Assembly (NCBI GenBank): GCA_016192455.1
Contig: JACPUC010000029.1
Span: 1 to 64,000, forward strand
Direction of reading: 5' to 3'
Origin: Candidatus Tectimicrobiota bacterium
Lineage (GTDB): Bacteria; JACPUC01
DNA length: 64,000 bases
Made by a program: the position numbers and the translations under genes. The notes beneath the pieces are model-generated. The model searched no databases, had not been told where the DNA came from, and was given only the letters and a program-made list of their open reading frames with translations. Each line of letters opens with the position of its first letter. Position 1 is the stretch's first letter. Below are positions 1 to 64,000 of the stretch, in pieces.

Positions 1-68
1 GCGCAGGTTCCGCCGGGACGTCCGGGTCGCCGCCGCGCCCTGCCCGCCGAGCTCACGCGAGCACCCGC

Positions 69-2640
<2,572 letters not shown>

Positions 2641-2736
2641 GGTCTAACCTGCACACAAAGTTCGTAGGAAAATATCTGCGCCCGTTCGACCGACGTGGAT
2701 TCGTGGGTCAGAGCACTCTCATCCGTCGAAGGAATT

Positions 2737-3075
2737 CTACGTACTCAGGTCTTTGAGAACCTTGTCGAGAACCTGATCTACTTTGAGGGATTTCTTCCTT
2801 ACATTTTCAAATATCTCTTTTAGTTCCCGTTGTATTACCTCGGGATCTTCTCGGCTATCTATAGAAGCGACAATTCTGCCCTCGTCATTTAAAAGAATTA
2901 GTGTATAAACATCGGGACCAACTGCCGTTTCTTCTCGCTGAATAATCAAAGAGTAATCTGGAAATGAAATCTGATAAGAATCAGACCTCCCCCCTATTTC
3001 CTCCCATCCGAGTTCACCTTTCAGCGTACGGTCATGGAGTTTCTTCATTATTTTAATTAATCTTGGATCGCTCAT
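2737..3075 (-). CDS. hypothetical protein (AT-rich insert in atp operon)
   Basis: Intact ORF with protein-like composition; ATG at 3075 lies 1 nt after the upstream gene's TAA; visibly lower GC than the flanks. Confidence 0.75.
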   Translation of the reverse strand: MSDPRLIKIMKKLHDRTLKGELGWEEIGGRSDSYQISFPDYSLIIQREETAVGPDVYTLILLNDEGRIVASIDSREDPEVIQRELKEIFENVRKKSLKVDQVLDKVLKDLST

Positions 3076-3076
3076 C

Positions 3077-3580
3077 TTAGGTTCCAATCCTCAACTGCAG
3101 TTCACCAATCACCTCATCAAGGATCGTCTGCACGGTAAATAATATCCCATTAAACCTTAGCGGATCATGCGGTTCTTGGTTCTTAGATATTGCTTCTGAT
3201 ACTTCCTGGTCAATTTTTGCTATAGCCGTGATTGCGCTTTGGATGTCTGTCCTCTGTTGGGTGCTCATACTTGGGTAAAGGCTACGGAGGTTGACCAACC
3301 CGTTCCTAATGTCTCCGTAACGCTCGTGCGCTCTTACCCAATCTTTGTTCAAATGGTGAAGCTTAACCGCGTCGATCAACCTCTTGGTATTGATAAAGTC
3401 CGCGATGCCAAGGTTCTTTTGTATCTCAGCCTGTGCTCCGCGCGCTGCTTTAGCCGCCTCTGTGGCCTCTTGTTTGGCGCGCCAGGCTTGGTAAATGGCC
3501 CAGCAGAAACCGACGACTGTCACGAGAAGTGCAAGAAGGCTGACCGCGTCTCTACTGGATGCACTTAGCCAGCCATCCAA
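3077..3580 (-). CDS. hypothetical membrane-anchored protein (AT-rich insert in atp operon)
   Basis: TTG start preceded by GGAG; N-terminal hydrophobic helix (LLALLVTVVGFCWAIY) followed by a predicted helical domain. Confidence 0.75.
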   Translation of the reverse strand: MDGWLSASSRDAVSLLALLVTVVGFCWAIYQAWRAKQEATEAAKAARGAQAEIQKNLGIADFINTKRLIDAVKLHHLNKDWVRAHERYGDIRNGLVNLRSLYPSMSTQQRTDIQSAITAIAKIDQEVSEAISKNQEPHDPLRFNGILFTVQTILDEVIGELQLRIGT

Positions 3581-3628
3581 CCCTCGTCTCCATTATAGTT
3601 TCTAATCTGAGCCTTCGCGTGTCAATGG

Positions 3629-5167
<1,539 letters not shown>

Positions 5168-5716
5168 TTAGCTCGCGCTCCTCACCAGCTCATCACGAAT
5201 GGCGCGCAGGTGGCCTCGCACGCTCCCATCCAGCACGATGCCGCCGATCTCCGTCAGCACCCCGCCCAGCATCCGCTCGTCGATCTCGGTCCGCAGGATG
5301 ACCGACTTGCCGGTCACCTCGGAGAGGCGGCGGCGCATCTCCTCGGCGCTTTTCTCCGCCAAGGGGTAGCGCGTCGTGACCTTGGCGTAGATGCGGTTGA
5401 GACGCTCGTTCACCAGTTGGTCGTAAAGGAAGACGATGGTTCCGAGGTAGCGCAGGCGGTTCTTTTCCAGCAGCAGGTCGAGGAACTGCCGCGCCAGCGG
5501 CGGCGGTTGCAGGCGGTCGAGCAGCTCGCGCTGGATGTTGCGCTTCACCACCATGGCGATGCTCGGGTTCAGGAGGATGGCCCGCAACTCGGAGCTGGCC
5601 TCCAGGAGCTCGTGGAAGGCGCGCAGGTAGCGCCCCACCGTCTCCAGCTCGTCTTCGCGCTGCAGGAGCTTCACCAGGGCCTTCGCGTAGCGGCGCGATA
5701 CCGTGATGCCGATCAC
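5168..5716 (-). CDS. atpH: F0F1 ATP synthase subunit delta
   Basis: SRRYAKAL N-terminus, C-terminal LGG...DGSV motif, abuts atpA. Confidence 0.95.
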   Translation of the reverse strand: MIGITVSRRYAKALVKLLQREDELETVGRYLRAFHELLEASSELRAILLNPSIAMVVKRNIQRELLDRLQPPPLARQFLDLLLEKNRLRYLGTIVFLYDQLVNERLNRIYAKVTTRYPLAEKSAEEMRRRLSEVTGKSVILRTEIDERMLGGVLTEIGGIVLDGSVRGHLRAIRDELVRSAS

Positions 5717-6600
5717 CAGGCTTCTCCAACGTGGCGCACGTACTCATCGACGAGGCGCTGCTGGTCCTCGGCGGTGAGGTGGCGCGCCAACTGCTCCGAG
5801 GCGTACTCCAGGGCCAGGGCGGCGGCTTCGCTGCGCAGGCTGTCAATGGCGCGCTGCCGTTCGATCTCAATGCCGCGCCGCGCCTGTTCAAGCAGGCGCC
5901 GCGCCAGGGCGTCGGCCTCCGCCTCCGCCTGCCGCCGCTGGGCCTCCGCCTGCCGCTGGGCCTCGGCGCGGATGCTCTGGATTTCCCCCTCCAGCGTCGC
6001 CAGCTTGGCCTCGTACTCCCGCTGTTTCGCCAAGGCTTGCTGCCGCGCCTCCTCGGCCTCGCGCAGCTTCGCCGCGATGGCCTCGGAACGACCCGCCAGG
6101 GCGCTGCGCAGCGGCTTGCGCAGGGCGATGACGAGCACCGCGACGAGGACGAGGAAGTTGATGAAGCGCATGATCTCCTTGCCGAAGCTGAAGTGGAGCG
6201 CTCCCTCGCCATGCGCTTCGCCGGCGGGCTCCTTCCCGGCCCCTTGCGTGGCCTGGGTCGGCGCGTCCTTCGGGCCGGTCTTCGGCGCCGCGCTCGCTCC
6301 ATGCTCTTGCGCGGCGGCAAGCGCGGGACCCGGGAGGAATCTCACGGGGAAGCCGGCGAGGGCCTCCACCATGGCGCGGCCGAGCCCGCCGCCGTGCGCC
6401 GCGCCGCCGCCCGCGAGGGGACCCTGCCGCAGCCCCACGAGGACCACGACGAGCAGCGCCGCTGCTGCCCAGAACCAGGCGGAGCCCCGGCGTGGTCGAG
6501 CTTCGCGGCGGCAACGCACGCCCTCGTCCGCCCGTGAACCGGCGAGGCGCGGCGCCCGCGGCTTGAGACCCCCGCTCCCGCCCGGCCGCAGCTCCTTCAT
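5713..6600 (-). CDS. atpF: F0F1 ATP synthase subunit b with long N-terminal extension (start uncertain)
   Basis: INFLVLVAVLVIALRKP TM helix followed by a coiled coil; overlaps both neighbours by 4 nt. Confidence 0.88.
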   Translation of the reverse strand: MKELRPGGSGGLKPRAPRLAGSRADEGVRCRREARPRRGSAWFWAAAALLVVVLVGLRQGPLAGGGAAHGGGLGRAMVEALAGFPVRFLPGPALAAAQEHGASAAPKTGPKDAPTQATQGAGKEPAGEAHGEGALHFSFGKEIMRFINFLVLVAVLVIALRKPLRSALAGRSEAIAAKLREAEEARQQALAKQREYEAKLATLEGEIQSIRAEAQRQAEAQRRQAEAEADALARRLLEQARRGIEIERQRAIDSLRSEAAALALEYASEQLARHLTAEDQQRLVDEYVRHVGEAW

Positions 6601-7025
6601 GCCAGCCTCCTGCCGAGGAACTTCTCGGCGATCGGCACGGAGAGCCGCTGCGCTTCCGCGCCGAGTTGCTGCTGCACGATCTCTTTCTCGGTGGCGATGC
6701 TGGCGCGCGCCTGGGTGAGCTGCGCGGCGGCCTGCTCGCGGGCCTGCTCGAGCCGCTGGCGCTGCATCTCCGTCGCGTCGCGCAGCGCCCCGCTGAGCAG
6801 CTCGCTGCCGTCGCGTCGCGCCGCCTGGAGCGTCTGCTGGTACTCCCGCGCCGCGGCATGCACCGACTGATCACGGCGCTCCGCCTCCTGGAGCTTGCCG
6901 TCGATCTCCGCGCGGCGGGCGCGAAGCCGCTGCAGGAGCGGTTTGAACAGGAGGAAGTAGAGGACGGCGATGATGAGCCAGAAGTTGATGAGCTGGTAAA
7001 AGAAGGTGCGATTAAGCTCGAGCAC
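6597..7025 (-). CDS. F0F1 ATP synthase subunit b'
   Basis: TFFYQLINF...LFKP TM helix, coiled coil, C-terminal IAEKFLGRRL. Confidence 0.9.
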   Translation of the reverse strand: MLELNRTFFYQLINFWLIIAVLYFLLFKPLLQRLRARRAEIDGKLQEAERRDQSVHAAAREYQQTLQAARRDGSELLSGALRDATEMQRQRLEQAREQAAAQLTQARASIATEKEIVQQQLGAEAQRLSVPIAEKFLGRRLA

Positions 7026-7262
7026 GGCGTCAGGTCCTCTGCACCGGAAACTGTCGCGTTCCTGATCGTGGCGGGGTCGAATTCTCAGGGCATTCCAGCC
7101 GCAGGCGCAACAAGCGCGGCGCTCGAGGCGCAGGCGCCGCGCATCATCCCAAACCCTCTTTTTCTACCATGCCGCGCCCTGGTTGTCAACCTCCGGCGAA
7201 GCGTCGGAGGAGGGGAGGCGTCCGCCTCTTGTCGCCCGCGGCCCCCCCGCCGCGCAGCCTCG

Positions 7263-7691
7263 TCAGGTCCGAGCGCCGCCTTCTCCGCCGGTTTCTTCGT
7301 CAATATCCAGGTGGCCGCCCGGCGCCGGTTCGAGGGGCGGCGGCGTATTGGTCATCTTGCAACTGCCTTCGAAGATGGCCCCTTCCTCGACGAAGAGCAC
7401 CGGTGTCATGATGTTGCCCAGGAGGCGGCTCTTGCCGCGGATCTCGATGCGGTCTTGGGCGGTGACGTTGCCGCTGATGTGGCCCTCGGTGATCAGGGTG
7501 CCCACCGAAATCTCGGCCTTGAGCTCGGCGCCGGGGCCCACCACCAGGGTATCTTGGGTCAGCACCTCTCCTTCAAGGTAGCCATCGATGCGCACCACGC
7601 CCTGGAAACTTAACACCCCCTTGAACTCGGTGCCGGCACCAAGGAATGCCTTCACATCATCTCGACGCGCGACATTCTCCCCCTTCGCCAT
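7263..7691 (-). CDS. bactofilin / polymer-forming cytoskeletal protein
   Basis: FLGAGTEFKG...VRIDG...EEGAIFEGSCKM beta-helix pattern. Confidence 0.92.
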   Translation of the reverse strand: MAKGENVARRDDVKAFLGAGTEFKGVLSFQGVVRIDGYLEGEVLTQDTLVVGPGAELKAEISVGTLITEGHISGNVTAQDRIEIRGKSRLLGNIMTPVLFVEEGAIFEGSCKMTNTPPPLEPAPGGHLDIDEETGGEGGART

Positions 7692-8399
7692 GATCGCCTC
7701 TCCTCCGCATGGTGCAGAAAGCGTTCACCACTGGAACCTGGGCATTCCCCTTGCACGCCGCCGGACGTTGCAGCCGCTCCACCGACGCGGCGCCGATGCG
7801 AGCCCGCCATCTCGACTTCCGCTGGCCGCCGCGGCCGGAGACGGGGCTGAGCGCCGCCGCGCGGCACGCTGATCCCTGCCTCCTCGAGCTGCACGCGGCG
7901 CGGTGCTCCGCTCAGCATGCATTCATACCATCATTCCAGGGAAAGAGCCAGTCATCCGCGCTCTGTTCGGAGAGCAAGGAGAGCCCCCTCGTTCCTCCCG
8001 CCGGGGTGTCGCGGGTGACGCCACGCTGAGCGCACCGGCGCGCCCGAAGAAACTTGATCCCCATCATTGATCCAGCACCCTTGGGCTGGCATTTAGGGCA
8101 GCATGGGGTATGATAGAAAGAGTTTCCGCGCTGTGAGCACGATGCGTCCAGGCGTGCCTCGCCCGGAGGCTGGGCGAAACGGCGCGAGCAGGCGGGCTGG
8201 TTCGCCGGGCCTGAGGGAGGGGCCGTCGGGCGGCGCCGCCGTGGCCCACATCGAGGGGCGCCCCTGCCGGCGTCATGCCAGGAAGGGACGCGACCGGCAG
8301 CCTGTCCCTTCGGTACGGCCTGGCGTTCTTGCCTCCGCAGGGGCCTGGAGCCGCGCACGTGACGGAGTTATCATGGCGGAGACCGGAAAGGGAGCCTCG

Positions 8400-8834
8400 A
8401 TGAATGACATTACGATCCGACCGCTGGTATGGCGTGATCTCGACGCGATTGTGAAGATCGATCAAAAGGTGACGGGCAAGCAGCGGGACGTCTTCTGGCA
8501 GAACAAGATCACCTCCTACTCCGGGCTGGACCCCGGCGCCTGCCTCGTGGCGGAGCTGGACGGCGAGGTCGTGGGGTTCATGTTCGGGGAGCGCAAGTAC
8601 TTCGAGTACGGCGCCCCGCAAAGCGGCTGGATCGAGATCATCGGCATTCGCCCCGACCTGCAGCACAAAGGCATCGGCAGGCTGCTGGCGGAGGCTCTGC
8701 TGGGGCATTTCCGCCGCTCCCACATCGGCGCCGTGCAAACGATGGTGAACCCGGAGGACAAGAACATCATGGCCTTCTTCGAGGCCATGGGTTTCGAGCG
8801 CGGCCCGCTGGTGAACATGCAGCGCAAGCTCTGA
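8400..8834 (+). CDS. GNAT family N-acetyltransferase
   Basis: IGIRPDLQHKGIGR acetyl-CoA motif A; GGGAG RBS before ATG 8400. Confidence 0.9.
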   Translation: MNDITIRPLVWRDLDAIVKIDQKVTGKQRDVFWQNKITSYSGLDPGACLVAELDGEVVGFMFGERKYFEYGAPQSGWIEIIGIRPDLQHKGIGRLLAEALLGHFRRSHIGAVQTMVNPEDKNIMAFFEAMGFERGPLVNMQRKL

Positions 8835-9047
8835 GGGACGCCGCGGAGACCGGCGCCGCCCGGGGGGGGCCGCGAGGAGGGCGACAGAGGCCGCGCCGCG
8901 GAGCTTGCCGCGACCGCCGAAAGGCGGTGGGCGCGGCGGCGGAGCCAGGTCGGCCACTCCCTTCGGAGCGTGTCGGCGAAAGCGGCCGGGCGACGGGATT
9001 GAGAACCAGGAGGCTGGCGGGAAATCTTCAAACGTGAGGAGAAATGA

Positions 9048-9878
9048 ATGTTCAGGGTGACCCTTGGCGTGCAGCTCAGTAGTTGGTCCGAGGAGCAGGG
9101 GGGCGGCATGCCTCCATTGCGCACACTTCTTCGGCAGGTGCAGGCTGGCGGGTTCAAGGCCTTCGAGGTGTACTACAACGATCTGCAGGCGTGGGGCCTG
9201 GGGGTCGCCGAGCTGAAAGAGATGCTCAGCGACGGCTGGATGACGATGAGCTCGGCGCGCTGCTTCGTCAGCATGTCGGACCCCACCTATCGCACCGCGG
9301 AGCTCGAGGAGCTGGGGCGGATGGCGCGCTTCCTCAACAAGATGGGCTGCGAGTTCCTGGTGCTGGCGGCCGGCCAGGAGCGCGGCGGCCAGGCGCTCGC
9401 CTACCTTGCCGAAACCCTCGACGAGGCGGGGGCCATCTGCCTGGCCGAGGGAGTGAAGCTCGCCTTTCACTCCAAGTACGGCTCAACCGTGCAGACCGCC
9501 GACGAGCTCGCCCGGCTGGTGGAGAGCACGCAGCCGCAGCACGTCTGGCTGGCGCCGGACACCGGCCAGTGGTTCCGGGGCGGGATCAACGTGGGAAAGG
9601 CGTTCGCGGACTACGCCTCGCGCATCGGCTACGTGCATGCCAGCGATGTCGACCCCCAGGGACGGCCGCGCCCCCTCGGCGCCGGCAAGGTGGATTTCCA
9701 CACCCTGCGCAACGTGCTGGATGAAACCAACTACACCGGCTGGGTGATCGCCGAGGACCGCTCCGAGGAGGTCAAGATGACCGGCGCGGCGGAATCGGCC
9801 CGCGGCAGCAGTCTTTTCCTGCAGCGCGTCCTGGCGGCGGCGGCGGATGGACGCTGCGTCGCCACCCTCAACTTCTGA
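9048..9878 (+). CDS. sugar phosphate isomerase/epimerase (xylose isomerase-like TIM barrel)
   Basis: LAFH, PDTGQ, YVHASD, PLGAGKVDF and GWVIAED motifs; AGGAG RBS. Confidence 0.85.
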   Translation: MFRVTLGVQLSSWSEEQGGGMPPLRTLLRQVQAGGFKAFEVYYNDLQAWGLGVAELKEMLSDGWMTMSSARCFVSMSDPTYRTAELEELGRMARFLNKMGCEFLVLAAGQERGGQALAYLAETLDEAGAICLAEGVKLAFHSKYGSTVQTADELARLVESTQPQHVWLAPDTGQWFRGGINVGKAFADYASRIGYVHASDVDPQGRPRPLGAGKVDFHTLRNVLDETNYTGWVIAEDRSEEVKMTGAAESARGSSLFLQRVLAAAADGRCVATLNF

Positions 9879-10001
9879 GACCAGTTCCGCAACCGGCGGA
9901 CGCCGCGGCGCGCCGGTAACCTCCCGACTTGACGGCGGGGCGGTAGAGTCGGCGCGCGGAGCGACCGCCCCCCTCGGTGATTTCCCTTTTGTCAATTATT
10001 C

Positions 10002-10030
10002 TTGACAATACGGCTCGAGTAGTTTAAATT
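10002..10030 (+). promoter_or_regulatory. sigma70-type promoter
   Basis: TTGACA (10002-10007), N17, TAAATT (10025-10030); the -35 is one arm of a TTGTCAA-N6-TTGACAA inverted repeat (9989-10008). Confidence 0.7.
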
Positions 10031-10035
10031 TTTAA

Positions 10036-10093
10036 GTGGAGGCTCGGCCTAGGGGCTGCTCTCGGGTGGCTCCAAAGGCGTTGCCTCCTTTTT
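10036..10093 (+). ncRNA. candidate structured small RNA, copy 1 (DUF3800-associated RNA-like)
   Basis: Begins about 6 nt after the -10 box; nested stems GGAGGC/GCCUCC, GCCU/AGGC and GGGGCUGCU/GGUGGCUCC with several G-U pairs; ends in U5. Confidence 0.6.
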
Positions 10094-10136
10094 CATGTTC
10101 TCACCTCGCCGTGTACGGATCCGGCACGAAGACGAT
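10037..10136. repeat. 100-bp direct repeat, copy 1
   Basis: Identical to 11927-12026 except C10043 versus T11933. Confidence 0.97.
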
Positions 10137-10235
10137 GCCGTGAGCAACAGATGCACGAGTCCGACGCTGAGTTTCGCATCGAAGGGGAGGGTTCCCCGCA
10201 GGAGGAGCCCCCTTCGCCTTAAGCTTGCTTCAGCG

Positions 10236-10315
10236 GGAACCCCGCCGGCTTCAGCCGGAATCGCCGACTTTAGTCGTACCCCGAAGCCACCGCCTTCAGG
10301 CGGTGGAGTATTCAC
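10236..10315 (+). mobile_element. IS200/IS605-type end hairpins (non-autonomous remnant)
   Basis: Three hairpins CCGGCT-TC-AGCCGG, CGACT-TT-AGTCG and CCACCGCC-TTCA-GGCGGTGG followed by AGTATTCAC, a typical IS605 right-end pattern; no tnpA or tnpB ORF. Confidence 0.65.
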
Positions 10316-10357
10316 TATAGGAACAGATATTTCTGATAAATAAGCGAACGATTCTGC

Positions 10358-11884
10358 TTAATTGCTTAAGAAAGAGTACAGCTTCTCAACGATCGCTGTC
10401 CAATTTACCTTCACTCCAAGCGAAGTGTAAGCCATCAGCAATGTCAGAATAACTACAATCCATGTGAGACAACCTAGCTTCTTCTGAAGTTTTATGTTTT
10501 GATATGCACTTAGACCTGTCCCTTGTTGAATCAATAGGTCTCTTATGGAGCGATCAGCAATTTGAAGCCTCTTTACACGCTTTTCAACTTCTTGCCGAAG
10601 ACTTTCAGCTAATGTAATTTCCGGATCGTTATAGAATTTTTTGTTTGATGGTTTAAAGGTGCTCATCTCTAACCTGAACTGTGATTCTCTCTTGGTATAC
10701 TCGTGTAGCTCAGTTGCAATTATTTCTATATTGGCGCTCTCTGAAACTAGAATCCCAATCTCTTCAAGCAACCTAAGGGGACTTCTCGTATAGCTGCCCC
10801 TAGGTAAGGTTGAATCGCGAAGGCTGTTTAGTCGTCTTTCGAATCCTGTCAGTAAAGCCAACAGCGCCCAGTGGTTAAGTAAGCTCATTAAATTGGAATT
10901 CAGAAAAGAGACATAAGCTGTTCTATTGTGACCCCTGAAGGCGGTTAGGTCTGTAATGGCGTGAAAGTCCCCTTTATTCACCGCCAAGATTGCATGATGC
11001 CGCTGTTCCTCCCTAAGGACAGGCCAAGCAAACTTAAGACCAGGGATGTCCTCGGAAATCCATGCAGCTAAATCGTGGTGCATATTAAGAAGTGACAAAT
11101 ACTCTTCACGGTTGTGTTCACGAGCTCCGATGGTTGGAAATGGAAGGGCCTTCTTGAACATAACAAACTCACAAGTTGGGAACTCACCTCCAAGTATATT
11201 GGCGGAAAACAGTCCAGCTATGTTCTCACGAAACCAATTCCCCACAGCGGACCTTGCATGGTTACGGAGAGAACGAATCTCTTCGTGTTTTTGCAAACGA
11301 GGTTCGTAGATACGATAGCCGCGTTTAATGCGCTGGATATATGTTTTGTAATCTTGTCTAATAAATCGATCAAAACATGAAGAATATGTGTCATTAAAGA
11401 CAAGGGATACTATTACAGACGTGAGAGCTGATGTAATATTGTAAATTGCACCAAACGCATATTCAACGTGCTCAGGAAGTGGTGCAGTGCGGCAACGGGA
11501 GGGGAAACGTGTATCGCCAGGCCGTACGATTGGACCTAACTCTAGGCATCCACCAGGAACCGAAGTCTCGCGCCAACGCTGGACCTCTGAAATGGGATTT
11601 GGAAGGCCATAGACATCTTCGCGATCCCAGCCCAAGGAGGCGAGCGATGAGAGGAATTTGTCAACATGTGACGGTGTATAAAATTCGACCGCCCATAGGC
11701 AATGCAGCTCGATCTGCTCATCGTCTGGCGGTTTAGTCTGCGCATTATCTTTCTCATCTCTGCTTTGGCACCATTGCAACATACGTGAGTAGTCGGGACC
11801 TGGAAACAGAGATGGAAATTTCCTGTACCCATATTCTCGAAGCCGATAAGTTAGTTTCCTGCGATTCACTTTAGTCATTGGCAT
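10358..11884 (-). CDS. hypothetical protein with C-terminal transmembrane helix (AT-rich, horizontally acquired)
   Basis: Intact 508-aa ORF in an AT-rich segment; C-terminal coiled coil, then LTWIVVILTLLMAYTSLGV. Confidence 0.85.
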   Translation of the reverse strand: MPMTKVNRRKLTYRLREYGYRKFPSLFPGPDYSRMLQWCQSRDEKDNAQTKPPDDEQIELHCLWAVEFYTPSHVDKFLSSLASLGWDREDVYGLPNPISEVQRWRETSVPGGCLELGPIVRPGDTRFPSRCRTAPLPEHVEYAFGAIYNITSALTSVIVSLVFNDTYSSCFDRFIRQDYKTYIQRIKRGYRIYEPRLQKHEEIRSLRNHARSAVGNWFRENIAGLFSANILGGEFPTCEFVMFKKALPFPTIGAREHNREEYLSLLNMHHDLAAWISEDIPGLKFAWPVLREEQRHHAILAVNKGDFHAITDLTAFRGHNRTAYVSFLNSNLMSLLNHWALLALLTGFERRLNSLRDSTLPRGSYTRSPLRLLEEIGILVSESANIEIIATELHEYTKRESQFRLEMSTFKPSNKKFYNDPEITLAESLRQEVEKRVKRLQIADRSIRDLLIQQGTGLSAYQNIKLQKKLGCLTWIVVILTLLMAYTSLGVKVNWTAIVEKLYSFLSN

Positions 11885-11925
11885 TGCTTCACATTAATAG
11901 TAATGCTTTGGGTCTACTTTATTCA

Positions 11926-11983
11926 ATGGAGGTTCGGCCTAGGGGCTGCTCTCGGGTGGCTCCAAAGGCGTTGCCTCCTTTTT
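11926..11983 (+). ncRNA. candidate structured small RNA, copy 2
   Basis: Same sequence as copy 1; the single change converts a C-G pair to U-G; TACTTT (-10-like, 11915-11920) lies at the same spacing. Confidence 0.5.
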
Positions 11984-12026
11984 CATGTTCTCACCTCGCC
12001 GTGTACGGATCCGGCACGAAGACGAT
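11927..12026. repeat. 100-bp direct repeat, copy 2
   Basis: 99/100 identical to 10037-10136. Confidence 0.97.
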
Positions 12027-12116
12027 CCTGTCCTTTAACGCGATCCCACCCCGCACCTCGTAAGGCGTCACCCGGTGGTCGTGCCCGCTCTCGTCGAGAA
12101 ACAGTAACCAGCTCAT
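11991..12116 (-). pseudogene. internally deleted DUF3800-like gene (41 aa)
   Basis: Hand translation MSWLLFLDESGHDHRVTPYEVRGGIALKDRIVFVPDPYTAR*; the LFLDESG start resembles DUF3800 proteins; GGAG RBS upstream. Confidence 0.65.
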
Positions 12117-12259
12117 CTCAACACGTCTCCCCGTTGCGTCTGCCGGGGCGCAACGGCGAGGCGGGCGCGCTTGGTTGGCGCCGGCCGAGGTGGTCTGCCG
12201 GCGCGCCGCCCGTCAAGCGAGGATCGCGGCAGCGCCCGTGGGCGTCTTCCGCCTCCGTT

Positions 12260-12604
12260 TTAGTCCACGTAGCCCCATTTCTCCTTGTTCGCCTTCACCT
12301 CTTCCGCCGTGGGGCGGGGTTTATCGGGCTTCTCCGGCACCGTGCGCTCCGCGCCGACAATCTGCTTGTTCAGCTCGATGTCCTCCTTGAACACCTTCGG
12401 GACGGCTTCCTCCTCGAAGATGGCTTCCCAGGGACACTCCGGCTCGCAGACGCCGCAATCAATGCACTCCTCGGGATCAATGAAGAGCTGGTTCGGCAGG
12501 GCGTCGTCTCCCCCGGTGTACTCGTAGATGCAATCCACCGGACAGACTTCCACACATGCCATATCAAGGCAGTCACGACAGAGTCTCGTAATCACCCACG
12601 GCAT
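12260..12604 (-). CDS. ferredoxin (dicluster Fe-S)
   Basis: [17 protein letters not shown] and [12 protein letters not shown] motifs; AAGGAGG RBS before ATG 12604. Confidence 0.95.
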
Positions 12605-12824
12605 AGCGCTCCCTCCTTTGACGCGCGCGGCGCGCAACCCTCCCCCCACGCGGCTCCTGCTCCAAACCTAGGCAGAGACGCGGGCCATTGCAAGGCGCGC
12701 GCGGCGGCGCTGGGCAGGAGAACGCCGGGCGCCGCGGCGCCAGCCATTGACAATCCTGCCGCGGGCTTGCGAAGCTGAAGACTTCGTGGCGGATCACGGC
12801 TCCCCTTTCTTCTCTCTCCCTTGG

Positions 12825-12856
12825 GTCGCCTCCCGCGCGGAGGCGTGGATTGAAAC
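12825..12856 (+). CRISPR. solitary type I-C-like CRISPR repeat (not an array)
   Basis: GTCGCCTCCCGCGCGGAGGCGTGGATTGAAAC: 32 nt, GTCGC start, internal hairpin, GGATTGAAAC end; only one full copy. Confidence 0.8.
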
Positions 12857-12999
12857 ATGCCTCTCGCCGAACCACTGCCGCCAGAGATGGACGCCTACGT
12901 TGCGCCCGGGTTTGGGCATTGAGGCACTGAACCAGAGCGCTCCACGCCTCCGCGGCGGCGCGTCTCTCCCGCTCCACCCTTCATGGAAGGATAGGTTGC

Positions 13000-14604
13000 A
13001 TGGCTTCATCTCAAACTCGACGTGGCGGGCCCCGCGACCTGCGCGAGCACGTCGCCGAGCTGGAGCGACGCGGCAAGCTCGTGCGTTTCGACATGCCCAT
13101 CAACAAGGACACCGAGCTGATGCCCCTGGTGCGGCTGCAATTCCGCGGCCTCGCCGAGGAGGAGCGCAAGGCGTTCCTGTTTGAGCACGTCACCGATGTC
13201 CATGGCCGGACGTTTGCGATGCCGGTGCTCGTCGGCGCCCTGGCCGGCTCGCGCGACATCTACTGCATCGGCATGCGGTGCGAGCCGGGGGAGGTGCTGG
13301 AGCGATGGTCCGCGGCCCAGCAGCACCCCATCCCGCCCCGCCTCGTCGAGGGCGGCCCGGTGCACGAGGTAGTCCTGCAAGGGAAGGAGCTGCGCGGCGA
13401 GGGGAATGGCCTGGACCGCATCCCGATCCCCATCTCCACGCCGGGGTTCGATTGCGCCCCCTTCACCACGATGTCGCACTGGGTGACGAAAGACCCCGAC
13501 AGCGGCCGCCGCAACCTCGGCAATTACCGCGGCCACCTGAAGGCGCGCGACCGCCTGGGCATCCTCGTCGTGCCCACGTCGGACTTCGGCGTGCAGTGGG
13601 CGAAGTACCGCCGTCAAGGCCGCCGCATGGAGGCGGCCCTCATCCTCGGCTGCGCGCCGCACATCTCCTTCACGGCGGCGGCCAAGCTGCCGGGGTTTGA
13701 CGAATTCGCGGTGGCGGGCGGCCTGGCGGGCGAGCCGGTGGAGCTGGTGCGCTGCAAGACCGTCGACCTCGAGGCGCCGGCGCGCGCCGAGATCGTCGTC
13801 GAGGGGGTGATCAGCACCGAGGAGCTGGAGCCGGAAGCCCCCTTCGGGGAGTTCATCGGCTTCATGGGCGAGCGCCACCTCAACCCCTTCTTCAGCGTCA
13901 CCTGCATCACCCATCGGCGCGACGCCATCTACGGCGCCATCATCAGCCAGTTCCCGCCCAGCGAGAGCACGAAGCTGCGCCAGATGGCCTTCGAGCCGGT
14001 GCTCTACCGCCACCTGAAGGTGCATGCCAACCTGCCGGTGACCGACGTGGCCTTCCATGAGTCCGGCGGAAGCTGGCACTACATCGTCATCCAGCTCAAG
14101 AAGAGCAACCCCAGCCAGGCGATGCAGGCGCTGCACACGGCGGTGGGATTCGATCCGACGATCGGCAAGATTTTCGTGGCGGTGGATGACAACGTCGATC
14201 CGCACGACGCCGACGCCGTGAACTGGGCGCTCTGCTACTGCATGCAGCCGCACCGCGACATGCTGGTCGTGCGGGGCCGCACCGGCTACCTTGACCCCTC
14301 CGCCTCGCCCCTGGGCGAGAAGGATATCTTCCCGCCGCCGTCCGGCAACTCCGCCCTCCTCATCGACGCCACCCGCAAGTGGGAGTATCCGCCGCTGTCG
14401 CTGCCGAAGCGGGAGTACATGGAGCGGGCGCGGAAGCTCTGGGAGGCGGCGGGCCTGCCGCGCCTGAAGCTCAAGGCGCCGTGGTACGGCGAGAACCTCG
14501 GCAAGTGGGATGCCGAGCTGGAGGAGGACGCCGAGCGCGCCGTGCGCGGCGAGTACTACGAGACCGGCGAAAAGCTGGCGCGGCAGCGGCGGAAGATGGA
14601 GTGA
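13000..14604 (+). CDS. UbiD family (prFMN-dependent) decarboxylase
   Basis: RNLGNYR, EAPFGEF, VAVDDNVDPHD and IDATRK motifs. Confidence 0.93.
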   Translation: MASSQTRRGGPRDLREHVAELERRGKLVRFDMPINKDTELMPLVRLQFRGLAEEERKAFLFEHVTDVHGRTFAMPVLVGALAGSRDIYCIGMRCEPGEVLERWSAAQQHPIPPRLVEGGPVHEVVLQGKELRGEGNGLDRIPIPISTPGFDCAPFTTMSHWVTKDPDSGRRNLGNYRGHLKARDRLGILVVPTSDFGVQWAKYRRQGRRMEAALILGCAPHISFTAAAKLPGFDEFAVAGGLAGEPVELVRCKTVDLEAPARAEIVVEGVISTEELEPEAPFGEFIGFMGERHLNPFFSVTCITHRRDAIYGAIISQFPPSESTKLRQMAFEPVLYRHLKVHANLPVTDVAFHESGGSWHYIVIQLKKSNPSQAMQALHTAVGFDPTIGKIFVAVDDNVDPHDADAVNWALCYCMQPHRDMLVVRGRTGYLDPSASPLGEKDIFPPPSGNSALLIDATRKWEYPPLSLPKREYMERARKLWEAAGLPRLKLKAPWYGENLGKWDAELEEDAERAVRGEYYETGEKLARQRRKME

Positions 14605-14730
14605 GAGAGGCCGCGGCGCACCGAGCCGGCTCATGGCGAGGACCGACCGCGGAGACGCGGGGGACGCGGAGGAAGGCTGAACCACTGACGGACACGCTTG
14701 CAAGGGCCGGGGCGCCCACGGACTCCTGTT

Positions 14731-14757
14731 GTAGGGGCGGTTCGCGAACCGCCCTAC
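14731..14757. repeat. GTAG-type REP palindrome
   Basis: GTAGGGGCGGTTCGCGAACCGCCCTAC, same family as 24351, 31381 and 48991. Confidence 0.85.
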
Positions 14758-15152
14758 GATGAAACGCTGGTTGGCGCGGATCGGTCTCCATCGGTGTTCA
14801 TGCGTGGGTTTGACTTCAATAAGCAGGATGTCCGTTTCACAAAAGCGATGATCCAGTGGGCGGAATGCCATGGTGACGGGCCGCGGAGAGCGGCAACACG
14901 GAGCGGAGGGTCGGAGCATTCGCAACGCCACAAGCCCCGACAACCGCGAAGGAATACCCGCGGCCTGCCTCTCGTTATCGCGGGCACAAGCGAAGCCAGG
15001 GCAGCAGGCGCCGGGGCGTGATGACCTGTCCGCCTCCGGCGCCGACCAGCCCGCGCGAGGGGACGGGTCCGCGGCAAGAGATGGGGTGGGGCCACAGGGG
15101 TTTCCGCCGGCGAGTTGAGGGAAGGCAGTTCACGAGGGAATCGGAGGGAGAC

Positions 15153-16523
15153 ATGCAGTACGACGCCATTGTGATCGGCTCGGGCCAGGCGGGGAAACCG
15201 CTGACCTTCAGCCTCGCCGACCGGGGCTGGAGCGTGGCGCTGATCGAGCGCGGCGAGCTGGGCGGCTCCTGCGTCAACAGCGGCTGAACGCCGACCAAGG
15301 CGATGGTCGCCTGTGCGCAGGTGGCGCACTACAGCCGCCAAGCGGCACGCTGGGGAGTGAAGACCGGAGAGGTTTCCGTTGATCTGCCGGCGGTGATGGC
15401 GATGAAGGAGCAGCTCGTGCAGCGCTTCCGCTCCGGCATCGCGGGACAGATCGAGCAGCGCGAGAACCTGCGGCTCTATCGCGGCCAGGCGCGCTTCAGC
15501 GCCGCGCACCGGGTGCGCGTGGGCGACGACGAACTCGAATCGGAGCACATCTTCATCAACACCGGCACCCGGCCGCTGATCCCCGCCATCCCCGGCTTGA
15601 ACAGCGTGGACTACCTGACGAACTGCGGCATCCTGAACCTCGCGGAGCTGCCGGAGCACCTGCTGATCATCGGCGGCGGCTACATCGGCCTCGAGTTCGG
15701 GCAGATGTTTCGGCGCTTCGGCAGCCGCGTCACCATCGTGCAGCGCCGCGGCCAGCTCGTGCCGCGCGAGGACCCGGAAGTGGCCGAGGTGCTCCAGGGG
15801 GCGCTCGAAGCGGAAGGCGTCCGCATCATCTGCAACGCCCAGGCGCGGCGCGTCGAGGGGCGCGGCGACGCCGTCAGCCTGGAGATCACGACGCCCACTG
15901 GCGAGGAGACGTTGACAGCCTCCCACCTCTTGGTGGCGGCCGGGCGGCAGCCGAACAGCGACGACCTGGGGCTCGAGGCCGCAGGGGTGGAGGTGACCGA
16001 GCGCGGCACGATTCGCGTCAACAGCCGCCTGGAGACCAACGTCCCCGGCATCTGGGCGCTCGGCGACGTGAACGGCGGGCCGAACTTTACGAACATCTCC
16101 GACAACGACTATCGCATCGTCTACGCGAACCTCATCGAAGGAGGCGAGCGCAGCACCAAGGGGCGCATCGTCCCCTACGCCATCTTCACCGACCCGCAGC
16201 TTGGGCGCGTCGGCCGCACCGAGCGGCAAGCGCGGGCGGCCGGCTATCGCCTGAAGATCGGCGGCATCCCGATGAGCTGGGTGGCGCGGGCGATGGAGCG
16301 CCAGGAGACCGCCGGGCTGATGAAGCTGGTCGTCAACGCCGAGGACGACCGCATCCTGGGCGCCGCCATCCTCGCCAGCGAGGGGGGAGAGCTGGTGCAG
16401 CTCCTGCACGCCCTCATGCTGGCCGACGCCCCGTACACCCTCCTCAAGGGCGCCATCTACATCCATCCGACGCTCGCCGAGGGCTTCTTCACCCTGATGG
16501 AGAACGTCAAGCCCGTGGACTAA
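15153..16523 (+). CDS. pyridine nucleotide-disulfide oxidoreductase (RclA/MerA/DLD-like), probable selenoprotein (UGA at codon 45)
   Basis: IGSGQAG FAD motif, GGSCVNSG[TGA]TPTK active site, IGGGYIG, HPTLAE; the two ORF-track pieces are in the same frame, separated only by TGA 15285-15287; GGAGGG RBS. Confidence 0.88.
15306..15325 (+). promoter_or_regulatory. candidate bacterial SECIS hairpin
   Basis: GUCGCCUG-UGCG-CAGGUGGC; loop starts 27 nt after the UGA, with G at loop position 2. Confidence 0.55.
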
Positions 16524-16575
16524 GGCCCCCGGCCGGCCCCCGGCCGCCTCCCCCTTGCAGCATTCGCGGCGCTGC

Positions 16576-17568
16576 TCACTGAAACTTCACAAAGAGATCC
16601 TTGTCCGGCAGCTTGTCGAGCTGCTTGAGCTTGTAGGCCTGCTCGACCTGCCAGCGGCCCGCGGCAATGGCGGCGTCGTCCCAGTCGGACCTGTAGATGC
16701 GCTTCATCATGCGCTCCTTCAGCGCCGCCACGACGCGCGCATCCTTGCCGTAGGGGCCCAGCGCCTCCAATCCGTGCTTGATGGTGTCCGGATTCTCCCG
16801 CATGACGCGGCGCGTCTCGGCGATTGCCTGCGCCAGTTTGCGGGCCGTCTTCGGGTTGGCGTCAAGCCACTCCTTCGAGGCGCCGGCGGTCACGAAGAGG
16901 AGGGACCTGCCGGTGATCTGCCGCCAGAGGTCCTCGTAGGTGGCGATCTCCTTTGCTTCGCCCTTCACCGTCAGGGCGGTGCTGAACGGCTCGAAGTGCA
17001 TGATCCCGGCCACGTCGCGGCGCTCCAGGAAGGTCTGCAGCGCCGCGGGATTGCCGATGATGAGGTCGAACTCCTTCTCGACGTCAAGCCCCTTCTGCGC
17101 CATCAGGATGGCGAAGGTGGTGTAGAACGCCGAGGCCCGGGGGATGATCCCCAGGCGCTTGCCGCGCAGCTCCCAGAAATCCTTGATCGGCGACTCCGGC
17201 GGCACCATGAAGGAGATGTGGCTGTCGAAGAAGACTTCGAAGTTCTGCATGTGCCGCCCTTCGTTCGTCATGCGGGCGGCGACGATCGCCCCCAGGTTCG
17301 CCACCTGGACGCGCCCGGTCAGCAGCGCCTGCATGCCGCGCGGACCGGGGAAGTAGCTGTACGCGATGTCGAGGCCGTACTTCTTGTCGATCTTCAGCGC
17401 CTGCATGACATCGGTGTGGACGCGTTGACCGCCGGTGGCTCCCACCCCCAGGCTCAGCGCGCCGTCGTCCGCCGCCCGCGCGCCAGGCGCGAGGACCGGC
17501 GCCAGGGTCAAGCCGGCACAGGCGATGAGGAGAAACAGCAGACGCGCCTTCCTGCAATTCGCTTCCAT
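16576..17568 (-). CDS. ABC transporter substrate-binding protein (NitT/TauT/SsuA-like)
   Basis: Signal peptide, KYGLDI, ALLTGRVQV and IKDFWELRGKRLG motifs; purine-rich RBS. Confidence 0.85.
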   Translation of the reverse strand: MEANCRKARLLFLLIACAGLTLAPVLAPGARAADDGALSLGVGATGGQRVHTDVMQALKIDKKYGLDIAYSYFPGPRGMQALLTGRVQVANLGAIVAARMTNEGRHMQNFEVFFDSHISFMVPPESPIKDFWELRGKRLGIIPRASAFYTTFAILMAQKGLDVEKEFDLIIGNPAALQTFLERRDVAGIMHFEPFSTALTVKGEAKEIATYEDLWRQITGRSLLFVTAGASKEWLDANPKTARKLAQAIAETRRVMRENPDTIKHGLEALGPYGKDARVVAALKERMMKRIYRSDWDDAAIAAGRWQVEQAYKLKQLDKLPDKDLFVKFQ

Positions 17569-17596
17569 CTTCCCCCCCTTTCTTCCTCCTCTCATG

Positions 17597-18646
17597 TCAG
17601 GACGGCTGGTTTCCGGCCGCGGCGCCGCGGCGATCCTCCGTCCCGTCGCTTCCGCCGCTCTCGGTTCCCATGGGGCGCGGCGTCGCCCGATCGTAGTACC
17701 CCGCCCAGTGCGGCGCGCTCGCCAACCCTTGCTCCTTCCAGCCGTCAACGAGCTCCCAGGCCTTGCGCCGCGACTTCGCCAGGTCCTTGGCGAGGCCGCG
17801 GAAGCTCTCCTTGTTCTCCGCCGAGAAACTGTTGAAGGGGCAGACCATGAGGCAGATCTTGCAGCCGTCGTACTTCACGAAGTAGGGGACGCAGGCGGGG
17901 GTATCGACGTGCCAGCGGCTGATGCCGTTCACGGTGCTCTTCCGCGGCACGATGGCGTCGCCGGGGCAGTGGTCGGTGCACAGGTTGCATTTCGTGCAGA
18001 AGTCATCCATGCCGAAGTCCTTGGGGCCTTCATCCACCTGCAACGGCAGGTCGGTGCTGACGGCGCCCAGGCGCAGGCTCGGCCCGAACTCCGGGGTGAT
18101 CAGCGAGCCGTGGCGGCCCAGCTCGCCGAGGCCGGCCTTCCAGGCATGGGGGATGAGGTTGAGGGCGTCGCTGTTCGTCTGCGACAGGGCGTCGTAGCCG
18201 AAACTGCGGATGTAGGCGGCCAGGCGCGTCGAGACGTCGGCCAGGCGGTAGTACACGTAGTGCACCTCGAGCTGCGAGGTCTCGCCGACGAACTTCATGG
18301 TCTCGAAGTCCATCTTGATGCCGTAGGCGATGACGTAGCGGTGCGGCGGCGGCTCGCTGTCGGTGAAGCAGTGGGCGGGGTCCATCTCGGTGATGCCCAC
18401 CACGTCGGCGCCCATGCTCTTCGCCATCGTCTTGACGTGGGCGCTCATGGCGGCGGCATCCGTGATCTCGCGCCGCGCGGGGTTCACCGGGCCCTGGCGG
18501 CGCCAGGCGGCGATGCCGTTCCAGAGCCACTGGTAGCGCTTCACCTCCTCGGTGCGATCGGCCCACTCGGGGTAGTCCTTCTCGAGCTCGTGGCTGACCC
18601 GGTTGCGCCGCGGTCGCCCGGTTGGTTTGATCTTGGTCTCCATCAT
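17597..18646 (-). CDS. reductive dehalogenase-like (cobalamin/2x[4Fe-4S]) protein; start uncertain
   Basis: GADVVGI, AGLGELGRHGSLITPEFGPSLRL, CTKCNLCTDHCP and C-x9-CKICLMVCP; no Tat leader. Confidence 0.85.
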   Translation of the reverse strand: MMETKIKPTGRPRRNRVSHELEKDYPEWADRTEEVKRYQWLWNGIAAWRRQGPVNPARREITDAAAMSAHVKTMAKSMGADVVGITEMDPAHCFTDSEPPPHRYVIAYGIKMDFETMKFVGETSQLEVHYVYYRLADVSTRLAAYIRSFGYDALSQTNSDALNLIPHAWKAGLGELGRHGSLITPEFGPSLRLGAVSTDLPLQVDEGPKDFGMDDFCTKCNLCTDHCPGDAIVPRKSTVNGISRWHVDTPACVPYFVKYDGCKICLMVCPFNSFSAENKESFRGLAKDLAKSRRKAWELVDGWKEQGLASAPHWAGYYDRATPRPMGTESGGSDGTEDRRGAAAGNQPS

Positions 18647-19044
18647 AAGCCCCCCAACGCCGGCAGTGTTCGTCATTCTCTTTTCGACGGCGCCGCGCCC
18701 CGCGTTCCCTGCCCCGCACGTCAGCCTTCCCGGCGCAAGAGCGCCGGATGAAAGACAAACGGGGTGCGCTTGACCCATGGTAGGCGTTTGGACTAGGGTT
18801 GCACGAGTCGCCCGGCATGTCAAAATACCGCGGACTGCGACGCTGCAGCCTTGTGGCCTGACACGCGGCACGACGGCAGCGGCTCCCGGAACCTCGCTGC
18901 CGGGCGGGACGGGCGGCGGCGCTCACCCTTGCATCGAGGCGGGAAGTTGCGGATGATCGTCGTGGCGCCGGAGGGGGCTGATGCTGGGGAGTGGCGGAAC
19001 GGCGGCGCCGGCGGCCCAGGGCCCAGGCTGGCGGAGGAGGCGTG

Positions 19045-21387
19045 ATGGCGATGGAAGCGGGCAGCAGCGCGAAGGGGAGCTCAATCGGGCGCTCCATCCC
19101 GCGGCGCGACGGCGCCGGCAAGGTCAGCGGCAGCGCCATTTATGCCGCCAACATCGTGCGCCCGCGCATGCTGCACGCCAAGGTGCTGCGCAGCCCCCTG
19201 CCGCGGGCGCGCATCACGGCCATCGACACGTCGCGCGCCGCGAAGGTGCCCGGGGTGCGCGCCGTGGTGACGGCCCGCGACCTCCAGGCGCGCCTCGGCT
19301 GCGAGATCATCTTCGGGTCGGTGCTGATCGACCAGCCGATGCTGGCCATCGACGAGGTGCGCCACGTCGGCGAGCCGGTGGCGGCGGTGGCGGCGGAGGA
19401 GCCGGAAGCCGCGGAGGAGGCGCTGGGCCTGATTGACGTGCAGTACGAGGAGTTGCCGCCGGTGCTCAACGCGCGCGACGCCCTGGCGCCGGGGGCGCCG
19501 CTGGTGCACCAGGCCATGAACCTCTCCGGCCAATATAAGGTCTTCTTCGCCTTCAACCCCGTGGCGGGGACGAACATGTGCAACCACCACGTCATCACGG
19601 TGGGAGACCTGCAGGCGGGCTTTGCCGCCTCCGACCTCATCGTCGAAGGCGTCTACACCTCTCCCTCGACGCAGCACTGCTGCATGGAGCCGCACGCCAC
19701 GGTGGCCGAGTACGCCGGCGGCCGGCTGACGGTCTGGACCTCGTCCCAGGCCCCCTACGCGGTGCAGACGCGCCTCGGCCCCCTCTTCCACTTGCGGCCG
19801 GAGCAAGTGCGCGTCGTCGTGCACAACGTCGGCGGCGGCTTCGGCGGCAAGTCGAACCTGAAGCTCGAGCCCCTCGCCTCGGCCCTGGCGATGCTCCTCG
19901 GCCGGCCGGTGAAGCACGTCACGACCCGCCGCGAGGAGTTCTACATCACCAGCAAGCACGCCGTCGAGTACCGGGTGAAGACCGGCGTCTCAAAGGACGG
20001 CAAGCTCCTGGCGCGCCGCTGCGAGGTTCTCTACGACACCGGCGCCTACGCCGAGACCGGTCCCATCGTGTCGATGAAGTCCGGCTACACCGCCGCCGGC
20101 CCGTACGCCATTCCCAACGTGCTCATCGACATCAAGTGCATCTATACGAACAAGGTCCCCGCCGGCTCGCTGCGCGGCCTCGGCGTGCCGCAGGTGGCGT
20201 GGGGCCACGAGTCGCAGATGGACGAGATCGCCACGTGCCTGGGGATCGATCCCTTCGACCTGCGGCGGCGCAACGTCTATCCCGATGGCGGCCTCTTCGT
20301 CAGCGGCGAAAACCTGCGGCACTTCCACCTCGACACGCTGCTCGACGAGGTGGCGGCGGCCAGCGGTTGGAAGACGCGGCGGCGCGCGGCCGCCGACGGC
20401 GCGCGCCTGGCCCGCGGTTTCGGCATGGCCTGCACGATGAAGAACTCCGCCAGCCCCACCCGCAGCCAGGCGCGCATCTGGCTGAGCCCGGAGGGCGTGG
20501 CGGAGGTGCGCTCGGCCACCGTGGAGATCGGCCAGGGGGCGGGCACCGTCCTCGTGCAGCTCGCCGCCGAGAGCCTCGGCATGCCGGTGGAGCGCGTGCG
20601 GCTCGCCCTCCTCGATACCGACGTGGTGCCGTTCGACGTCGGCACCATCAGCGACCGCTCGACCTTCCACATGGGCAACGCCATCGTGGCGGCGGCGGCG
20701 GACCTGCGGCGCCAGCTCCTGGAGCACGCCTCGCGCCTGCTCGAGGTGCCGAAGGAGAACCTGGTGCTGCGGGGGGAGGCGGTCTGCGTGCTGGAGGCGC
20801 CGGAGCGCAAGGTGAGCTTCGCGGAGATCGTCAGCGCTGCGGCGCCTGAAGCGGGGCTGTTAGGGGAGGGGGAGTTCGCCACCACGTCGCGCCTCTCCAG
20901 CATCGCCGAGCAGTGCGGCGAGTGGACGACGCCGTTCTGGGACGTGGCGGCGGCGGTCGCCGAGGTGGAGGTGGACCGCGCCACCGGCAAGATCAAGGTG
21001 CTGCGCTACGTCTGCGCCGCCGACGCCGGCCGGGCGATCAACCCCGCCCTCTGCCGCCAGCAGCTTGCCGGCGAGATTCTCATGGGCATCGGCATGACCT
21101 TCCACGAGGAGATGCGCTACGAGAACGGCCAATTGATCAACCCAAGCTTCGTCGATTACAAGATGCCCTCCCTGCGGGATACGCCCCTGAGCGTGGAGAT
21201 CGTGCTCGCCGAGTCAGGACACCCCGATGGGCCGTTCGGCGCCAAGGGCATCGGCGAGGTGGCGGTGCCGCAGGTGTCGCCGGCGATCTCGAACGCCGTC
21301 TTCGACGCGGTCGGCATCCGCCTCACCGAGCTGCCGCTGACGCCGGAGCGCGTGCTGCGCGCCCTGCGGGCCGGCGCCAAGGGGTAG
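19045..21387 (+). CDS. xanthine dehydrogenase family molybdopterin-binding subunit
   Basis: GGGFGGK, LRGLG, EIGQG and GAKGIGE motifs; GGAGGAGG RBS. Confidence 0.95.
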   Translation: MAMEAGSSAKGSSIGRSIPRRDGAGKVSGSAIYAANIVRPRMLHAKVLRSPLPRARITAIDTSRAAKVPGVRAVVTARDLQARLGCEIIFGSVLIDQPMLAIDEVRHVGEPVAAVAAEEPEAAEEALGLIDVQYEELPPVLNARDALAPGAPLVHQAMNLSGQYKVFFAFNPVAGTNMCNHHVITVGDLQAGFAASDLIVEGVYTSPSTQHCCMEPHATVAEYAGGRLTVWTSSQAPYAVQTRLGPLFHLRPEQVRVVVHNVGGGFGGKSNLKLEPLASALAMLLGRPVKHVTTRREEFYITSKHAVEYRVKTGVSKDGKLLARRCEVLYDTGAYAETGPIVSMKSGYTAAGPYAIPNVLIDIKCIYTNKVPAGSLRGLGVPQVAWGHESQMDEIATCLGIDPFDLRRRNVYPDGGLFVSGENLRHFHLDTLLDEVAAASGWKTRRRAAADGARLARGFGMACTMKNSASPTRSQARIWLSPEGVAEVRSATVEIGQGAGTVLVQLAAESLGMPVERVRLALLDTDVVPFDVGTISDRSTFHMGNAIVAAAADLRRQLLEHASRLLEVPKENLVLRGEAVCVLEAPERKVSFAEIVSAAAPEAGLLGEGEFATTSRLSSIAEQCGEWTTPFWDVAAAVAEVEVDRATGKIKVLRYVCAADAGRAINPALCRQQLAGEILMGIGMTFHEEMRYENGQLINPSFVDYKMPSLRDTPLSVEIVLAESGHPDGPFGAKGIGEVAVPQVSPAISNAVFDAVGIRLTELPLTPERVLRALRAGAKG

Positions 21388-21479
21388 CGCGACCGTGGGC
21401 GCGCCCCGCCGCCGCACCTCACCGCCCGCGGCGCGTGTCTCTCCCCGCGGCGCGAGTCCCCGCGAAGCGAGGACGTGTG

Positions 21480-22358
21480 ATGCGTGATTTCGAGCTCCTC
21501 TACCCCGCGACCATCGCCGAGGCGTGCCAGGCGCTGCGGCGGCACGGCGAGGGGGCGCGCCTGCTGGCGGGCGGCACCTCCCTGGTGCAGTTCCTGAAGG
21601 AGGGGATGTACGTCCCCGAGGTGCTCGTGGCGCTGCAGCGGATTCCGGCGCTCGACGCCGTCGTCGCGGCGGACGGCGGCCTGCGCATCGGCGCCATGGC
21701 GCGCCTGACCGACCTCGAGCGCCACGCCGCGCTGCGCCAGGCGGCGCCCCTGCTGCGCGCGGCCCTCCATCTCGTCGGCAACGTGCGCGTCCGCAACGTC
21801 GCCACCCTGGGCGGCAACCTCTGCCACGCCGACCCGCACGCCGACCCGCCGACGGCGCTCGTCGCCTTGCGGGCCGAGGTGGTGCTGGGGGATGGCGCGC
21901 AGTCCCGCCAACTGCCGGTGGCGGAGTTCCTCCTCGACTACTACGAGACCGCCCTGCGCCCCGGCGAGCTGCTGCAGGGCATCATCGTGCCGCGGCAGGA
22001 GCGCGGTCAGGTGAGCGTCTATCGGCGTTTCACGGCGGTCTCCGAGGAGGACTGGCCGTGCGTCACCCTGGCGGCGGTGGGAAGCGTGCGGGGGCGCGCG
22101 CCGAACCTCGCCTGCGCCGCGCTGCGCCTCGTGGTCGGCGCGCTGGAGCCGCGCCCGCGCCTCATCGCCGGGATTGACGAGCTGCTGCCCCTCGAGGCGG
22201 GCGACGCGGCGCGCCGGGAGACCCTGGCGGAGACCGTCATGGCGCAGCTCGCGCCGGTGGATGACCTGCTCGGTTCCGCCTGGTACAAGCGGCAGATCGC
22301 CGGGGTCCTCGCCCGCGAAGCGCTGGCGGACCTGTTCCAGCAGGGCGCCGCGCCGTGA
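21480..22358 (+). CDS. xanthine dehydrogenase family FAD-binding subunit
   Basis: LAGGTSL and VRNVATLGGNLCHADP motifs. Confidence 0.93.
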   Translation: MRDFELLYPATIAEACQALRRHGEGARLLAGGTSLVQFLKEGMYVPEVLVALQRIPALDAVVAADGGLRIGAMARLTDLERHAALRQAAPLLRAALHLVGNVRVRNVATLGGNLCHADPHADPPTALVALRAEVVLGDGAQSRQLPVAEFLLDYYETALRPGELLQGIIVPRQERGQVSVYRRFTAVSEEDWPCVTLAAVGSVRGRAPNLACAALRLVVGALEPRPRLIAGIDELLPLEAGDAARRETLAETVMAQLAPVDDLLGSAWYKRQIAGVLAREALADLFQQGAAP

Positions 22359-22527
22359 GGCGCGCCGTCGGCGTGGGTGAGGGTTGGCGCGGGCGCACTC
22401 CTCCCTTGTTCCACGCCGCGGCAGGTCCTCGGAAGCCACGATGAGCACAGCACAGTTCGATCCGGCGCGCTACAAGGCGGAACAGCGCCAAAGCTGGAAC
22501 GCCGCCTCCCAGCATGAAAGGGATCGC

Positions 22528-23040
22528 ATGCCAGAGATTCGCCTGACGGTGAACGGCCGGCAAGAGCGCCTGACGGTGAAGAACTCGACGCTGCTGGTCA
22601 ACGCGCTGCGCGACCAGCTCGGCCTCACCGGCGCCCGCGAGGCGTGCGGCGTGGGCATCTGCGGCGCCTGCACGGTGATCGTCAATCGCCGCACCGTCAG
22701 CTCCTGCCTCTCCCTCGCCGTGCTGGCGGATGGGGCGGAGGTGCTCACGGTGGAGGGGCTGAGCGACGGCGACCGCCTGCACCCGCTGCAGCAGGCGTTC
22801 CTGGAGGCCGGCGCCTTCCAGTGCGGCTACTGCACGCCGGGGTTCCTCATGAGCGGCGTGGCGCTCCTGGCCACTGCCGAGGACCCGAGCGAGGAGGAGG
22901 TGCGCCATTTCCTGGTCGGCAACCTCTGCCGCTGCACGAGCTACCAGGAAATCCTCAGCGCCGTCATGAAGATGAAGGAGCAGGCAAGCCCCGATTGGCT
23001 GCAGCCGCGGGGAGGTTTGTCCGCGCGCCCGCCGGCGTAG
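22528..23040 (+). CDS. xanthine dehydrogenase family 2Fe-2S subunit
   Basis: CGVGICGAC, QCGYCTPG and NLCRCT; alternative in-frame start at 22441. Confidence 0.93.
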   Translation: MPEIRLTVNGRQERLTVKNSTLLVNALRDQLGLTGAREACGVGICGACTVIVNRRTVSSCLSLAVLADGAEVLTVEGLSDGDRLHPLQQAFLEAGAFQCGYCTPGFLMSGVALLATAEDPSEEEVRHFLVGNLCRCTSYQEILSAVMKMKEQASPDWLQPRGGLSARPPA

Positions 23041-23082
23041 GGATGGGCGCCGGGCGCGACAGCCGGGAGGCCCGTCTCACGT

Positions 23083-23305
23083 CTCTGCGCTCTCTGTGCC
23101 TCCGCGGTTCAATCAATCGCACCGCGGAGACGCGGAGGAAGTTAAGGGAAACCACTGATAGACACAGATGAACACTGAATATCCGTGTCCATCTGTGTCC
23201 ATCCGTGGTTCTCTTCAACAGCCGGGAAGCCTGTCCTACGCCTCTGCGCTCTCCGCGCCTCCGCGGTGTAATCAATCGCGCTGCCGAGACGCGGAGGACG
23301 CGGAG
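23083..23305. repeat. cluster of nested intergenic inverted repeats
   Basis: Two TCTGCGCTCTC..GCCTCCGCGG / CGCGGAGACGCGGAG pairs around a GACACAGATG / CATCTGTGTC pair; related units near 14645 and 49716-49780. Confidence 0.7.
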
Positions 23306-23328
23306 CAGGTAATAGGGGAGAGAGGCCC

Positions 23329-24126
23329 ATGCCAACGGCGTTGGGAGACGGTGTCCGCATCCACTACCTGGAGCAGGGGAACGGTCCGCTCGTGCTCTTC
23401 CTGCACGGGGTGGGGTCGGGATCGCAGCACTGGCGGGCGCAGCTCGAGGCCCTCGGCGACGCCTTCCACGTGGCGGCGTGGGACGCCCGCGGCTACGGCG
23501 GCTCGGACAACCCGCCGCGGCCGATCACGCAGCGCGACTTCGCCGCCGACGTCAACGCCCTCCTCGATCACTTCGGCGCGGCGCGGGCGCACCTCTGCGG
23601 CTTGTCGATGGGCGGCATGATCGCGCAGATGGTCTACCGCGCCTATCCCCGGCGGGTGCGCAGCCTCATCCTCGCCGACACGCTGCCGGGGTTCGGCAGC
23701 CTGCCGAACAAGGAGGCGGCCCTCGCCGAGCGCCTGCAGGCCATCGACAGCCTGTCGCTCACCGAGGGGGCGCGGCAGCGCACGCCCATGCTCCTCAGGG
23801 ACAATCCCGATCCGCGCATCGTCGAGCTCATGGTCGAGCACATGGCGACCCTGCGGCCACAGCCCTACCGGCAGGCCTGGGTCTCCATGTTCGAGGTGGA
23901 CTACACCGACCTGCTCCCCCAGGTCCGCGTCCCCAGCCTCATCATCTGCGGTCGCGAGGACAAGGTGACGCCGCTGGCCGAGTCGGAGAAGATGCACCGT
24001 CTCATCCCCGGCTCGCGGCTCGTCATCCTCGAGAACGCCGGGCACCTGACGAACCTGGAGCAGCCCGCCGAGTTCAACCGCGTGGTGCGGGAGTTTCTGC
24101 TGGGGGTCGAGGCGAACGCCGGGTAG
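23329..24126 (+). CDS. alpha/beta fold hydrolase (enol-lactonase-like)
   Basis: LFLHG, DARGYGGS, GLSMGG nucleophile elbow, GRED and AGHLTNLE. Confidence 0.92.
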   Translation: MPTALGDGVRIHYLEQGNGPLVLFLHGVGSGSQHWRAQLEALGDAFHVAAWDARGYGGSDNPPRPITQRDFAADVNALLDHFGAARAHLCGLSMGGMIAQMVYRAYPRRVRSLILADTLPGFGSLPNKEAALAERLQAIDSLSLTEGARQRTPMLLRDNPDPRIVELMVEHMATLRPQPYRQAWVSMFEVDYTDLLPQVRVPSLIICGREDKVTPLAESEKMHRLIPGSRLVILENAGHLTNLEQPAEFNRVVREFLLGVEANAG

Positions 24127-24250
24127 GGAGTGGCCTCGCGCTTACCGACGATCAGGAGGGGAGGAAATTGCGAGGAGCACGGTCTCTCTCTCGCGCCCCT
24201 CACCCCGGGCCCCTCTCCCAATGGGAGAGGGAACGGGTGAGGGAGGGGTA

Positions 24251-24430
24251 GGGGAGCACGGGTCCTCCGCAAGCGGCTCCCCATGGGGCGTTGCTCGCTG
24301 TATTGGCAAGGGGCTTATGAGTGACCCATGCTCCCCCATAGCCCCATCCCGTAGGGGCGGTTCGCGAACCGCCCCTACAAGGCGGGGTGCGAGAGGGGAC
24401 AAGGTTCCCTCGCAGACCTAGGCGCCGGGC
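24251..24430. repeat. composite REP-containing repeat, copy 1
   Basis: Shared with 31281-31480 and 48924-49090; 28-bp palindromic core at 24351-24378. Confidence 0.9.
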
Positions 24431-24505
24431 GTCGTGCCTTGGACTGTGAGAGGGGCAGGGGTGTGATTCGTCTTACGCCTCCCCGCCCGTGATGCAGCTC
24501 GCGCC

Positions 24506-24700
24506 TCAGCCCGTCTCGACGACGTTATCTTCCATCCATTGGCGCACATCCGCAAGGCGGTAGCGCACCGGCAGGGCAGGTGGGAGAGGAAGCAACCGAT
24601 GGAGTGCTCCTTGGCCACTCATGCGGATGCGTTGCCGCAAGGCGGACAGTGGTGTGGCTTGTGTCCCCTCATTCGTCAGCAGTATAGTGGGGACCGGAAT
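24506..24700 (-). pseudogene. possible degenerate excisionase/AlpA-like HTH remnant
   Basis: Hand translation ...LLTNE...RMSGQG...VRYRLADVRQWMEDNVVETG*; no clear start. Confidence 0.35.
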
Positions 24701-24873
24701 TCACCATGCATCTTGTCTTGGCGATCCGGGGCGTGGCCGTGGCGGGGAACCCGGGAGAGCGGACGGTTGTGTTACTGTGCCTGAGCGTCGGCTCGTCCCC
24801 ATGTAAACCTGGAGGGATTGTGAGTAGCCGTTGATTCGTTGCGACGTCTCACCTGTCGAGGACGTGCTGTCCC

Positions 24874-25878
24874 ATGTACGTCTATATCGCCAAGCGCGTC
24901 GTGCAGATGATACCGGTGTTGTTCGGGGTCACCTTTATCATCTTTTTCCTCCTCCACCTGCTGCCTGGTAATCCCGCCGAAGTGCTCCTTGGTCCGGATG
25001 CGACGGACGAACAGGTGCGTGAGATGGAGCATGCCCTCGGCCTCGACCAGCCCCTCTACGCGCAATACGGGAAGTTCATCGGCAGACTTCTGCGGGGAAA
25101 TCTCGGCGAATCGATCCGTTTCAGGCGTCCGGTCACGGAACTCCTCAGAGAGAAGTTCCCGGTCACGATTGAGCTGACCGCGGCGGCGATGATGGTCATC
25201 ATCGTGATCTCGCTGCCGGTCGGCATTGCCTGCGCGGTGCGCCGCGACTCGATCTTCGATCATCTCGGCATGGCGGCGTCGATCGCCGGCGTTTCGATCG
25301 CCAATTTTTGGCTGGGGATCATGGCCATCCTGCTCTTTGCGGGGGCGCTGGGCGTCCTTCCCTCGGGCGGCCGCATCAGCAGTGACGTCGCCATCTACGG
25401 CCTGACCGGGTTCTATTTCCTTGACTACGTCATGAAGGGGGATTGGTATGGCCTCGTCGATGCCTTCAAGCACATCCTCATGCCGGCCTTGACGCTGGGG
25501 ATCGGCTTTTCCGCCATTTCGGTGCGCATCGTCCGCGCCAGCATGCTGGAGGTACTGGCGCGCGAGTACATTGTGACCGCGCGCTCCAAGGGACTGGCCG
25601 AGAAGGTGGTGGTCTACATCCACGCACTGAAGAACGCCATGATTCCCATCATCACGGTCATCGGGCTGCAGCTCGGCATCCTGCTCGGCGGGGTCATCGT
25701 CGTCGAGACCGTGTTCTCGTGGCCGGGAATCGGCAGCCTGTTGATTACCGGCATCACCTCCAGGGATTACGTCCTCGTGCAGGGCGCGGTGTTATTCTTC
25801 GCGTTTCTGCGCATCGGCATCAATCTGCTGACGGACCTCAGCTACGCCCTGCTGGATCCTCGCATCAAGTATCATTGA
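24874..25878 (+). CDS. peptide/nickel ABC transporter permease (DppB-like)
   Basis: LPGNPA, GLDQPLYAQY, TARSKGL and HALKNA motifs. Confidence 0.95.
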   Translation: MYVYIAKRVVQMIPVLFGVTFIIFFLLHLLPGNPAEVLLGPDATDEQVREMEHALGLDQPLYAQYGKFIGRLLRGNLGESIRFRRPVTELLREKFPVTIELTAAAMMVIIVISLPVGIACAVRRDSIFDHLGMAASIAGVSIANFWLGIMAILLFAGALGVLPSGGRISSDVAIYGLTGFYFLDYVMKGDWYGLVDAFKHILMPALTLGIGFSAISVRIVRASMLEVLAREYIVTARSKGLAEKVVVYIHALKNAMIPIITVIGLQLGILLGGVIVVETVFSWPGIGSLLITGITSRDYVLVQGAVLFFAFLRIGINLLTDLSYALLDPRIKYH

Positions 25879-25893
25879 CGGGCCGGACTATGG

Positions 25894-26763
25894 ATGCGCC
25901 GCATGAAGACCGACAGCCTTGAACTGCTCCGCCGCATCGTCGCAAATCTGAAATGCCTGTTCGGAGGCTCAGCCTTCCTGCTCATCTTCCTGATCGCCGT
26001 TTGTGCGCCCTTCATTTCTCCCTTCGATCCCCTCGAGCAACACCTGCTCGATACCCTGCGGCCGCCGGGATTCACCAACGCGGCGGCTTCGACCTACCTT
26101 TTGGGAACCGATAACTTGGGCCGAGATGTCTTGAGTCGGCTGATCCATGGATCGCGGATTTCGATTCTGATCGGGGTTGCGACCGTTGGCGTGGCCGGCA
26201 GCGTTGGGGTGCTCCTGGGGATCATCTCCGGGTACTACCGCCGCATCGTGGACGAACTCATCATGCGCCTCGTGGACGTGACGCTGTCCTTCCCGACGAT
26301 TCTCCTGGCGCTGGCGATCATGGCGTTCCTGGGCTTCGGCCTCGTGAACCTCATCATCTCCCTCACGGTGACGCGCTGGCTGACCTTCTGCCGCGTCGTG
26401 CGCGCCACCACCTTGTCGCTGATGGGGCACGACTTCATCGAAGCCGCCAGGGCCATGGGGGCCACCGACCTGCGCATCATGCTGCGGGAAATCCTGCCGA
26501 ACTGCTTGGCGCCGATCCTGGTCATCGCCACGTTCGAGATGGCGTTGGTGATCATTTTCGAAGCCTCCTTGAGTTTCCTCGGCATCGGCGTCGAGCCCGG
26601 CACGCCGAGCTGGGGCGGCATGCTCAACGAGGGCCGCAACTACATGATGCAGAACTGGTGGCTCGCCACCTTTCCGGGCGCCGCCATCTTTGTCTGCGTG
26701 CTCTCCATCAACCTGTTGGGAGACGGGCTGCGCGATACGCTCGATCCGAGACTGAAGCGGTAG
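25894..26763 (+). CDS. peptide/nickel ABC transporter permease (DppC-like)
   Basis: LGTDNLGRD, EAARAMGA and GDGLRDTLDP motifs. Confidence 0.95.
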   Translation: MRRMKTDSLELLRRIVANLKCLFGGSAFLLIFLIAVCAPFISPFDPLEQHLLDTLRPPGFTNAAASTYLLGTDNLGRDVLSRLIHGSRISILIGVATVGVAGSVGVLLGIISGYYRRIVDELIMRLVDVTLSFPTILLALAIMAFLGFGLVNLIISLTVTRWLTFCRVVRATTLSLMGHDFIEAARAMGATDLRIMLREILPNCLAPILVIATFEMALVIIFEASLSFLGIGVEPGTPSWGGMLNEGRNYMMQNWWLATFPGAAIFVCVLSINLLGDGLRDTLDPRLKR

Positions 26764-26798
26764 GCTGTAGGTTGGGACTCTGCAGAAGGAGAACGAAC

Positions 26799-27842
26799 AT
26801 GGCCGATTCCGTCATGGCGATCGCGATCCAGAGTAACGTCACGATGGTGGATTCCACGGCTTCGAAGGAGACCATCAAGAAAACCATCCGCGACAACTTG
26901 AAGCGCGCCTGTCAGCTCGTTGACTGGGCGGCGCGGTTCCGCTACCCCGGCCTGGTGGACATGCCGAAGCTGGTGGTGCTGCCGGAATCCTTCCTGCACG
27001 CCTTCCCGCGCTCGGAGGGGGCGCAGGTCACGAACATGATGAAGGTCGGCATCTCGATTCCCGGCGAGGAGACCGAGGTGCTGGCGAAAACGGCGCGCGA
27101 CAACAACGCCTACCTCTGCGCCACCTCGTACGAGGTCGATGAGGAGTGGCCCGGCCGCTACTTCAATTGCTCCTTCATCCTCGATCCCCAGGGGCAGATC
27201 ATCGTGAAGTACCGGAAGATCATGTGCGGCATGATCGAGACCGGCTGCAGCCCGCACGACATCCTGGACGCCTACGTCGAGCGCTACGGCTACGACGCGC
27301 TGTTCCCCGTGGTGGACACGCCGATCGGCAAGCTGGGCACCTTCATCTGCGCCGATGGCCTCTTCGGGCCCGAGGTGGCGCGCTGCCTGGCGATGAACGG
27401 CGCCGAGATTCTCTGCTACCCGATCAGCACCACCAGCTCCGACCACCACCTCTACCACCTGGTGGCGCGTATGCGGGCCCTCGATACCACCTGCTACCTG
27501 GTGTCGGCCAACCTCGGCTCCACCTTCGCCAAGGAGCGCGCCGAGCAGACCGGCGGCGAGTCCCTCATCGTCGATTTCGAGGGACGGGTTCTGACGCAGG
27601 CGACGGCGCTGGGCGAGACCACAATCAGCACCACCCTCCACCTCGACGCGCTGCGCCGCAGCCGGCGGGCCATCGCCTGCCTGCGGGCCGAAGCCTACGC
27701 CCCCATGTATCAGCGCACCTTCTTCAAGGCCAACCGCTTCCTGCACACGCCCGAGCAGGAGTTGGACGATGAGGTGCGCGCCACCCGCGAGACCCTGGAG
27801 GACCTCTACGAGCGCGGCCTCCTGGTGCGGCCCCGCTCCTGA
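26799..27842 (+). CDS. nitrilase-superfamily carbon-nitrogen hydrolase
   Basis: E-K-C triad in LPES, YRK and ICAD; AAGGAG RBS. Confidence 0.9.
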   Translation: MADSVMAIAIQSNVTMVDSTASKETIKKTIRDNLKRACQLVDWAARFRYPGLVDMPKLVVLPESFLHAFPRSEGAQVTNMMKVGISIPGEETEVLAKTARDNNAYLCATSYEVDEEWPGRYFNCSFILDPQGQIIVKYRKIMCGMIETGCSPHDILDAYVERYGYDALFPVVDTPIGKLGTFICADGLFGPEVARCLAMNGAEILCYPISTTSSDHHLYHLVARMRALDTTCYLVSANLGSTFAKERAEQTGGESLIVDFEGRVLTQATALGETTISTTLHLDALRRSRRAIACLRAEAYAPMYQRTFFKANRFLHTPEQELDDEVRATRETLEDLYERGLLVRPRS

Positions 27843-27921
27843 GGAGGCGGCCGGCGCGGCGCCACGGCCGCGCCGGCGGCGTCAACAACCGCTCACGGGC
27901 GCAGTGACGAAGGAGTCTCCC

Positions 27922-29037
27922 ATGGGCACCGGTATCGAACCGTATCAAGTGTTCGCCTGTCAGCACGAGATCCTCCCCGCCAGAGTCGGCGGCCGCTTCA
28001 AGGAGAACATCAAGAAGAATCTCGAGCACTACTGTGATCTCATCGACTACTGCCACGGCACGTTCTTCTCCGTGCTGGGTCCCGTTCGGCTCATCACCTT
28101 CGGAGAGTTTTCGCTGACCGGCATTTATTGGGCCTGTAATCGCGGCGAAAAAACCCTCAACAATGCCGAAGTCATCCAACATCTCGCCATCAGGATTCCC
28201 GGCGAAGAAACCGAGGTCTTGGCGGCGAAGGCGAAAGAGCACCACTGCTACATCGCCGCCGCCAACCTCGAGTACGACCCAGCCTGGCCCGACTTCCATT
28301 TCAACTGCGGCTTCCTGATCAACCCGAAAGGGAAGATCATCCTGAAGTATCGCAAGGTCACCACCTCCAACCAGCCGGTGGAGTTCGGGTGCAGTCCGCA
28401 CGATATCCTCGATGTCTACAAGAATCCGCTCACCGGGGTATTCGATCCCTTCCCCGTGGTCGACACCGAAATCGGCAGACTCGGCATGATGATCTGCGGC
28501 GATCTCAGGGCTCCGGAAATCCCGCGCATTTACTCCCTCAAGGGCGTCGATCTGCTCATCCGTTCAACCTCTGGATACAGCGACGCCATGTCGGGGTTCT
28601 TTCCCGAAGGGTTGGTGGAAGATACGCTTCGGGTTCGAGCGTACGACAATGCCCTCTACTTCGTGAACTGCAACCGTGGCCCGGAGGTGGAGAGTATCGT
28701 TCCCAGGGGGCGCTGCGGTGGCGGTACGATGATCGTCGATTACCTGGGAAACGTTCTGGTGCGAACGAAGGATGCGAATGAAGTCGCCGTTCGCGCCGGC
28801 GTCGACATCGAGGCCTGCAGGAGGTTCAGGCAGACCTACTTTGCCAATCCCGTCACCATGGTGCGGTCGGAGCTCTTCGCCCCGTACTATGCCAAACCAA
28901 TCTATCCAGCGAACACCTTCAGCACCGGCGGGCCGATTGAGGATCTCCTGGATGAGCGGCATCTGCAGATCTACGCTCAGGCCGTAGCGAATATGCAAAA
29001 GGGGTACGACTTCTATAGCGAGGAATCGGTGGCGTGA
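27922..29037 (+). CDS. nitrilase-superfamily carbon-nitrogen hydrolase (paralog)
   Basis: FGEF, YRK and ICGD; shares IPGEETEVLA and GCSPHDILD with the upstream paralog. Confidence 0.9.
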   Translation: MGTGIEPYQVFACQHEILPARVGGRFKENIKKNLEHYCDLIDYCHGTFFSVLGPVRLITFGEFSLTGIYWACNRGEKTLNNAEVIQHLAIRIPGEETEVLAAKAKEHHCYIAAANLEYDPAWPDFHFNCGFLINPKGKIILKYRKVTTSNQPVEFGCSPHDILDVYKNPLTGVFDPFPVVDTEIGRLGMMICGDLRAPEIPRIYSLKGVDLLIRSTSGYSDAMSGFFPEGLVEDTLRVRAYDNALYFVNCNRGPEVESIVPRGRCGGGTMIVDYLGNVLVRTKDANEVAVRAGVDIEACRRFRQTYFANPVTMVRSELFAPYYAKPIYPANTFSTGGPIEDLLDERHLQIYAQAVANMQKGYDFYSEESVA

Positions 29038-29306
29038 GAGGAGCGCCGCCCGCCGCTGGCCGGCATCGACCGGCGGCAGGGATCGCCTCCCGCGTGCTGC
29101 TCGGCGCCTCGGGGAAGCCCCGTCCGCGACGCAGCGGCGCGGACGCCGGGGGAGTCCCTCGAGGCCAGGGGTGAACGACGCCGCGGTGGGCGGTAATGGG
29201 ATGGCGGGGAGGGGAGCATCGGGTTAGGCTGAGTTCCGCACCCCAGCGCTTGTTGCCGCTGGGTGATGACGATGACCACGGGCGCGCGTTGAAGGGAGGA
29301 GAAGCG

Positions 29307-30917
29307 ATGCACGGAGAAACCACCTTCGCAATCAAAGGAAGCGGGCTGAAGCGGCGGGAGTTCCTGAAATTCAGCGTGGCGGCCGGAGCCGCCCTCGGCG
29401 CCGGCGCGCTGCTAGGCCATCCGCTGGTCACCGAGGTGTTGGCTCAGAAGAAGCGCGAGATCACCATCGCCATCAGCGAAGAGATCGAGTCCCTGTGGCC
29501 GAACGCCCATATCCCAACCAGCCCTGTTCCCATCGTGCTGGACTCCATCTTTGACAACCTCGTTTACATCGGCTCGTGTGCCCAAGGCGCCCCCAAGCTC
29601 GCCGCGGGACTGGCTGAATCGTGGCAGTTCAAGGGTCAGGAATGGCTCATCAAGATCAGGCGGGGTGTGAAGTTTCACGACGGAGAGGAGCTTGCCGCCG
29701 CCGCGGTCGTCCAGAGCCTCAATGAGGCCCGGGACAAGAAATCGCGCATGAGTGGTTCCCTGGTGCTGATCGACACCGTGGAGGCGGTGGACGATGTTAC
29801 CGTGCGCCTTGTCACCAAGCGTCCCCTTGCCCAGCAGATCTGGGGGTTGACCTGGATCTGCATGATAAGTCCGGCGGCGCTGCAACGCTACGGAGCGGAG
29901 ATCAGCAAGCACGCGGTGGGGACCGGGCTGTTCCGTCAGGTGGAGTGGATTCCCGGCGAACGGTTGGTCGTTGAACGAGTGCCGGATTGGTGGGGGTTCA
30001 AGGTTGCGGGCGATCTTCCCTTTAACAAGAAAAACAATATCGAGCGCATCACCTGGCGCACCATCAAAGAACCCGTGGCGCTGCTTACGGCGCTGGAGGC
30101 CGGGGAGATCGACGTCGCTCAGTATGTCCTGCCGCACGAGGTCGATCGGCTGCGCAAGAAAAAGGACATTCAGGTTGCGGAGGTCAAGCATACCCGCACC
30201 GGTCTGTTGATCATGAACCAGCGCATCAAGCCCTTCGACGATGTGCGTGTGCGACAAGCCATCAATTACGGCGTGAACTGGGACTTGATCAACAAACAAC
30301 TGCTGCAAGGCAAGGTGGATAACTCCTTTGGGCCGCTGCTGCCGGGGCAGGTTGGCTACGATGGGACGTTGCAACCCTATCCCTATGATCCGACGAAGGC
30401 CAAGGCGCTGTTGGCCGCCGCGGGCTACGCGCAGAAGGAGCTCGAGCTTGAAATCTTCGCCACCCGCAGTGCGGTCGAGTTAAAACGTGTGGAAATTTGC
30501 CAAGCGATTTCCCAGCAACTCAAGAAGATCGGCATCAATCTCAAGGTGCGCGAGGTGGAGTACGGCTTCTTCCTGCGTGGCTATTTCCGCAACACCCTGC
30601 CGTTCTACATCTTCGCTTACACAACCTACCCTGATCCCTGGCAGTACTTCCTGCAGTTTATCTACAGCAAAGGCGAGGGGAGGACCGGCTACAACAACCC
30701 CAAGGTGGATGCGCTCTTCGAGCAAGCCATGGGCGCCCTCGACGCTGAGGCGCGGGGCAAGCTGTACAAGGAAGCCCTCGCAATCGCCCGGGAAGACGCG
30801 GTGCTGGTCTGGCGCTCGGCCCTCAACGATTTTCGCGGCACCCGCAGCAACCTCGAGTATGCGCCGCGCTGCCTGGACAACTACCTGCGTTCCCACTTGC
30901 TGGCAATGCGGACGTAA
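29307..30917 (+). CDS. ABC transporter substrate-binding protein family 5 (DppA-like), Tat-exported
   Basis: KRREFLK Tat motif; LAESW, GVKFHDG and PFDDVRVRQA. Confidence 0.93.
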   Translation: MHGETTFAIKGSGLKRREFLKFSVAAGAALGAGALLGHPLVTEVLAQKKREITIAISEEIESLWPNAHIPTSPVPIVLDSIFDNLVYIGSCAQGAPKLAAGLAESWQFKGQEWLIKIRRGVKFHDGEELAAAAVVQSLNEARDKKSRMSGSLVLIDTVEAVDDVTVRLVTKRPLAQQIWGLTWICMISPAALQRYGAEISKHAVGTGLFRQVEWIPGERLVVERVPDWWGFKVAGDLPFNKKNNIERITWRTIKEPVALLTALEAGEIDVAQYVLPHEVDRLRKKKDIQVAEVKHTRTGLLIMNQRIKPFDDVRVRQAINYGVNWDLINKQLLQGKVDNSFGPLLPGQVGYDGTLQPYPYDPTKAKALLAAAGYAQKELELEIFATRSAVELKRVEICQAISQQLKKIGINLKVREVEYGFFLRGYFRNTLPFYIFAYTTYPDPWQYFLQFIYSKGEGRTGYNNPKVDALFEQAMGALDAEARGKLYKEALAIAREDAVLVWRSALNDFRGTRSNLEYAPRCLDNYLRSHLLAMRT

Positions 30918-31200
30918 GGTCGAAGCATCTCCACGAGGAGGGAGAGGAACAGGTGCGCGAGGTGCCTTGTTTCTCTCCCGCGTGCGCCAAAACGCGCCGC
31001 GGTGGGCAGGCTCCTTCTCTCCGAGAGTGGCCGCGCTCCCATCTTTCACTGGCACAGATTCGCGCGAGCAGTCCCATTTTTTCCCAACGTGTGCAAGATT
31101 CTGTGCCAGTTCTTTCCGCCGCCTGGTGGTCTCCGCATCTCCAATCATCTCCCTCCAGCGTCGGCTCTTGAACAACCCCGCTTAGCCCTTCTCCTAACGA

Positions 31201-31225
31201 AACAAGGGGATACCTGCGTATCCCC
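31201..31225 (-). terminator. possible intrinsic terminator
   Basis: Perfect 8-bp stem GGGGATAC-N4-GTATCCCC (31206-31225) followed on the minus strand by TTGTTT. Confidence 0.4.
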
Positions 31226-31280
31226 CTGCCACGTCGAGACTTATGAGCTAAGGTCGAGCTGGTTCTTCGTCTATCTACGT

Positions 31281-31480
31281 GGGAGCATGGGTCCGCCACA
31301 CGCCGCTCCCCATGCGGCGTTGCTCGCTGGATTGGCAAGGGGCTTATGAGGGACCCATGCTCCCCCACACCCCCCATCCCGTAGGGGCGGTTCGCGAACC
31401 GCCCCTACAAGGCGGGGTGCGCGAGGGGACACGGTTCCCTCGCAGACGTAGGTGCCGGGCGGGGCAAGCCCCGCCCCTAC
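31281..31480. repeat. composite REP-containing repeat, copy 2
   Basis: 14-bp stem GGGAGCATGGGTCC/GGACCCATGCTCCC; REP core at 31381-31408; second REP half ending CCCCTAC. Confidence 0.9.
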
Positions 31481-31557
31481 GATCCGCTCCTACGGAGTGC
31501 GCGGAGGAGACAACGTCCCCTGTCAGAATTACGTGTTGGAACTTATGGGACACGGTA

Positions 31558-31881
31558 CTAGGCCGGCGGTTTGAACTGGGAGAAGAGCTGTCGATTCACG
31601 TAGACCAGGGTGTTCACTCCTTCGCGCAGGATTTCCACCTCGCATGCCCTGCCGCGCGGCTCCTGGAGTTTGAGGTAGACATACGCGTCGCTCACCTCCA
31701 GTTCGCGGAGCTGCGCTTCGGCCAAGCGAAACGGCGGCGGCTCGAGCTGGACGAGGGGCAGTCCCTGCACGAGGTGCTGGCCGCTGATGGTGACCTCCTC
31801 GACCTTGCCGCGCAGCTCCATGCTGAGGCGCAGGGCATCGCCCGCGGCGAAGGAGTAGCGGATGGTCACATTGTCGCGCAT
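31558..31881 (-). CDS. hypothetical protein
   Basis: 107-aa ORF with GC3-biased codons and protein-like composition. Confidence 0.6.
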   Translation of the reverse strand: MRDNVTIRYSFAAGDALRLSMELRGKVEEVTISGQHLVQGLPLVQLEPPPFRLAEAQLRELEVSDAYVYLKLQEPRGRACEVEILREGVNTLVYVNRQLFSQFKPPA

Positions 31882-32051
31882 CGGTGCCGACTCGCTCTGC
31901 GTGCTGGTCGCCGCGCGGCGCTACCGGGGGGGTCCGGGTAGCTCTTCTCGCCCCGCCACGGGGTGCGGCCTCGTGCGCGAGAAAGGGGGCGGGGCACCCT
32001 CGCCCCACCCCTGGCGCGTTCGGCGGAACCCTCGGCTCCGCCGGGTGGCGC

Positions 32052-35000
32052 TCACCGCTGCCCCAGCTCCCCTGCCGCCATGCCGAGGGTGTCACTCGAG
32101 ATGAGCGCGGCAAGCCCGACGTCGACGCTGGAGCTGACCTCCAGGTAGGAGGTGAGCAGGCCGAGCTGCAACGAGGCCGGGAAGACCTCGTTCACGCTGA
32201 GCACCATGCGGCTGCGCGGCGCCAGCGTAAGACTCTCCGTGGTGCCCTTCGCGCCTCCGGCTTCGTAGGCGGTAACGCTCACGGACGCCTCTGTTTCGCT
32301 CGTGTTGATCAGGAACAGGGTGGTGTCAAAGTCGGTCCCTGCCACGTTGGCGACGGAGAACGGCAGCACCTGGGTGGACGCCGGGGCAACGGCGTGCAGC
32401 ACGTCCAGGCTCCTGAAGCGCTCATCCATGTTCGCCATGGTCACCTGCACCCGGGTGTCCGACTCGACGAGGATGAAGCCGCTGCTGGCGCCGGGGAAAA
32501 ATCCCTGCACGGAGTTGAAGACGACCGAGCGCGGCTCGATGGTGTTGAACGCGGAGACGATCTCGCGGCCGCTATCCTCGATGGCGGTCAGACGAATCTT
32601 CGCCTCCTCCGAGGTGTTGTTAACGATGGAGAGGACCGAGAAGAAGCCGCCCTCGAGGTAGGCCGGGATAACGGCGGTGAAGCTCACCGCCTCCTGGGGC
32701 AGCGGTTGTCCCTGCTCAACCACGACGACCTGCGCCGTGGCCGAGGTGCCGGAGACCGGGTCGCTGGCGGTGATGACCACCGCGCCGGCGATCACGCCGG
32801 TCACCGCGCCCGCGTTGTTCACCGTGGCGGTATTCGGATCGCTTGACGTGACCGTCACCGAGAAGCCGCCGGTGATGGTGAGCTGGCGGGTCTCGCCGAT
32901 CTCGACGACGAGCCGCGGCGGAGTGATCTCCACAGGAGTCGCCTCCACGATGGAGGCGGTGGCGGTGAGGCGCTGCGGCGTATACGGGAACTGCGCCCCC
33001 GCCGGCGTCGTATCCGTCACCGCCACCTGGATTTGCCCGCCCGCCGCCACCTGGATGCTCAGCCCTTGACGAGTGGAGCCGCCGGTCAACGCGATGGACC
33101 CCTGGAAGATGCCGGTGTCAAGGCCGGTTTCGACGAGCTCGAAAGGCGTCCCCGCAACGTCGCTCGCCGAGGTGATCTGCGCCGTGACGCGGTCGATGCG
33201 GGAGCTGTCCTCGTTCGCTTCGCGGTCCCCGTAGCGCACGGTGAGGGACTCGCCGACGATGAAGCTGGAGCGCGCCGACCCCGTCGACGAGAGGAGCTGC
33301 AGCGTGCCGGTGGTAAACTCGACCATGGCGGGAGCGAGGATCGTCTCCGCCTGACCAGCGGCGTTGCGGGCGTCCTGGTAGACCACCTGCACCCCATCGC
33401 CGTTCGCCGCCGCGATGAGGTCCTGGCTGTCCGAGCTGTCGGCCGCGTTGATGCGCCCCTGCGAGGTCCCCGTGTCGTCGCGGTTGCCCGCGGTGCCGAA
33501 GAAGCCGCTGAAAATGCCGCTGTCGTTGCCGGTCTCGACGAGGGTCACCGAGATGCCGGTGTCGGGGTCACTCGAGCTCACCACGCGCACCGTCGCCGTC
33601 TGCACCGAGGTGGCCGAGGTGTTGAGGTCGGCATCCGTCAGCGTCACGGGAATCCGCGATTGGCCTGCGACCGGCCCGGACGTCAGGCGCGAGGGCAGCG
33701 TCACCACCCCGGTGTGCGAGGCGATGGTCGCCGTGGCGGTGCTGAACGTCCCGGCGGGGTTCGCGTCCTGGTAGCGCACCGTGATCGTATCCCCAGGGGT
33801 GACCTCCAGGACCGCCGGCGTACTGGCGACGCCGTCGCGGTTGAAGTCACTCGTGGTGAAGGTGAGGGAGCCGGTGAACACCCCGGTGTTGGGGCCGGTT
33901 TCGGTGAGGAAGAGGTTCGGGTCGTTGTCGCTCGAAGCGGCCCCTGAATCCACGTTCGTGCTCGGATCAGTCGAGTTCGGGTTGGTGGAGCTGAAGGCGA
34001 AGAGGTTGTCCCCTACGACGGTCTGCACGGTGGTGGTGTCGGTGTTCAGGTCGGGATCGGTGAGGGTGATGAGGGCGCGCTGCGTGAGGGTGTAGCGCGA
34101 CGCATCCAGGGCCACCTGGCCGTTCACCTCGCCGACCTCCGCCGTGGCGCGCGCGGCCTGGTCCGCCTGGCCGGTGGCCGTGACGCTGTCGGTGTAGGTC
34201 ACGGTGATGGTGCCGCCCGCGGGGACGTTGATCGTGCCGTCGCCGTTGTTCGGCACCTCCGTGCCGATGGCGACCCTGAAGGCGCCGGTGAAGCGCCCCG
34301 TATCGACGCCGGTCTCGCGCAGCACGATGTTCGGCTCGCTGTCGTTGCTGGAGCTGGTGACATCAGGCGCCGCCGCCCCTTGCAGAGTCTGGATGGTCGT
34401 CGCATCGGTGTTGAGGTCCTGGTCGTCCACCGTGATCGTCACCACCGAGCCATTGCGCACGATGCGCGGCTCCAGGCTCACGGTGCCGGAGAAGGTGGTG
34501 AACTGCGCCGCCGCCGTCACCGTCTGCGCCTCGGCCTGGCCGCTGTTGGCATCGCGGTACTCGACGCGGTAGGAGACGTTGAAGCCGGCATCGAGCTGGT
34601 TGTCGGTGCTGCTCGTATCCGAGAAGTTGAAGGGCAGGCTGGCGGTGAACTCACCGGTGTTCAGACCGGTCTCGGTCAGCTCGATCTCCTCGGTGTTGCC
34701 GTTCCCCCCCAGGACGACGACGTTCACCTCCCCTGGGTCGGTGGTGGTGTTGCCGTTGCCCCGCCGGATGGTGTCGATGTCATTCGGCTTCACGTTGAGG
34801 TCGGGATCGGTGATGGTGATGACCATGCGTTCGCCAAGGCGGAAGCTGGTGGCGTTCAGGGTGATCCTGCCGAGGGCGCCGAGGCTGTAGGCGATCTCCC
34901 GCGAGGTCTGCTGGGTGGTGCCGCTCTCGATGACATCGGGCGCGCCGCTCGTGTAGCGCACCACCAGGGTATCGCCCGTCGCCGTGGCGCCAAGCAGGAA

Positions 35001-35846
35001 GGAAGTCGGCGGGGAGGTCGTGGCGTCGCCGGCGGCAGGCGTGGCGAAGGCAGCCGCGCTGGCGTTCCCCACCACGCCGCCGCCCAGGAAGAGCCCGGTG
35101 TTGTTGCCGGTTTCCCGCAGCACCATCGTGGCGCTCTGCCCCGACAGCGGCGCGCGCACCTCGACGCTCACCGTCTGGCGGCTGAAGGCATCGGTGTTCA
35201 AATCGGGGTCGCGCAGGGCGATGAGGATGTTGTTGTCATCGCCGTTCGTCTCGTTCGGCGTGCCGTCGCCGTCGCGGTTGACGGCGTCAGCCGCCAGGAC
35301 GCTGGCCGTCGAGAGGGAGAAGTCGCCGGTGGTGGTGCCGATGCGCACCGTCTTCGAGCCGGTGTTGCCGGCGGCGTTCGTAAAGCTGACGATGATCGTA
35401 TCGGCCGGCACACTCACGACGAGGACGGCATCGCTTCCCGCCGCGCCGTTGCTGCCGGCAAAGGTGTCGCTGGTGAAGCGCGCGCCGACGCGGTTGTTGT
35501 TGGCCGAGCCGTCGCCTGCCTCGGCATTCACGGCGTCAATCTCGCCGAAACTGTTCGCCAGGGCGCCGGCTGTCTCGCTCAGCACCTTGGTAACCGACGC
35601 CCCTGTCCCCATGGAGGTGAGGGTGACGGTAATCGTCTCGTTGGCGGTGGCGGTGTTCGAGGACAGGTCCACGACCTGGATGAACATCCGGTCCGCGGTC
35701 ACGTTCGGCGGCAGGTAGCTCGGACGATCCAATGAGATGACCGGTGTGGATTGAGCCATCGCCGGAAGGGTTGCGGCCAGCAGCAGCCCGAGCGCCAGCG
35801 CGACGAGGGCGGTCGTTTGGAAGCTTCGATGGTGCCAGAAACTCAC
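32052..35846 (-). CDS. large secreted repetitive surface (S-layer-like) protein
   Basis: Signal peptide ending AMA-Q; Thr/Ser/Gly/Asp-rich; about 7 repeats of DxDLN...LxETGxxTGxFxG; Ig-like (BIG2-type) segment near the C-terminus. Confidence 0.9.
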   Translation of the reverse strand: MSFWHHRSFQTTALVALALGLLLAATLPAMAQSTPVISLDRPSYLPPNVTADRMFIQVVDLSSNTATANETITVTLTSMGTGASVTKVLSETAGALANSFGEIDAVNAEAGDGSANNNRVGARFTSDTFAGSNGAAGSDAVLVVSVPADTIIVSFTNAAGNTGSKTVRIGTTTGDFSLSTASVLAADAVNRDGDGTPNETNGDDNNILIALRDPDLNTDAFSRQTVSVEVRAPLSGQSATMVLRETGNNTGLFLGGGVVGNASAAAFATPAAGDATTSPPTSFLLGATATGDTLVVRYTSGAPDVIESGTTQQTSREIAYSLGALGRITLNATSFRLGERMVITITDPDLNVKPNDIDTIRRGNGNTTTDPGEVNVVVLGGNGNTEEIELTETGLNTGEFTASLPFNFSDTSSTDNQLDAGFNVSYRVEYRDANSGQAEAQTVTAAAQFTTFSGTVSLEPRIVRNGSVVTITVDDQDLNTDATTIQTLQGAAAPDVTSSSNDSEPNIVLRETGVDTGRFTGAFRVAIGTEVPNNGDGTINVPAGGTITVTYTDSVTATGQADQAARATAEVGEVNGQVALDASRYTLTQRALITLTDPDLNTDTTTVQTVVGDNLFAFSSTNPNSTDPSTNVDSGAASSDNDPNLFLTETGPNTGVFTGSLTFTTSDFNRDGVASTPAVLEVTPGDTITVRYQDANPAGTFSTATATIASHTGVVTLPSRLTSGPVAGQSRIPVTLTDADLNTSATSVQTATVRVVSSSDPDTGISVTLVETGNDSGIFSGFFGTAGNRDDTGTSQGRINAADSSDSQDLIAAANGDGVQVVYQDARNAAGQAETILAPAMVEFTTGTLQLLSSTGSARSSFIVGESLTVRYGDREANEDSSRIDRVTAQITSASDVAGTPFELVETGLDTGIFQGSIALTGGSTRQGLSIQVAAGGQIQVAVTDTTPAGAQFPYTPQRLTATASIVEATPVEITPPRLVVEIGETRQLTITGGFSVTVTSSDPNTATVNNAGAVTGVIAGAVVITASDPVSGTSATAQVVVVEQGQPLPQEAVSFTAVIPAYLEGGFFSVLSIVNNTSEEAKIRLTAIEDSGREIVSAFNTIEPRSVVFNSVQGFFPGASSGFILVESDTRVQVTMANMDERFRSLDVLHAVAPASTQVLPFSVANVAGTDFDTTLFLINTSETEASVSVTAYEAGGAKGTTESLTLAPRSRMVLSVNEVFPASLQLGLLTSYLEVSSSVDVGLAALISSDTLGMAAGELGQR

Positions 35847-36006
35847 GATCTCACTCCTTCCGATCCCATGCTCAGGTTCTTCGCCGATACCAGGCCGCCG
35901 GCAGCCGACCCGCAGCCTGGGGGGAGCCAGCCATCCTCGATGCCCCCTCCCCCTGACGCTCGTGGAAGTAATATCGCCTCCCCTTCTTCCCTTGTCGTGA
36001 GGAAGT

Positions 36007-36035
36007 TTTACCGGAGTCCCTGGTAAATTTTACCA
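36007..36035. promoter_or_regulatory. candidate operator upstream of the surface-protein gene
   Basis: Perfect palindrome TGGTAAA-T-TTTACCA (36021-36035) plus a third TTTACC (36007-36012). Confidence 0.4.
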
Positions 36036-36342
36036 AGCGAGCCCGGCGCCCCACCTCGCCCGCCCCCCTCGCAGGGCCAGCGCCGGAACGCCGCCGCGCT
36101 CCCCGCGGCTGCGGGCAACCTCGCGGCCCCTCGAGCCAATCCCGCCCTCCCACCTTCCCAGCCATTGCAACCGGCGGGCCAAACTCCGCCCGTTGCTGCG
36201 ATCTCTGCGAAGACCTGGCGCGGCAAAACCCTGCGTCTCGGTGCGAGCAGAGGTCCAGGAGTGGGCATGCGATGCTCGCGGCTTCGTTGCCCGCCTGCTT
36301 CAGGCACGCAGGGTGGTCGAGAAGTCCTGTCCTCCTTTACAA

Positions 36343-37413
36343 TCACGGGCCTTCCCCAGGGTCTCTCAACGGGCGTCGCAAGATCTCCTCCAGGTTCACC
36401 CCTTGCCGATCCAGCTCCGTGATGGCCTGCTTCAGGTTCATCCCTTCCCGCCGCAACTGCCTGGCGATCTCCTCCACGCTGAACCCGTACCGCCTCATAT
36501 CCAAGGCGCGGTCCACGGGCACTCCAGCCTTCTCAAGCGTCTCCCGAAGACCCTCGACGCCGCGCGGGGGAGCGCCCCGTTCCGTTCCAGACGGTTGGAC
36601 CTGCCGAGGTGGCTGCGATATTTCCAGCGGGTACTCGCCGCCGTACCCTGGGGGAAGAATGCCGGTGCCCTGCCAGCGGATGGAGGGTTGGGGTTGGGGC
36701 CGCCCGTCGCCGGCCCCGCCAGGGGGTTGAGGAGAGGCGACTCTCTGCCCAGCCGAGGTGGTCTCCTGTTCGGCGCCGAGGAGGTCCATCAGGTCGACCT
36801 CGGGAAAGTAGCCCAGCTTGGCCGCCGCGACGGCGATGATCCCAAACCCCACCAGGGCGTACGTGACGTAGCGGGTGGCGCCGCTGAACAAGCCCACCCC
36901 CAGGGCTCGGGCGGCTCGCGGCAGCAGGCCCTCCCGCGCGTCCCGCCGATGGGGAACGAGCTGGACGCGCACCCGGGGGTCGGCGGCGAGCTTGCGCGCC
37001 AGCTTGAACTCGGCCTGGCCGCGGGTCACCACGATGACGCGAACCTTCGCCTGCTTCAGGCAGGAGCGCCAGCGGCGCGGGGTCGCGGCGTCGCGCAGGG
37101 TGGAGGCGGTCTCGAAGAAGTAGGCCCGCCAGCGCCCGCGGCGTTTCACCAGCAGGTCGGGTTTCACCGCCTGCCACTCCCCAGGGACATCCTCATACTC
37201 CTCCAGGTGAGGCGTGTAGACCATGTAGTGTCGCCGCTCATAGGACTCAGCCAGGGAGGCGAGGAGGTTGAGCTGCAGCCAGCGCTCCACCTCCTGCACC
37301 GGCGCCTGCGCCTGCTGCGCCACCGCCTCCAGCGCCTCGCCGCGCGCCACGCGCCGCACCACCTCGCGCTTCCGCGCAGTGCTCCATCTTGGCACGCCCG
37401 GTTGCCCTTCCAT
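36343..37413 (-). CDS. hypothetical protein: HTH + PD-(D/E)XK-like + TM helix
   Basis: RWSTARKREVVRRVARGEALEAVA...EVERW HTH-like N-terminus; KPDLLV...FET; TM segment YALVGFGIIAVAAA; GGAG RBS. Confidence 0.75.
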   Translation of the reverse strand: MEGQPGVPRWSTARKREVVRRVARGEALEAVAQQAQAPVQEVERWLQLNLLASLAESYERRHYMVYTPHLEEYEDVPGEWQAVKPDLLVKRRGRWRAYFFETASTLRDAATPRRWRSCLKQAKVRVIVVTRGQAEFKLARKLAADPRVRVQLVPHRRDAREGLLPRAARALGVGLFSGATRYVTYALVGFGIIAVAAAKLGYFPEVDLMDLLGAEQETTSAGQRVASPQPPGGAGDGRPQPQPSIRWQGTGILPPGYGGEYPLEISQPPRQVQPSGTERGAPPRGVEGLRETLEKAGVPVDRALDMRRYGFSVEEIARQLRREGMNLKQAITELDRQGVNLEEILRRPLRDPGEGP

Positions 37414-37994
37414 CAGAGATCTCCGCGCTCTCCGAACCCGCCAGGCAATCCGCTGTCAAAAGTAGGTATGGGTAACAGCGGATGTTTTTCTTGGGCTTGG
37501 GGTACTCTCCTTCCGTCTTTCTCGGGGAAAGCATCGCCTGCGCAGACAAATCGTGCCCTCCGCGCCCAGCTCGACGGGCAACGATCTCTCTCCACGGCCA
37601 TGCGGGAGGACGAGTGGGCCTGCCGGCGCCGACCGTTCGCGAACGTTGCGAGCCGCGTGGCGCCTCTGCAGCCCGGCAGCGGAAGTATCTTTCTTCATGC
37701 TCTCTATCTTTGCAGACATCCGCCTCGCAGCGAAGTTCCACGCCTCGGCCGTCGGCGTCCCGCTCCTCGATGGACCAAGGTCGTCGTCGATCTCCTGTGG
37801 CGGGAGCGCCCGGTGGGATCGTAAAATAAGAAGAGGAGGGGACTCTTGCCGAGGCCGGTGAAGGTGCGGAGAGGCCTACGCAACACTCGCATCCTGGCGC
37901 CGTGGCGGATGTTCCTCCGCCTGGATGCGCAGGTTCAGGGAGGCGCCGGTCGCCCTCGGCGGCTCCAGGGAACAGCCGCGGAAAGGAGACGCGC

Positions 37995-39413
37995 GTGAAG
38001 CGGAGACTCGTCTGGCTCCTCATTCTGATCGCGGCGCTCCTCGGGGCGGGGTACGGGTACACCGCGTACCGGTCCAGCGCCGCCACACCCACCCAAGAAT
38101 CCCGCTTCCGCTTCGCCAAGGTGGTGCGCGGCGACCTCCGGGCCACGGTCACGGCAACCGGCGAGCTGCAACCGGTCACCCTCGTGCAGGTTGGCAGCCA
38201 AGTCTCCGGAACCATCAAGGCGCTGTCTGCCGACTTCAACACGAAGGTGACGAAGGGCATGGTCCTGGCGCAGCTCGATCCCGCCCCGCGGCAGGCCCAG
38301 GCCGATCAATCGCGCGCCCGCCTGGCAGGGGCGCAGGCCACGCTCATCAAACGCGAGGCGGAGATCACCGTCATCGAGGCGAACCTGGAGAACGCGCGCG
38401 CCGATGCACGGGGGGCGCGCGCCAGCCTGGCGAAGGTGAAGATCGATCTGGAGGACACCCAGCGCGAAGCCAGGCGGTACGAGCAGCTCTACCGCGACGG
38501 CATCATCTCGGCCAGCCAGCGCGACTCCAAGATCGTCGCCAGCGACAGCGCCAAGGTGCAGGACGAGGGTGAGGCGGCGAAGCTCGCCGGCGCCGACGCC
38601 CGGGCCAAGAGCCTGCAGAACCAGCTTCAGGTGGCGCGGGCGGAGCGCAGCCTGGTTCTGGCGGACATTAAGGCGGCCCAGGCCGAGCTGCGTCTCAACG
38701 AGACGAACCTCTCCTACACCACGATCGCCTCGCCGATCGACGGCATCGTCATCTCGCGCAACGTGGATGTCGGCCAGACCGTGGCGGCGACGTTCCAGGC
38801 GCCGGTCCTGTTCACGATCGCGCAGGACCTCACCACGATGCAGGTGCGGGCGCGGGTCGATGAGGCGGATGTCGGGGTCATCAAGGTGGGGAACCAGGCC
38901 ACCTTCAAGGTGGACGCCTTCCCCAACGAGGTCTTCTCCGGGCGCGTGCATGAAATCCGCAATGCCGCGGCCATTGTCCAGAACGTCGTCACCTATGAGA
39001 CGATCATCGATGTAGCGAACCGGGAAGGGAAATTGCGCCCCGGCATGACGGCCACGGTCACCGTTGTCGTGGCGGACCAGCAGGGCGTCCTGAAGGTGCC
39101 GACCGAAGCCCTCGCCTTCATCCCCCCCGTCCTGCGCCGCGGCGGTCCCGCCGCCGAGCGCTTCAAGGAGGCGATGGCGCGGTTTCCCGAGCGCTTCCGA
39201 GACCCCAAGGTTTGGGTCTACGATGGGGTCCGGCAGCGTCCCAGCCCGATGCCGATCACGACCGGCTTCGCCGACGAGACGATGACCGAGCTGCGCGGCG
39301 ATGGGCTCAAGGAGGGCGCCGAGGTCATTGTCGGGGTGGAGGCGCCGGCGGGCGCGGCGCCGTTCGGGCAGAACCGCTTAAACCAGTTCGGCCGTCGCTT
39401 GGGGAGCAGGTAA
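37995..39413 (+). CDS. efflux periplasmic adaptor subunit (MacA/HlyD-like)
   Basis: VGSQVSG, IASPIDGIV, GQTVAA and LRPGMTA; AAGGAG RBS before GTG. Confidence 0.93.
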   Translation: MKRRLVWLLILIAALLGAGYGYTAYRSSAATPTQESRFRFAKVVRGDLRATVTATGELQPVTLVQVGSQVSGTIKALSADFNTKVTKGMVLAQLDPAPRQAQADQSRARLAGAQATLIKREAEITVIEANLENARADARGARASLAKVKIDLEDTQREARRYEQLYRDGIISASQRDSKIVASDSAKVQDEGEAAKLAGADARAKSLQNQLQVARAERSLVLADIKAAQAELRLNETNLSYTTIASPIDGIVISRNVDVGQTVAATFQAPVLFTIAQDLTTMQVRARVDEADVGVIKVGNQATFKVDAFPNEVFSGRVHEIRNAAAIVQNVVTYETIIDVANREGKLRPGMTATVTVVVADQQGVLKVPTEALAFIPPVLRRGGPAAERFKEAMARFPERFRDPKVWVYDGVRQRPSPMPITTGFADETMTELRGDGLKEGAEVIVGVEAPAGAAPFGQNRLNQFGRRLGSR

Positions 39414-39423
39414 GGGGCGCGGG

Positions 39424-40322
<899 letters not shown>

Positions 40323-40326
<4 letters not shown>

Positions 40327-41540
40327 ACGTCTGGATCGCCCTGCGCGTTGCTCTGCGGTCGCTCAGCAAGAACACCCTGCGGACCGCCCTGACGGCCCTC
40401 GGCGTGATCATCGGCGTGGGGGCGGTGATCGCCATGGTGAGCATCGGCGAGGGGGCCAAGGTCTCGGTGCAGGCTTCTATCGACCGTCTGGGGACGAACG
40501 TGATTATGGCGTTCGCGGGGAGCACGATGCGCGGCGGCGCCCACGGAGGTGTCGGCAGCACGTCCACGCTCACCGATGAGGATGCCGCGGCGATCGCGCG
40601 CGAGTGCCCAGCCGTGCAGTACGTCAGCCCCGGCGTGCGGCGCCCCGCCCAGGTGGTCTACGGCAACCGCAACTGGTCCACCAACGTGAACGGCAATGGA
40701 CATGCCTACCAGTACATCCGCGACTGGCCCATGGCGCGCGGCTCCTTCTACACCCAGCGGCACGAGGCCACGGCGGCGAAAGTGGCGGTGGTCGGGGCGA
40801 CAGTGGTGAAGAACCTCTTCCCCGATGTCGATCCCGTCGGCGTCACCCTGCGCATCAGCAACATTCCCTTCCGGGTCATCGGCGTGCTTTCGGAGAAGGG
40901 CTCGAACGCCTTCGGGCAGGATCAGGACGATGTCGTCATGATCCCGTACACGACAGCCCAGAAACGCCTCATGGGGATCACCAACATCAGCGCCATCCTC
41001 GTCTCCGCCAAGTCCAGCGGCCAGGTGCAGGAGGCGGTGCGCCAGATCACCTCCGTGCTGCGCCGGCGTCACCGCCTGCAGCCTGGCGCCCCGAATGACT
41101 TCTTTGTGCGCACGCAGCTCGAGTTCTCGGAGACCGCCAGCGAGTCGAACCGCATCATGACCCTCCTGCTTGGCAGCATCGCCGCCATCTCGCTCCTCGT
41201 GGGCGGCATCGGCATCATGAACATCATGCTCGTCTCGGTGACGGAGCGCACCCGCGAGATCGGCATCCGCATGGCGGTGGGCGCGAAACGCGGCGACATC
41301 CTCCTGCAGTTCCTCATCGAGGCGGTGGTCCTCAGCCTCCTGGGGGGTATCATCGGGGTGGCGACCGGCATCGCCACGGCCAAGGTCATCACCTGGCTTG
41401 CCGGCTGGCCGACCCTGGTGGGCGTGCAGGCCATCCTCCTGGCCTTCGGCTTCGCCGTGCTCATCGGCCTCTTCTTCGGCTACTACCCCGCCCGCGCCGC
41501 CTCCGCCCTCAACCCCATCGACGCGCTGCGGTATGAGTAG
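40323..41540 (+). CDS. ABC transporter permease (MacB-like)
   Basis: GGIGIMNIMLVSVTERTREIGIR, LNPIDALRYE. Confidence 0.96.
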
Positions 41541-41744
41541 GGACGATGGTTTGGCGCGACCGCGGGGTTTTGGCGCCGCCGCCGTCGCGGGAGTATGGTA
41601 GAGGATGGCGCCTCGTCCGGTCAGGATGTCAGTGGTGATCCGCACGTCGTTGAGGCGCTGCTATTCAGACTTGCGGCGGGAGGCTATTCGTGCCATGCTC
41701 AAGCCTCACACATGATGTTGAGACGATGAGATTGGAGTCACTTG

Positions 41745-42968
41745 ATGCCCAAGGATTACAGCCCGTTCACCCCAGGCCAACCGGTACCGATTGAGTTTTT
41801 TATTGGCCGTCTAGCAGAAGTCTCTCGACTGACGGATCACGCGGCGAGGGCCGCGGCTGGAAGGCTTCAGGTCGCATTCCTAAGTGGTGAGCGCGGAATC
41901 GGCAAGAGTTCGCTTGCTTCTTTTGTACGAATCATTACTGAACGGGATCATGGCGCCCTGGGCCTTCACGCTTTTCTTGGAGGCGTTTCCTCGATGGAGG
42001 AAATGGCGCGCCGGGTCTTTGACCGGCTTCTCAAAGAGAGTCTTGGGAAAAGCTGGGAGGGCAGAGTCACAGATTTCTTTGGCAACCACATTAAACGGGT
42101 CGGGCTGTTCGGTGTCAGCGTCGAGTTCGGAGCGCCAGAGAAAGATCTTCGGCGAATGGTCCACGATTTCGCGCCTGCCCTTCGGAACCTCATGGAACGG
42201 CTCAAAGACGTGAAGAAAGCTGTGTTTCTTGTATTGGATGACATCAATGGGCTTGCCTCCTCTTTGGAGTTTGCCAACTGGATCAAGAGCTTGGTGGACG
42301 AGATTGCAACGGCCCGTGAACCGCTTCCGCTTTGCCTCGTTCTGGTGGGTTTAGAAGAGCGTCGGCAGTCCCTTGTCCAACTTCAGCCATCCTTGGCCCG
42401 TGTCTTCGACCTCATAGAAATCAAGGCATGGTCAAACAGTGAGACCCGAGACTTCTTTCGCAGCGCCTTCTCGACCGTCAACGTTGCGGTGGACGATGAG
42501 AATCTGACATTTCTGGCTCGATTCGCTGGTGGCCTTCCTGTCCTGGCGCACGAGATTGGCGACGCAACGTTCAAATTTGTCCGTGACAATCGGATTGACG
42601 ATGATGTTGCTCTCAAGGGTGTGATTACAGCGGCGGAAATCATTGGGCGGAAGCATCTGGAACCACAAGTGTTTCAGGAGATTCGTAGTGACCGTTACCG
42701 CACCATCCTCCGCAAGATCGCAAAGAAGCCCTTCCAAATCCGTTTTAAGAGGGCCGAACTGCGCGAACATTTGACCTCGGACGAGCAAGATGTACTTCAT
42801 AATTTTCTGCGCCGCATGGTGAAATTGGATGTGATCCACTCCGATCCCGAGGGTGGGCGTGGAGCCTATAGGTTTACGAATGAATTGCATTACCTCTATT
42901 TCCTGCTCGAAGGGGACGCGCGCGGAGACGCGGACGTGGAGCCGGAGCGGATGAGTGAGGGGGATTGA
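41745..42968 (+). CDS. P-loop ATP-binding protein (AAA/STAND-like) with probable C-terminal winged helix
   Basis: SPFTPG, FIGR, Walker A GERGIGKSS, Walker B FLVLDD; lower GC than the flanks. Confidence 0.88.
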   Translation: MPKDYSPFTPGQPVPIEFFIGRLAEVSRLTDHAARAAAGRLQVAFLSGERGIGKSSLASFVRIITERDHGALGLHAFLGGVSSMEEMARRVFDRLLKESLGKSWEGRVTDFFGNHIKRVGLFGVSVEFGAPEKDLRRMVHDFAPALRNLMERLKDVKKAVFLVLDDINGLASSLEFANWIKSLVDEIATAREPLPLCLVLVGLEERRQSLVQLQPSLARVFDLIEIKAWSNSETRDFFRSAFSTVNVAVDDENLTFLARFAGGLPVLAHEIGDATFKFVRDNRIDDDVALKGVITAAEIIGRKHLEPQVFQEIRSDRYRTILRKIAKKPFQIRFKRAELREHLTSDEQDVLHNFLRRMVKLDVIHSDPEGGRGAYRFTNELHYLYFLLEGDARGDADVEPERMSEGD

Positions 42969-43022
42969 CGCATTGAATAGAAAATCCAGAGACTAGCCCA
43001 GGTGCTGAAAGGGGGATTACGT

Positions 43023-43051
43023 TTGACAAAATTCCTTGTTTTTTCTACGGT
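43023..43051 (+). promoter_or_regulatory. sigma70-type promoter candidate for the threonine ammonia-lyase gene
   Basis: TTGACA-N17-TACGGT in an AT-rich patch. Confidence 0.45.
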
Positions 43052-43205
43052 ATCCTATATGGCCTGGATGCTCTTGTGAAATCGCTGTAGTGACCCCGAA
43101 AAGTTGGCGGAGCGACGGCGCGTCGAGGTAGAGACCGGCACTGCCAGCCGCGTCGCCTCGGGCCGCTAGAGCACGGCGCCAACGAACCACTCCCTGCTTC
43201 TCCGC

Positions 43206-44438
43206 ATGCAGCCTCTCCCACATCCCGAACTCGACTTCGCAGCCATTGAACGGGCCGCGGCTTTGCTGGGGGGCGTCGTCCGCACCACGCCCCTCGTCCA
43301 CGCTCCGCACACCTCGTCGCTGCTGCGCCGCGACATCCGCTTCAAACTCGAGAACCTCCAGGAGACCGGCTCCTTCAAGTTGCGCGGCGCCTACGTCAAG
43401 CTGCATGGGCTGAGCGCGGCGGAGCGGCGGCGGGGCGTGGTGGCGGCTTCGGCGGGGAACCATGCGCAAGGGGTGGCCTGGTCGGCGCGCGCCCTGGGCA
43501 TTCCCTGCACCATCGTCATGCCGCGCACCTGCCCGTTGAGCAAGCTCGAAGCAACGCGACGGCTTGGCGCCCGCATCATCCTGGAGGGGACCGTCTTCGA
43601 TGAGGCCCTCGCCCTCGCCGGCAAGCTTGAAGCCGCCTCGGGGGCCGTCTTCATCCCCGCTTTCGACGATCCCTTGATCATGGCGGGGCAGGGGACGGTG
43701 GCGCTCGAGGTGGTGGAGGCCTGGCCGCAGGTGGAGACGCTGGTCGTGCCGGTGGGCGGCGGCGGCCTCATCGGCGGGGTGGCGCTGGCGGCCAAGACGC
43801 TGCGGCCCGAGGTGCGCGTCATCGGCGTGCAGGCGCAGCAGTTCCCCTCGATGCACGCGGCGCTGCGGGCGGGGGCGCCGCTCGAGGTGCCGGCAGCCCA
43901 GACGATCGCCGATGGCCTCGCCGTGCGCACCGCCGGGCGCCTCACCTTCGGCCTGGCGCGGCGCTTCGTGGATGATCTGCTCCTGGTGAGCGAGGAGGAG
44001 ATCGCCGCGGCCATCCTGACGCTCCTGGAGAATGAGAAGCTCGTCGTCGAGGGGGCCGGGGCCGTGGGGCAGGCCGCCTTGCTCTACCACCAGGAACGCA
44101 TTCCCGGAGAACGCATCGCCGTCATCCTGTCGGGCGGCAACATCGACGTGACGCTGTTGGAGCGGATCATCGAGAAGGGACTGATGAAGACCGGGCGCTT
44201 GCTGCGGCTGACGATCGATCTCCCCGATGTGCCCGGCGAGCTCGGCCGCCTCAGCCAGTTCCTTGGCGAGCTGGACGCGAATATCGTGCAGATCGCTCAC
44301 GACCGCCAGTCGAAGCGCCTTCCCCTCGGCGTGGCGGAGGTGGAGATGACCCTCGAGACGCGCGGTCCCGACCACCTCGAGGAGATCATGCGTCGCCTCC
44401 ATGAGCAGGGCTGGAGAAGCGCTCAGGTGGAGGACTGA
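43206..44438 (+). CDS. ilvA: threonine ammonia-lyase (single C-terminal ACT domain)
   Basis: ENLQETGSFKLRGA PLP-lysine motif, SAGNHAQG, GGGGL and SGGNID. Confidence 0.92.
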   Translation: MQPLPHPELDFAAIERAAALLGGVVRTTPLVHAPHTSSLLRRDIRFKLENLQETGSFKLRGAYVKLHGLSAAERRRGVVAASAGNHAQGVAWSARALGIPCTIVMPRTCPLSKLEATRRLGARIILEGTVFDEALALAGKLEAASGAVFIPAFDDPLIMAGQGTVALEVVEAWPQVETLVVPVGGGGLIGGVALAAKTLRPEVRVIGVQAQQFPSMHAALRAGAPLEVPAAQTIADGLAVRTAGRLTFGLARRFVDDLLLVSEEEIAAAILTLLENEKLVVEGAGAVGQAALLYHQERIPGERIAVILSGGNIDVTLLERIIEKGLMKTGRLLRLTIDLPDVPGELGRLSQFLGELDANIVQIAHDRQSKRLPLGVAEVEMTLETRGPDHLEEIMRRLHEQGWRSAQVED

Positions 44439-44578
44439 CGGAGAGGAGTGACGGCGGGCGAAGGAACCTCGGCGCACCTCGGCTTAGGCGCCGGCGGACG
44501 AGGAGCGATGAGTGCGAGGAATGCCTTGAGCTTCAGGCGCCCGGCGACTCGAGGCGGCCGCTTCCAAGGCGGGAGACC

Positions 44579-45262
44579 CTAGAGCGGGGTCCGGGAAGGG
44601 GCCACGCCTTTTGGAGCCTGTGACAACGCGGCTTCTCCCGAAGCTTCTCCAGGAAGGCCCGACACCGGTGCGGGTTCCGCCGGCTCGTCAATGAGCCGGC
44701 CGATCATCGCCATGGTCTGCGGGTGGGACCATTCGCGGGGACCAATCTCAATGTGGCGGAGGATGCCGCGCTTGTCCACGATGAACGTTTCCGGAACGCC
44801 GGTGGTTCGGTAGATGCGCTTGATCGTTCCCTTCGGGTCCAGGAGCACCGGGAAGGTGAGGCGATGCTTCTCCATGAAGGGGAGGACGACCTCCTTGCCG
44901 AGGATGTCGAGATCCACCGCAAGCATGACGAAGTCGCGCTTCTTGTACTCCTGGTGCACCAGCTCCATCGAGGGCATTTCCCAGACGCAGGTGGGGCACC
45001 AGGTGGCCCAGATGTTGATGAACACCACCTTGCCGCGCAGATCACGCAGCCGCACCGTCTTGCCGTCGAGATCAGGGAAGCTGAAGTCAGGCGCCTCTGA
45101 TCCCGTCGTCAACGGCCCGCTGACCTTGGCGATCTTGTCCTGCAGCCGGGCCTTCGCGCCTTCGTAAAGGAGCACCAGAAGCACCAGCGCGAGCGGCACG
45201 CCGACGAGATAGGCGATGATCCGCTTAACGCGGCGTTCATCCGATCTCACCGCTTCCGCCAT
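44579..45262 (-). CDS. TlpA/ResA family thiol-disulfide reductase
   Basis: N-terminal TM helix, WATWCPTC, GVPET. Confidence 0.92.
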   Translation of the reverse strand: MAEAVRSDERRVKRIIAYLVGVPLALVLLVLLYEGAKARLQDKIAKVSGPLTTGSEAPDFSFPDLDGKTVRLRDLRGKVVFINIWATWCPTCVWEMPSMELVHQEYKKRDFVMLAVDLDILGKEVVLPFMEKHRLTFPVLLDPKGTIKRIYRTTGVPETFIVDKRGILRHIEIGPREWSHPQTMAMIGRLIDEPAEPAPVSGLPGEASGEAALSQAPKGVAPSRTPL

Positions 45263-45319
45263 CGTTGCCAGCTCCCCTTCAGACTCCCGCTTGGTTCTTC
45301 CCCCGCCGTTACCCGCCAC

Positions 45320-45853
45320 CTAGAACTCATAGTCCTTAAGCTCCCGCTCCAGCTTGCGCTTGAGGGCTGCGTGGGCTTGGTCGGAGCTGTTGGAGGCTTC
45401 TCTTCCCAGCTCGTGGGCCGCTGCCGCCGGCTCCGCGCCGGCGCTCTGCGCCAGGCGCTGGCGACGCGTCCAGAGGAGGGTGATGAGGACGATCGCGACG
45501 CCGCCGATGACGATGGCAAGGAACGGCAGGCTCCAGACCAGGAGGTTGAACCCTTCCTTCGGTGGTTCCGCCAGGATTGAGGCGCCGTAGACGCCGACGA
45601 GGTAGCCTAGGACCTGCTGCTCCGACTCTCCTGCCGCCACCTTGCGGTGGATCAGCTCGCGCAACTGCCTCGCCTCGGCGGAGGGGCAGTCAGGCAAGAG
45701 GTAGCCCGGGCAGAACGGGCTCATGATCTTGCCCTCGATTGCCTTGGCTGCGGCGGTGATCTCCTGCTGCGCCGGCGAGGAGCCGGCGACCAGCGCCACT
45801 CCCAGCAGCAGCGCCGCCACTCCGCCCCGCAACCAGCCGCCGCGTACCTGCAT
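45320..45853 (-). CDS. ccmH: cytochrome c biogenesis protein CcmH/NrfF-like
   Basis: Signal peptide; MSPFCPG...DCPS; YG..IL.EPP..GFNLLVW followed by a TM helix. Confidence 0.8.
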   Translation of the reverse strand: MQVRGGWLRGGVAALLLGVALVAGSSPAQQEITAAAKAIEGKIMSPFCPGYLLPDCPSAEARQLRELIHRKVAAGESEQQVLGYLVGVYGASILAEPPKEGFNLLVWSLPFLAIVIGGVAIVLITLLWTRRQRLAQSAGAEPAAAAHELGREASNSSDQAHAALKRKLERELKDYEF

Positions 45854-46016
45854 CGTTCTCCCGCCCTCCGTTCGGCTGCGCCATGCAGCCTTGGATTTGG
45901 ACCTCAATGCACTGAAGTATAGGGCCACCCCTGGCGCCCCGCAAGGACGCAGCCACTCCTTCGGGGAGGGTACGTTTCGGGGGGGTGAGGTAAGGGCGCG
46001 AGACCAGCCGGTCGCC

Positions 46017-47213
46017 TCAGTGGGAGGCCGCCACGATCTGCCGCAGGAGCGACTCCCAGCTCGCCTGCGGCGGCTCGAGCACGAAGCTCGCCTGGCTCAT
46101 GGAGGGACCGTGCGTGGAGCTGCTGGTGAGACGATAGCGGTCGTTCAGGAAGCGGCGGCTGAAGAGGTCGAGAAGCATCTCGGCATCCTCCTGCACCGCC
46201 CCGACCTCCGCCGGGCGCGCCGCGAAGAGCTCCAGGCTCCCCTCGACCGCCCCCGGCTGGCCGGGCTTCAAAGTGAGCCCTAGCATGTCGAGGGCCTCCT
46301 TGTGCAGGAAGAGACTCATCCCCCAACGTTGTTCCAGGAGTTCCAGATGGCGCCGCAGGAGCCGCCCACGATTCACCGCCAGAAGGCGCAGGGGGTGATC
46401 GCGCACGGCGGGACGGAGGGATTGCAGGAAGGTTCGCAGGGGGAGCAAGGGATCGGAGCCCGCGCCCTCGAGCACCTGCGTGAGGAGCGAGGCGGAGGAG
46501 GCGAGAAGGAGCCGCGAACCCTGCTGCGCATAGGCCAGCGGCAACGTCCGCCGCGCGCCCCCCCGGTCGCCGCCGCGCGAGCTGACGTAGATCGTCACCT
46601 CGCCGACCGGTCGTGCTTCAACGCCGCCGCTGAAGCGCTTTACGAGTTGCTCGAGGGCAAGTGCCGCCACCCCGGCCAGCACCCGGCCGCTCAGCGTCTG
46701 CCGGGTTGCCGCCCGCACCTCGCTGCCGCCGACCGGCAGCCGCAACTGGATGGGCGCCGGGTCGAACTCCACCGCCAGAAGCGCCTCGCCGCCGGGCGCC
46801 CTGAAGAGCCGCCGGGCGGCGCCGGTGCGCCCTGCGTCAGCGGCGTTCGCGCCGCCTTCACCTTGCCCCGCGCCGACGGCTGGCTGCGCCACCTCCTCCT
46901 CGGCGGGGCCTTCCCCCTCGTAGTAGGCCAGCCAAATCTGCTCCCCGACGTAGCGCAGGAGCTGCGACAGGAGGTACGGCTCGAGCCTATGCTCCAGCAT
47001 CTCCTGCAGCACCGCCATGGCTGCGCCGAAGAGTGGCTGCAGCTTGGCCGGCTGGATGGCGACCACGGCGGCAAGGTGCGGCGCCTCGGCGGCCTCCGCC
47101 ACGCCGACGGGCAAGATGAGCGGCGCCAGCAGGAGAAAAGGAAGGCTGAGCGCCAGCAGGCGGGGTAGCCGGAAGACCGCGCCAGCACGCCGGAACATTG
47201 GAGTACGAACCAT
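46017..47213 (-). CDS. hypothetical exported protein (start uncertain)
   Basis: Long ORF with a signal-peptide-like segment ending AEA-AEA. Confidence 0.65.
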   Translation of the reverse strand: MVRTPMFRRAGAVFRLPRLLALSLPFLLLAPLILPVGVAEAAEAPHLAAVVAIQPAKLQPLFGAAMAVLQEMLEHRLEPYLLSQLLRYVGEQIWLAYYEGEGPAEEEVAQPAVGAGQGEGGANAADAGRTGAARRLFRAPGGEALLAVEFDPAPIQLRLPVGGSEVRAATRQTLSGRVLAGVAALALEQLVKRFSGGVEARPVGEVTIYVSSRGGDRGGARRTLPLAYAQQGSRLLLASSASLLTQVLEGAGSDPLLPLRTFLQSLRPAVRDHPLRLLAVNRGRLLRRHLELLEQRWGMSLFLHKEALDMLGLTLKPGQPGAVEGSLELFAARPAEVGAVQEDAEMLLDLFSRRFLNDRYRLTSSSTHGPSMSQASFVLEPPQASWESLLRQIVAASH

Positions 47214-47427
47214 TGGGGTACCGGAGCGCGCGGCGCCGGGCGGACGGGGCCGCGCCTGGCAGCCGCGCCCCCGCGCGCGGCCCAGCCGCGCGGCTGCTGC
47301 GTCATGGCGCTGATCGGAGGCGTGAGGGGTCACCGATGCGCCCAACGAGAAGCCCTCCGCCCCGTCGTTTCGTCTTCCCTGCTTTCCACGCCCGCTACTC
47401 GTTCGGTTCCACTTTCGAGCCGCGCCC

Positions 47428-48303
47428 TTACGCAGGCGGCTTGTAGTACTTCGCGTAGTACCAGTCGGCGATCTCATTGGCGGTGGTGAGCCACACCCCT
47501 TCGTGGCGGCAGATGTAGGCGAGGGCTTGGTCGAGGTACTTGATGCGGTGCGGCGCGCCGATCAGGAAAGGATGCAGAGCGATGGCCATGATGCGGGCAT
47601 TCGCGGCGCCCTCGGCATAGAGGGTGTCGAATTGGTCGGCGATCATGCGCACGAACTGTTCCGGCATGCGGTTCTGCCCGATGAACACCGGGATGTCGTT
47701 CAGCTCCACCGAGTAGGGGACGGTGATGAGCCGCTTGCTGCGCACCCGCATGGGGATGGGTTGATCATCGTGGACCCAGTCGCACAGGTACTCGATGCCC
47801 TCCTCGGCGAGGAGGTCGGGGGTGTGGGCCGTTTCGGCCAGCCCCGGTCCCAGCCAGCCCTTGGGGAGGAAGCCGGTGTGCGTGGCGATGATGTCGAGCG
47901 TCTGGCGGATATGGGCGCGCTGCTCCTCGTCGCCGCCGAGGGTGTGCAGGTACTGCGAGTTCGTCAGCCCGTGTCCCATGAACACCCAGTTGCGCTTCAT
48001 GGCCTCCTCGATGAACACCGGGTACTCCGCGCAGACCTCGGCGTTCAGGGCCACGCTGCCGCGCGCCCCGTGCTTGTCGAAGACGTCCATCAGGCGCCAG
48101 ATGCCGATGCGCATGCCGTACTCGCGCCAGCTATGGTTGAGCACGTCGGGGATGCCGGGGCCGGGACGATAGGACGTGCCGGGGCGGTCGAAGTGGAAGT
48201 ACTCGACGTTGGGGATGAGCCAGAGCGCCACGCGCGCCTTGTTCGGCAGAGTGAGGGGCTGACGGCGGATGATGGGTGAGTACGCATAGCGGTCATGGTG
48301 CAT
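47428..48303 (-). CDS. polysaccharide deacetylase family protein (PuuE/allantoinase-like)
   Basis: WREYGMRIGIWRL, MGHG, GWLGPG and ALHPFLIG; GGAGG RBS. Confidence 0.9.
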   Translation of the reverse strand: MHHDRYAYSPIIRRQPLTLPNKARVALWLIPNVEYFHFDRPGTSYRPGPGIPDVLNHSWREYGMRIGIWRLMDVFDKHGARGSVALNAEVCAEYPVFIEEAMKRNWVFMGHGLTNSQYLHTLGGDEEQRAHIRQTLDIIATHTGFLPKGWLGPGLAETAHTPDLLAEEGIEYLCDWVHDDQPIPMRVRSKRLITVPYSVELNDIPVFIGQNRMPEQFVRMIADQFDTLYAEGAANARIMAIALHPFLIGAPHRIKYLDQALAYICRHEGVWLTTANEIADWYYAKYYKPPA

Positions 48304-48673
48304 GAAACGTCCCCTCCAGAAACGCCGCAGTACCGGCAGGCACGCCACCCTTGCGCACGTGGCGCGCGATGTGGCGCACGCTCGCCCCCCTTCGTCCTGG
48401 GGGGCTTTGCGGAGAATGCCATGCTGGCGCCGCAAGCGCAAGGCGCGCCGCGTCGAGCGGCAACCGCCAGCCTTGCCGCGCCCGCGGCTGGCGGTGGAAC
48501 CCGCGCTGGGGGACGGGCTTCGCCAGCCTGGCCGGGCGAAGATCGTTGGGCTGGCCTTGGGAAGGGAGAAGCTGAGCCGCCGTCGGCCTGGCGCGGCCGG
48601 CAGGCAAGCGCATGCCTCACCACGGCTCGCCTGCCGCGCCTCTCCAGAGACCTGGCGGAAACCTGCGGGGAGC

Positions 48674-48749
48674 TGGAGCGGGCAACGGGATTCGAACCCG
48701 CGACACCAAGCTTGGGAAGCTTGTACTCTACCAACTGAGCTATGCCCGC
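48674..48749 (-). tRNA. tRNA-Gly (CCC)
   Basis: 76-nt cloverleaf GCGGGCATAGCTCAGTTGGTAGAG...TTCCCAA...GGTTCGAATCCCGTTGCCCGCTCCA with encoded CCA. Confidence 0.98.
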
Positions 48750-48923
48750 CCCGGCAGCCTTTCGGGGAAAAATACGCAGCGGCCACGCCTCCTGGGCGCC
48801 GTGGCGCTTGGCGCCGCGTACCTCGCTACTTTTATTGTACCGCTCCCTTCCGACCTGTCAAGGTGCGGCGGAACGTCCGCGCCATGGGGCCAGTGTTGCG
48901 CCTCACCAGTTCGCTCACCTACT

Positions 48924-49090
48924 TGCGGCGTTGCTCGCTGCATTGGCCAGGGGCTTGTGAGGAACCCATGCTCCCCCATGCCCCCATCCCGTAGGGGCGG
49001 TTCGCGAACCGCCCCTACAAGGCGGGGTGCGGGAGGGGACAAAGTCTCCTCGCAGACGTCGGTTCCGGGCGGGGCTAGCCCCGCCCCTAC
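48924..49090. repeat. composite REP-containing repeat, copy 3 (5' truncated)
   Basis: REP core at 48991-49018; flanks shared with copies 1 and 2. Confidence 0.9.
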
Positions 49091-49165
49091 AATCAGCCCC
49101 CGCGGCTGCGCCAGGGGACAAGGTCCCCTGGCAGAATTAGGTGATGGAACTTGGGCGACACGATA

Positions 49166-49663
49166 CTATCCGAACGACTCCACCTCGATCTTCGCAAAGG
49201 TGCGCAGGGTGTCGTCCCAATGGTAGGCGTTCACTTCTTTCACGTTTCCGTTCCACACCGACACGACGATGTGGTAAACGCCGGGATAGGTTGGCTCGCC
49301 CATCGCCGTGGCGGCGCGCACGTCGGTCTCGGAGAAGTAGGCATCGGCGTCGCAGTGGGAGTGGTAGATCGCCTTCAGCGCGCGCCCGTTCGCCTCCGCC
49401 TCCTTGAAGGTGGTGTAGAGAACGCGGTCGTCGATGGCGAAGGCGGTGCGGCTGTCGCGCTCATACTGATCGGGGAAGCGCTCGTGGAGCTTGTCTTGAG
49501 CGTTCTCGCAGGGGATGACCTGCCAGCGCTCGCCGGGCGCCGGGTCCGCGCCACCCTCGCTCTGGGCCTCGGGACCGATGATGAGGCCGCAGCATTCACG
49601 CGGGAAGGCCTCGCTGGCCTGGCGATAGATCGGCGTGAAATCAATGACGTCTCGGAGGTCCAT
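49166..49663 (-). CDS. JAB/MPN (M67) metallopeptidase, Mec-like
   Basis: PRECCGLI and YHSHCDADAYFSETD JAMM motif. Confidence 0.92.
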   Translation of the reverse strand: MDLRDVIDFTPIYRQASEAFPRECCGLIIGPEAQSEGGADPAPGERWQVIPCENAQDKLHERFPDQYERDSRTAFAIDDRVLYTTFKEAEANGRALKAIYHSHCDADAYFSETDVRAATAMGEPTYPGVYHIVVSVWNGNVKEVNAYHWDDTLRTFAKIEVESFG

Positions 49664-50140
49664 TGCTGGGGTCCTCGCGGGAAAGGGGGCGGGGGAAGAG
49701 AGGCTATCCGCTTGCTCTGCGCTCTCTGCGTCTCCGCGCGAGTTGGCGTTCTTGCGCAGAGGCGCCGAGGACGCGGAGAATCCTACTGAAGCAAAAGATG
49801 ACGCCGATGTGAAAGGGAGCGGGCCCGCCGGCGCCGGCGAGCCGGCAGATCAGGCCGAGGCGGGAACGGCGCGGCGTCGCAGGCGCGCGCCGCCCTTCTC
49901 CTGCGCCTGTCCTGATAGACGGAATGCTAGGTCAAAGCGCCGCACCCCTGCAAGTCACAATTCACCTTGACGGTCAGGGCGGTCCCTGTTACAGTCTGTT
50001 CCCACGATTGCCACGTGGAATATGGGTCCATGCGCTCTCCCGGCTGACGAGGGGGCCTGCCGCGGCAGGTTCTCCGGCAAAGAAGCGGAGGAGGAGAGCA
50101 GGGACCGGTAACCTGGGGTACGCTTGGAGGAGGAAGAACC

Positions 50141-51385
50141 ATGAGGTTGAGAGGAATGCTGTTTGCGGCGGCGATGCTGCTGGTGGCGTCGGCGCTGGTG
50201 TTCGTGGCGATGCCGCAGCCGGCGCTGGCGCAGACCGAAATCCACCTGGGGAGCACGATGGCCGAGTCGGGACCCTTCGCGCCCGACGTGGGACCGTTCC
50301 GCAGGCTCTTCGACGCCTGGGTGGCGGACGTCAACGGTCGGGGCGGCTTGATGGTGAAGTCGGCGGGCAAGAAGCTGCCGCTGCGCTTCACGATGTACGA
50401 TGACAAGAGCGACCAGAAAACGGCCGTGAAGTTCTACGAGAAGCTGATCACGGATGACAAGGTCGACTTCGTGCTGGGGCCGTTCAGCAGCCCCATCACC
50501 TTCGCCGCCTCCACGGTGGCGGAGAAGCACAAGGTGCCGATGCCCCTGGGCTGCGCCAACGATCCGCGGATTTTCGCGCGCAACTACGAGTACATCTTCG
50601 CCACCCTGGAGACGGCCCTGAAGTGGGCTGATCCGTATCTCGACATGATCAAGGAAGAGGGTAAGGCGAAGACCATCGCCTTCGTCACCATGGACATCCT
50701 GAACAGCAAGGGCATCACCCAGGGCGCCGTGCCCGCCGCCAAGGATCGCGGCCTGACGGTGGTGGCCGAGGAGCTGGCGCCGCCGGCGACCACTGACTTC
50801 TCGCCCATCATCGCCAAGCTGAAGGCCTTGAACCCGGACATCGTTTGGGTCAGCTCGTTTGGCGCCTTCGCCAGCGCCTTCATTAAGCAGGCCAAGGAGC
50901 TGAACCTCAACCCGCGCGAGTTCCACGTCACCCATCCCACGGCGGGCTTCTACAAATCGCTCGGCAAGGATGCCAACTACGTCACGGGAGACGTCATCTG
51001 GACCGACGTGATGACCTTCCCGGGGCAGGATTACTTCAAGCGGTTGCTGAAGGCCGCCAAGATCGATCCGGTCGAGTACCCGTGGGCGGCCTGTCACATG
51101 TGGATGTTCCAAATGGCCGAGTACGCCATCGAGAAGGCCGGCAGCCTGGACCGCGAGGCCATCAAGAATGCCCTTGCCAAGGCCGACTTCATGACGGTCA
51201 GCGGGCCGGTGAAGGTGCGCGACCTCGATTTCCGCGGCTTCAAGATGCACAACATCGGCAGCGTGCCGATGTTCCCGATGCAGTTCATCGATGCGGTGAA
51301 CAACAAGGTGCACCTGCTGATGCCGAAGGAGTTCCGCACCGGTCCGCACCTCTACCCCACGGCGCCGTGGAGCGACCGGAAGTAG
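50141..51385 (+). CDS. branched-chain amino acid ABC transporter substrate-binding protein
   Basis: Signal peptide, VNGRGGL, YDDKSD, LGPFSS and DFSPII. Confidence 0.93.
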   Translation: MRLRGMLFAAAMLLVASALVFVAMPQPALAQTEIHLGSTMAESGPFAPDVGPFRRLFDAWVADVNGRGGLMVKSAGKKLPLRFTMYDDKSDQKTAVKFYEKLITDDKVDFVLGPFSSPITFAASTVAEKHKVPMPLGCANDPRIFARNYEYIFATLETALKWADPYLDMIKEEGKAKTIAFVTMDILNSKGITQGAVPAAKDRGLTVVAEELAPPATTDFSPIIAKLKALNPDIVWVSSFGAFASAFIKQAKELNLNPREFHVTHPTAGFYKSLGKDANYVTGDVIWTDVMTFPGQDYFKRLLKAAKIDPVEYPWAACHMWMFQMAEYAIEKAGSLDREAIKNALAKADFMTVSGPVKVRDLDFRGFKMHNIGSVPMFPMQFIDAVNNKVHLLMPKEFRTGPHLYPTAPWSDRK

Positions 51386-51436
51386 CGCGGGCGACCGGCA
51401 AGAGCGGCGAAACGTTGCTTCGAGGCTGAGCTGAGC

Positions 51437-52312
51437 ATGGGCGCCTACCTGACGCAGTTGGCCATTCTAGGAGTGCTCCTGGGCGGGTTGTACGCCTTGG
51501 CGGCCTTTGGGCTCTCCATCATCTTCGGCGTGTCACGGGTGCTCAACGTCGCCCATGGCGATCTGCTGCTGTTAGGCGCCCTGCTCAGCTACGCCCTCTT
51601 CTACGGCCTGGGGATGCATCCCTTCCTCATCATGCTGGCGATCATCCCCATCTTTCTCTTGGTGGGGTTTGCCTTCGAGCGCTTCCTCATCCGTCCGATC
51701 AGCAACCGCTCCCCGCATGAGCTCCTCATCGCCTCCATCCTCCTGACCCTCGGCGTGTCGATGGCGGTGTCGGACCTCTCCGCCTGGCTGGGCGGCGCCA
51801 GCGCCAAGGGGATCGCCTACTCCCTGCCGTCGATTTCAATCGGCAGCCTGGTCTTTCCGTCCATCCGCCTGCTCATCATGGCGCTCATCCTGGCGATGAC
51901 GCTGGTGCTGAGCTACTACCTGAAGAGCAGTTACGTCGGACGGGCCATGCGCGCCATCACCCAGGATCGGGAAGGGGCGATGATCGTCGGCGTCAACATC
52001 CCCCGCGTCTCAATGATCACCTTCGGCATCGGCGCGGCGACCGCCGCGGTCGCCGGCAGCTTCTACATCATCCTCTTCCCCACCAATCCCTACCTGGGCA
52101 TCCCGTTGACGGTGAAGTACCTCGCCATCATCGTGCTGGGGGGGTTGGGGAGCCTGTCGGGAGCGCTCCTCGGCGGCATCATCCTGGGGCTGGCCGAGCA
52201 GTTTTCGGGTTTCTACTTCGGCGGCATCTGGCAGCAGCCGGTCGCCTTCATCCTCTTGATCCTCATTCTCCTCATTCGCCCGCAAGGCATTTTTGGCCGC
52301 AGCATCACGTAA
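51437..52312 (+). CDS. livH: branched-chain amino acid ABC permease (LivH-like)
   Basis: VLNVAHGD, GRAMRA, LGGLGS and RPQGIFG. Confidence 0.9.
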   Translation: MGAYLTQLAILGVLLGGLYALAAFGLSIIFGVSRVLNVAHGDLLLLGALLSYALFYGLGMHPFLIMLAIIPIFLLVGFAFERFLIRPISNRSPHELLIASILLTLGVSMAVSDLSAWLGGASAKGIAYSLPSISIGSLVFPSIRLLIMALILAMTLVLSYYLKSSYVGRAMRAITQDREGAMIVGVNIPRVSMITFGIGAATAAVAGSFYIILFPTNPYLGIPLTVKYLAIIVLGGLGSLSGALLGGIILGLAEQFSGFYFGGIWQQPVAFILLILILLIRPQGIFGRSIT

Positions 52313-52350
52313 CCGTTCGCGCTTCCTTGCCGCCAGGGAGGCACGGCTGG

Positions 52351-53334
52351 ATGGATGGACGCATGAAGAAGCTGACTCTCGTGGGCGCGATCCTGATCGT
52401 GCTCTACTTCGCCATGGTGCCGATCATCTCCGACAGCACGTACAGCATGTCGGCGCTGTTGATCTTTTTCCTATACATTGTCTTGGCCCAGAGCTACGAT
52501 CTCGTCGGCGGCCACCTCGGCTACATGAACCTGGGGCATTCCTCGTTCTTCGGCTTGGGGGCCTACGTCTTCAGCATCCTGAGCCTGCGGGCGGCGCCGG
52601 GCAGCGTGAGTGTCCTCGCCGCGGTGGCGGCGGTGGTGATCTTCTCCCTGCTCATCTCCTACCCCTTCTTCCGACTGCGCGGCGCTTACTTCGCGCTGGC
52701 AATGTTCGGCGTCATCCTCCTCTTCGAGCGCCTAGCCTTCAACCTCGAGGGGCTCACCCAGGGAACCGCCGGCATCAGCCTGCCGTTGCCCCCCGCCGGC
52801 AGCAGCGCCTTCTCCATGAACTACCTCGTCTCCTCCTACTACCTCGGCCTGCTCCTCACTGTGGGAACGCTGGTCGCCTGGGCCATCCTAACCAACTCGA
52901 AGTTCGGCCTGGCGCTGCATTCGATCCGGGAGGACGAGGAGGTCGCCGAGACCTTCGGCATCAACAGCTACCGTTACAAGACCGCGGCCCTGGCGCTCAG
53001 CGGCATTCCGGCGGCGCTCATGGGGTGCATCTTCGCCTGGTCGCAGAAGTACATCCATCCGGAGTCGGTGTTCGGGCTCGAGATCACGCTCTTCCCGATC
53101 GCCATGGCGATGCTGGGGGGAACCGGCGCCATCTTCGGCCCCTTGGTGGGCGCTATCTTCCTGACGGGGGTGGAGGATATCATTTGGACGAACGTGCAGG
53201 CTGAGTATGGCAAGCTGACGGCCTACGGCATCGTCCTCATCATCGTGGCCATCGCCATGCCGCACGGCATGATCCGCACCCGGCTTCTGCAGCGACCGCT
53301 GCGCTTCCTCGGCTTGGGTTGGCTGGCAACGTGA
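52351..53334 (+). CDS. livM: branched-chain amino acid ABC permease (LivM-like; start may be 52363)
   Basis: NLGHSSFFGLGAY, RLRGAYFA and IREDE. Confidence 0.9.
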   Translation: MDGRMKKLTLVGAILIVLYFAMVPIISDSTYSMSALLIFFLYIVLAQSYDLVGGHLGYMNLGHSSFFGLGAYVFSILSLRAAPGSVSVLAAVAAVVIFSLLISYPFFRLRGAYFALAMFGVILLFERLAFNLEGLTQGTAGISLPLPPAGSSAFSMNYLVSSYYLGLLLTVGTLVAWAILTNSKFGLALHSIREDEEVAETFGINSYRYKTAALALSGIPAALMGCIFAWSQKYIHPESVFGLEITLFPIAMAMLGGTGAIFGPLVGAIFLTGVEDIIWTNVQAEYGKLTAYGIVLIIVAIAMPHGMIRTRLLQRPLRFLGLGWLAT

Positions 53335-53452
53335 GGAGGAGGAGGAAGGATGGCGAAAGGCCCGGCAAGCTGAGGTGTGAGCCTGCCGGCAAGGGAGGCG
53401 GCTGGGAGCGGGCCCGGCTTGCAGGTGGCGGGAAGAAGACCAGCCGTCGGCG

Positions 53453-54157
53453 CTAAAGGCCCAGGTAGGCCCGGCGCACGTCATCATCCTCGAGCATCTC
53501 TTTGCTCGGACCGACCCGCGTGATACGCCCCGTCTCCATGATGTAGGCCCGCTGGGCAATCTCCAGGGCGGAGCGCACATTCTGCTCGACGAGCAGGACG
53601 GTCACCCCATTCCCCTGAATCTCCTTGATCACCCGGAAAATCTCCGTCACGAGCTTGGGCGCCAGGCCGAAACTCGGCTCGTCGATGAGGAGCAGCTTCG
53701 GCCGCGCCATCAGCCCTCGGCCGATCGCCACCATCTGCTGCTCACCGCCGCTCATGCTCCCCACCATCTGCTGCCGCCGATCCGCCAGCCGCGGGAAGAG
53801 CTCGTAGATCCACCTCAGGGTCTGGCGCCGGAAGGGGCGCGCCGCGGCGGGGTACGACCCCATCTCCAGGTTCTCGATCACCGTCATGTCGGGAAACAGT
53901 CTGCGTCCCTCGGGGATGTGGGCGATCCCTAGCTCGACGTTGCGGTGCGGCAGATTTCCCCGCAGGGGCTCCCCTTCGAACGTCACCTCGCCATCGAGGG
54001 GCCGCAGGATGCCGGAAATCGTCCGCAGCGTCGTCGTCTTGCCGGCGCCATTCGAGCCGACGAGGGTGACGATCTCCCCCTTCTTCACCTCGAGCGAGAT
54101 GCCCCAGAGGACCCGAATGTCACCGTACGCTATCGACAGGTTGCGGACCTCTAGCAT
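53453..54157 (-). CDS. livF: branched-chain amino acid ABC ATP-binding protein
   Basis: GSNGAGKT, MSGGEQQM, VEQN and VRRAYLG. Confidence 0.93.
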   Translation of the reverse strand: MLEVRNLSIAYGDIRVLWGISLEVKKGEIVTLVGSNGAGKTTTLRTISGILRPLDGEVTFEGEPLRGNLPHRNVELGIAHIPEGRRLFPDMTVIENLEMGSYPAAARPFRRQTLRWIYELFPRLADRRQQMVGSMSGGEQQMVAIGRGLMARPKLLLIDEPSFGLAPKLVTEIFRVIKEIQGNGVTVLLVEQNVRSALEIAQRAYIMETGRITRVGPSKEMLEDDDVRRAYLGL

Positions 54158-54903
54158 CGCCGATCCTCGGGTTCCGTTCTCTCGCCCAGGTAGGCCTCGA
54201 TGACCCGTTCATCGCTGGTGACTTGGGCCGGTGTCCCCACCGCGATCAGCTCGCCGTGGTGAATCACCATGACGCGATCCGACAGCCCCATGATCGCCCG
54301 CATGACGTGCTCGATCATGAAGATCGTGGTGCCGGTGCCGCGCAGGTTGCGGATGAGCTCCATCGTCTGCGCCGTTTCCGTGGGGTTGAGACCGCAGATG
54401 ACTTCATCGAGGAGCAGCACGAAAGGTTGCGTGGCGAGGGCGCGGGCGATCTCGAGGCGCTTGCGCTCCATCAACGTCAGGTGCTCGGCGTGCTCCTGAA
54501 TCTTGCCGGCCAGTCCCACCATGGCAAGGAGGCGCTCGCCCTCGTGGCGGGCGCCCCGCAGGCTCGGTATCCGGTCGCGGACGCGGCCGAAGTGGATGCC
54601 CACCAGCACGTTCTCCAGCACCGTCAGGTGGGGGAAGGCGCGCACGAGCTGGTAGGTCCGCGCGATGCCGCTGCGACAGATGGCGTAGGGCTTCAGGCGG
54701 CTGATGTCCCTCCCCATGAAGCTGATCTGGCCGCTCGACAGGCGGTGCACGCCGGTGATGAGGTTGAAGAGCGTCGTCTTGCCGGCGCCGTTCGGGCCGA
54801 TAAGACCGAGGATCTCGCCCTCCTGCAGCTCGAAAGTGATGCTGCTCAGGGCTCTCAGGCCACCGAAGTCTTTACTAACGTTGAAGCCTTCCAACAGCGC
54901 CAT
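54151..54903 (-). CDS. livG: branched-chain amino acid ABC ATP-binding protein
   Basis: FGGL, GPNGAGKT, IEHVM and VIEAYLG. Confidence 0.93.
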   Translation of the reverse strand: MALLEGFNVSKDFGGLRALSSITFELQEGEILGLIGPNGAGKTTLFNLITGVHRLSSGQISFMGRDISRLKPYAICRSGIARTYQLVRAFPHLTVLENVLVGIHFGRVRDRIPSLRGARHEGERLLAMVGLAGKIQEHAEHLTLMERKRLEIARALATQPFVLLLDEVICGLNPTETAQTMELIRNLRGTGTTIFMIEHVMRAIMGLSDRVMVIHHGELIAVGTPAQVTSDERVIEAYLGERTEPEDRRC

Positions 54904-55323
54904 CGCTTGCCTTACGCTCTCCTCGCCCTGCGGGACGGATGCAGCGCCGTGCCCCCGGCCGCACCGCGCGCCGCGCCGCGCCCAACGCCTCCCTCAAGCC
55001 CACCTCGCGCATCGCGGCGTCGCAAGCGAAAGCCTCTCCTGCGGCTCGCCACCCGCGCGACGGACGAAGCGCCACGGTGAACAAAAAACAGCAGCTCTGG
55101 GGGAACTGCGGACCTCCGGCGTCGACGCTCCTCGCTGGGGGTGCGGGCTACGGGCCGGCTGAAGGCTGGCACACTATAGCCAGGCTCCGTGATGGTGTCA
55201 ACAAGCCTCACTCGACACCAGCGCCCTGGATCGCGCCGCGGCGACCGCGGCGGCCGGTAAAGGAAGCGAAGGGCGACAACCCAGCGCGAGCGGCCGCGGC
55301 TGCGTCGAGCTGCGCCCCTTCCC

Positions 55324-56190
55324 TCAGCAGCGCTCGGTCCAGGCATGGCTGCCGAAGCAGCGGAGCGCCAGGTCGCGCGCCGCCGCTTCTTCTTCGGGCA
55401 GGGGGGATTCCTCGCTGAAGGTCAGGTCGAGCTCCTCCCGCAGCCCGGCGATCAGAGCTTGCCGCACCTCCGCCGCCGACAGGGGCTGAGCCGCGAAGGC
55501 GTTCAGCCCGCGCGCGTAGTCCGCGGGGGAAGGCCCCTCCGTTGGGGCGAGGAGGCGCGCATAGGTCTCGGCCTCGCTGCGCAGGGGGATGCTCCCCTGC
55601 AGCAGAATGGCGCCGCGCAGGCGGCGCTGGGCGCTGCCGACCACCTTGAACCCCGCGAGCGACACGTCGGCGTTGCCCAGCATGGCGAAGCAGGCGGGGT
55701 GTGCCGGCGGCCTGCTCCTCCCCGCCGCCTGCGCCGTCGCCGTGGCGGCCAGCCCAAGGCGGCGCAGGCCGCGCGCGAAGGCGGCGTGCACGGCCTGGTA
55801 GAGGTCGAGGGGGCGGCTCCTCTCCTGTCGGGTGCGGGGGAGGACGACGGCGTAGGTGAGGTCGTTCCCGTGCAGGACCGCGCCGCCGCCGCTGGGACGC
55901 CGCACCACGGCGTAGCCGAGTCGGCCGCACGCCGCCAGGTCGAGCTGCGCCAGCGGCTGACGGTAGCCGATGGAGACCGCCGGCCGCGCCCAGCCATAGA
56001 AGCGCAGCGTGGGCCGCCCCCCGGCTCCCTCCGCGGCGCCGGGGCCGAGGCGTCGGCGGCCGGGCGCCGCGGCCCCGCCGGCCCGCACTCCGGCCAGAGC
56101 GGCATCGAGGGCCATGGTCAGGGCCGCCTCGTCACGGCGATAGGGCAGGAGGCGCCAGGGTGGAGCGGGCGCTACGTGCTGGGCAACCAT
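55324..56190 (-). CDS. lipoate-protein ligase A family protein (LipM/LplA-like)
   Basis: PTLRFYGW, RRPSGGGAVLH and KVVGSAQ. Confidence 0.9.
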   Translation of the reverse strand: MVAQHVAPAPPWRLLPYRRDEAALTMALDAALAGVRAGGAAAPGRRRLGPGAAEGAGGRPTLRFYGWARPAVSIGYRQPLAQLDLAACGRLGYAVVRRPSGGGAVLHGNDLTYAVVLPRTRQERSRPLDLYQAVHAAFARGLRRLGLAATATAQAAGRSRPPAHPACFAMLGNADVSLAGFKVVGSAQRRLRGAILLQGSIPLRSEAETYARLLAPTEGPSPADYARGLNAFAAQPLSAAEVRQALIAGLREELDLTFSEESPLPEEEAAARDLALRCFGSHAWTERC

Positions 56191-57674
56191 CGAATCTGGG
56201 GCCGCCGCGCCGCCGCCGTCTCATCGAGACGTGACAGGCGCGTCAGGTGCGGCGCCTCATGGAGGAGCTGCGGCTGCTCCGCGCACTCCCGCGCGATGCG
56301 CAGCATGGCGTCGATGAAGCCGTCGAGGGTTTCCACCGTCTCGGTCTCCGTCGGCTCGATCATGAGGGCCGCCTTGACGATCAAGGGGAAGTAGACCGTG
56401 GGCGGGTGGTAGCCGTAGTCCATGAGCCGCTTGGCGATGTCGAGGGTGGTGACGCCGTGCGGCGCCTGGCGCGCGTCGGTGAAGACGCACTCGTGCAGGC
56501 AGGGCCGATCGTAGGGGAGCGCGTAGGCGCCGCGCAGCCGCGCCCGCACGTAGTTGGCGTTGAGCACGGCGTCGGCGCTCGCCTGCGCCAAGCCGCTCCC
56601 TCCCATGGCGCGGATGTACGCGTAGGCCCGCAGCAGCACCCCGACATTGCCGAAGAAGGCGCGCACCCTGCCGATGCTGTGGGGGACATCGTAGCGCAGC
56701 GCGTAGCGCTCGCCGACGCGCTCCACCAGCGGCGTGGGGAGGTAGTCCGCCAGCCGCGCGCTGACGCCCACCGGGCCGGCGCCGGGCCCGCCGCCGCCGT
56801 GCGGGGTGGAGAAGGTCTTGTGGAGGTTGAAGTGCAGCACGTCCACCCCCGTGTCGCCCGGACGCACCAGCCCCATGAGCGCGTTGAGGTTGGCGCCGTC
56901 GCAGTAGACGAAGCCGCCGCGCTCATGGACGAGGTCGCAGATCGCCGCGATCTCTGCCTCGAACAGCCCCAGGGTGTTCGGGTTGGTGATCATCAGCGCG
57001 GCGACCTCCTCCGACATCCGCCGCGCCACCTCCGCCGCCTCCAGGTAACCGCGCGGCCCGCAGGGCAGCTCGATGACCTCGTAGCCGCACAGCGCCGAGC
57101 TGGCCGAGTTGGTGCCGTGGGCCGAGGCGGGCAGGAGCACCGTGCGGCGAGGATTGCCCGCGCGCGTCAGGGCGGCCCGGATCATCAGCATGCCCACCAG
57201 CTCGCCGTGGGCGCCGGCGGCGGGCTGCAGGCTCACCTTGGCCATGCCGCTGATGGCGCACAGGTAGTCGGCGAGCTCGCTCAGGAGCTGCAGGGTTCCC
57301 TGCGCCTGCTCGTCGCGGCTGAGGGGATGGGCGCCGGCGAACCCCGGCAGGGCCGCGGCCGCTTCGTTGATCTTCGGGTTGAGCTTCATCGTGCAGGAGC
57401 CGAGGGGGTAGAAGCCGCTGTCCACCGAGAAGTTCCACTGCGACAGGCGGGTGAAGTGGCGCACCACCTCGATGGCGCTCACCTGCGGGAACCCCGGCAG
57501 CCCATCGCTGCGCAGCAGCCCGCCATAGGTTGCCGCGAGGTCCAGGGCGGGCACATCCGCCGCCGGCGGCACGAAGGCGGCGCGGCCCTCGCCGCCCTGC
57601 TCGAAGATGAGCGGCTCATTGAACGTCAGACCGCGGGCGGCGACGCCGCCGGGTGAGGTCTCTGCTGAGGACAT
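56172..57674 (-). CDS. gcvPB: glycine dehydrogenase subunit 2
   Basis: YPLGSCTMK and NLHKTFSTPHGGGGPG. Confidence 0.97.
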   Translation of the reverse strand: MSSAETSPGGVAARGLTFNEPLIFEQGGEGRAAFVPPAADVPALDLAATYGGLLRSDGLPGFPQVSAIEVVRHFTRLSQWNFSVDSGFYPLGSCTMKLNPKINEAAAALPGFAGAHPLSRDEQAQGTLQLLSELADYLCAISGMAKVSLQPAAGAHGELVGMLMIRAALTRAGNPRRTVLLPASAHGTNSASSALCGYEVIELPCGPRGYLEAAEVARRMSEEVAALMITNPNTLGLFEAEIAAICDLVHERGGFVYCDGANLNALMGLVRPGDTGVDVLHFNLHKTFSTPHGGGGPGAGPVGVSARLADYLPTPLVERVGERYALRYDVPHSIGRVRAFFGNVGVLLRAYAYIRAMGGSGLAQASADAVLNANYVRARLRGAYALPYDRPCLHECVFTDARQAPHGVTTLDIAKRLMDYGYHPPTVYFPLIVKAALMIEPTETETVETLDGFIDAMLRIARECAEQPQLLHEAPHLTRLSRLDETAAARRPQIRWLPST

Positions 57675-57727
57675 CGCTCCGAGTTCCTGGGTGGCGAGAG
57701 GCGCAACCTCGTGGCCCGTTGCCAACC

Positions 57728-59071
57728 TCAGCGGCACTGCTTCGCCAGCAGCTCCGCGCAGCGCTCGATCTCGGCGCGGCTGCGCTTCTCGGTGACGCAG
57801 ACGAGGAGGTCGTTGGGCCGCCCGGCGTCATAGCGGCTGAGTGGCAGGCCCGGGGTGACGCCGCCGGCCTCGACGGCGGCGCAGATCGCGGCGGCGGACC
57901 GCTCGCAGGTGATGACGAACTCGTTGAAGTGCGGCGCGGCGTAGGTGCGCCGCACGCCGGGGACCTCTGTCAGCAGGTGACGCGCATAGGCCGCCTTCCG
58001 CGCGTTCAGCTCCGCCAGCCGTCGCAGGCCCTGCTTGCCGACGGTGCAAAGGTAAATGGTGGCCGCCAGGGCGCACAGCGAGTGGTTCGTGCAGATGTTC
58101 GAGGTGGCGCGCTGGCGGCGGATGTGCTGCTCGCGGGTCGCCAGCGTGAGGACGAAGCCGGGTTGGTCCCGGCGGTCGCGCGTGCGCCCGACGATGCGTC
58201 CCGGCATCTGCCGCAGATAGCGCTCCTTGGCGGCGAAGAAGCCGAGGTGCGGCCCGCCGTACTGCGGCGCCAGGCCGAAGCTCTGCCCTTCGCCGGCGAC
58301 GAGGTCCGCCGCCGCGGGGGGCCGGAAGAGCCCCAGCGACAGCGCCTCGGCGATCACCGCGATGCTCAGCGCGTCGCAGCGCCGGGCAGCTTCCGTAAAG
58401 GTCTCCCAGGGCTCGACGATGCCGTAGAAGTTGGGGCTCTGCCCGACGATGCAGCAGGTGTCGGGACCGCCGAGGGAGCGCGCCGCCTCCGCATCCGTGC
58501 GGCCGTCTTCCGTCAGCGGGATGGAGCTGAGCTTCAGGCCCAGGGGAGTCACATAGGTTTCCAGCACCTGGCGATACTCCGGGTGCAGGCCGGCGCTCGC
58601 CAGCACTTGGCCGCGGGGCTTCAGGCGGTGTGCCATAAGGACGGCCTCGGCGGTGGCCGAGGCGCCGTCGTACATGGAGGCGTTGGCCACCTCCATGCCG
58701 GTGAGCTGGCAGATGAGGGTCTGGAACTCGAAGATCGCCTGCAGGGTGCCCTGGCTGAGCTCCGGCTGATACGGGGTGTAGGCGGTGAGGAACTCGCCGC
58801 GAGAGGCGAGCTGCGGCACCACCGCCGGGATGAAATGGTCGTAGACGCCCGCTCCCAGGAAGGAGCAGTGCCCCTGCGCCACGGCATTGCGCCTGCTGAG
58901 GGCCTCGAGGTGGGCGAGCAGGGTCATCTCGTCCATCGCGTCCGGCACCTCCAGAGGCTTCCTGGAGCGCAGGACCTCGGGAATATCCCCGAGCAGCTCC
59001 TCGAGGGAGGCGACCCCGATCGCCTCAAGCATGCGCCGACGATCTGCGTCGGAATGTGGCAGGTAGGCCAT
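57728..59071 (-). CDS. gcvPA: glycine dehydrogenase subunit 1
   Basis: AYTPYQPELSQG, NASMYDG and TREQHIRR..ATSNIC. Confidence 0.97.
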   Translation of the reverse strand: MAYLPHSDADRRRMLEAIGVASLEELLGDIPEVLRSRKPLEVPDAMDEMTLLAHLEALSRRNAVAQGHCSFLGAGVYDHFIPAVVPQLASRGEFLTAYTPYQPELSQGTLQAIFEFQTLICQLTGMEVANASMYDGASATAEAVLMAHRLKPRGQVLASAGLHPEYRQVLETYVTPLGLKLSSIPLTEDGRTDAEAARSLGGPDTCCIVGQSPNFYGIVEPWETFTEAARRCDALSIAVIAEALSLGLFRPPAAADLVAGEGQSFGLAPQYGGPHLGFFAAKERYLRQMPGRIVGRTRDRRDQPGFVLTLATREQHIRRQRATSNICTNHSLCALAATIYLCTVGKQGLRRLAELNARKAAYARHLLTEVPGVRRTYAAPHFNEFVITCERSAAAICAAVEAGGVTPGLPLSRYDAGRPNDLLVCVTEKRSRAEIERCAELLAKQCR

Positions 59072-59510
59072 AGGTCATCCATACCAACAAAGCGTCAGCG
59101 CTGTGCAGTGACGACCCAGCAGTGAGGAGGGGACGAGAGCGGTTGGTCCGGCTATCTCGAAGGCGGCACGGCCGCGTCAACCTGCCCGGAAGCGTCGGGC
59201 TTGCCCGTGCAAGAAGCTCAGGTCCGCCCGCCGGACGGGCAGGCGGCAATCCGGCGAACGCCGCGCGGACAACGCTGCGCCGGCGCCTTCACCTACCCGG
59301 GAGTTCCTCCTCCGGAGGCCAGGCCACGGCGCCCTGGCGGCGCACGGAAGCTCCAGGAGAGAAGAGGCGCCGCCGCGCCCCTCGTCCTGCTTTGTCAGCG
59401 GCGTGGGCAGCAACCTCGCGCCGGAGGGAGCAGGGACAGGCGCAAGCGCGTCGTTCCAGGGGCGGCCGGGGTGAGCACCGTGCCTCGCCGGCTACACTCA
59501 GCGACCACCT

Positions 59511-59900
59511 CTACCCCTCTTTGGCGCCGATCTGCTCCCGATACTCCTCCACGGAGAGGAGCTGCTCAAGCTCCTCGGGGCGCGACATCCGCACCACGAT
59601 CATCCAGCCCTCGCCATACGGGCTGGTGTTCACCAGCTCCGGCTTCTCCTGGAGGGCCTCGTTGATCCTCACCACCGTGCCGCTCACGGGTGCATAGAGG
59701 TCGGAGACCGCCTTCACCGATTCCACCACGCCGAAGGTGGCCTCTGCCGCCACCTCGCTGCCCACCGCCGGCAGCTCGACGTAGACGACATCGCCCAGCT
59801 CATCCTGGGCGAAGTCAGTGATGCCCACCGTTGCCTCGCCGTTCTGAACGCGGGCCCACTCATGCTCCGCGGAGTATTTCAGGTCCGCAGGGAATTCCAT
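59511..59900 (-). CDS. gcvH: glycine cleavage system H protein
   Basis: HEW, GITDFAQ and VESVKAVSD lipoyl-lysine motif. Confidence 0.98.
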   Translation of the reverse strand: MEFPADLKYSAEHEWARVQNGEATVGITDFAQDELGDVVYVELPAVGSEVAAEATFGVVESVKAVSDLYAPVSGTVVRINEALQEKPELVNTSPYGEGWMIVVRMSRPEELEQLLSVEEYREQIGAKEG

Positions 59901-60002
59901 CCTTGCTCCTCTCGTCGCCGGCTTGTCCCGAGCATCGTGTCGCCGCCGCAGCGCGCTGGAGGCGCGGAGCGTGCAGGGATGGCATACCCGTCGGCTGCGC
60001 CG

Positions 60003-61088
60003 TCATGCCCTCGGCGCGTGGTAGAAAGGTAGTGGGCGCGCCTGCGCGAGGATTGGTTTGCCGCGAATCTCCACCGCCAGCTCGTTGCCCGCCGCGGCAA
60101 CTCGACTCTCAACGTAGCCCATGGCGATGGAAGATTGCAAGGTCGGCGAGAAGGCGCCGCTCGTCACCTGGCCAACGGGGAGACCCTGGCGCAGGATCGC
60201 ATACCCGGTGCGCGCCACGGCGCGGCTGGCGAGCCGCAGGCCGATGCGCCGCCGCGGCGCTCCCTCCGCCGCCTGCCTGGCCAGCGCCGCGCGGCCGATG
60301 AACGGGCCGCAGTCGAAGGAGACGAAGCGCTTCAGTCCCGCCTCGATGGGGGAGGTGCGGGGATCGAGCTCATGCCCGTGCAGGGGAAAGCCCGCCTCGA
60401 TGCGCAGGGTGTCGCGCGCGCCCAAGCCGCACGGCCGCACCCCCGTTTCGAGGAGCGCATCCCAGACGAGCACGGCGGAGTCGGCGGGCAGGAAGAGCTC
60501 AAACCCGTCTTCGCCGGTGTACCCCGTGCGCGACAGCAGGGTGGCGATGCCGAGAGCGCCCGTCTCGAGGCAGTGGAACCGCCGCAGCCGCGTCAGATCG
60601 GCCGCCACGAGCGGCTGCAAAAGGGCCTCCGCCCGCGGCCCCTGCAGCGCCAGGAGCGCCGTCTCCTCGCTGGCGTCGCGCGCCGCCACGCCTTCCGGCA
60701 GGTGCTCGCGCAGCCAGGCCCAATCAACCGCCGTGTTCGCGGCGTTGACGCAGAGGAGGTAGGCCGAGTCCGCCGGGCGCAGGACCGTAAGGTCGTCGAT
60801 CGTGCCCCCCGCCTCGTTGCAGAGGAGCGTGTACTGCACGCCGCCCACCTGCAGCCGCCCGAGGTCGTTGGTGAGCAGACCCTGCAGGGCTGCCGCCGCG
60901 CCGGCGCCCTCCACCCACAACTCGCCCATGTGGCTGACGTCGAAGAGGCCGGCATCGCTGCGCACCGCCAGGTGCTCGGCGATGATGCCGCGGTACTGCA
61001 CCGGCAGCTCCCAGCCGTGAAAATCCATGAACCGGGCGTGGCACTGCTGCTGGGCGGCGTGGAGCGGGGTTCGGCGTGGCGTCGTCAT
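60003..61088 (-). CDS. gcvT: glycine cleavage system aminomethyltransferase T
   Basis: FDVSHMG, RTGYTGEDGFE and GLGARDTLR. Confidence 0.97.
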   Translation of the reverse strand: MTTPRRTPLHAAQQQCHARFMDFHGWELPVQYRGIIAEHLAVRSDAGLFDVSHMGELWVEGAGAAAALQGLLTNDLGRLQVGGVQYTLLCNEAGGTIDDLTVLRPADSAYLLCVNAANTAVDWAWLREHLPEGVAARDASEETALLALQGPRAEALLQPLVAADLTRLRRFHCLETGALGIATLLSRTGYTGEDGFELFLPADSAVLVWDALLETGVRPCGLGARDTLRIEAGFPLHGHELDPRTSPIEAGLKRFVSFDCGPFIGRAALARQAAEGAPRRRIGLRLASRAVARTGYAILRQGLPVGQVTSGAFSPTLQSSIAMGYVESRVAAAGNELAVEIRGKPILAQARPLPFYHAPRA

Positions 61089-61161
61089 GCGAGGTCCTGC
61101 TTGGGGAAAAGACCCCCCAAGTGATTGATTTCACGACATTGCAGGTTTGCCACCCTGCCTC

Positions 61162-61314
61162 TTACAGCGGCCGGGAGGTTCAGAGTCGTAGGGGCGGGGC
61201 TTGCCCCGCCCTCCGAGTCGCCCCCTCTGAGCCTCCGCGCTGGGGCGCAGCAAGCGGCGCCCCTACACCGAGGATGCCGATCCCTTCGACATGAGAGACG
61301 GTCGCTCGCTGTAA
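61162..61314. repeat. short inverted-repeat-bounded unit containing a REP doublet
   Basis: TTACAGCG...CGCTGTAA ends; internal GTAGGGGCGGGGCTTGCCCCGCCC and GGGGCGC...GCGCCCCTAC. Confidence 0.55.
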
Positions 61315-61403
61315 ACCGCATTTTCATCCCTTCGCGGGTGGGCCGAAGGCCCATGGGGAACTGCTCGGCAATCCCCGCCCGGAAGGATGGGCGGCGAGGG
61401 TGC

Positions 61404-62186
61404 TCAGGCGCGCCGGCGAGGAGGCCTCGGGACGACCTCGGTCCGCCGGTCGCCCGCCGCTTCGCCTCGCCGCCTGGAGCGCGGAGACGCGGGCGCGCCC
61501 GGCTTGCCGCGCGAGAGGTGCGGGTTGTCTGCCAGGTAGCAGCGCCAGAGGCGGTCAGCGCCGGCGCTGATGCCGATGCGGGGGCTCCAAAGAACATGCG
61601 GCGCGTCCGTGAGCGGCTGGGCGCCGCGGCCCCCCTGGCGACACACGTCTGGCGACGGCAAGCCATTCCCGGCAGAAGCCGACCCGGCGCACTCCACCTC
61701 GGCGCCGGACGGAATCCCCCGCGCCTGTTCGATTGTCAGCGGACCGGCGCACAGGTCGCTGCCAAGGAGGTGCCGCGCAATGCCCATGGCGCGGCAGAGC
61801 TTCGCGGGGCCGGAGCAGAGCTCGGTGAGCTGCCGCGCACCCCGCCGCTGGCGCATCAGCGCGAGCCCTTCCAGGGGCTCCACGGCACGGATCAGCACCG
61901 CCGCCGGAAAACCTTCCGCCTCCGTGACGATGTTGAACATGAAGTGCATGCCGTAGGTGAAGTAAACATAGGCATAGCCGGCAGGCCCGTACATGATGGC
62001 GTTGCGCGGTGTGCGGCCGCGGGCGGCGTGGCAGGCCGGATCGCTCTCGCCGATATACGCCTCGGCTTCGACGATGCGCCCGGCGGCGCGGCCCTCGGGA
62101 CTTTCCGAGATCAGGACCTTGCCGAGCAGCTCCCGCGCCACGGTGAGCGTTGGACGGGCGTAGAAATCGCGTCCCAAGGCTGCCAT
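61404..62186 (-). CDS. mpg: DNA-3-methyladenine glycosylase
   Basis: [29 protein letters not shown] and SPRIGI. Confidence 0.93.
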
Positions 62187-62940
62187 CGGCTCAGCCGAGT
62201 TCCAAGGGGGGAAGCTCACTGGAGGGTTGCCCGGCAACGACCGAAATAGACCATGAGGGCTGCTCGTTATCGTCGACAGGAGATCGGCGCGCCACGGCGG
62301 CAACACCACCGCCAGCCGGTCAAGCCGGAGCCGTGCCCCTGACGCGCACGCGCGACCAGGCGGCGCGCTCCCTCGACCTGATGCAGGATAGCATGCGGCG
62401 GCGCGGCGGGCAAATTCCGGACGTCCCAGCCGCGGTCGCAAACCCTTGGGCCGGCCGGGAGCAAGGCGGCCTCCCTGGCGGCGCATCCGGCGTGGCAAGA
62501 ATGGTCAATGCAGCAACCGCAGGTGGTAAGAATTGACCACTCCGGTGCGTCCCTTGCCCGACGCGCGCCCGCGGGTCAGCCGGGAGCATCAACCGAGAGG
62601 CGGCCTGATGCGGCGTTTCGGCACGCTCCATGGAGACTTCCGTCGAGGTGGGGAAAGGGAAGCGGGGACGGGGTGATCTCACCTGAAAACGGGCATAAAT
62701 CTTGCTGCTGAGCGCGGGTGTGCGGCCTTTCTGGCCCGGGCTTCCCGCGCTGAGTTCGTTCTCGGCGGCGGCCCGCAAGCTTCGCTTCTCGGGGGCGTCT
62801 ATTGGGAGTGGAGGGCGAGGGAACACCTCGTCCGTGCCGCAACCAGGGTCATGCGGAGTTCCCACGTCGAGAAGGGTGACGTACCGGAGAAAGAGCTGCC
62901 GATCCTCGCTGCGTGGTCGGCGGTGCGAGAGGGTGCGAGC

Positions 62941-63135
62941 ATGCGGTTTCACAGCATCGCTGCGGCCCGGGAAGCCTATCTCTCGAAGAAGATTGATAAG
63001 TTCGAGTACGATGCGATCTTGCTGCGCAAGGCATTGGAGCAGATGTCCGCGGCGATGCAAGCGTCGCAGTCCACCGAACCAGCGGCAGCATCTTCTCCGC
63101 CGCCAGTGCCGGTTGCCGTCAAACGGGGTCGGTAG
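62941..63135 (+). CDS. small hypothetical protein (start may be 62851)
   Basis: GAGGG upstream of ATG; helical-looking core AREAYLSKKIDKFEYDAILL. Confidence 0.45.
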   Translation: MRFHSIAAAREAYLSKKIDKFEYDAILLRKALEQMSAAMQASQSTEPAAASSPPPVPVAVKRGR

Positions 63136-63268
63136 CCAGACCGCGGAACGCTGCCAGACTCCGCCGTCGGTGTGCAAGTATCGTCGGCCCCACCTTCACC
63201 CCTATGAGCCCGCCAAGCGAAGGGATGTCCCGAAGACGCAGCATCCAGGAGAGCTGAGGAGCCTGCTC

Positions 63269-63706
63269 ATGTCCCGCCAGGGTGAGTTGGAGAGCAGTCG
63301 CCGAGCGCGGCGAGCCGGCAGCGCATCGCCGACGAACCTGCTCGTTGCCGCTCTGCTGAGCGTGCTGCTCCTGGCCGGCGCGGACGGTCGCGCCGCCGCG
63401 GCGATGGAGCCCCTGGGAGCCGGGGCGCGCAGGGCCGGTTCCATGACGCTGGCGCAGCGTGAGTTCGTGGCCCAGCTCAGCGGCTTCGTCGAGGGGCGCC
63501 TGCGCTTTCCCACCATCATCCTCTGGAGCAAGCCGGGCGGCTTTCCCGCCGGGGCGCACAAGGTGGCGGAGGTGCGCAGCGGCTCCCTCGTCAGGGTGGT
63601 GACGGTGCAGCGCGTGAACGCCATGCAGTGGGCGCTCGTCTCCTCGTTCGGGGTCAACGAGCACCCCAACGGCTGGGTTCCGGAAGTGCTCCTGCGGGCG
63701 CAGTAA
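63269..63706 (+). CDS. hypothetical exported protein, SH3-like C-terminus
   Basis: GAGGAG RBS, hydrophobic signal, ...QWALV...GWVP pattern. Confidence 0.6.
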   Translation: MSRQGELESSRRARRAGSASPTNLLVAALLSVLLLAGADGRAAAAMEPLGAGARRAGSMTLAQREFVAQLSGFVEGRLRFPTIILWSKPGGFPAGAHKVAEVRSGSLVRVVTVQRVNAMQWALVSSFGVNEHPNGWVPEVLLRAQ

Positions 63707-63798
63707 CTCCCTCCCAGCGCGACTGCCGCTGAGCGTGCCGCCGGGAGTACCGGCAGGGAGGGGAAGTCTTTGCCGGCCGCAGGGTCAAAGGGGTCGAC

Positions 63799-63999
63799 TC
63801 ACGAGCACCGGTGCGACGCCAGGAAGGCCCGCAACCAGCGGCTCCAGGCGGCCTCGATACGGGCATAGGCGGCATCCTGCGCCTGCTGCTCGGGAAGGGA
63901 GGGATCGACGGCGCTGACGATCTCGAAGCCCGCCAGCGACAGGTGGGGATCAGCCCAGTGGTAGTGGGACATGCAGACGGCGCCCTGCTCGCGCAGCGT
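63799..63999 (-). CDS. 3' end of a hypothetical protein running off the window
   Basis: Open frame TLREQGAVCMSHYHWADPH...RAFLASHRCS* with GC3-biased codons. Confidence 0.55.
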   Translation of the reverse strand, partial: TLREQGAVCMSHYHWADPHLSLAGFEIVSAVDPSLPEQQAQDAAYARIEAAWSRWLRAFLASHRCS

Positions 64000-64000
64000 C

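Follow-up and report, generated by a model that had tools for sequence, protein, structure and literature searches.

Does a single in-frame TGA in an otherwise undamaged flavoprotein reductase gene specify selenocysteine (Sec), or has it disabled the gene? This question is raised by a locus on contig JACPUC010000029.1 of a Candidatus Tectimicrobiota bacterium (assembly GCA_016192455.1). The source is described as a selenium-using groundwater bacterium. We analysed the first 64,000 nucleotides of the contig, forward strand, and refer to this whole stretch as the window. Translation confirmed the initial annotation in that the TGA is the only internal stop of a 456-codon frame ending on TAA, and falls on the second Cys position of the motif GGxCxNxGCxPxK, at residue 45. 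The frame stays open for 411 codons past the TGA and the other 455 codons are intact. Homolog alignments start at the Met encoded by ATG 15153, which follows a Shine-Dalgarno-like sequence (Table 1). The HPTLAE motif reported by the initial annotation is present and begins at H438. Cys or Sec would occur in the read-through product only at residues 40, 45, 54, 158 and 227. There is thus no C-terminal Cys pair of the mercuric reductase (MerA) type, as had been noted. The prediction that annotation pipelines would mishandle the gene also held: the public call for the locus, P0002, is a 406-aa fragment starting at Met51, without the FAD-binding GSGQAG loop and without the redox centre.

Table 1. 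Coordinates of the reductase gene, its motifs and the candidate hairpins in the window.
Feature	Position	Strand	Basis
GGAGGG, Shine-Dalgarno-like, upstream of ATG 15153	15143..15148	+	direct reading; function inferred
Full read-through gene, class I FAD/NAD(P)H disulfide reductase, 456 codons + TAA	15153..16523	+	Pyr_redox_2 + Pyr_redox_dim
GSGQAG dinucleotide (FAD) binding motif, residues 9-14	15177..15194	+	translation
TGC, Cys40, first (interchange) Cys of the redox pair	15270..15272	+	sequence; role from the excerpted text of PMC8358701
In-frame TGA, proposed Sec45, charge-transfer (flavin-interacting) Cys position	15285..15287	+	sequence
H1, CGACCA-AGGCGA-UGGUCG, competing hairpin; loop 10 nt after UGA	15292..15309	+	in minimum-free-energy fold
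H2, AGGCGA-UGG-UCGCCU; loop 15304-15306, starting 16 nt after UGA	15298..15312	+	genome-specific criteria
GCG, Ala50, lineage-specific; gives a G-C pair of H2	15300..15302	+	comparison with 53 relatives
H3, GUCGCCUG-UGCG-CAGGUGGC; loop 15314-15317, starting 26 nt after UGA	15306..15325	+	about -10.9 kcal/mol
TGT, Cys54, lineage-specific; two innermost H3 pairs and G at loop position 2	15312..15314	+	comparison with 53 relatives
HPTLAE, HxxxxE acid-base motif of the interface domain, H438-E443	16464..16481	+	motif per the excerpted text of PMC11107202

The enzyme family was assigned from profile searches. Pfam placed Pyr_redox_2 (220.6 bits) and Pyr_redox_dim (86.1 bits) on the read-through product. 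With both Pfam domains, and with C40/U45 and HxxxxE placed in its FAD and interface domains respectively, the protein has the features of a class I pyridine nucleotide-disulfide oxidoreductase. The best NCBIfam match was NF004992 (PRK06370.1-4, 'FAD-containing oxidoreductase') at 559.5 bits, under its cut-off of 629, and the next models, for RclA, MerA and lipoamide dehydrogenase, all scored under their cut-offs as well. The nearest solved structure was 6kgy/6kyy (311.6 bits), where the TGA aligns with the second Cys of CxxxxC; we take 6kgy to be RclA. In such a pair, according to the excerpted text of PMC8358701, the N-terminal Cys acts as interchange thiol, and charge-transfer contact with FAD is made by the thiolate of the C-terminal Cys. 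This agrees with the earlier description of the replaced Cys as the flavin-proximal thiolate, and the proposed Sec45 would thus be the flavin's partner. For RclA, the available portion of PMC9335216 states that neither Cys of the pair is dispensable.

E. coli RclA and S. pneumoniae Har, both hypothiocyanous-acid reductases, are Cys-type class I enzymes sharing fold and domain order with the window protein. Like it, they combine the CxxxxC layout with HxxxxE and have no extra C-terminal redox centre, but the second Cys of the pair is UGA in the window gene. The RclA/Har models scored 400.8 bits (NF040477, cut-off 740) and 350.9 bits (NF041853, cut-off 650) on the window protein. In this subclass the FAD-binding loop has a conserved pair of active-site lysines, as described in the excerpt of PMC11107202. 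The corresponding GSGQAGK of the window protein contains Gln and Lys, one of the two subclass lysines. A canonical RclA/Har enzyme was therefore rejected, on the lysines and on scores under the cut-offs. MerA enzymes are marked by a C-terminal Cys pair and mer operon neighbours. Here the neighbouring genes encode UbiD, an NMT1-like binding protein, a ferredoxin and xanthine-dehydrogenase-type subunits. MerA was rejected because of these non-mer neighbours, the missing Cys pair and a TIGR02053 score of 381.8 against 454.45. Judged by sequence, the enzyme is RclA/Har/MerA-like but a member of none of these families.

Known selenoproteins offered further comparisons. Mammalian-type (high-Mr) thioredoxin reductase carries Sec in a C-terminal XCUX motif (excerpted text of PMC11107202). 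Like the window protein, with its proposed Sec, it is a class I flavoprotein disulfide reductase. The two differ in where Sec sits: thioredoxin reductase has it in an extra C-terminal centre, its flavin-adjacent CxxxxC being all-Cys, whereas the window protein would have it in the flavin-adjacent centre and has no C-terminal one. The insertion signal also differs, being bacterial and within the coding region in the window and in the 3'-UTR for the mammalian-type enzyme. Catalogued flavoprotein selenoproteins include a CoA-disulfide-reductase type (UGxP) and a type III sulfide:quinone reductase (HxxU) (PMC13188914, Table 1). Both resemble the window protein as predicted, two-dinucleotide-binding flavoproteins with Sec at a redox Cys, but they belong to other families with other motifs, and neither has a Cys-x4-Sec pair. 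On TIGR03385 the window protein scored 82 bits against a cut-off of 578.8. The 'putative mercuric reductase / metal-binding protein' selenoprotein NF041115 has a UxxU motif with two Sec (PMC13188914, Table 1; also a 2022 review). It shares the 'mercuric reductase' name publicly given to Cys-type relatives of the window gene, but UxxU is not a CxxxxC redox centre. We read UxxU as the counterpart of the metal-binding CxxC found in an N-terminal domain; the window gene lacks a domain of this kind.

We checked the genome (4.46 Mb, 31 contigs, 88% complete, 66.8% GC) for the Sec machinery, as the initial annotation had advised, and found the complete set. SelA (491.5 bits) and SelB (366.1 bits) are encoded by adjacent genes on one contig (C23), SelD (389.3 bits) by a gene with one in-frame TGA of its own, and there is one tRNA-SeC (tca), the selC product. 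All four were above curated cut-offs.

Other selenoprotein genes were sought by scanning the genome for in-frame TGA flanked by coding-like sequence, which gave 587 candidates, 166 of them with a downstream hairpin at -6 or below. Twenty of the 166 were picked by eye and searched against Pfam. In 17 of the 20 a Pfam domain spans or ends at the TGA: CMD/AhpD-like (four), GrdB (three), AhpC/TSA and UGSC (two each), and single deiodinase-like, DsbA-like, rhodanese, Ig-like, Meth_synt_2 and CoA-transferase (CoA_trans) domains. For two loci (L250 and L251) the TGA lies in a second domain stretch, only the best stretch being reported. The remaining three picked candidates were a pair of adjacent genes (L234) and two sequences without a Pfam match. 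By these predictions the genome is Sec-rich, with at least 17 other selenoprotein genes. No close Cys-type paralog of the reductase was found in it, the sole other match being 33% identical.

These data also bear on whether UGA might be read in some other way, by general reassignment or by SECIS-independent near-cognate read-through to Trp or Cys. Such decoding would equally give a full-length protein, but nothing specific favours it. Under the standard code the scan shows ordinary genes bounded by TGA, the window gene has a single in-frame TGA, and the genome possesses dedicated Sec machinery. We regard this explanation as very improbable.

Next, the reality of the TGA was considered, since an error of sequencing or assembly could conceal a C or T at 15287. 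The assembly is of metagenome type, and contigs drop rare variants. Using a 1,801-nt query at 80% likeness, we found separately assembled contigs from two runs, X2 and X3, that match 14900-15709 with 0 differences at depths of 16.3 and 26.8; these are other runs of one study, not independent of the likely source, and as contigs they hide rare variants. Both carry TGA, not the TGC or TGT that the initial annotation had named as refuting its reading. A one-off assembly error is therefore unlikely, and in our estimate an error of any kind has only a minimal chance of explaining the codon. Relatives spanning the site were also seen in runs X5 and X6 of other studies, at about 88% and about 95% nucleotide identity, one as a contig of 825 nt (69 differences across 602 nt) and one as a contig of 202 nt (9 differences); the counts of TGA conservation given below leave both out.

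Conservation of UGA in orthologs is the usual proof of a selenoprotein. Species genomes yielded 80 loci at 46-68% identity to the window protein, of which 78 matched the motif, and all 78 have TGC or TGT at the codon. No internal stop was found in 30 other matches from 40 further genomes, which are related to the source at domain level only. The best 119 non-self proteins from a large collection were all full length and 65-70% identical, and the protein searches found no homolog, full-length or fragment, above about 70% identity. In a tree of 110 rows the window gene is the sole TGA row of a 54-row clade (SH-aLRT 94), its nearest neighbours coming from planctomycete and acidobacterial assemblies. 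The 53 relatives in this clade have TGC (42) or TGT (11) at position 45. UGA is thus conserved in 0 of 78 close loci and 0 of 53 clade members, and the usual proof is missing because the window gene is a lone TGA row among 54.

Two readings of this pattern were weighed. Standing alone among 53 Cys-type rows, the gene may have undergone an independent Cys-to-Sec switch. Alternatively, a recent nonsense mutation, a single transversion from TGC to TGA, may have left a young pseudogene of a Cys-type reductase, in which any hairpins are by-products of a GC-rich sequence. The all-Cys close homologs and the solitary TGA favour this alternative, as does the draft state of the genome, since such genomes contain broken genes. 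Yet the mutation would have to fall in a genome with many other predicted selenoprotein genes, leave the rest of the frame undamaged, and recur at the depths reported above in two more samples.

A Sec codon in bacteria should be followed by a SECIS element, and three overlapping hairpins, H1, H2 and H3, lie downstream of the UGA. H1, which the initial annotation had named as a possible competitor, is real and forms part of the minimum-free-energy fold. It is too near the UGA for the published bSECIS model and would presumably be unwound by a ribosome positioned on that codon. Over the 61 nt that start at the UGA, this fold has an unexceptional stability (z = -0.79), and 36 of 200 shuffled sequences fold equally well. 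H3 is the 8-bp hairpin with G at loop position 2 that the initial annotation had favoured. It exists as described, and it agrees with all four terms of the published model, but its spacing (26 nt) and its loop (G then C) lie outside the range of the genome's own SECIS elements, to which H2 is the better fit. H2 and H3 overlap and so cannot form together. Both are read from a single sequence, and a permissive Rfam scan of 15100-15500 gave one miRNA match attributable to chance (E = 5.1) and none to a SECIS family.

The genome's own range was drawn from the 17 reference elements, whose loops start 16-23 nt from the UGA, are 3-6 nt long and have, at loop position 1 or 2, a G with G or U next after it, on stems of at least 5 bp. 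H2, at -7.2, passes these criteria, which were fixed after H2 had been seen; its energy, a simplified one, is slightly short of the published threshold of -7.5. The reference elements passed in 17 of 17 cases at -6.0 or lower and in 15 of 17 at -7.2 or lower, a sensitivity that is inflated because those genes had been pre-filtered by hairpin score and picked by eye. Background rates are unaffected by this: of the 6,572 Cys codons taken from this genome's long coding ORFs, 2.2% passed at -6.0 or lower and 1.5% at -7.2 or lower. Cys-type relatives carried an H2-like hairpin at -6.0 or lower in 0 of 53 cases within the clade and 1 of 71 overall. H3 was equalled by one of the 53 and by 3.9% of the genomic Cys codons, and H2 and H3 jointly were matched by 0.5% of these codons. 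On these comparisons H2 is the best SECIS candidate.

Both hairpins owe base pairs to substitutions peculiar to this lineage. Residue 50 is Thr in 47 of the 53 relatives and Ala in none; H2 exists because of Ala50, and reverting its GCG to ACG abolished the hairpin in computation. Residue 54 is Ser in 39 relatives, Arg in 13, His in one and Cys in none, and Cys54 lengthens H3 by two pairs. These observations also weigh on the nonsense mutation. The unexceptional local fold is in its favour, as is the frequency of chance SECIS-like hairpins, the published model at -7.5 or lower being passed by 12.4% of genomic Cys codons. On the other hand, the mutation must happen to precede the much rarer H2-type hairpin, which no clade relative shares and which depends on a lineage-specific change.

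A metagenome collection was also scanned for active-site motifs whose second Cys codon is replaced by TGA, which gave at least 120 matches (L113-L232). Among the 120 matches listed, 114 are family genes with in-frame TGA at that codon and six are chance matches. The 114 listed comprise 39 with complete downstream frames of at least 395 codons, 69 open to the contig end and six with early stops. Three clades were distinguished among the matches listed, with 25 (A), five (B) and eight (C) complete rows, at 28-35%, 34-35% and 49-51% identity to the window protein, respectively. Loci L156, L162, L165 and L195 belong to clade B. All three clades share the superfamily of the window gene and, as it does, carry TGA at exactly this codon. 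Cys-type rows separate them from the window gene in the tree: clade C falls within another clade, of 25 rows (SH-aLRT 99), and the window gene groups with none of A, B or C. No dedicated NCBIfam model was found for any of them; clade C falls in the NF004992 neighbourhood (549.6 bits), as does the window gene. For a clade A representative, all of the 120 relatives listed (75-100% identity) are truncated calls of 341-429 aa.

Downstream of the UGA, each clade has its own conserved hairpin, whose loop contains G. In clade A the loop is GGU, 17 nt from the UGA, and is maintained by the rare codons TTG-GTA-AGG; in clade B it is GGC, at 26 nt. The clade C hairpin has its stem at 24 nt, over the same codons as H3 of the window. 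Covariation in the clade A hairpin was not significant, with one pair showing changes in both partners and as high a score in 219 of 500 shuffles, so the element rests on its conservation and register, 79.8% of cells being paired against at most 58.5% when the alignment was slid. By simple stacking energy, only three of 25 clade A and one of five clade B hairpins reached the published -7.5 kcal/mol, and the threshold is thus not directly comparable with these energies.

The initial annotation had held that a lack of homologs with TGA at this site would point to a simple nonsense mutation. At least 114 such homologs were found, but they are distant (about 50% identity or less) and phylogenetically separate whilst the close ones are all Cys, so this expectation is only partly borne out. 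A nonsense mutation would nevertheless have to strike the very codon that is TGA, read as Sec, in three other clades. Weighing these points, we consider a young pseudogene unlikely, though the likeliest of the alternatives, and judge it probable, from sequence comparison, that UGA45 encodes selenocysteine.

If UGA45 is a Sec codon, the product would be an enzyme of the class I disulfide-reductase type that spans all 456 residues and depends on FAD and NAD(P)H. SelB and Sec-tRNA(Sec) would decode the UGA, recruited by a hairpin in the coding sequence, most likely H2 and alternatively H3. Sec45 would substitute for the C-terminal Cys of CxxxxC, the residue exchanging electrons with the flavin, and because of this we propose that the redox centre cycles between a Cys40-Sec45 selenenylsulfide and a thiol/selenolate pair, the selenolate facing FAD. 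The switch from Cys to Sec would be lineage-specific, within a Cys-type family, and independent of those in at least three other clades.

A class I reductase with Sec in its CxxxxC centre is absent from the 119 prokaryotic families in Table 1 of a 2026 review (PMC13188914), and the Cys-x4-Sec type is absent from NCBIfam. Within the openly accessible main texts searched, we found no prior report of it. The window gene most likely encodes a bacterial redox selenoprotein that has switched from Cys to Sec, a change uncatalogued for its family. Truncation appears to affect hundreds of public gene calls for enzymes of this type. Since the type is missing from both the 119-family catalogue and NCBIfam, selenoproteome counts in soil and groundwater bacteria would be underestimated. 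A broader view, on which we are evenly divided, is that Cys-x4-Sec class I reductases are a real, widespread and uncatalogued type with at least four origins (A, B, C and this genome), systematically truncated by gene callers, and that the window gene is the youngest, with a SECIS still being shaped through Ala50 and Cys54.

With Sec inserted, the flavin of a glutathione-reductase-type enzyme would exchange electrons directly with a selenolate in place of a thiolate. The family would then offer a natural experiment on what selenium does in flavin-chalcogen charge transfer and in resistance to over-oxidation. In the window gene itself, a recent Cys-to-Sec conversion confined to one lineage could be seen alongside the coding changes that form its SECIS, which is a rare opportunity.

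Two candidate selenoprotein genes of the window's own genome (G000) encode protein families that are absent from the table of 119 prokaryotic selenoprotein families in the 2026 catalogue (Table 1 of PMC13188914). The first lies on the same contig as the window, beyond its 64 kb, and its product carries the catalytic domain of cobalamin-independent methionine synthase (Meth_synt_2, residues 236-409 by Pfam). Its in-frame TGA is residue 312, in the context FGFHLU. A hairpin with a 9-bp stem follows, its GGU loop lying 19 nt downstream; at -17.1 it is the strongest among the 17 TGA genes of this genome in which a Pfam domain spans or ends at the TGA. In the second, a CoA-transferase domain (CoA_trans, residues 9-224 by Pfam) contains the TGA at residue 103, and 23 nt downstream lies the GGC loop of an 8-bp hairpin.

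Features with in-frame TGA codons (C, contigs of G000)
Feature	Locus	Coordinates	Strand	Basis
Meth_synt_2 protein	L233:1-1323	G000:C22:212009-213331	-	Pfam + TGA scan
CoA_trans protein	L235:1-876	G000:C27:94837-95712	+	Pfam + TGA scan
Small Ig-like-domain protein	L246:1-528	G000:C20:52208-52735	-	Pfam + TGA scan
GrdB-type selenoprotein gene, predicted	L247	G000:C5:55966-57399		Pfam GRDB
GrdB-type selenoprotein gene, predicted	L248	G000:C30:92615-93943		Pfam GRDB
GrdB-type selenoprotein gene, predicted	L249	G000:C31:29254-31005		Pfam GRDB
Metagenomic TGA-bearing reductase loci, further early stop	L117, L133, L158, L181, L191, L219			

By GC3, no coding-like ORF was found at 14605-15152, the approximately 550 nt that separate the start of the reductase gene from the UbiD-family gene. 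Within this stretch, the permissive Rfam scan (15100-15500) covered 15100-15152, and it gave only a chance miRNA match at E = 5.1. A relative from a run of another study (run X5), about 88% identical, has one base fewer than the window at 15603, and its whole contig shows 2 gaps. All 40 relatives compared with G000 were related at the level of 'same domain' only, and there is therefore no near kin of this genome among the available species representatives. Among the metagenome matches listed (L113-L232), six of 114 TGA-bearing reductase genes have an additional early stop. In these six, the extra stop may reflect decay of the gene copy, a sequencing error or a second recoded codon.

The genome (67% GC, from groundwater) has three paralogous genes of the GrdB type (glycine/sarcosine/betaine reductase B). 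In each, the TGA lies immediately past the Pfam GRDB domain, and all three share a CGCUGC-GGG/GGC-GCAGCG hairpin 3' of it. In a further candidate, the product is small and looks secreted, and residues 61-172 form a HYDIN/VesB-like Ig-like domain. Here the TGA, in the context EGCUPPE, is residue 116, and the hairpin after it has 7 bp and the loop CGUGA. This protein may be the DUF1573-type entry of the 2026 catalogue.
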